A stretch of 64,000 bases of DNA from Centroscyllium fabricii. Taxonomy: Eukaryota. The translations under genes were made by a program, and so were the position numbers. The notes under the pieces were generated by a model. The model was not told the DNA's origin. It searched no databases and saw nothing but the letters and a program-made list of their open reading frames with translations. The DNA lies in contig JBNRSN020000023.1 of the NCBI GenBank assembly GCA_051313645.2, positions 4,154,001-4,218,000 on the forward strand. Direction: 5' to 3'. Shown here piece after piece: positions 1-64,000 of the stretch; position 1 is the stretch's first letter, and each line of letters begins with the position of its first letter.

Positions 1-114
1 TGGAGAGGGAACTTATTGTTTAAGGGCTTAGGTGGTCCCGATTGATGATGTAATCTTCCTGATTGCTTAACCAAAAGAGTGGAGCCACTTTCAGATCAAT
101 TTGAGCAAAGCTAA

Positions 115-243
115 CACAAAAGCTGTTTTTATGGCTTTGTTGTATTGCGGCTAATGATTGTAATGGGTTTATTGTGTAATTTTTGAGTTGTATAAGTACT
201 GTTGTACTTGAATGTTAAAATAAAAATCTAGTTTCCCTGAAAA
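115..243 (+). mobile_element. Short AT-rich retro-insertion with AATAAA
   Basis: Flanked by an imperfect 17-bp direct repeat (aatttgagcaaagctaa 98-114 / aatttgagccaagttaa 245-261). Absent from the paralogous sequence upstream of g6 and g8. Confidence 0.5.
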
Positions 244-276
244 CAATTTGAGCCAAGTTAAAGAAAGCAACAGCAA

Positions 277-552
277 TGACATCATAGAATAATCATCCAA
301 ATCTCTGTATTCCAAAGCTCTGATTGGCTCTGGGTATCTTAAACCCCTCCCCCTCTCCTTTGTTAATTGGTGCCTGGATTGATGGAAGATCCTGACTGGC
401 TCTCAGGGATTGTCAATCATCATTGGTCATACCAGACCCTGTTGAAATGCAGGCTGTCCCACTAGTATAAATACAGGAGCTTGTGAGGGCAGAGGTTAGG
501 TTGTTGTTACAGTGGAGTTTGAATTTAGTGCTGATCAACAGGAAGAGTTAAG
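277..552 (+). promoter_or_regulatory. Ferritin g1 promoter and 5'UTR
   Basis: TGACATCA (ATF/AP-1-like) 277-284; inverted CCAAT boxes (ATTGG) 323, 366, 422; TATAAAT 466-472. The block is near-identical upstream of all eight copies. Confidence 0.8.
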
Positions 553-5152
<4,600 letters not shown>

Positions 5153-5783
5153 CTGAATTTACTGCAGACACCCCAACCTGTATATTGAGTGATCTCAGTG
5201 GTTTATGAGGATTTGACTGAGCTCTGTAAAATATGTCTCTGAAGAACTGAGGTCCCATGTTGGTGACATTTATGGTGAAGTACTGTAACAGCAAATAAAA
5301 GCTATTGAGTATTCAACTTGTCCTTGAAGTGATGCTTGTTGGGGGGAGAATGCAATTTGGCTTTATGCCACAAAAATGATTGGAGACAGGACCTAATGAG
5401 TCTGAACACCTGACTGGCTCCAGTCCTCTGTGCCAGCTGAACTTTATTCAGGGCCTTGCTAAGTAGCCAATGGTGTATAATTTCTAAATTATTTTGACCC
5501 ATGTGCTTTAGAAAGATGATTACAGTGAGGCAGTTTGCAATATTTCACAACACTGCTCTGGTCATGGCTGAGGAATGAGTCTTTGTTCCAATCAGTTAGC
5601 TGTTCCAAGATCATATTGCTTTTTCTATTACATTGAGGGAATGGTAAAGCTGTGTACAGAAGGAATATTACTGCTGCACTAATGGTTCAACAATCACACA
5701 CTTGCATAGGAGAATAACTCCTGCAATGAGAGGCTAGGAATCTTAGCGGTCAGGAATATGTCCCTCTCTCAATCAAGGTAGTC

Positions 5784-7393
5784 TGTAGCGCCTCAGGCCT
5801 AGTGACCACGTGAGTCAGAGCTTAGAGAAAACACAGCTTTAATCATCAACTACAGTACAAGAAAGAGGCAGAACCACTCCGGACAGGTTTATTTAAACTT
5901 TCCCGCGGTTGGTGACGTCATCGCGTCGGCCGACGTGATGACGTAGTCGCGTCACCCGGATGAGCGGGGCTCCGCTCTGCGGAGTCCCCGTGGCGGATTC
6001 GATGTCCCCGTGGGTGTACCGCCACACAGCTCCCCCCAGAATCCGTCCGGGAGGAATAGTGACAGTGTCTATGTGTGCCGTTGGGGTGGCCGGATGATGC
6101 GGCCGGACCGTGTTGCTAGTAGTCTCTGGTTCTGTGGTGGAGTGTGGGCGGGTTTTGTTGCGGGAGGGCAACCGCGTTGAGGTGGTTGTGCGGGGACCGT
6201 GGTCTCGCCCGCTATCACATGTGCCGGCTTGAGCCGGTCTATTACAGTTTCAGTCCTGTTACCCAGTTGTAAATCAAAAGTTTTAGCTCCCGCCCGAAGC
6301 ACTCTGTATGGGCCATCATAAGGTGGCTGTAGTGGAGATCGGTGTCCATCGTGCCGGACAAACACAAATTTAGCATTTTTAATGTCCTCCGGCACCCGAG
6401 CTGCCGGCTCTCCGTGCCGGGCCACTGGCAGTGGCTGGAAAGCTCGTGCCGGGTTTGCAAAGTCCTTTAAATACTGGGCGGCTGACCAGGGAGCGTTGGG
6501 CTCAGCCAGGAACTCGCCCGGCACCGTTAAAGCTTGGCCGTAGACGAGCTCCGCTGCTGAAGCGTTAAGGTCTTCTTTGACTGCTGAGCGCAGCCCGAGG
6601 AGGACCCATGGAAGGCGGTCGGTCTGGTGGCGCGGGGTAATTTGAGGAGGAAGACGGTGCGAAATAGGGAGGCAGGATTGGGTGTGAGCGCCTGCATCTG
6701 ACCTAAGAGGTCCGATGGGTCTGCGTCCCCGAGTTCGGGGAGGTCGAGGAGCTGGCAGTCGCGCTCAAACTGAGAGGGGGTAAATTTTTTAATAAGCGTT
6801 GCCTTAAGCGTTTCATACCTGCCTGCAGCGGGCACGCGCTGGATCTTTGACCACATCCTATCGATGGTCGTCTGTGGAAGGGCTGTGAACACCAAGTCGT
6901 AGCGGTTGTCCCCTTGTATGCCATGTGAGCGGCAGCTGGCCTCTATGCAGACAAACCAGGCCGCTGGCCGTTGCTCCCAGAACTCGGGTAAAGTAAGTCC
7001 ACGCCCGGCATTCTGTCCAGCTCCTTGCGTTCGTGGAGCTTGATTTCTTGGGTTGACCATGTTTCTTTTAAAAAGTCTTTGGCTGGTGGTCCCAGATCCT
7101 GTGGCAGCTTTTTCTTCACTGGAATTCGTTCCAGTTCGGGGTCACCACTGTAGCGCCTCAGGCCTAGTGACCACACGTGAGCCAGAGCTTAGAGAAAACA
7201 CAGCTTTAATCATCAACTACAGTACAAGAAAGAGGCAGAACCACTCAGGACAGGCTTATTTAAACGGTCCCGCGGTTGGTGATGTCATCGCGTCGGCCGA
7301 CGTGATGACGTAGTCGCGTCACGCAGATGAGCGGGGCTCTGCTCCACGGAGTCCCCGTGGCGGATTCAATGTCCCCGTGGGTGTACCGCCACA
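5784..7393 (-). mobile_element. Internally deleted Gypsy LTR retrotransposon
   Basis: LTRs 5784-6026 and 7149-7393 (TG..CA, ~95% identical by eye); AGTC TSD. PBS TGGTGACCCCGA (7147-7136, tRNA-Trp-like); PPT near 6027-6040. Gag N-terminus (LPEFW..PAAWF) and integrase C-terminus (LQPPYDGPYRV..IDRLKP). Confidence 0.92.
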
Positions 7394-8377
7394 AGTCCTT
7401 GCATTTGGCTGACTGCAATGTATGGACTGAAGTTGTTAATGGTGTCTCCTGTAGTTACCTGGGTGTGTTTTAGTTAATCTTTGACCTGTGCTCTAGCAGC
7501 TGATCAAGGCTCCCTAAAATCCGAATCTGTGTTCAATATGATTCCCTTGCTGTTATATTGATTCATTTACCTCTGCCCTGCCTAGATATGGTTATTGATT
7601 TTTCCCCATTGCTGGCAAAGGAATAAAAATGGAAACATAGAAGATCAGAGTAGGCCATTCGGCCCCTTGAGCCTGCTCTGCCATTCTACGCAATCCTAGC
7701 TGATCATTCAATTTCAGTACCCTTTCCCTGCTTTCTCTCCAAATCCCGTGATCCCTTTAGCTTTAAGAAATATATCCAACTCCTTCTTGAATATATTTAA
7801 TGAGTTGGCCTCAACCGCCTTCTGCGGTAGAGAATTCTACATGTTCACCACTCTCGGTGAAAAAATTCCTCCCCATCTCTGTCCTAAATGGCTTACTCGG
7901 TAGACTCTGATCCCCGGTTCTGGACTCCCCAGCCATCGGGAACATTCTTCCTGCATTTAGGCTGTCTAGTCCTGTTAGAATTTTATAAGTTTCAATGAGA
8001 TCCCCTCTCATTCTTCTAAACTCCAACAGGGACAAGCCCAATCGACCCAATCTCTCCTCATATGTCACTCCGGCCATCCCAGGTATCAGCCTGGTGAATA
8101 TTCGCTGCACTCCCTCCATGGCAAGAACATCCTTCATTTAGATAAGGTGATGAAAACTGGATACAATACTCAAGATGTGGTCTCACCAAGGCCCTGTCCA
8201 TCTGCAGCAAGACATCCTTGATCCTGTACTCAGACCATCACGCCACCAAGGCCAGCATACCATTTGCCTTCTTAAACGCCTGCTGCGCCTGCATGCTTCC
8301 CTTCAGCGACTGGTGCACAAGAACACCCAGGTCCCGTCGCACTTCCCCGTCTCCCAATCTATTGCCATTCAGATAAT

Positions 8378-8776
8378 AGAAACATAGAAACATAGAAGAT
8401 AGGAGCAGGAGTAGGCCATTCGGCCCTTCGAGCCTGCTCCGCCATTCAATGAGATCATGGCTGATCATCCAAACCCAGCACCCCGCCCCTGCCCTCCCCC
8501 CATATCCCTATCAAGCCTGCACCAACACACATCCCACCCTATCCCTGTAACCCCAAATATTCAACCCCCCTAACACTAAGGGTCAATTTATCCCGGCCAA
8601 TCAACCTAACCCGCACATCTTTGGACTGTGGGAGGAAACCGGAGCACCCGGAGGAAACCCACACAGACACGGGGAGAATTTGCAAACTCCACACAGATAG
8701 TACCCAAGGCTGGATTTGAACCCGGGTCTCCAGAGCTGTGAGGCAACAGTGCTAACCACTGTGCCACCGTGCCGCC
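8378..8776 (-). mobile_element. HE1-like SINE nested in CR1
   Basis: Full head ggcggcacggtggcacagtggttagc, V-SINE core and (tatgtttc)n tail on the minus strand. Confidence 0.85.
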
Positions 8777-8990
8777 TTGTTTTTGACACCAAAGTGGATA
8801 AACTCGCATTTATCCGCGTTATATTGCATCTGCCATGCTTCTGCCCAATTACCCAACCTGTCCAATTCATACTGGAGTTTCTCGGTATCCTCCTCGCAGC
8901 TCACACGCCCACCCAGCTTTGTGTTGTCTGCAAACTTGGAGATATTACATCTCGTTCCCTCGTCCAGATCATTAATGTATATTGTGAATA

Positions 8991-9156
8991 AATGCAAGAA
9001 GTCATACAACACCAGGCTACAGTCCAACAGTTTTATTTTAAATCACAAGCTTTCGGAGCTTAAAATAATTTAAAATAAAATGGTTGGACTATAACCTGGT
9101 GTTGTGTGACTTCTTGCATTTGTCCACCCCAGTCCAACACCGGCACCTCCACATCA
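8991..9156. mobile_element. Penelope-like 3'-end fold-back insertion
   Basis: Inverted copy of gttggactataacctggtgttgtgtgacttcttgcattt; 13-bp TSD tatattgtgaata (8978-8990 / 9157-9169). Same family as 53479-53648. Confidence 0.7.
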
Positions 9157-9419
9157 TATATTGTGAATAGCTGGGGTCCAAGCACCGATCCCTGCGGTAC
9201 CCCCCTAGTCACTGCCTGCCACTCGGAAAAAGAGACCTTTATTCCAACTCTTTGCTTTCTGTCTGCCAACCAGTTCTCTATCCAAGTCAATTCCTTGCCC
9301 CCAATCCCATGTGCTTTAATTTTACACGCTAATCTCTTATGCGGGACCTTATCGAAAGCCTTTTTGAAAGTTACAGAACAGGAGTCAAAAAAGAAAGTTA
9401 AACACAGTGAGAGGAAATT

Positions 9420-10290
9420 CTAGTTAAATTGAGTTAAACTGTCTGTACAGCAATAGTGTCGGTAATAAAACAAGGGAACTGGAGGCAGTCGTGTGTTGCG
9501 AGGCAAAAAACATCGTAAGGATTAGAGACACGGCGACAGAAAAATCAGGACTGGGAATTAAACATTGCAGGGTATAACAGATTTTGAAATGATAGGGAGG
9601 GTAAAGGGGGAGGTGGAGTAGCTGTATTTAATGGCAGTAGAAAAAAATGGCGCAGATATCAGCAAGACAAAAATAGAATTATTATGGGTAGAGATCAAAG
9701 ATAATAAAGGATCAATCACAATAATGGGGGTAGTCTACAGACCACCTAATAGTGGAAGGGAGATGGAGGAGGAAATATGCAGACAAATTAGGGAAATGAG
9801 TAAAAAACATAGAATAATAATCACGGGGGATTTCAATTACCCCGATGTTAATTGGACAGAAGAGGTAGGTAAAGGGGATACGGGACTGGAGATCCTACAA
9901 TGTGGACAGGACTCCTTTCTAACCCAATATGTAAAAAGCCCAACAAAGGAGGATTCGCTATTGGATCAAGTAATGGAGAATGAGCCAGAGCAGTTCAGAG
10001 AATTAAAAGGGGAGCATCTAGGCAATAGTGACCATAATATAATACGCTCTAAGATGATAATTGAGAAGGACATATGTATGATGAAAACCAGGTTAACAGA
10101 TTGAAGAAAAGCTGATTTTGAGGGGCTGAGAATAGAACTTGGAGAAAAAAAGGGCAACAATATTGGCAAACAACGATGTAGAACAGCAATGGGAAACATT
10201 TAAAACGGTGTTCAACAGAATACAGGAAAAATATATTCCGCTAAAAGGAAAGAACAAACTAAACAATAATGAGGCTCCATGGATGAATAA
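9420..10290 (+). mobile_element. CR1-type LINE ORF2 endonuclease fragment
   Basis: ORF 9631-10104: GVVYRPPNS, IIITGDFNYPDVNW, GNSDHNII. Confidence 0.85.
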
Positions 10291-10805
10291 TCTGGGAACG
10301 TGTGCATGGCACATTCCTCACACCCACTGTCCGTTCTCCTGGCTCATTGTTGGGAGGTGGGTTTGCAGACTTGGTGAGGACTGATCTACTTGGATGTTGC
10401 AGCAAGGCCATAGCCACCGGCAAATAACAAACTCTGGGAACTTCTATGTAGTAGCAACCAATAATTGCAAACAGATCAAATTTAAACCCATGTTTCTGAT
10501 TATTTATTCCTCACTGTTAAGTGTTTTCTAGTTTATTTTAAGTTTTATTTAAAGTTTTGTCCAGTTACAGTTAATTTACAGGTAATTTGGTTCAATAAAA
10601 AGAGGACTGTTAAGTGTTCTTTTGAAAAAGGTCAAAGCAATGGGATGTTTATTAAATTGTCAGCCAATGACGCTCATCGTTCAAAGATCTCAAGGGTTCT
10701 GAGCATATCTCCCTTCCTCTTCTTCCGAAACTGGTGCGCACCATGGGACCTGGAGTGCATCGTCACCCCGGCCGGGGTGATTTTAGTTTAATTTGATAAG
10801 TTTTC
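10290..10805 (+). mobile_element. Degenerate Tx1-like 3' fragments
   Basis: 10733-10800 resembles the Tx1 ORF2 end at 15520-15560; the T-rich stretch 10530-10600 resembles the Tx1 3'UTR at 15560-15600. Confidence 0.4.
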
Positions 10806-11112
10806 ATAGAATCATAGAATCCCTACAGTGCAGATAGAGGCCATTTCCGCCCATCGAACCTGCACTGACACATATCCCACCCTATCCCCGTAACCCCCAC
10901 ATATTCAATCCCCCTAACACTGTCAATTTATCCTGGCCAATCAACCTAACCCGCACATCTTTGGACTGTGGGAGGAAACCGGAGCTCCTGGAGGAAACCT
11001 ACACAGACACGGGGAGAATGTGCAAACGCCACACAGATACTCACCCGAGGCCGGATTTGAACTCAAGCCCCTAGCGCTGTGAGGCAACAGTGCTAACCAC
11101 TATGCCACCATG
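10806..11112 (-). mobile_element. HE1-like SINE
   Basis: V-SINE core and tRNA-like head on minus; (tatgattc)n-type tail. Confidence 0.8.
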
Positions 11113-11168
11113 TTTTTAAGCTTCTTTAGAGTCCGCTTGTTCGGGAGAGGGGGAGACTCCGCTCGGTG

Positions 11169-11548
11169 ATGCAGAGGGCCCTGTAGATGGAGTAGAGTGT
11201 CAACCAGAGTCTGCCGGATCTGCACAAACCCTCCGCTGGGAGCGCCGACCCTCATCTGTGTGAATTCCTGGAGACCCGCTATCCAGATGAACGGGCGAAG
11301 ACGACCAGGAAGCTTGGAGAGACTGGGACCTCTGCCTTGTAGGCATGAGGGATTGTGATCGTGACCCCTGCCTTGTAGGCATGAGGGCTTGTGACTTTTG
11401 ACCCCTGCCTTGTAGGCATGAGGGCTTGCAACTTTGCCGGGAGCTATGACTTGAGCACTGTAAATGTTGTTTTGTGTAAAATTGTTGTTTTATATAAAAG
11501 AGTTGAGCTCTGTAATGTTGTTTTGTAATTATTTTAAAATAAAAGAGT
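11169..11548 (+). pseudogene. Processed ferritin pseudogene fragment (spliced exon 3-exon 4, VNTR, 3'UTR)
   Basis: MQRAL*ME*SVNQSLPDLHKPSAGSADPH|LCEFLETRYPDERAKTTRKLG with no intron at 11255/11256; then ~3 VNTR units and AATAAA 11538-11543. Confidence 0.85.
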
Positions 11549-11550
11549 AA

Positions 11551-11825
11551 TGACATCACAGAATAATCATCCAAACCTCTGTATTCCAAAGCTCTGATTG
11601 GCTCTGGGTATCTCAAACCCCTCCCCCTCTCCTTTGTTAATTGGTGCCTGGATTCATGAAGATCCTGACTGGTTATCGGGGATTGTCAATCATCATTGGT
11701 CATACCAGACCCTGTTGAAATGCAGGCTGTCCCACTAGTATAAATACAGGAGCTTGTGAGGGCAGAGGTTAGGTTGTTGTTACAGTGCAGTTTGAATTTA
11801 GTGCTGATCAACAGGAAGAGTTAAG
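11551..11825 (+). promoter_or_regulatory. Ferritin g2 promoter and 5'UTR
   Basis: TGACATCA 11551-11558, three ATTGG boxes, TATAAAT 11739-11745. Confidence 0.8.
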
Positions 11826-14660
<2,835 letters not shown>

Positions 14661-14877
14661 TGGGGATTCTTGAACCATTAGTTCTATACATGGTGGAAAT
14701 GAAGTGACCAACTTCGAATGGTGAATGCTTTGGTTGTGGTTATTTTCCAGTTTTCTCATCTAACTGTCACAGTACATGGAAATAAAAGTTATTCATCAGT
14801 GAACTGGTTTGTCTTTGTTGTATAATTCAGTAGCTGATCTGATTGAGATCACTCCCTGCACGATACACAGCTGTACA

Positions 14878-15609
14878 GGCGCCTCACAACTTGAGCAATC
14901 TCAGAGATGCCCTCCGTGCCTTTTCATTCTGCACGGAGGCGTTTCCTGTACAGGCTGCTCCTGCACACTCTCCACTTTGCCATCTTTGCCTGCTGTCTGC
15001 ACACGCCCTAGTGTGCCATTTTCCCATCCAACAGAGGTGGATGTCCCCAATGGGGGGGCTCTCTATGCAGGAGTCCTCCCGTGTTCTATTGGGGACTTGG
15101 CGTGCAGGGTGTTGCACGGAGAAGTCACGTGCAACAAGGTTTTAAATAGGTTCATGGACTCCCAGGCCGCCTATCTTTTCTGCGGCCTGGAGGAGTCCGT
15201 GTTTCACGTTTACAATGAATGCGAGAGGTTGCAGCCCTTGCAGCCCCTCTCTCATTATTTGAAGGGGCTGCTCCTCGTGTTTTGGTTGCACTTAAGTCCC
15301 ACGATCCTGATCTACGGCCATCCGGTGCGGAGGGGAGCGGGCGGGTTGGAGGACCTCCTCGTGGGTCTGCTCCTGGACATTGCTAAAAAAGCCATTAATT
15401 GGTCGAGGGGGTCGTCTGGACAGATTGCCTGCCTCTTCCACGACCATGTTAGCGCCCGGGTGGCCCTGAAGATGGAGAATGCGGTGTCCGCTTGAGGCAC
15501 TCCAGGCCCCCGGCGTCCATGAAAAGCATCATCAACCCGGCAAATCAAATTTTGATTTAAGTTAAGTTTGATTTAAAGTTTTATTAATTTACAGAAAGAC
15601 TACTAAGAG
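14878..15609 (+). mobile_element. 5'-truncated Tx1-clade LINE
   Basis: ORF2 C-terminus with zinc-finger region (FCGLEESVFHVYNECERL; DLLVGLLLDIAK); 14-bp TSD TACACAGCTGTACA 14864-14877 / 15610-15623. Confidence 0.85.
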
Positions 15610-16194
15610 TACACAGCTGTACAATGTATGATTTTTAAAATTGAATATTATACACCAAACAACATTTACGGAGCTCAAGTCACACCTCTTGGCAAAGTTA
15701 CAATGTATGATTAAGCTGAAACTTGTATGTCTAACAACATAGAAGACCCACCCAGTTCAGATTCCGAAATGTGATTCTGTGCCTACCCAGGATGCAGTGA
15801 CCACATCTTCAAATTATCACTTGAGGCTCATAAAGGTTTTCCTGAAACTAACATTGGTGAGAATTTCTGGTTGGGGAGAAAAGGTTTCCTTTTCATAACA
15901 TTTTCCAGCTATGTCACAGTTGTGGAGCTTTTAAAACAAAGGAGTTGGGTGGTTGAATTAATACCTTCAGTGTTGACTCTCTTCAGTCGGGGGAGTGAAG
16001 AATCTGCTGGGCCTCCTGCCTCACCCTCGTATCTCCGGCCACAGAAGGTGCAGGATGGACTCGGAGTCTTTGAATTAGACGGATGGCACAAGTCACTCAC
16101 TGGATTGTTGAAGCTTTGTGACATGTATACATCGTACAGCATTGAACGCCTTGGACTCTTAATGTGGGCAGGCTGTCTTTTGTTTAACATCGTA

Positions 16195-17575
16195 GAGCCA
16201 TAGAGTTATACAGCACAGAAAGAGGCCTTCCGGCCCATCGTGTCTGCGCCGCCCATCAAGCCCTGTCTATTCTAATCCCATATCCCATTTTTCAAGCATT
16301 TGGGTTGCAGGCTTTAGCCTTGTATGCTATGGCATTTCAAGTGCTCATCCAAATGCTTCCTGAATGTTGAGGGTTCCTGCCTCTACCACCCTTTCAGGCA
16401 GTGAGTTCCAAATTCCAACCGCCCTCTGGGTGATAATGTTTTTCCTCAAATCCTCGCTAAACCTCCTGCCCCTAACATTGAAACTATGCCCCCTCGTTAT
16501 TGACCCCTCTACTAAGGGAAAAAAGTTCCTTTCTATCTGCCCTATCTACGCCCCTCATAATTTTGTACACCTCAATCAGGTCCCCCCTCAACCTTCTCTG
16601 CTCCAAGGAAAACAACCCCAGTCTGTCCAGTCTTCATAGCTGAAGCGCTCCAGCCCAGGTAACATCCTGGTGAATCTCCTCTGCACCCTCTCCAAAGCAA
16701 TCACATCCTTCCTATAGTGTGGCGACCAGAACTGCACACAGTACTCCAGCTGTGGCCTTACCAACCTTTTGTAGAGCTCCATCATAACCTCCCCGCTCTT
16801 ATATTCTATGCCTCAGCTAATGAAGGCAAGTATCCCATATGCCTTTTTAACCACCTTATCCACCTGTCCTGCTGCCTTCAGGGATCTATGTACATGCACA
16901 CCAAGGTCCCTCTGATCCTCTGTCTTTCCTAGGGTCTTACCATTCATTCTGTATTCCCTTGCCTTGTTAGTCCTTCCAAAATGCATCACCTCACACTTTT
17001 CCGGGTTAAATTCCATTTGCCACTGTTCCGCCCATCTGACCAACCCGTCTATATCGTCCTGCAGACTGAGGCTTTCCTCCTCACTATTTACCACCCCACC
17101 AATTTTCGTGTCGTCTGCGAACTTACTGATCATACCTTTACATTCATATTCAAATCATTAATGAAGGCTACAAACAGCAAGGGACCCAGCACAGATCCCT
17201 GCGGTACCACACTGGACACAGGCTTCCAGTCACAAAAACAGCCTTCGACCATCACCCTCTGCCACTAAGCCAGTTTTGGATCCACTGTGCCAAAGTGCCC
17301 TGGATCCCATGGGCTCTTACCTTCTTGACCAGTCTCCTATGTAAGGGGTGTGCGACATTACACCTATGCGGGACTTTATCAAAAGCCTTACTGAAATCCA
17401 TGTAGAAACATAGAAACTAGGAGCAGGAGTAGGCCATTCAGCCCTTCGAGCCTGCTCTGCCATTCAATGAGGTCATGGCTGATCATCCAAACCCAGTACC
17501 CCGCCCCTGCCTTGTCCCCATATCCCTCGATCCCCATCGAGCCTGCACCGACACATATCCCACCCTATCCCCGTC
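16195..17575 (-). mobile_element. CR1-type LINE 3' fragment with SINE tail inserted at ~17405-17575
   Basis: SKFADDTKIGG, VRPQLEYCVQFWSP, ERVQRRFTRM; duplicated at 23910-25070. Confidence 0.85.
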
Positions 17576-18699
17576 CTGCCAAGGGTGACAGTTACCGATG
17601 AGTGAAAACACCAGACTGTACAAAATTATTCTCCAACCTGCAGTATATACCACTTGGAGCTTGGGTAAAGAATTGGTCATAATAAAAATTATATTAAAGC
17701 AAAATAATCCTGGACATCTTCACACAGCTTAGCAATTTAAACCGATCTCCTCAATTGCAGCATCACTAACTGTTCCAGGGATCCACCAGTTCATTGTAAT
17801 CAAATAGTTGCTTTCCATTATCTTCAACACTTCACTTGGTGTTTTTCTAATTACCACAACTCGTTCAGAAACACTGCCCTTAACCCACAAATACTGTGGT
17901 AGTAGTTTTCCTGAAGATTCCACAAATTAAACATCCATTAAAGTTCTTCAAAAATAGTTCACCTAAAGGACATGAATTAACTCCATTTGAAAATACTGAG
18001 GTACAAGAGCTCATTAAATATTCTCTCAAGAGCTGAGCTAACAGACAGGGTGAGCTGCTATACACGGTTAGACTGACTACAAATAACATATTGGCTTGAC
18101 TGGCAGGGGATGGGGGATACCGGCCTGAACAAGATTAGATACCATGGAATAGCAACAGGGCAGGCACATGGAATTAGGACTATTGTTGATGTGGAAGATA
18201 AACTCCAACACAAACTGGTTGGGACAAACATCCTATTTCTGTGTTGTACATTTTATGTAATTCACTCTTCTCAGTTCTGGAGGTTTTGTAGTCCTTCTGT
18301 TAAATGCCTGGTAGTTGGACCAGAGTTACAACAGGATAGGAAAACAAACTGAAATACTGCAGATTCTGGAAATCTCAAACAGAAACAGAAAATGCTGGAG
18401 ACACTCAGCAGGTCAGGCAGCATCGGTGGAGAAAACATGAGACACTTGACCTTTCAGGTGTAAAACCGTTCCTCACAACAGACCCGGGGTTTGCAGGAGA
18501 TGAGGAAACAGTGCAAACTAAACACAGGACTTTACAGCTCTTAAATTTCATGGGGATAAAACTCCACATCGCACTTTACAGTGACAGAGCAACAGATTCT
18601 GTCTGAAGCTCCCCACTGATCCACTTTCCATTTCCCCAACTCGTTGTGGGCTGGTTTGCAGATTCACTGCGGACTGTCTGGTGCAGGTCAGTCTCTTTC

Positions 18700-19158
18700 A
18701 ATCTATTGTGGTCAACATTGTGAACCTTGGTATCACGGACCCGTACTGGGCCCACCGAGATGCCCATCAATTCTCCAAGAGACGGGTTAACTCAGAGACG
18801 GTTTTGCTCGACACCATCTACAGGGAGGAATTTCTATTCGCAAAGTCAGCGAGCTCTGAGAGATATTTTTTTAAGCTGTGATTCTATCAGCCAACTCTTG
18901 CAGAAATCCTGCGTGCCATTCCACTCTGCATGGGCCGCTCCTGCACACACTCTACTCCAACGCCCTCCTCTCCCGTCCGGACTCGACCTGGCGACGGCGG
19001 GCTCTCTACGAGGGAGTCTTCCCCTGTTCCATTGGGGATCTGTCATGCAGAGCGTTGCATGGAGCAGTCCCTTGCATAATGTTTTCAAGTCGATTCCTGG
19101 TCTCCCAGGCTGCCTGTAACTTTTGCAGTCTGGAGGAGTCCGTGTTTCATGTCCATGT
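18700..19158 (+). mobile_element. Tx1-like ORF2 relic in duplicated spacer
   Basis: WRRRALYEGV..CRALHGAV..ACNFCSLEESVFHV; paralogs at ~26790-27247 (+) and 30601-30790, 39030-39420, 51816-52000 (-). Confidence 0.7.
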
Positions 19159-19170
19159 TAAAAGTGAGAG

Positions 19171-19727
19171 TTTTTTTTTTTACTTTCAACTCTTTTATTT
19201 AAAACAACAACTTTACACAAAACAACATTTACAGAGCTCAGGTCACAGCTCCCGGCAAAGTCACAAGCCCTCATGCCTGCAAGGCAGGAGTCAAAGTCAC
19301 AAGCCCTCATGCCTACAAGGCAGGGGTCAAAGTCGCAAGCCCTCATGCCTGCAATGCAGGAGTCAAAGTCACAAGCCCTCATGCCTGCAAGGCAGGAGTC
19401 AAAGTCACAAGCCCTCATGCCTGCAAGGCAGGAGTCAAAGTCACAAGCCCTCATGCCTGCAAGGCAGTGGTCAAAGTCACAAGCCCTCATGCCTGCAAGG
19501 CAGGAGTCAAAGTCACAAGCCCTCATGCCTACAAGGCAGGGGTCAAAGTCGCAAGCCCTCATGCCTGCAAGGCAGGAGTCAAAGTCACAAGCCCTCATGC
19601 CTACAAGGCAGTGGTCAAAGTCACAAGCCCTAATGCCTACAGGGCAGGACTCCCAGTCTTTCCAAGCTTCCTGGTCTTCTTCGCCCGTTCATCTGGACAG
19701 CGGGTCTCCAGGAATTCACACAGATGA
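19171..19727 (-). pseudogene. Processed ferritin pseudogene, inverted copy with poly(A) tail
   Basis: On minus: tcat|ctgtgtgaattcctggag (exon 3/4 junction), degenerate exon 4, VNTR, AATAAA (19199-19194), then A11 (19181-19171). Confidence 0.8.
19256..19649. repeat. 36-bp minisatellite, ~11 units
   Basis: Unit TCACAAGCCCTCATGCCTGCAAGGCAGGAGTCAAAG; ~3 units at 11330-11435 and 2 at 27342-27412. Confidence 0.95.
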
Positions 19728-19759
19728 AATTTGAGCAAAGTTAAAGAATCAAACCGCAA

Positions 19760-20035
19760 TGACATCATAGAATAATCATCCAAACCTCTGTATTCCAAAG
19801 CTCTGATTGGCTCTGGGTTTCTCAAACCCCTCCCCCTCTCCTCTGTTGATTGGTGCCTGGATTCATGGAAGATCCTGACTGGTTATTGGGGATTGTCAAT
19901 CATCATTGGTCATACCAGACCCTGTTGAAATGTAGGCTGTCCCACTAGTATAAATACAGGAGCTTGTGAGGGTAGAGGTTAGGTTGTTGTTACAGTGGAG
20001 TTTGAATTTAGTGCTTATTAACAGGGAAAGGTAAA
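19760..20035 (+). promoter_or_regulatory. Ferritin g3 promoter and 5'UTR
   Basis: TGACATCA 19760-19767, ATTGG boxes, TATAAAT 19949-19955. Confidence 0.8.
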
Positions 20036-23189
<3,154 letters not shown>

Positions 23190-23909
23190 TGGGGATTCTT
23201 GAACCATTGGTTCTATACATGGTGGAAATGAAGTGACCAACTTCTAATGGTGAATGCTTTGGTTGTGGTTATTTCCCAGTTTTCTCATCTAACTGTCACA
23301 GTACATGGAAATAAAAGTTATTCATCATTGAACTGGTTTGTCTTTGTTGTATAATTAAGTAGCTGATCTGATTATTGAGATCTGTGTGCAATACACAGCT
23401 GTGTAATATGATTAAGCTGACACTTGTATGCCTAACCCTATAGAAGTCCCTCAACTCCCTCCCAGTTCCGCTTCCTGAATGTGATCCTGTGCCTGCCCAG
23501 GATGCAGTGACCACATTTTGATCACTTGAGGCTTAAAGGTTTTTTGGAAACTAAACTTGCTGACAATTTCAAGTGGGAGTGAATTTCTGGTTGGGGAGAA
23601 AAGGTTTCCTTTTCAGAGCATTTGCCAGCAATGTCACAGTTGTGGAGCTTTTAAAACAAAGGAGTTGGGTGGTTGAATTAATACCTTCAGTATTGATTCT
23701 CTTCAGTCAGGGGAGTGAAGAATCTGCTGGGCCTTCTGCCTCACCCTCGTATCTCAGGCCATGGAAGGTGAAGGATGGACTCGGAGTCTTTGAATTAGAC
23801 GGATGGCACAAGTCACTCACTGGATTGTTGAAGCTTTGACATGTATACATTGTACAGCATTGACCACCTTGGAATCTCAATGTGGGCAGGGCTGTCTTTT
23901 GTTTAGCAT

Positions 23910-25070
23910 CAGTTATTACAGCACAGAAAGAGGCCTTCCGGCCTATTGTGTCTGCGCCGGCCATCAAGCCCTGACTATTCTAATCGCATTTTTCCAGCAC
24001 TTGGTTCATACCCTTGTATGCTATGGCATTTCAAGTGCACATCCAACTGCTTACTGAATGTTGGAGGGTTCTTGCCTTTAACACCCTTTCAGGTAGTGAG
24101 TTCTAGATTCCAACCGTCCTCTGGGTGAAAGTTCTACAAATCCTCTCAACCTCCTGCCCCTTACCTTGAAACTACACCCCGTCGTTATTGACCCCTCTAC
24201 TACGGGAAACATTTCCTTTCTATCTGCCCTTTCTATGCCGCTCATAATTTTGTACACCTCAATCAGCTTTTCCCTCAGCCTTCTCTGCTCCAAGGAAAAC
24301 AACCCCAGCCCGTCCAGTATTCATAGCTGAAGTGCTCAAGCCCAGCTAACATCCTGGTGAATCTCCTCTACACCCTCCAAAGAAATCACATCCTTCCTAT
24401 AGTGTGGCGACCAGAACTGCACACAGTACTCCAGCTGTGGCCTTACTAACCTTTTGTGCAGCTCCATCATAACCTCTGTGCTCTTATATTCTATTCCTCA
24501 GCTAATGAAGGCAAGTATCCCATATACCTTTTTAACCACCTTATCCACTTGTCCTGCCGCCTTCAGGGATCTATTTACATGCACACCAAGGTCCCTCTGA
24601 TCCTGTCTTTCCTAGGGTCTTACCATTCATTGTGTATTCCCTTGCCTTGTTTATCCTTCCAAAATGCATCACCCCACACTTTTCCGGGTTAAATTCCATT
24701 TGCCACTGTTCCGCCCATCTGACCAACCCATCTATATCGTCCTGCAGACTGAGGCTTCCCTCCTCACTATTTACCACCCCACCAATTTTCATGTCATCTG
24801 CGAACGTACTGATCATACCTTTTACATTCATATCCAGATCATTAATGCAGACTACAAACAGCAAGGGACCCAGCACCGATCCCTGCAGTACCCCACTGGA
24901 CACAGGCTTCCAGTCACAAAAACAACCTTTGACCATCACACTCTGCCTTCTGCCACTAAGCCAGTTTTGGATCCAATGTGCCCTGGATCCCATGGGCTCT
25001 TAACCTCTTGACCAGTCTCCTATGCGAGACTTTATCAAAAGCCTTACTAAAATCCATGTACACCACATCC
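23910..25070 (-). mobile_element. CR1-type LINE fragment (duplicate of 16195-17400)
   Basis: GVLQGSVLGPLLF, FADDMKIGG, MDFSKAFDKV. Confidence 0.85.
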
Positions 25071-25377
25071 TGCCAAGGGTGACAGTTACCAATGAGTGAA
25101 AACACCAGACTGTACAAAATTATTCTCCAACCTGCAGTATATACCACTTGGAGCTTGGGTAAAGAACTGGTCATAATAAAAATTATATTAAAGCAAAATA
25201 ATCCTGGACATCTTCACACAGCTTAGCAATTTAAATCGATCTCCTCAATTGCAGCATCACTAACTGTTCCAGGGATCCACCAGTTCATTGTAATCAAATA
25301 GTTGCTTTCCATTATCTTCAACACTTCACTTGGTGTTTTTCTAATTACCACAACTCGTTCAGAAACACTGCTCTTAA

Positions 25378-25974
25378 AGGCCCTGTCACACCTAGACGTT
25401 TTAGCCAGCGTATGCAAATTTGGCTAAAACGCTGAACTTTTGACCTTTTTTTTTCAGTTTTGGGCGTATAATAGCGTATTCATAACGTATTGGACGTATG
25501 CATAACGTATTAGTAACGTACACAGAGCGTATCAATAACTTAGATAACTTATACCAACGAATGCTTAGCGTTCACAACTTATGCCCAACGATAGTCTAAC
25601 GTATGCATAGCGCGCGGCAGCGTATCGCCGACGTTAGATAAATTGATAAATTGGAAAACGCTAGCTTAAATCGTCAAGGTGTGACAGGGCATGACAGGGG
25701 CAAGGTAATGTGTGTTCAACGATCACCTAACGTGCCTACAACGTATGGCCAGCGTATGCGGAACGTATAAATCGTAACATTGATACGTCGTGAATTTTTG
25801 TGTATGCACAAAAAATCTCGACTTACGACATTCAACGACGTATACAACGTATGTCCAGCGTATGGCAACGTGCTCTTAACGTATGCATAACGTACCCATA
25901 ACGTATCCGACGTAAACCAGCGTTTTAGCCAAATTTGCATACGCTGGCTAAATCGTCTAGGTGTGACAGGGCCT
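25378..25974. mobile_element. PIF/Harbinger-type MITE
   Basis: 57-bp TIRs starting AGGCCCTGTCACAC (1 mismatch); TAA TSD; empty site at the paralog ~17880; internal AACGTAT repeats. Confidence 0.85.
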
Positions 25975-27264
25975 TAACCGACAAATACTGTGGTAGTAGT
26001 TTTCCTGAAGATTCTACAAATTAAACATCCATTAAAGTTCTTCAAAAATTGTTCACCTAAAGGACATGAATTAACTCCATTTGAAAATACTGAGGTACAA
26101 GAGCTCATTAAATATTCTCTCAAGGGCTGAGCTAACAGACAGGGTGAGCTGCTATACACGGTTAGACTGACCACTAATAACATATTGGCTTGACTGGCAG
26201 GGGATGGGGGATACCGGCCTGAACAAGATTAGATACCATGGAATAGCAACAGGGCAGGCACATGGAATTAGGACTATTGTTGATGTGGAAGATAAACTCC
26301 AACACAAACTGGTTGGGTCAAACATCCTATTTCTGTACATTTTATGTAATTCACTCTTCTCTGTTCTGGAGGTTTTGTGGTCCTTCTGTTAAATGCCTAG
26401 TAGTTGGACCAGAGTTACAACAGGATAGGAACACAAACTGAAATACTGCAGATTCTGGAAATCTCAAACAGAAACAGAAAACGCTGGAGACACTCAGCAG
26501 GTCAGGCAGCATCGGTCGAGAAAACACGAGACTCTTGACCTTTCAGGTCTAAAACCGTTCCTCACAACAGACCCGGGGTTTGCAGGAGATGAGGAAACAG
26601 TGCAAACTAAACACTGGACTTTACAGCTCTTAAATTTCATGGGGATAAAACTCCACATCGCACTTTACAGTGACGGAGCAACAGATTCTGTCTGAAGCTC
26701 CCCACTGATCCACTTTCCATTTCCCCAACTCGTTGTGGGCTGGTTTGCAGATTCACTGCGGACTGTCTGGTGCAGGTCAGTCTCTTTCAATCTATTGTGG
26801 TCAACATTGTGAACCTTGGTATCACGGACTCATTCTGGACCCACCGGGATGCCCATCAATTCTCCTGAGACGGGTTAACTTGGAGCCGGTCGTGCTCGAC
26901 ACCATCTAGAGGGAGGAATTTCAATTCACAAAGTCATCGAGCTCTTTGAGATATTTTTTGAAGCTGTGATTCTATCAGCCAACTATCGCAAAAATCCTCC
27001 GTGCCATTTCACTCGGCATGGGCCGCTCCTGCATATGCTCTACTCCAACGCCCTCCTCTCCCGTCCGGACTGGCCCTGGAGATGGCGGGCTCTCTACGAG
27101 GGAGTCTTCCCCTGTTCCATTGGGGATCTGTCATGCAGACCGTTGCAGGGAGCAGTCCCTTCCAATATGTTTTCAAGTCGATTCATGGTTTCCCAGGCTG
27201 CCTGTAACTTTTGCAGTCTGGAGGAGTCCGTGTTTCATGTCCCTGTTAAAAGTGAGAGTTGGTA

Positions 27265-27480
27265 TTTTTACTTTCAACTCTCATTTAAAACAACAACTTT
27301 ACACAAAACAACATTTACAGAGCTCAAGTCACAGCTCCCGGCAAAGTCGCAAGCCCTCATGCCTGCAAGGCAGGGGTCAAAGTCACAAGCCCTCATGCCT
27401 GCAAGGCAGGGGTCCCAGTCACTCCAAGCTTACTGGTCTTCTTCACCTGTTCATCTGGACAGCGGGTCTCCAGGAATTCA
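27265..27480 (-). pseudogene. Third copy of the processed ferritin fragment
   Basis: tgaattcctggagacccgctgtccagatgaacaggtgaagaag on minus; 2 VNTR units; AATAAA mutated. Confidence 0.75.
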
Positions 27481-27989
27481 TAGAAACATATCAACACAAA
27501 CCTACTGGGTATGGAGATATTGCTAAAGATCAGTAAAAAGATTAAGCTTCCACCACAACTTCAATTCACCCAAAACATGGCCAGTGTCAGCCATGGCTTA
27601 CTGGTAGCACTGCCTCTGAACCAGAAGGACCTGGATTGTCCCATTTCAGAGAATGGAGAAAAAATCCAGGTGAACAAGTCATTGAGTGCAGCACGGTCAG
27701 AGGTGTTGTCTTTCAGATGGAAGGGTACACAAGGTCCACTCGGGTGGTGGAGGTTAAAGAACCCATGGTACGATTTCAAAGAGTGGAGTGTCCTGACCTA
27801 TATTTATCCTTAGCCAGCGTAAACAGATTATCTGGTCATCACATGTGTGTGGGTCCTTGCTGTGTGTAAATTGGCTCCCAGATCCATACCTTACAATAAT
27901 TTCTACACTACAAGGGGACTTCATTGGCTGTAAAGCACTTTAGGACAGAGGCCAGAAAGTTACTTTAAACAACATCATTAGAACCTTAC

Positions 27990-30279
27990 ATGAGGGTCAG
28001 TGTTCCCAGTGGAGAGTTTGTGCAGATCCAGCAGACTCTGGTTGACATTCTTTTCCATCTGCAGAGCTCTCTGCATCGCCGCCAGACCATTGCTCCACTC
28101 ATCCCACTCTGGTTTCTGAGTTGGAGAGATAGAAAGAAAGGCATCATCAGCAAAATTAGTCAGTGGATGAAATTAGTTAACAAGATGAATTTGTTCAGCA
28201 GCCAGTAAGATCACAAGTCTTGATGCTCTAATGCAGGGGACTCCTTCCCCAGATTTTAACCAGTCTGTTCATCCCAAGAGACATTTTGGTAAGGAGTTAT
28301 TGGACTTTAGTCACAGCAGTATGAGTTTTTAAGGTGGGCTCTCCTACAAAAGGATAGCATTCCAAAAGGAGGTCTATCTAGCATTAACTGCAGCAACACT
28401 TCCTTGCTTTTATGTTCCATGCCTTAGCATGAAGCCCACCATCCGATTAGCCTTTTGTATCTGCAAGTTAGCTTCTAATGACACCGGTACTTCGACATGC
28501 CCCAAATCCCTTCAGTCCATCCACATCAGAAGGACAGGAGGATCTCATTGAACTACATTTGCCCTCAGAATCCCCCATTTCATTCCATTCTACCCAATCT
28601 TTGCTCTTCCTGTACCCAATCTTTGCTCTTTAGCTCACTGTAGACCCGAGCTCAGCACAACACCATTTCCAATCTAGATCATGTGCACCAGTGGTCACCA
28701 TCCAGGGGTCTATTTTATACCAACTGCTTCCTGCACCACCCAGTTTTACTGGAGTCAGAAGTTTGCTTCTAATTTCATGCATTCCAATTTTAGCCAGCAA
28801 TCCCCTACCTTCTGAAAAGCTATGCATGCAACTATCATTAATTCTCCTCTAGGTACAACTTCCATCACTAGGATTGTTGCAGAACCTACTTTTCACAAAA
28901 CCAAGGCAATTGCTCAAAGTTTGCAGAATCTAACCTGGATGTTGTAGCGTGGTCGCTAACCTAATTAAAAGACGACTCGTAGTTAGTTAATACTAGGCTT
29001 TTAATTAATAAAGAATGGAGGTATCTCCTTGGCAGATTACATACAGGAATGAAAGGGGCTGGGTCAGACCACACCTTTATAGTGCTCCCACCTGGGGGGA
29101 GGAGTCACGGGTGTGGCTGACCTGGCTCCCAGTAACATCTTAGCACACAGGTATACAACAATGGTAACCCATATAAGGGTTACCCATATAAGGGTTACCA
29201 CAGATGTCCTCCAGGACAACATGCCCCCCACGTCGATTCTGGAATTTCATCAGTTTCTCCGCATGCTCCCATTCCTCGTGAGACTGCTCCTTGAAGAACT
29301 CGGTAAAGTGACACAGGGCAACGTCATCCCGGTCAAAGTAATAGGACTGTGGGTAGAGACAAAATGGAGTGGAGAAGGTCAGAGTTTGAACACATCCATG
29401 GCAAATTCAAAAATGGTAGTATCACAGATAAGTTAACTAGTCTCCACCTTATACCTTCCTTTCAAGTCAGGGGTTTACAGTTTAAATGAAAACAAAATGT
29501 TTTTCTTGCAAGTCAAATTCAATTTGGTCTTCAATATGTTGAAAGGCCCTCCTTGTGAAATAACTGACCAAGGCAGTATTGGAAGAGGAGATTGAGCAAT
29601 AATGCTTTTTGTCTTGAAAGTGTCACTTAAGCACTCAACCGGCACTGATCATTTACCGCCTTTTGTTCCCAGAAGTCTAAAAGCGGTGAAGGCAAAGAGC
29701 AAGATCCCAGAAATTCAGTTTAGTTTAAATTGTTTGTTAAGTGTAAGGATTCCAACTCAGGAAGACGCAAATAGAATGCTCAGTACTTCCCTCAATTAGA
29801 AAGGGGACAACAGGCCAGATCCAGCTAACTTTTCACTAATCACCCAATTAAAATTAATCATTTCAATCCAAGTTAGAAACATTGACTAGGTTTGCTTATT
29901 TTCATTATGAATCCTCTATTACAAAACATGAAACCCTGGAGTTAGTTTCAGATATAAACACTTTAGAATAGAACACATCTGTTACAGAGCAGGGAACAGT
30001 TGGTTAATGAGGACTTCTGGAAGATCAGAGTGTTAAGGTTATTCACTGGATTAAGACTGGGGAAGACTATAGAGACACAGAAGCCAATTAACTGACCTGG
30101 AGAAATTCTACCAGCTTAGAATTCAATGACACCACAGCCTTAACTTTGAAACAGGATCCCAAAAATACAAGACTCACCATGGAGAGATAAACATAGGAGG
30201 AATAGAGCTCCATGTTGATCTGCTTGTTGACAGCATCCTCACAGTCCTTGTGGTAGTTCTGACACACTTGGGAGACCAT
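27990..30279 (-). pseudogene. Ferritin copy g4, disrupted
   Basis: Exon 1 30279-30178; exon 2 29346-29203 plus 28942-28935, split by a solo LTR that gives an in-frame stop; exon 3 28115-27990. Intron 3 is truncated at ~27485 and no authentic exon 4 follows. Confidence 0.9.
28943..29202 (-). mobile_element. Solo LTR inserted in g4 exon 2
   Basis: TG..CA ends; 5-bp TSD GATGT (28938-28942 / 29203-29207). Confidence 0.88.
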
Positions 30280-30556
30280 CTTAACTCTTCCTGTTGATCA
30301 GCACTAAGCTCAAACTCCACTGTAGCAACAACCTAACCTCTGCCCTCACAAGCTCCTGTATTTATACTAGTGGGACAGCCTGCATTTCAACAGGGTCTGG
30401 TTTGACCAATGATGATTGACAATCCCTGAGAGCCAGTCAGGAATCTTCCATCAATCCAGGCACCAATTAACAAAGGAGAGGGGGAGGGGTTTGAGACACC
30501 AAGAGCCAATCAGAGCTTTGGAATACAGAGGTTTGGGTGATTATTCTGTGATGTCA
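30280..30556 (-). promoter_or_regulatory. Ferritin g4 promoter and 5'UTR
   Basis: TATAAAT 30366-30360; TGACATCA 30556-30549; CCAAT boxes. Confidence 0.75.
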
Positions 30557-33010
30557 TTGCTGTTGCTTTCTTTGACTTTCCTCAGACTGAATCTGAAAGT
30601 GTCTCTGTTCTCAGAATCAGAGCTTCACAACATATCTCAAAGAGTTCGATGAAATTCCACCCTATAGATGGGGTCGATCACAACCGGCTCTAATTACCCA
30701 TCTCTTGAAGAATTGATGGGCATCTCGGTGGGTCCAGAACGGGTCCGTGATACCAAGGTTCACAATGTTGACCACAATAGATTGAAAGAGACTGACCTGC
30801 ACCAGAGAGTCCACAGTGAATCTGCAAACCAGCCCACAACGAGTTGGGGAAATGGAAAGTGGATCAGTGGGGAGCTTCAGACAGAATCTGTTGCTCCGTC
30901 ACTGTAAAGTGCGATGTGGAGTTTTATCCCCATGAAATTTAAGAGCTGTAAAGTCCTGTGTTTAGTTTGCACTGTTTCCTCATCTCCTGCAAACCCCGGG
31001 TCTGTTGTGAGGAACGGTTTTAGACCTGAAAGGCCAAGTGTCTCGTGTTTTCTCGACCGATGCTGCCTGACCTGCTGAGTGTCTCCAGCGTTTTCTGTTT
31101 CTGTTTGAGATTTCGAGTATCTGCAGTATTTCGGTTTGTGTTCCTATCCTGTTGTAACTCTGGTCCAACTACCAGGCATTTAACAGAAGGACCACAAAAC
31201 CTCCAGAACAGAGAAGAGTGAATTACATAAATCGTACAATATAGAAATAGGATGTTTGGCCCAACTCCCTTCAGCAAATAGCAGTTGATGCTCAGTCAGT
31301 TGTTAATTTTAAATCTGAGATTGATAGATTTTTGTTAACCAAAGCAGTTAGGGGACGCGGCACAAAGGCGGGTACATGGAGTTAGGTCACAGATCAGCCA
31401 TGATCTCATTGAATGGAGGGACAGGCTCGAGGGGCTGAATGGCCTCCTGTTCCGAACCAGCTCATGTTTATTCTCTGCACAAGCACTAGTCCTAATCCCA
31501 CGAGGCTGCCCCGTTGCTATACCATGGCATCTAATCTTGTTTAGGTACATGATTGGAAAGAGGTTCAGTTGTAACTACGGTGGTGTTTGAACGTAGCTCC
31601 TACCAACAGTAAAACTGAAGATTGTCGCCCAAGTATGTCAGAACTACCATGTGTGTGCAAGACACGTGGCCCATCAATCAGCTGTACCATTCCAGAATGT
31701 TTAACGAGCTTTCATTCCCCTTGTGGTGTGGAGAACCAATGTATTTTCCAGTTTAGTTCCCACCAACAGTCCAAACAATATTTTATTTGTACGCAGCCTT
31801 AGCCTTTATAGCAGCTCACCATCGCTGCCAGCTCAGTCCGTGAGGGATTATTTAATGGGCTCGGGTGTCTCAGTATTTTGACTGCACTCATTCCCTTTGG
31901 GTGAACAATTCTTTGAACATTAATCAATGTTTAATTTGGGGCATCATCAGGAACACTCCGAATCACCCCACACTTTGTGGGTTAAGGGCAGCATTTGAAC
32001 AAATTGTGGCCGTCAACAATATACCAAGTGAATTAGTGAAAATAATCTAGTGTTACTATTTGATCAGAATTAACCAGTGGATCCCTACAACAGTGATACA
32101 GCAAGGGAGTTTGGGATGAAGGATCATTTATTTAAACAAATTTATATGCTAACTGTTTTATCTCCACTTTACCCAACACCAACAAACTCCAACTTGGACA
32201 AACTGCAGCTTGATGTAACGTTTTATATAGACTGGTGGTTGATTTAATCCCAGACATCAAGGTTGGCAGTTGGTGGGGGTAGAAAATAGAAAAGGATGTT
32301 GGGGTGTGGGGGTGGGGGGGGCAGTGAGGGGAAAGAGAATGTTATACAGATGTCAGCCTGCCCAAGTGGAAGTTTCCAATATGGCCAACTCTGTACTGTG
32401 TGCACATGTCACAAAGCTTCGGCAATCCAGTGAATGACTCGTGGCATCAGTCAAATGTAAAGACACCTCAATAGCAGGTCATCCCACCACCGTTCCGGAG
32501 AGGTAAACATTTGAAGCAGGACACCAGGCAGATACTCTCCATTTTCCTGACTGAAGAATCAATAGTTAAAGCATCAACTCAACACATTAACTCAACCCCC
32601 TCCACCCTTCCCCATTTCTTTGTTTTAAACCTCCACAGATTAATGACATTTTGCTGGCAGATGTTATAAAAATACCCAGCAGGGATGGTTACCGAGAGTT
32701 CAGAAAACCATTAGAAGCATCTCCAGTGATGGTTTTGAAGATGTGGGCACAGCCATCTTGGACAAAAGGAGGGACTACTGTATTTTTAAACTTTGATCAT
32801 ATATTACACAACTGTGTATTGTGCAGTATAATCTCAATAAGCAGCTCAGCTACTTAATTATACAACAAAGACAAACCACTCAATGATGAATAACTTTTAT
32901 TTCCATGTACTGTGACAGTTAGATGAGAAAACTGGGAAATAATCACAATCAAAGCATTCACCATTAAAAATTGGTCACTTTATTTCCACCATGTATAGAA
33001 CTAATGGTTC

Positions 33011-33042
33011 AAGAAGAAGAAGAAGAAGAAGAAGAAGAAGAA
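33011..33042. repeat. (AAG)10 microsatellite in g5 3'UTR
   Basis: Paralogous 3'UTRs carry only caagaatcccc. Confidence 0.95.
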
Positions 33043-33048
33043 TCCCCA

Positions 33049-36761
<3,713 letters not shown>

Positions 36762-37038
36762 CTTAACTCTTCCTGTTGATAAGCACAAAGTTCAAACTCC
36801 ACTGTAACAACAACCTAACCTCTACCCTCACAAGCTCCTGTATTTATACTAGTGGGACAGCCTGCATTTCAACAGGGTCTGGTATGACCAAAGATGATTG
36901 ACAATCGCTGAGAGCCAGTCAGGATCTTCCATGAATCCAGGCACCAATTAACAAAGGAGAGGGGGGTGGGGTTTGAGATACCCAGAGCCAATCAGAGCTT
37001 TGGAATACAGAGGTTTGGATGATTATTCTATGATGTCA
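36762..37038 (-). promoter_or_regulatory. Ferritin g5 promoter and 5'UTR
   Basis: TATAAAT 36848-36842; TGACATCA 37038-37031. Confidence 0.8.
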
Positions 37039-37050
37039 CTGCTGATAGTT

Positions 37051-37453
37051 AGAAACATAGAAACATAGAAACTAGGAACAGGAGTCGGCCTTTCGGCCCT
37101 TCGAGCCTGCTCCGCCATTCAATGGGATCATGGCTGATCATCGAAACCCAGTACCCCGCCCCTGCCCTCTCCCTATATCTCTCGATCCCTATCGAGCCTG
37201 CATCAACACATATCCCACCCTATCCCCGTAACCCCACATATTCAATCCCCCTAACACTAAGGGTCAATTTATCATGGCCAATCAACCTAACCCGCACATC
37301 TTTGGACTGTGGGAGGAAACCGGAGCACCCGGAGAAAACCCACACAGACACGGGGAGAATGTGCAAACTCCACACAGATAGTACCCGAGGTTGGATTTGA
37401 ACCCGGGTCTCCAGTGCTGTGAGACAACAGTGCTAACCACTGTGCCACCGTGC
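37051..37453 (-). mobile_element. HE1-like SINE
   Basis: Full head, core and (tatgtttc)n tail. Confidence 0.85.
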
Positions 37454-37475
37454 TTGAACTTTTCTCAAATTGATC

Positions 37476-38545
37476 TGTTGACTCTTGCTCTTTTTGGTTG
37501 TGTAGGTTTCTGAAAAGTCCCACACCCCTCGCAGTTATTAAATTGATAAAAACTGTACGGAAATAAAGAGCTTCCAGCATAAGGAAGGCTGCAAGTTTAA
37601 AACAGACAAACAGGCCTTTGGCCAAGGTCAAAGGGCATGGAACACTCACCTGAAAGACAAGAAGCTGGTCCCGCATAGCAGACAGACAGCGGGATGGTAA
37701 TACACATCTCTGAGTAGACAGGAGCTGGAGATGAATGGAAGTTGTTAACTGGATAACGATTAGAGGCGGTTAAGTTGGCCATTAAGGCAGGAACTAGAAA
37801 ACTTGAATGTTTTGCATAACTGGAACATTTAACTTGGGAACAATTGAACGTCGTTACTGGATGGTTAGCACCTCCCAGAACAAAGGCACCCTAAATGCCA
37901 GGGCCATCAAGGGAGGGGACCAACATCCCGAAACGCGTTAGCATTAATGGCCATGATTGTTCCCAAAAGCCCACCGAAACTAGGACAATGGACTGGCCTA
38001 GATATGGTGGGAGATAAGGGACACAGAGTTTTGTATAACTGTCAGGTCCCAAAAGCCAGCAGCAGCCGACAGCCACACAAGGGAACCAGACGGAAGAAGA
38101 GGAGACCCACAGGAGACACACACAGAAGATCGAAGGACAAACAGGAACGGAGCGGAGAGGCCACGAGGAGTTGGTGAAGCATCTGGGCAGGAGGACAAGC
38201 AGTGTCGATGACCAACAGATCTGAGGGACGAAACCCGAAGTCCAGCCTCTACAAACTCACAACTGCAGTACCAGCAATTTGGCTTGGTGAGCATAAATCC
38301 CGAGTTCCCATAGTGAAATCTAGTCAGGTAATAGGGGTGGGACCAGGTATAAGGGGAGTAAATTGTAATTGTGAACTTTCCCCTCGATGTGCCATATATT
38401 TCCCCCATTCCCAGTTACTGTATTCTGTTTTATAAACTTAGTCCGGTAAGCAATTTCTATATGATTTTCTCTCTGTTATAAAGTTTCCTGGTGATTTGTA
38501 ATAAAGCAGTTTTCTTGCACCCAGCCTGTTGTCCATCTCGTTCTA
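37476..38545 (+). mobile_element. Putative long LTR-like insertion
   Basis: Starts TG where the conserved upstream sequence stops; unique in the window; AATAAA ~38500; no TSD found. Confidence 0.35.
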
Positions 38546-38955
38546 GGGCGGCACGGTGGCACAGTGGTTAGCATTGTTGTCTCACAGCACTGGAGACCCG
38601 GGTTCAAATCCAGCCTCGGGTGACTATCTGTGTGGAGTTTGCACATTCTCCCCGTGTCTGCGTGGGTTTCCTCCGGGTGCTCCGGTTTCCTCCCACAGTC
38701 TAAAGATGTGCGAGTTAGGTTGATTGGCCAGGATAAATTGACCCTTAGTGTTAGGGGGTTTGAATATGTGGGGTTACGGGGATAGGGTGGGATATGTGTT
38801 GATGGAGGCTCGATAGGGATCGAGGGATATGGGGACAAGGCAGGGACAGGGTGCTGGGTTTGGATGATCAGCCATGATCTCATTGAATGGCGGCGCAGGC
38901 TCGAAGGGCCGAATGGACTACTCCTGCTCCTAGTTTCTATGTTTCTGTGTTCTGT
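38546..38955 (+). mobile_element. HE1-like SINE
   Basis: gggcggcacggtggcacagtggttagc head, V-SINE core, HER1-type tail. Confidence 0.88.
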
Positions 38956-40896
38956 GTATCGCAAACCTGCTCCTAAGTCCAGTGTCTAGAACTTGGTAAG
39001 GGGCGTGGGAGAGCTTCGAAACTGCTCACGGGAGCCAGAGGCAAAGCTGACCCCAGCATCACCCGCACACCCCGTACATTCTGCCTCCATCGGACGGCAA
39101 GATTGAACACCAGGGCATGTCCGGCAATGGAGTGGAGTGTGTGCAGGAGCAGCCCCGACAGGAAACCCCACCACGCAGAGCGGAACGGCATGGAGGAGAT
39201 TTCGGAGAGACGGCTGATAGCGTCTCTGTTCTCAGAATCAGAGCTTCAAAAAATATCTCAAAGGGTTCGATGAGTTTGAAATGGAATTCCACCCCATAGA
39301 TGGTGTCGAGCACAACCGGCTCAACGTTAACCCGTCTCAGGAGAATTGATGGGCATCTCGGTGTGTCCAGAACGAGTCTGTGATAACAAGGTTCACAATG
39401 TTGACCACAATAGATTGAAAGAGACTGACCTGCACCAGACAGTCTGCAGTGAATCTGCAAACCAGCCCACAACGAGTTGGGGAAATGGAAAGTGGATCAG
39501 TGGGGAGCTTCAGACAGAATCTGTTGCTCCGTCACTGTAAAGTGCGATGTGGAGTTTTATCCCCATGAAATTTAAGAGCTGTAAAGTCCTGTGTTTAGTT
39601 TGCACTGGTTCCTCATCTCCTGTTGTGAGGAACGGTTTTAGACCTGAAAGGTCAAGAGTCTCGTGTTTTCTCGACCGATGCTGCCTGACCTGCTGAGTGT
39701 CTCCAGCATTTTCTGTTTCTGTTTGAGATTTCCAGTATCTGCAGTATTTCAGTTTGTGTTCCTATCCTGTTGTAACTCTGGTCCAACTACCAGGCATTTA
39801 ACAGAAGGACCACAAAACCTCCAGAACAGAGAAGAGTGAATTACATAAAATGTACAGAAATAGGATGTTTGGCCCAACCAGTTTGTGTTGGAGTTTATCT
39901 TCCACATCAACAATAGTCCTAATTCCACGTGCCTGCCCTGTTGCTATTCCATGGTATCTAATCTTGTTCAGGCAGGCATCCCCCATCCCCTGCCAGTCAA
40001 GCCAATATTTTATTTGTAGTCAGTCTAACCGTGTACAGCAACTCACCCTGTCTGTTAGCTCAGCCCTTGAGAGAATATTTAATGAGCTCTTGTACCTCAG
40101 TATTTTCAACTGGAGTTAATTCATGTCCATTAGGTGAACTATTTTTGAAGGACATTAATGGATGTTTAATTTGTGGAATCTTCAGGAAAACTGCTACCAC
40201 AATATTTGTGGGTTAAGGGCAGTGTTTCTGAACGAGTTGTGGGAATTAGAAAAACACCAACTGAAGTGTTGAAGATAATGGAAAGCAACTGTAGAATCCT
40301 ATAATTCCAGGTTAGGGAAGGTTTTCTTTTCATAACATTTGCCAGCTATGTTAGTTGTGGTGCTTTTAAAACAAAGGAGTTGGGTGGTTGAATTAATACC
40401 TTCAGTATTGACTCTCTTCAGTCAGGGGAGTGACGAATTTGCTGGTCCTCCTGCCTGACCCTCGTATCTCAGGCCAGGGAAGGTGCAGGAAGGACTCAGT
40501 CTTTGAATTAGACTGATGGAACTATTACCAAGGTTAGTTTCAGAAAAGCCTCAAGGTGATGATTTGAAGATGTGGTCACAGCATCCTGGGCAGGCATAGA
40601 ATCATGTTTCGGAAGCTGAACTGGGAGGGACCTCTATATGGTTAAGCATATAAGTAGTTTTAGCTTAATCATACATTACACAGCTGTGTATTGTGCAGGG
40701 AGTGACCTCAGTAATCAGATCAGCTACTTAATTATACAACAAAGACAAACCAGTTCAATGATGAATAACTTTTATTCCCATGTACTGTGACAGTTAGATG
40801 AGAAAACTGGGAAACAACCACAACCAAAGCATTCACCATTAGAAGTTGGTCACTTCATCTCCACCATGTATAGAACTAATGGTTCAAGAATCCCCA

Positions 40897-43798
<2,902 letters not shown>

Positions 43799-44074
43799 CT
43801 TAACTCTTCCGCTTGATCAGCTCTAAGCTCAAACTCCACTGTAACAACAACCTAACCTCTGCCCTCACAAGCCCCTGTATTTATACTAGTGGGACAGCCT
43901 GCATTTCAACAGGGTCTGGTATGACCAATGATGATTGACAATCCCCGCTAACCAGTCAGGAATCTTCATGAATCCAGGCACCAATTAACAAAGGAAAGGG
44001 GGTGGGGTTTGAGATCCCCAGAGCCAATCAGAGCTTTGGAATATAGAGGTTTGGATGATTATTCTCTGATGTCA
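43799..44074 (-). promoter_or_regulatory. Ferritin g6 promoter and 5'UTR
   Basis: TATAAAT 43885-43879; TGACATCA 44074-44067. Confidence 0.8.
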
Positions 44075-44090
44075 TTGCGGTTGGACACTT

Positions 44091-44910
44091 TGGCCAAAAT
44101 TTTCATGTCCCCATCAGACGGGGTTTTGGGCGGGTCGGACAGCAAAATAGCGGAACTGGTGGGTTGCGACCCCACCAGCCCCCACCGGATCACCGCCGCT
44201 TTTCCATTTTCCACCGCCCTGTCTCCCCAACCCGAATTTTTCCCGCCGCCGGCCAGCGGAGATGGTTGCTAAGCTCATTAAGGGCCCTTAATTGGCATCT
44301 GTAATGCCATTTTAAGGGCCCTTAACAATTTTCAACCCCTTCCCACCCAAACCCCGCCATCCTAAAACCCCGCTGGTGAAACCCAGTGGGAGCACTGTGG
44401 TCTTGCTAATATTTTTCTTCAATGTGTTGAAAGACCCAGAGCAAAATGCTTCCCAGGCCTTCAACACCCTGGAGATGTAAATCACTCACTTGGGTGAAGA
44501 CCAGCTGTGGGGAAAAATTTAGAAATCTTAACTTGCTAGCTCCATTAACAGCTCCTTTGACAGCTGGTCCCAAGCTGTCAAAGATTTGCAGCCCGCCCGC
44601 CCACCTGCCACGCAGAGCACTTGGTCTTTCACATTGGTTGTACTCCACTGTGATGTCACAGTGGAGGGTTTCCATGGGAACTGTAAACACACAGTTCCCG
44701 CAGCTGTCTGACAACCTCCAAGAATCCCACTTGAGCGCCGTAATTGCTGACTGGACTGAGGCAATTACCAGGGGCACCCCGCACGCGGTGATTTAATTAA
44801 GCAATTCAAGGAAAATAGCGTCGGCTTCCCAGGCCCTTGGGCGGGCAGGACAGGAACCCGCCCTGACAATTCCCCGCCAGGTTCCTACACCTCCAGGAAC
44901 ATCCCCCCCC
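44091..44910. mobile_element. Unclassified ~820-bp insertion (probable non-autonomous DNA transposon)
   Basis: Interrupts the conserved promoter-upstream sequence, which resumes at 44911 (inverted match to ~8-115); GC-rich ends starting ggccaaaatttt. Confidence 0.5.
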
Positions 44911-45004
44911 TTTAACTTTGCTCAAATCGATCTGAAAGTGGCTACTCGTTTGGCTAATCAATCAGGAAGATTAAATCATCAATCGGGACCACCTAAGCCC
45001 TTAA

Positions 45005-45150
45005 ACAATAAGTGCCCCCTCAATCCACCATGCTCAGCCTGGACCTGTGGGTGGCCACCTTGGCCAGGCCCAGGAGCAGACCCACAAGGAGGTCCTCCGA
45101 CCGGCCCACCTCCATCCACCCCGGGTGGCCAAAGACCAGGAGCGTGGCAC
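45005..45150 (-). mobile_element. Tx1-like ORF2 3' relic
   Basis: LLVFGHPG..EDLLVGLLLGLAKVA matches 15300-15400. Confidence 0.65.
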
Positions 45151-45151
45151 T

Positions 45152-46100
45152 GAACATAGAACATAGAACATAGAACATACAGCACTGTACAGGCCCTTGG
45201 GCCCTCAATGTAGTGCCGCCCTTAGTCCATCTCTGATTTTTCCCTTCCCCCCTACTGTTCCTTCCCCTCCATGTACCTGTCTATCATCCTTTTAAAAGCA
45301 CCCAGACTGTCCGCATCCACTATTTCAGATGGTAGCCTATTCCATTCCCCTACCACTCTCTGTGTAAAGAACCTGCCCCTGCCATCCCTTCTGAATCTTC
45401 CTCCTTGAATCTTGTGCTCGTGTCCTCTTGTTGACGTTCTTCCCGCCCGGGGAAACAGTCTTTGCACGTTTACTCTATCGATCCCCTTCATCATTTTAAA
45501 CATCTCTATCAAGTCCCCTCTCTTCCTTCTCCGTTCCAGGGAGAAGAGTCCCAGCTCCCTCAACCTCTCCTCGTATGACCTTCCTCCCATTCCCGGCAGC
45601 ATCCTGGTGAATCTCCTCTGCACCCTCTCCAGCGCCTCCACATCTCTCCTGTAGTACGGTGCCGAGAACTGCACACAGTACTCCAAGTGTGGTCTCACCA
45701 GTGACCTGTACAGCTGTAGCATGACCTCCCGGTTCCTAAACTCTATTCCCCTGTTGATGAAGGCCAATACCCCATAGGCCTTTTTCACTGCTTTGTCCAC
45801 CTGGGTGGCAGCCTTCAGTGATCTGTGTACATATACTCCCAGATCCCTTTGCTCCTCTGCTTCACTCAGGATTCTGCCATTGACCCTATATTCCCTCTTC
45901 CTATTTGCCCTGCCGAAGTGCATCACCTCGCATTTCCCCGTGTTGAACTCCATCTGCCATTCTTCAGCCCAGCTCTGCATCCTGTCTATATCCCTCTGAA
46001 TCTTTCTACCTCCTTCCTCCTCATCCACTTCTCCCCCTATCTTTGTGTCGTCCGCAAACTTGCTGACCCACCCCTCAGTCCCCTCCTCCAATTCATTGAT
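45152..46100 (-). mobile_element. Young 5'-truncated CR1-type LINE
   Basis: Uninterrupted 279-aa RT C-terminus (45252-46091: SKFADDTKIGG, VRPHLEYCVQF, RFFTQRVV); (tatgttc)n tail. Confidence 0.9.
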
Positions 46101-47319
46101 GATGAAGTGCAGCCAGAAGTAGAGGAGCCACCCTGACCTGCTGAGTGTCTCCAGCGTTTTCTGTTTCTGTTTGAGATTTCGAGTATCTGCAGTATTTCAG
46201 TTTGTGTTCCTATCCTGTTGTAACTCTGGTCCAACTACCAGGCATTTAATAGAAGGACCACAAAACCTCCAGAACTGAGAAGAGTGAATTACATAAAATG
46301 TACAGAAATAGGATGTTTGACCCAACCAGTTAGTGTTGGAGTTTATCTTCCACATCAACAATAGTCCTAATTTCATGTGCCTGCCCTGTTGCTATTCCAT
46401 GGTACCTAATCTTGTTCAGGCCGGTATCCCCCATCCCCTTCCAGTCAAGCTAATATTTTATTTGTAGTCAGTCTAACCCTGTACAGGAGCTCACCATGTC
46501 TGCTCGCTCAGCCCTTGATCAGCTCGTGCGCCTCAGTAATTTGAAAGAGCTAATTAATGCCCTTTAGGTGAACTATGAGTATTAATAGATGTTTAAGCTG
46601 TGGCATCTCCAAGAAATCTCAAACTGCACACACTATTTGTGGGTTAAGGTCAGTGTTTCTGAACAAGTTGTGGCAATTAGGAATATACCCAGTGAAGTGT
46701 TGATGATGTAAAGTAGCTGTTGGATTATAATGAACTGCTGGACCCCATTAACAGTTAGTGATGCTGCAATAGAAAGGAAGGGAGGTTAAGTTGTGAGAGA
46801 TGTTGAGGATTTTGCTTTTATATAATTGACATCAGTACAGATTCTTCACCAAACCCAAAAACACCAAGTCAGGCATATGAGAGTCTGGTCTTTGAGGGGG
46901 AAACAGAGGAATGTTAAGTAAAAGACAGCCAGCCCATGTCACAAATCTTTTACAATGCAGTGAGTGACTTGTGCGATCAGTCGACTGCAAAGACAGCGAC
47001 TCCATCCTTCCCCCTCATCAGGGTCAAGTAGATTCTTCCTTCCCCTGACTAAAGTGAGAATACAGAAGGCACAAATTCAGTCCCCCCACCCTCCATTGTT
47101 TGAAAGCTCCATCACACTTTGCTGTCAGAAGTGGGGGGAAAAACAACCTTTTCAGCAGGAATAGCTACAGAGATTACACTTTCAGAAGTTGTACATTTGA
47201 GAAAACCATGAAGCCTCAAGTGATGATTTGAAGATATGGGCATATCTATCCTGGGCAGCAACTTCAAGTTGAGGAAGCTGGACTGGGAGAGATAGAATGT
47301 GTGTTTTGGCATGAGAGAA

Positions 47320-48320
47320 TAGAAACATAGAAGATAGGAGCAGGTGTAGGCCATTCGAGCCTGCTCCGCCATTCAATGAGATCATGGCTGATCTTTCAAG
47401 TTCAGTACCCTGTCCCCGCCTTCTCTCCGTAACCCTTAATCCCTTTAGCCTGAAGAAATGTATCCAATTCTCTCTTAAATATATTTAATGAACTGGCCTC
47501 CACTGCCCTCTGTGGCAAGGAATTCCACAGGCTCACCACTCTCTGGGTGAAGAAATTCTTCCTCATATCTGTCCTAAATGGTTTACCCCTTATCCTTAGA
47601 CTGTGGCCGCTGGTTCTGGACTCCCTCGCCATTGGAAATATTCTTTGAATTTAACCTGTCCAGGCCTGTCAGAATTTTATATGTGTGGTAACCATTATAT
47701 GTACTCTTATTACCACCTTAATATTGTTGCCAATATTACACTATGTATAGCGGCCGGGTGCATGATATAACTGTCGCAGGGTCAGGTCAGCCACACCTCT
47801 AACTCCTCCCCTCATTAGGTGGGGTCTGACCTGCCCCCATTCATTCTGTACCTGATGTTCGATCGGAGCGTAGCTCCTTTGTAAGCTAATAAAAGCCTTT
47901 AGTTAAGGTAACTACGCGTCTTTAGTTCTATTAGACTATTGACGGTACGTCAATATGTTTCGGTGAGATCCCCTCACAATCTTCTAAACTCCAGCGAGTA
48001 CAAGCCCAAACTACACAATCTCTCCCCGTAGGTCATTCCTGTCATTCTAGGTATCATCCTGGTGAATTGCTGCTGCACTCCTTCCATGGCAAGAACATCC
48101 TTCCTCAGATGAGGTGACCAAAACTGTACACAATACTCAAGGTGTGGTCTCACTAGTGCCTTTTACAGCTGTAGTAAGGTATCCTTATTCCTATACTCGA
48201 ACCCTCTTGATATGACCAACATACCATTTGCCTTCTCAAACGCCTGTTGCACCTGCATGCTCGCCTTCAGTGACTGGTGCACAAGAACACCCAGGTCTCT
48301 CTGCACTTCCCCATGTTTTA
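47320..48320 (-). mobile_element. CR1/HER1-type LINE 3' fragment
   Basis: TSGHSLRIRGKPFRTDMRKNFFTQRVVSLWNSLP; HER1-type tail. Confidence 0.85.
47684..47952 (+). mobile_element. Solo LTR nested in CR1
   Basis: TGTGGTAA..CA; 5-bp TSD ATATG (47679-47683 / 47953-47957); internal AATAAA. Confidence 0.85.
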
Positions 48321-48540
48321 ATGTGATGTCACATGGTTCAGTGCCTTGGCAATCTGAATATCAGATCAGCTACTTAATTATACAACAGACAAACCAGTTC
48401 AATGATGAATAACTTTTATTCCCATGTAATGTGACAGTTAGATGAGAAAACTGAGAAACAACCACAAGCAAAGCATTCACCATTAGAAGTTGGTCACTTC
48501 ATTTCCACCATGTATAGAACTAATGGTTCAAGAATCCCCA

Positions 48541-51495
<2,955 letters not shown>

Positions 51496-51771
51496 CTTAA
51501 CTCTTCCTGTTGATCAGCACTAAGCTCAAACTCCACTGTAACAACAACCTAACCTCTGCCCTCACAAGCTCCTGTATTTATACTGGTGGGACAGCCTGCA
51601 TTTCAACAGGGTCTGGTATGACCAATGATGATTGACAATCCCCGATAACCAGTCAGGATCTTCCATGAATCCAGGCACCAATCAACAAAGGAGAGGGGGA
51701 GGGGTTTGAGAAACCCAGAGCCAATCAGAGCTTTGGAATACAGAGGTTTGGATGATTATTCTGTGATGTCA
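51496..51771 (-). promoter_or_regulatory. Ferritin g7 promoter and 5'UTR
   Basis: TATAAAT 51582-51576; TGACATCA 51771-51764. Confidence 0.8.
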
Positions 51772-53478
51772 TTGCTGTTGCTTTCTTTGACTTTCCTCAG
51801 ACTGAATCTGAAAGTGTCTCTGTTCTCAGAATCAGAGCTTCACAACATATCTCAAAGAGTTTGATGAAATTCCACACTATAGATGGTGTCGATCACAACC
51901 GGCTCTAATTTAACCCATCTCTTGGAGAATTGATGGGCATCTCGGTGGGTCCACAACGGGTCCGTGATACCAAGGTTCACAATGTTGACCACAATAGATT
52001 GAAAGAGACTGACCTGCACCAGACAGTCCGCAGTGAATCTGCAAACCAGCCCACGAGTTGGGGAAATGGAAAGTGGATCAGTGGGGAGCTTCAGACAGAA
52101 TCTGTTGCTCCATCACTGTAAAGTGTGATGTGGAGTTTTATCCCCATGAAATTTAAGAGCTGTAAAGTCCTGTGTTTAGTTTGCACTGTTTCCTCATCTC
52201 CTGCAAACCCCGGGTCTGTTGTGAGGAACGGTTTTAGACCTGAAAGGTCAAGAGTCTCGTGTTTTCTCGACCGACGCTGCCTGACCTGCTGAGTGTCTCC
52301 AGAGTTTTCTGTTTCTGTTTGAGATTTCCAGTATCTGCAGTATTTCGGTTTGTGTTCCTATCCTGTTGTAACTCTGGTCCAATTACCAGGCATTTAACAG
52401 AAGGACCACCAAACCTCCAGAACAGAGAAGAGTGAATTACATAAACCGTCCAACACAGAAATAGGATGTTTGGCCCAACTCTCTTCAGCAAATAGCAGTT
52501 GATGCTCGGTCAGTTGTTAATTTTAAATCTGAGATTGATAGATTTTTGTTAACCAAAGCTGTTAAGGGACGTGGGACAAAGGCGGGTACATGGAGTTAGG
52601 TCACAGATCAGCCATGATCTCATTGAATGGAAGGACAGGCTCGAGGGGCTGAATGGCCTCCTGTTCCGAACCAGCTCATGTTTATTCTCTACACAAGCAC
52701 TAGTCCTAATCCCACGAGGCTGCCCCGTTGCTATACCATGGCATCTAATCTTGTTTAGGTACATGATTGGAAAGAGGTTCAGTTGGAACTACGGTGGTGT
52801 TTGAACGTAGCTCCCACCAACAGTAAAACTGAAGATTGTCGCCCAAGTATGTCAGAACTACCATGTGTGTGTGCAGGACACATGGCCCATCAATCAGCTG
52901 TACCATTCCAGAATGTCCAACGAGCTCTCATTCCCCTTGTGGTGTGGAGAACCAATGTATTTTCCAATTTAGTTCCCACCAACAGTCCAAACAATATTTT
53001 ATTTGTAGGCAATCTTAGCCTTTATAGCAGCTCACCATCGCTGCCAGCTCAGTCCGTGAGGGATTATTTAACAGGCTCGGGTGTCTCAGTATTTTGACTG
53101 CACTCATTCCCTTTGGGTGAACTATTCTTTGAACATTAATCGATGTTTAATTTGGGGCATCATCAGGAACACTCCGAATCACCCCACACTTTGTGGGTTA
53201 AGGGCAGCCATTGAACAAATTGTGGCCGTCAACAATATACCAAGTGAATTAGTGAAAATAATCTAGTGTTACTATTTGATCAGAATTAACCAGTGGATCC
53301 CTACAACAGTGATACAGCAAGGGAGTCTGGGTTTTTGGGATGAAGGATCATTTATTTAAACAAATTTATATGTTTACTGATTTATCTCCACTTTACCCAA
53401 CACCCACAAACTCCAACTTGGACAAACTGCAGCTTGATGTAAAGTTCTATACACACTGGTGGTTCATTTAATCCCAGA

Positions 53479-53648
53479 AGTCACACAACACCAGATTTAT
53501 AGTCCAACGGTTTTATTACAAATCACAAGCTTTCGGAGCGTCGCTCCGAAAGCTTGTGATTTGTAATAAAACCGTTGGACTATAAATCTGGTGTTGTGTG
53601 ACTTCTTGCATTTGTCCACCCCAGTCCAACACCGGCACCTCCACATTA
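53479..53648. mobile_element. Penelope-like fold-back insertion
   Basis: Perfect 65-bp inverted repeat 53476-53540 / 53542-53606; 14-bp TSD catttaatcccaga; empty site at ~32240. Confidence 0.8.
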
Positions 53649-54436
53649 CATTTAATCCCAGACATCAAGGTTGACAGTTGGTTGGGATAGAAAGTAGAAA
53701 AGGAAGCAATGGTCCTGGGGTGGGGGGGGGGGGGGGAGGAGTGAGGGGAAAGAGAATGTTAAACAGAAGTTGTCCTGCCCAAGTTGAAGTTTCCAAGATG
53801 GCCAATGCTGTACTGTGTGCACGTCACAAAGTTTTGGCAATCCAGTGAATGACTTGTGGCATCATTCAAATGTAAAGACACCTCAATAGCAGGTCGTCCC
53901 ACCACCATTCCTGAGAGGTAAATGTTTGAAGTAGGACACCAGGCAGATACTCTCCATTTTCCTGCCTGAAGAATCAATAGTTAAAGCATCAACTCAACAC
54001 ATTAACTCAAACCCCTCCACCCTTCCCCATTTCTTTGTTTTAAACCTCCACAGATTAATGACATTTTGCTGGCAGATGTTATAAAAATACCCAGCAGGGA
54101 TGGTTACCGAGAGTTCAGAAAACCATTAGAAGCATCTCCAGTGATGGTTTTGAAGATGTGGGCACAGCCATCTTGGACACAGGGAGAGACTACTGTAGTT
54201 TTAAACTTTGATCATATATTACACAACTGTGTATTGTGCAGTATAATCTCATTAAGCAGCTCAGCTACTTAATTATACAACAAAGACAAACCACTCAATG
54301 ATGAATAACTTTTATTTCCATGTACTGTGACAGTTAGATGAGAAAACTGGGAAATAACCACAACCAAAGCATTCACCATTAGAAGTTGGTCACTTCATTT
54401 CCACCATGTATAGAACTAATGGTTCAAGAATCCCCA

Positions 54437-57716
<3,280 letters not shown>

Positions 57717-57996
57717 CTTAACTCTTCCTGTTGCTCAGCACTAAATTCAAACTCCACTGTAACAACAACAACCTAACCTCTGTCCTCACAAGCTCCTGTA
57801 TTTATACTAGTGGGACAGCCTGCATTTCAACAGGGTCTGGTATCATCAATGATGATTGACAATCCCTGGGAGCCAGTCAGGATCTTCCATGAATCCAGGC
57901 ACCAATTAACAAAGGAGAGGGGGGTGGGGTTTGAGATACCCAGAGCCAATCAGAGCTTTGGAATACAGAGGTTTGGATGATGATTTTATGATGTCA
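57717..57996 (-). promoter_or_regulatory. Ferritin g8 promoter and 5'UTR
   Basis: TATAAAT 57806-57800; TGACATCA 57996-57989. Confidence 0.8.
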
Positions 57997-59012
57997 TTGC
58001 TGTTGGATTCTTTAACTTTGCTCAAATTGATCGGAAAGTGTCTCTTCTCTTGTGGTTAATACTTTGCCAAGAGCTGGGCAGCTGAGCAGCTGAGCGGAGG
58101 TTGTGTCTTTTTGCAGTGGAGAAGGGAGAGGAGAAGTCTGTGTTTTGCTGCAGCAGTGAGCCTTTGGAGTGCCAGAGGAGAGACCAGAAGGAACAACAGG
58201 GAAGCTATTCCAGCACTGCTTTCCCCAACTGGACTCCACTACAGGAGGGAGAGAGAGAGAAGAGGAAAAGAACAACCTACATCTGTTCAGAAAGAGGGAG
58301 AGTCATTGGAAACATCGACAGGTTGGTGTAAAGGTGCACTCTCACAGAGACTTTGTGTTAAAGGTTTTGTGTTTAAGTGGGGAGAGGAAAGAAGAGGGTG
58401 ACAGAACATCTAGGGGGGTGTGTGAGTGTGTGTGGTTTGTGCAACAACTAGGCCACGCACACCACTAAAAGCACCCCTTCTATTGCCTGGCCTGGGACAG
58501 CTGGAGCTGCCTAGGTGAAGTCTCTTTGATTAATTAAACATCGTTAAGACCTGGTGAGAAGGACTGAGCCTGGGCTTCTCCAGCTGTTCCAGGTGAAGAC
58601 ATCTTCTCCCCCCACCAGAAGACCATCATCAACATCTACAGACTTTGTAAATTTCCATCGGAGGGTGCACCCCCCACCTGTCAACACCCACCCACCCATC
58701 CATCCTGAGTGGTGACCCAACTCTTGTGGTCTCCCTCCTTCCCACCACCCCTCTCTCTCTCTCTCTCTCTCTCTCTGCCTCTTTCCCTAGAGGCACCTCA
58801 ATCATATTATTTCTTTCATTTTCTCTATTTCCAATTGAGCAGAGGGGAGAAGGCCCCTCCCCCTTCTGTCATCAAGGGGAGGGGTGTGTCTTTATTTAAT
58901 CACTCCCCACCCCCCTCTGCTCAAGAGGAAAATCAAAACCTGAGGCCATTTTTCATCTTGAGGCCTGTGACTTGGGGTGAGCGTGGCTCCAAAAACCCCC
59001 CCACCTGGTAGC

Positions 59013-61160
59013 ATGGCGACACCATCTTCGCCGGTGGCGGGGACATCGGGAACGTATGCGGCCGTGGCATCCGCTGCCAAGACCACGGCTGCCCCTGATG
59101 CCCCGTCACCATTCCGGCTGCTGACAAGGAAGCTGGGGGTGAGGAGCTACGCTCACCCATCTATGACAATAGAGGCATGCGTCAAGGCCATGGCTGGGGT
59201 GGTCGGCCCCTCAGCCATCGTCGCGGCCTCTAAAATGTACGGGAAGGCTGTGTTCTTCCTCAAATCCGAGCGGGCGGCGGCCCTGGCCATTGAACAAGGG
59301 CTCACCGTGGGCGGCACCTTCCTGACGGTGGACCCTCTTGAGGCCGCCGGGCAGAGGGTGGTCCTATCGAACATCCCGCCCTATATTCCCGGTGAGCTCC
59401 TCCTCCCCCACCTACGCAAACTTGGGGAGGTGAGGTCAGGGATATCGCCCATCCCGCTCGGGTTCCGGGAGGCCAGCCTTCGCCACGTCTTCTCCTTCCG
59501 GCGTCAGCTGTTCATGCAGCTGGCGCGGGAGGAGGACACTGATGGCGCGTTCCTCGTGCTGCACCAGGGGACCGCCTACCGCGTCTTCTGGACGACGGAC
59601 GGCGTGCGGTGCCATTTCTGTAAGGAGGTGGGGCATATCAGAAAGAACTGCCCCGCCTCCAAGGCCGCCAATAATAGTGCGGCCAAAAAGGGCACCGGCG
59701 CCGCTCCTCCCCCAGAGTCAGACCGCGCGTCTCGGAAGTCGGGCGCGCGGGAGTTGTCGGAGGCCAATGTCATCACGGCCTCCGGCGGGGGGGAGCAAAC
59801 GTGTCCGCACACAAAGAGGGCGCGGAATAAATCAAAACAAAGGAGGGAGGGTCCCCTGGTTGGGGATGCCCAACTGTCAGACCTGCCAGATATAACACCC
59901 GAGTACCTCGAAAATGTGCAGGTTCAAGATGGGAGCAAGGAGGGCCCCGAGTCTGAGCCTGCGGCCGCCACTGCTATGGCAGAAAATTTAACACCTGCGG
60001 CAGGGCTCGGAAAAGAGGGGCCCGAAATAACTATTCAGCTGGGGGGAACGGAGGAGGGGGTGGCCTTAGGAGAGATGGAGGTCGCCCCCCCTCAGGGCCC
60101 CCTCAGCGGAAAAAGGAAGCACGACTTCGACTCCCAGGATCAGCAGGGGGGCCGTGATCATGAGGGCGGTCCCCCCGAGGGAGCGGAGTCGTCGTGCTCC
60201 GCGCCCCCTCCCAAAATCATTATATTCGCTAAAGACGGGCAGGAGTCGCCTGTCTTGCGGGAGAGTGGGGCGGAGGAGATTGTCCTGCCCGTGTCTCCCG
60301 GGGATGGGGATCTGGCCCTGCCCGTGGGAGGGGACGCGGATCAACCTCAAAAACATCTGGACCCTCAAGGGGAAAAAATTTGCCTCGGTGGGCCGAGCGT
60401 ACTGGAGGCGGAGGAGGGCGAGGTCGAAGGGATAGACCTCGCCCAAGACAGCACCGCGATGATCCAGTATATGCTCGGCTTCATGGAGGATTTTAACCAG
60501 GGTAACCTACAGGCTGGGTCAGTGGTTGGTGGCGGGGAAGGTGACGGCTCACTCACCCCTCCCTCGACATTGGCGTCGGACGCACTGGAGAGCTTGACAT
60601 TTGAATATGCCCCCGTCTCTCCGTGCTCTCCGGCGCCTGAGGAGGAGGGGAGCCCCGAACTGCTGCCTTCCTCTGGCCTGGCACCCCGGGTGGAGCCCAG
60701 GGAGGACTCCTCTGCCATCGATCCTGGGGGTGGGATCGAGACAGAGGCAGGGTCGGACGGTGCGGCCGGGCCGTCAGTCGCGTTCTGCGCGGCTGATGGA
60801 GTGGACGCCGGTGGTAACCTTCCGGAGGGGGACGGGGACTCGGAGCTGGACGAGGAGCTGGAGTCCATCGCCGATGAGGCGGCGGACGACCCCGAGCCCT
60901 CCGCTGAGTCTCCTCTCGTCCCCGTGGCGGAGCTCCGGAAATTTGTGGCCACGTACCCGGTTCGCAAAAAAATGGTCCATAAGGCCATCGAAAAGTGGCC
61001 GGAGCTGGCGCCGCTCATTTCGTCCGTCCGCGTCGCCATTAAAACCTTGGCCGCGGACAAGGGCGACAATGACATCGAGCTGCGCCAGCTCCAAAAGTTC
61101 CTCACTGGGCTGCAGAGGAAGGGGCGTGAGTCCACGGACTGCGCTCTTTCCTCTCGATAG
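59013..61160 (+). CDS. Tx1 ORF1 (gag-like nucleic-acid-binding protein), 715 aa from first ATG
   Basis: YAAVA motif, AASKMYGKAVFFL, RVVLSNIPPYI, zinc knuckle CHFCKEVGHIRKNC, long acidic low-complexity tail. Confidence 0.9.
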   Translation: MATPSSPVAGTSGTYAAVASAAKTTAAPDAPSPFRLLTRKLGVRSYAHPSMTIEACVKAMAGVVGPSAIVAASKMYGKAVFFLKSERAAALAIEQGLTVGGTFLTVDPLEAAGQRVVLSNIPPYIPGELLLPHLRKLGEVRSGISPIPLGFREASLRHVFSFRRQLFMQLAREEDTDGAFLVLHQGTAYRVFWTTDGVRCHFCKEVGHIRKNCPASKAANNSAAKKGTGAAPPPESDRASRKSGARELSEANVITASGGGEQTCPHTKRARNKSKQRREGPLVGDAQLSDLPDITPEYLENVQVQDGSKEGPESEPAAATAMAENLTPAAGLGKEGPEITIQLGGTEEGVALGEMEVAPPQGPLSGKRKHDFDSQDQQGGRDHEGGPPEGAESSCSAPPPKIIIFAKDGQESPVLRESGAEEIVLPVSPGDGDLALPVGGDADQPQKHLDPQGEKICLGGPSVLEAEEGEVEGIDLAQDSTAMIQYMLGFMEDFNQGNLQAGSVVGGGEGDGSLTPPSTLASDALESLTFEYAPVSPCSPAPEEEGSPELLPSSGLAPRVEPREDSSAIDPGGGIETEAGSDGAAGPSVAFCAADGVDAGGNLPEGDGDSELDEELESIADEAADDPEPSAESPLVPVAELRKFVATYPVRKKMVHKAIEKWPELAPLISSVRVAIKTLAADKGDNDIELRQLQKFLTGLQRKGRESTDCALSSR

Positions 61161-61186
61161 GAAAAAATTAGTATAGTGCTGCTGGC

Positions 61187-64000
61187 ATGAAGATAACCAT
61201 AGCTAGCCTCAACATCAACGGCAGCAGGGAGGCACGCCGTAGATTTAACAATTTCTCGGTCCTCCGGGACGGGAAGTATGCGGTGTGCTTCCTGCAAGAA
61301 ACCCACACCGTTCCGGGAGACGAGGCCACGTGGCTCCTGGAGTGGCAAGGAGGGGTCAGCATGAGTCACCTCTCCAATTTGTCCAGCGGGGTGGCTATCT
61401 TGCTGGCCCCACATTTTCAGCCGGAGATCTTGAGGGTCAAGGAGCACGTGCCGGGCCGCTTGCTCCAGGTCACTGTTCGTCACGGGGGCGTGCCGCTCCA
61501 TCTTGTGAACATGTACGCCCCTAAGTTCGGTGCGCAGCAAGTTGGCTTCTTTGAAGAAGTGTCCGCTCTTCTGAGCTCTATCGATGGCGGAGAGTGCATC
61601 ATCCTCGGGGGGGATTTCAATTGTACCCTCGAGGCAAGGGACCATTCGGGTCGCCCGGACAGCTCGGCATCGACAGAGAAGTTGAGGGACCTGGTCGGGT
61701 CCTTCGACTTGGTGGACGTCTGGCGAAATCTCCATCCCGACTCGAGCGCCTTCACCTATGTGAGGTCTGGAGGAGGAGGCTCCCGAATCGACCGCCTCTA
61801 CATTTCTCGGGCGTACGTCTCCTGTGTTCGGGCGGCTTCCATGCGGCCGGTGCCGTGCACGGACCACCACCTGGTGTGGACAGAGCTCACTCTGTTGCGC
61901 GCGCGGGGGGGGTCCGCGTACTGGCATTTTAACAACCTGCTGCTGGAGGACGCGCGATTCCGGGATTCGTTCCGTCGGTTCTGGGCCGACTGGAGAAGGA
62001 AGCAGGGGGGCTTCCCCTCCTTGAGGCTATGGTGGGACGTGGGCAAGGCTCACGTCCGTCTCTTCTGTCAGGAGTACGCGAGGGGGTCGACCAAGGGGCG
62101 GAAAGCTCAGGTCGAGCGATTAGAGAAGGAAGTGCTCGACCTAGAGTCCGGCCTTGGTCAGGTCGTCGGGGACCCGGCCCTGCGGACAGTGTACGAAGAA
62201 AAGAAGGCCGCGCTGAAGGACCTGCAGTTCGTCGGGTCCCGAGGCGCGTTCGTGAGGTCGCGTATCCAGTTCCTGCGGGATCTGGACCGCGGCTCCCCCT
62301 TCTTCTACTCGCTGGAAAAAAGGCGAGGGGTCCGTAAGCAGCTCTTGATGCTGCTGGCCGACGACGGATCTCTGGTCTCGGATCCGGAGGGGATCAGCGC
62401 GGAGACCCGGTCCTTTTACGGGTCTCTGTTCTCTCCGGATCCGTCCAGCGAGGATGCGCGTAGAGTTTTGTGGGAGGACCTGCCAAGGGTCAGTCCGGAG
62501 GGCGCCGAACAATTGGACGCTCCGCTAAGTCAGGCGGAGCTGACCGGCGCCCTCGGCAAGCTCTCGAGGGGAAAGTCCCCGGGGCTGGACGGGCTGACCG
62601 TGGAGTTCCACAGGGCGTTCTGGGACGTCCTGGGGGGCGATTACCAGCGGGTCCTGGGGGAAAGTATGGCGACCGGGGAGATGCCCCTCTCGTGGCGCAG
62701 GGCCATCATTGTCCTGCTGCCAAAGAGGGGTGATCTCCGCCTCCTTAAAAACTGGCGCCCGGTCTCCCTCCTCAGCACGGATTATAAAATTTTTGCCAGG
62801 GCCATGTCTGCCCGCCTTGGCACCGTGCTGGCCCACATGATCCATCCCGACCAGTCCTACACGGTCCCGGGCCGGTCAATCCACGACAACGTCCATCTGG
62901 TCCGGGACCTGCTCCACCATTCCCAGAGGGCTGGCATGTCGGTCGCCTTCCTTTCCCTGGATCAGGAGAAGGCGTTCGACAGGGTGGATCACGAGTACCT
63001 TTTCGGGACTCTGCGCGCATTCGGGTTCGGGACGCATTTTGTCGCCCGGATCCGACTTTTGTACGCTGCCGCAGAGTGTCTGATTAAAGTTAACGGGTCT
63101 TTGACGGCGCCCCTTCGCTTTGGGAGGGGGGTACGTCAGGGATGCCCCATGTCCGGTCAGTTATATGCCATTTGCGTGGAGCCTTTCCTGCGCCTCTTGC
63201 GGAAGAGGTTGACGGGACTGGCTCTGCAAGGGCCGGGCGTGGAGGTTGTCCTCTCGGCTTACGCCGATGACGTGCTCCTCATGGTCACGGACCCCGCTGA
63301 CCTGCGGAGGATGCGAGAATGCCAGCAGATTTACTCGGACGCATCCTCCGCCAGGATCAACTGGGAGAAATGTTCCGGACTCCTGGTGGGGCAGTGGCAG
63401 GTGGACTCCCTGCCGGAGGAGTTCAGGCCTTTCGCCTGGAGCACCACGCACCTCCTCTACTTGGGAGTCCACCTCAGCCCAGCCGAGGAAGCCTGGCCGG
63501 CGAACTGGCAAGAGCTGGAGGCCAAAGTCACCGTTCGCCTAGGGCGCTGGACAGGACTGCTCCGAGTGTTGTCCTACAGGGGTCGAGCGCTAGTCATAAA
63601 CCAGCTGGTGGCCGCCATGTTGTGGTACCGGTTGGTCACTTTGATCCCCCCCCCTGGTTTTGTCGCCAGGATACAGAAGAAGCTCATCGACTTCTTCTGG
63701 GACAAAAGGAAGCACTGGGTCTCTGCCGCGGTTCTGTGTCTCCCGCTTAGGGAGGGCGGTCAGGCGCTGGTGTGCCTCCGCACCCAGGCGGCGACTTTCC
63801 GTCTACAGACGCTGCAGAGATACCTGTACGTTGAGGATCCTCCTAGATGGTGTGCGATGGCGACGTATTTCTTCCGCCAGTTGCACGGCCTCAACTATGA
63901 CACGCAGCTCCTGTTTGTGAGAGCGGGCATTACACGTGCCAGCTTTCGGGAGCTGCCTGTCTTTTACCAGGAACTGCTATGGGTTTGGAACAGCGTCGCC
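61187..64000 (+). CDS. Tx1 ORF2 (APE endonuclease + reverse transcriptase), 3' partial
   Basis: MKITIASLNING, FLQETH, NMYAP, GGDFN, SRIDR, TDHH (APE); KSPGLDG, NWRPVSLL, DQEKAFD, GVRQGCP, AYADD (RT). Absent from the ORF track, consistent with no stop in the window. Confidence 0.92.
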   Translation, partial: MKITIASLNINGSREARRRFNNFSVLRDGKYAVCFLQETHTVPGDEATWLLEWQGGVSMSHLSNLSSGVAILLAPHFQPEILRVKEHVPGRLLQVTVRHGGVPLHLVNMYAPKFGAQQVGFFEEVSALLSSIDGGECIILGGDFNCTLEARDHSGRPDSSASTEKLRDLVGSFDLVDVWRNLHPDSSAFTYVRSGGGGSRIDRLYISRAYVSCVRAASMRPVPCTDHHLVWTELTLLRARGGSAYWHFNNLLLEDARFRDSFRRFWADWRRKQGGFPSLRLWWDVGKAHVRLFCQEYARGSTKGRKAQVERLEKEVLDLESGLGQVVGDPALRTVYEEKKAALKDLQFVGSRGAFVRSRIQFLRDLDRGSPFFYSLEKRRGVRKQLLMLLADDGSLVSDPEGISAETRSFYGSLFSPDPSSEDARRVLWEDLPRVSPEGAEQLDAPLSQAELTGALGKLSRGKSPGLDGLTVEFHRAFWDVLGGDYQRVLGESMATGEMPLSWRRAIIVLLPKRGDLRLLKNWRPVSLLSTDYKIFARAMSARLGTVLAHMIHPDQSYTVPGRSIHDNVHLVRDLLHHSQRAGMSVAFLSLDQEKAFDRVDHEYLFGTLRAFGFGTHFVARIRLLYAAAECLIKVNGSLTAPLRFGRGVRQGCPMSGQLYAICVEPFLRLLRKRLTGLALQGPGVEVVLSAYADDVLLMVTDPADLRRMRECQQIYSDASSARINWEKCSGLLVGQWQVDSLPEEFRPFAWSTTHLLYLGVHLSPAEEAWPANWQELEAKVTVRLGRWTGLLRVLSYRGRALVINQLVAAMLWYRLVTLIPPPGFVARIQKKLIDFFWDKRKHWVSAAVLCLPLREGGQALVCLRTQAATFRLQTLQRYLYVEDPPRWCAMATYFFRQLHGLNYDTQLLFVRAGITRASFRELPVFYQELLWVWNSVA

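Follow-up and report, generated by a model that had tools for sequence, protein, structure and literature searches.

The eight ferritin genes found in the window, by which we mean the whole stretch of 64,000 nucleotides of Centroscyllium fabricii DNA analysed here, carry in their 5' leaders a segment resembling the iron-responsive element (IRE) of ferritin mRNAs. This segment is very probably not a working IRE, as it fails every computational test for which the controls worked. On balance, we favour the reading that the segment is the decayed remnant of an IRE that disappeared at an early stage of the shark ferritin array, and that the mRNAs would escape IRP1/2, leaving transcription and gene number to determine their output, likely in the ovary.

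Three of the four-exon genes are on the forward strand (ATGs at 553, 11826 and 20036) and five on the reverse strand (ATGs at 30279, 36761, 43798, 51495 and 57716):
553–5152, + strand: ferritin gene g1, intact, with exons 553–654, 3502–3648, 4291–4416 and 5000–5152
11826–14660, + strand: ferritin gene g2, four exons, intact; its exon 1–exon 2 joint is found in contigs of the runs X1 and X2 from related organisms
20036–23189, + strand: ferritin gene g3, intact; the donor of intron 3 is GC
27274–30279, - strand: g4, likely a pseudogene; exons 1–3 are open and exon 4 is degenerate (no AG acceptor, stops, short repeats)
33049–36761, - strand: ferritin gene g5, intact
40897–43798, - strand: ferritin gene g6, intact
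48541–51495, - strand: ferritin gene g7, intact
54437–57716, - strand: ferritin gene g8, intact
Because the coding sequences of the seven intact copies are 94.6–97.3% identical, the eight copies do not amount to eight independent observations.

The segment under study lies at the following positions:
499–525, + strand: putatively decayed IRE-like segment of g1 (n0–n26, ungapped register), with CAGTG at 510–514, the loop of the shifted register (TGGAGT) at 513–518 and TTGAA at 519–523
11772–11798, + strand: IRE-like segment of g2
19982–20008, + strand: IRE-like segment of g3
30307–30333, - strand: IRE-like segment of g4, where, alone among the copies, n8 of the shifted register is C
36789–36815, - strand: IRE-like segment of g5
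43826–43852, - strand: IRE-like segment of g6
51523–51549, - strand: IRE-like segment of g7
57744–57770, - strand: IRE-like segment of g8
In g1, positions 501–523 read TTGTTGTTA-CAGTG-GAG-TTTGAA, as described in the original prediction, which had seen in it an eroded IRE with a recognisable loop and 3' arm, retained nearly unchanged in every copy. The near identity is confirmed, CAGTG lying 43 nt before the ATG (-43) in 8/8 copies. The 3' arm is TTTGAA in five copies and TTTGAG in three, g2 has CAG for GAG, g4 has TGCTA for TGTTA, and g8 carries one extra TTG. The single contig that covers the site in each of the runs X3 and X4 shows the TTTGAG-C form; in the runs X1 and X2, none of the contigs covers 11753–11822 at 80% likeness, which was not taken as evidence. 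It also holds that the 5' arm TGTTA cannot pair with AGTTT, with 0 Watson-Crick and 2 G.U pairs out of 5, and at most 3/5 after skipping 1–5 bases.

The likeness to an IRE was scored against the Rfam consensus, and not against an IRE-bearing ferritin of the source shark itself. With CAGTG as the loop, the ungapped alignment gives 12–14 consensus identities out of 36, compared with 18–20 (P 0.002–0.065) in a register shifted by 3 (at -56), which has G7, T in place of C8, a stem TACAG/TTGAA with 4/5 bases paired, and the loop TGGAGT. Since the best ungapped register puts the loop on TGGAGT, CAGTG may not be the old loop. The 3' arm is recognisable (TTGAA or TTGAG is kept). The role of CAGTG as the old loop is unproven; it could still have been the loop, at the cost of a 3-nt insertion and a 3-nt loss. 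Two routes of decay can thus be envisaged. Either substitutions in place would have turned the old loop into TGGAGT while leaving the upper stem at 4/5, or, as in the original picture, GTG would have been duplicated behind CAGTG and three nucleotides lost from the 5' arm.

For the tests of function, the SIREs stem rule (PMC2896125) was coded together with the 22 SIREs 3.0 motifs (PMC12230718), and the leaders were scanned from -290 to +25. The controls were 43 ferritin mRNAs (L001–L043) out of 61 loci from a metagenome scan, L044–L061 being left out as many are genomic or partial. No shark ferritin leader is present among the 61 loci, the best of which reaches 82% identity over one exon. None of the eight leaders passes any of the 22 motifs, while 24 of the 43 controls do. 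The Rfam model RF00037 (IRE_I) has no match at E ≤ 10 in positions 1–1000 (g1) and is present in 3/4 controls at 22–26 bits; at the same threshold it does not match the exon-1 relic described below. Scans at the Rfam gathering threshold gave 0 matches in the window, but also 0 in 20 control loci, and carry no weight because their own controls failed. A covariance model (R1) was built from 21 control IREs; at E ≤ 10, none of the eight sites is among its 15 window matches, and 21 of 35 held-out loci score at least 17 bits (17–43 bits). One of the other loci (L052:7–37) has a hairpin resembling an IRE, in which position 8 is G; it scores 24.8 bits with this model. The SIREs and Rfam checks originally proposed, together with the covariance model, thus bear out the claim that there is no functional IRE.

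Inspection of the individual positions gives the same picture. PMC8466369 sets out five IRE features, among them the C14–G18 cross-loop pair and A15, and of the features given there no copy combines C8 with both the AGU triplet and the five-pair stem. The C14–G18 pair is found in 8/8 copies in the CAGTG register, which is stemless, and is absent (T14) in the only register with a stem. The A15-G16-U17 triplet is likewise confined to the stemless register, the stem-forming one showing GGA or GCA. Position 19, which in a functional IRE is U or C rather than G, is G in 7/8 copies and C in g2 in the CAGTG register, and T in 8/8 in the shifted one. A bulged C8 is absent in the CAGTG register (T in 8/8) and, except for g4, in the shifted register (T in 7/8). 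Under the valid loop CAGTGN, the place of the five-pair upper stem is taken by the two G.U pairs mentioned above, with no Watson-Crick pair. In comparison with the ferritin 5' IRE (RF00037 IRE_I; SIREs motifs 1–22), the segment is alike in its predicted cap-proximal position in a ferritin leader, in half or slightly more of the ungapped consensus bases (18–20/36), and in keeping G7, C11, G22 and TTGAA/TTGAG. It is unlike it in the missing C8, in never combining the loop with a five-pair stem, and in its shorter leader, the loop being 40–43 nt from the ATG versus 87–219 nt in 24 controls. These observations also bear on whether the segment could be a weak, non-canonical IRP site that leaves some iron control, which we consider highly improbable. 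As far as sequence is concerned, U8 with CAGUGN does fit SIREs motif 20 in 8/8 copies, and the shifted register satisfies the stem rule (one mismatch, at most two G.U) in 8/8, with C8 in g4. However, the motif-20 stem has at least 3 defects, and the loop TGGAGT or TGCAGT is in none of the 22 motifs and is without C14–G18 and A15, features named in PMC8466369. In addition, the pairing probability of the shifted hairpin is below 0.01 in 6/8 copies, g4 and g6 forming the top 3 pairs only.

If the segment is not a working IRE, it may either be a remnant of one or resemble one by chance. In the latter case an unrelated T/G-rich leader would have been conserved together with the core promoter, and a chance likeness copied eight times, a reading to which we give roughly one chance in four. 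Single copies match the Rfam consensus weakly, with P 0.002–0.5 depending on statistic and copy (dinucleotide P up to 0.36 and 0.52), several values being above 0.05, and the register and statistics were picked after inspection of the data from among six statistics tried. Furthermore, CAGWG alone is present in 17% of random 62-mers from the window, and CAGTG is followed by TTGA within 5 nt at 4 other places in it. Observations in the opposite direction come from an older relic of exon 1, which the original prediction had overlooked:
31559–31649, + strand: older exon-1 relic, in which the start codon reads ATT and 44/62 leader bases are identical to g1
52773–52863, + strand: second copy of the relic, belonging to the same duplicated segment as that at 31559 and not independent; its 11-mer lies at 52797
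The regions upstream of g4 and g7 (30279–32300 and 51495–53500) share this duplicated segment, which includes the relic in head-to-head orientation. At 31583–31593 the relic reads GTGTTTGAACG, 11 bases that agree exactly with the 3' half of the IRE_I consensus of Rfam, a match found in 0 of 8000 genomic 62-mers and with a dinucleotide-shuffle P of 0.001–0.002. Within n0–n26, one of the two bears the consensus base at 8/8 sites where the relic and the majority of the copies differ, and the diverged relic moves to the consensus at 4/4 core sites departing from a non-consensus majority base, compared with 0/4 informative sites outside n0–n26. A joint column-shuffle of relic and majority gives P 0.0005–0.003, the reversed or complemented consensus reaching 18 versus 23; as these joint tests were chosen post hoc, after inspection of the data, we read them as good, not decisive. 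The eroded-IRE origin that had been proposed thus gains support from the relic copy, although the single copies are weak and the leaders of other sharks, considered below, are not significant, and we regard descent of the segment from an IRE as probable.

The position of the segment within the transcript was predicted from the promoter:
274–498, + strand: promoter block of g1, common to all 8 copies, with TGACATCA at 277, an inverted CCAAT-like box at 320 and TATAAATA at 466
We take TGACATCA to be CRE/ATF-like and the inverted box to be CCAAT-like, with putative functions. A STAT-like TTCCCTGAA near 232–240 was rejected, as it is found in g1 only and outside the common block. The block from about -280 to the ATG is common to all copies and the alignment is lost upstream of it; the homology starts abruptly at TGACATCA, about -276 (274–284 and equivalents), beyond which most copies are unrelated. 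A contig from another organism (run X2) matches the promoter at 11579–11752 with 23 differences and 6 gaps. Given the TATA box at -87 (-90 in g8), transcription would start about 57–62 nt before the ATG, and the IRE-like segment would be at the cap end of a leader of that length. This is the place of 5' IREs in many control mRNAs, which speaks against a chance likeness. It could be argued that the true mRNAs start further upstream and carry a canonical IRE in another exon, considering that the leader start rests on the TATA box and that a chiton ferritin has IRE-plus and IRE-minus isoforms from alternative starts (bioRxiv 10.1101/2020.05.19.102897). We find this highly improbable: the homology among copies ends sharply at about -280, peptides read through the leader in three other sharks preserve the TATA box together with its flanks, and the whole window has only 3 passes of motif 1 or 2, each mismatched and none common to the copies.

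The leaders of other sharks were read from database proteins that had been mis-called through promoter and leader, so that these form their N-termini. Peptides from Heptranchias (P0166), Cetorhinus (P0065/P0097) and Heterodontus (P0014) are homologous to the leader, each beating all 60 shuffles, with P values that hold for the first parameter set only. They also contain the TATA region where they are long enough. Five of the nine shark peptides (Heptranchias P0164, Stegostoma P0196, Pristis P0202, Pristiophorus P0018 and Cetorhinus P0099) gave no significant leader alignment and were not used. The Heptranchias peptide can encode CAGTG and TTGAA at the matching places, while those of Cetorhinus and Heterodontus can encode neither there. 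IRE likeness is not significant in any of the three (P 0.17–0.24 for Heptranchias, 0.53–0.98 for Cetorhinus and 0.71–0.89 for Heterodontus), and 3/3 mammalian controls beat all 150 shuffles. The test is noisy: with one of the three parameter sets, even the non-aligning P0018 and P0099 came out at P < 0.05 when compared with the IRE consensus. A short leader without an IRE therefore appears to be common to squalomorph and galeomorph array genes; that the galeomorph leaders are homologous but not IRE-like also fits a chance likeness. Judging from these peptides, the CAGTG motif itself is not conserved across shark array leaders.

This bears on the claim that the element has been retained. CAGTG is indeed present in 8/8 copies, but the diversity among the copies at the site (0.055) is close to that of the promoter (0.058), the values for the coding part of exon 1 and for the remaining leader being 0.031 and 0.109, which would be expected also if the likeness were due to chance. 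As conservation of the site does not exceed that of the promoter, and as CAGTG cannot be accommodated at this place in the leaders of horn shark and basking shark, the term overstates the case where selection is meant. Apart from one short match, the introns are 70–88% identical, and the TATA promoter is far more uniform. Promoter and exon 1 are kept uniform as a block, via selection or gene conversion, and the IRE-like bases are not singled out. The remnant is accordingly predicted to ride along in this homogenised block, rather than being kept for its own sake.

The nearest proteins of the window copies are shark array ferritins (164/173 residues are identical between g2 and Pristiophorus P0013). 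In a tree of 43 rows, from which g4 was left out, the copies fall within a chondrichthyan clade of 24 rows (99/97) that includes Callorhinchus P0072, their position inside it being without strong support, and elasmobranch fth1a forms a separate clade (100/99). Frog M chains are the best PDB matches of exon 2, and the window ferritins have Glu at position 57 like frog M, where rabbit H has His. The likeness to amphibian and fish M chains consists of these two observations; the rows of the tree include no named teleost or frog M sequence. Comparable copies are numerous in RefSeq/UniRef for sawshark, sevengill, horn, bamboo, zebra, whale, cat, white and basking sharks. Three proteins filed as Salmonella or Escherichia (P0151, P0349 and P0203, on contigs of 308–777 bases) fall among the ferritins of sharks or other vertebrates, and are likely host contamination of bacterial records. 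Two turtle ferritin models (P0006 and P0008) consist of two partial domains fused, which suggests that tandem ferritin copies also occur in turtles.

Sahm et al. (bioRxiv 10.1101/2024.09.09.611499) report 155 and 179 ferritin copies, in clusters that are conserved between Greenland and white sharks and, in the Greenland shark, expressed specifically in the ovary. Like the window genes, these are tandem, near-identical, mostly full-length and common across sharks; the genes are named FTL/FTH1 there, whereas our tree sets the array apart from fth1a. The window genes are likely part of this already described ovary-expressed array. The passage on the cluster does not discuss 5'UTRs, and the word 'iron' is absent from the main text; in the literature consulted the regulation of these copies is not addressed. 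Messages without an IRE are known from other ferritins: bioRxiv 10.1101/2020.05.19.102897 proposes constitutive translation for the IRE-less chiton isoform 2, and PMC1488847 points to IRE-less messages in Schistosoma, whose ferritins include a yolk form. Those are an isoform or single genes of invertebrates, while the window holds an array of several vertebrate genes in which a remnant is likely still readable. The array and its ovary expression are published and, IRE-less ferritin messages as such being known, the surprise is moderate; the literature searched, mostly outside subscription journals, contained no study of whether the shark ferritin array has an IRE and no report of its loss there.

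With no working IRE, the mRNAs would be translated regardless of cell iron: IRP1/2 would be unable to block initiation, and ferritin output would follow transcription and copy number. The suggestion of oocyte expression in the original prediction agrees with the ovary-specific expression published for the cluster of the Greenland shark, and these particular copies may be expressed in the ovary as well. Considering that ferritin mRNA is also plentiful in fish ovaries and eggs, as stated in PMC1488847, egg provisioning would be the likeliest use of the array; the stress or immune control that the original prediction also suggested finds no support in this analysis. A more far-reaching version of the decayed-remnant reading, which we put forward only tentatively and think somewhat doubtful, is that a single IRE knock-out in the gene that founded the chondrichthyan array ended IRP control and enabled more than 100 egg-loading copies; the fossil IRE, readable even now, over 250 million years later, would then date the loss. 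If the whole array is without a working IRE, its protein output would be uncoupled from cell iron, and the array would be a developmental, egg-provisioning system rather than an enlarged buffer against iron stress. This matters for attempts to link ferritin copy number to shark longevity. It would also offer a clear-cut example, open to testing, of a cis-regulatory RNA that a vertebrate lost either ahead of gene amplification or in its course.

As for the genes themselves, the 7 intact copies have open frames of 173–175 codons and a pN/pS of 0.19, indicating purifying selection. The ferroxidase residues E27, Y34, E61/E62, H65, E107 and Q141, placed against rabbit P0259 and given in human H numbering, are present in 7/7. 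In contigs of the runs X1 and X2, from other organisms and guessed to be RNA, exon 1 continues directly into exon 2 across the modelled GT..AG intron. Near the ferroxidase site, the Arg of HEEREH is replaced by Trp in g1 and g4, and a His by Arg in g7; g8 has Asp for Tyr two residues past E27. Intron 3 of g3 opens with GC instead of GT (22025–22030). The g1 protein ends in TLGEE and its gene has its own 3'UTR (5143–5330), versus SLS in the six other intact copies, and its 2.8-kb intron 1 contains a reverse-transcriptase-like fragment at 2754–3092. A decayed ferritin fragment at 11130–11500 (+) has exon 3 fused straight to exon 4, giving it a processed look, and is joined to short tandem repeats. 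Partial copies of it lie at 19186–19727 (-) and 27274–27480 (-), and the same decayed unit of exon 4 and repeats occupies the expected place of exon 4 in g4, which is likely a pseudogene that has lost a usable exon 4. At the end of the array, 59013–64000 contains a GC-rich 715-aa ORF and downstream frames that together resemble a LINE retroelement, which we take to be of the L1/Tx1 type.
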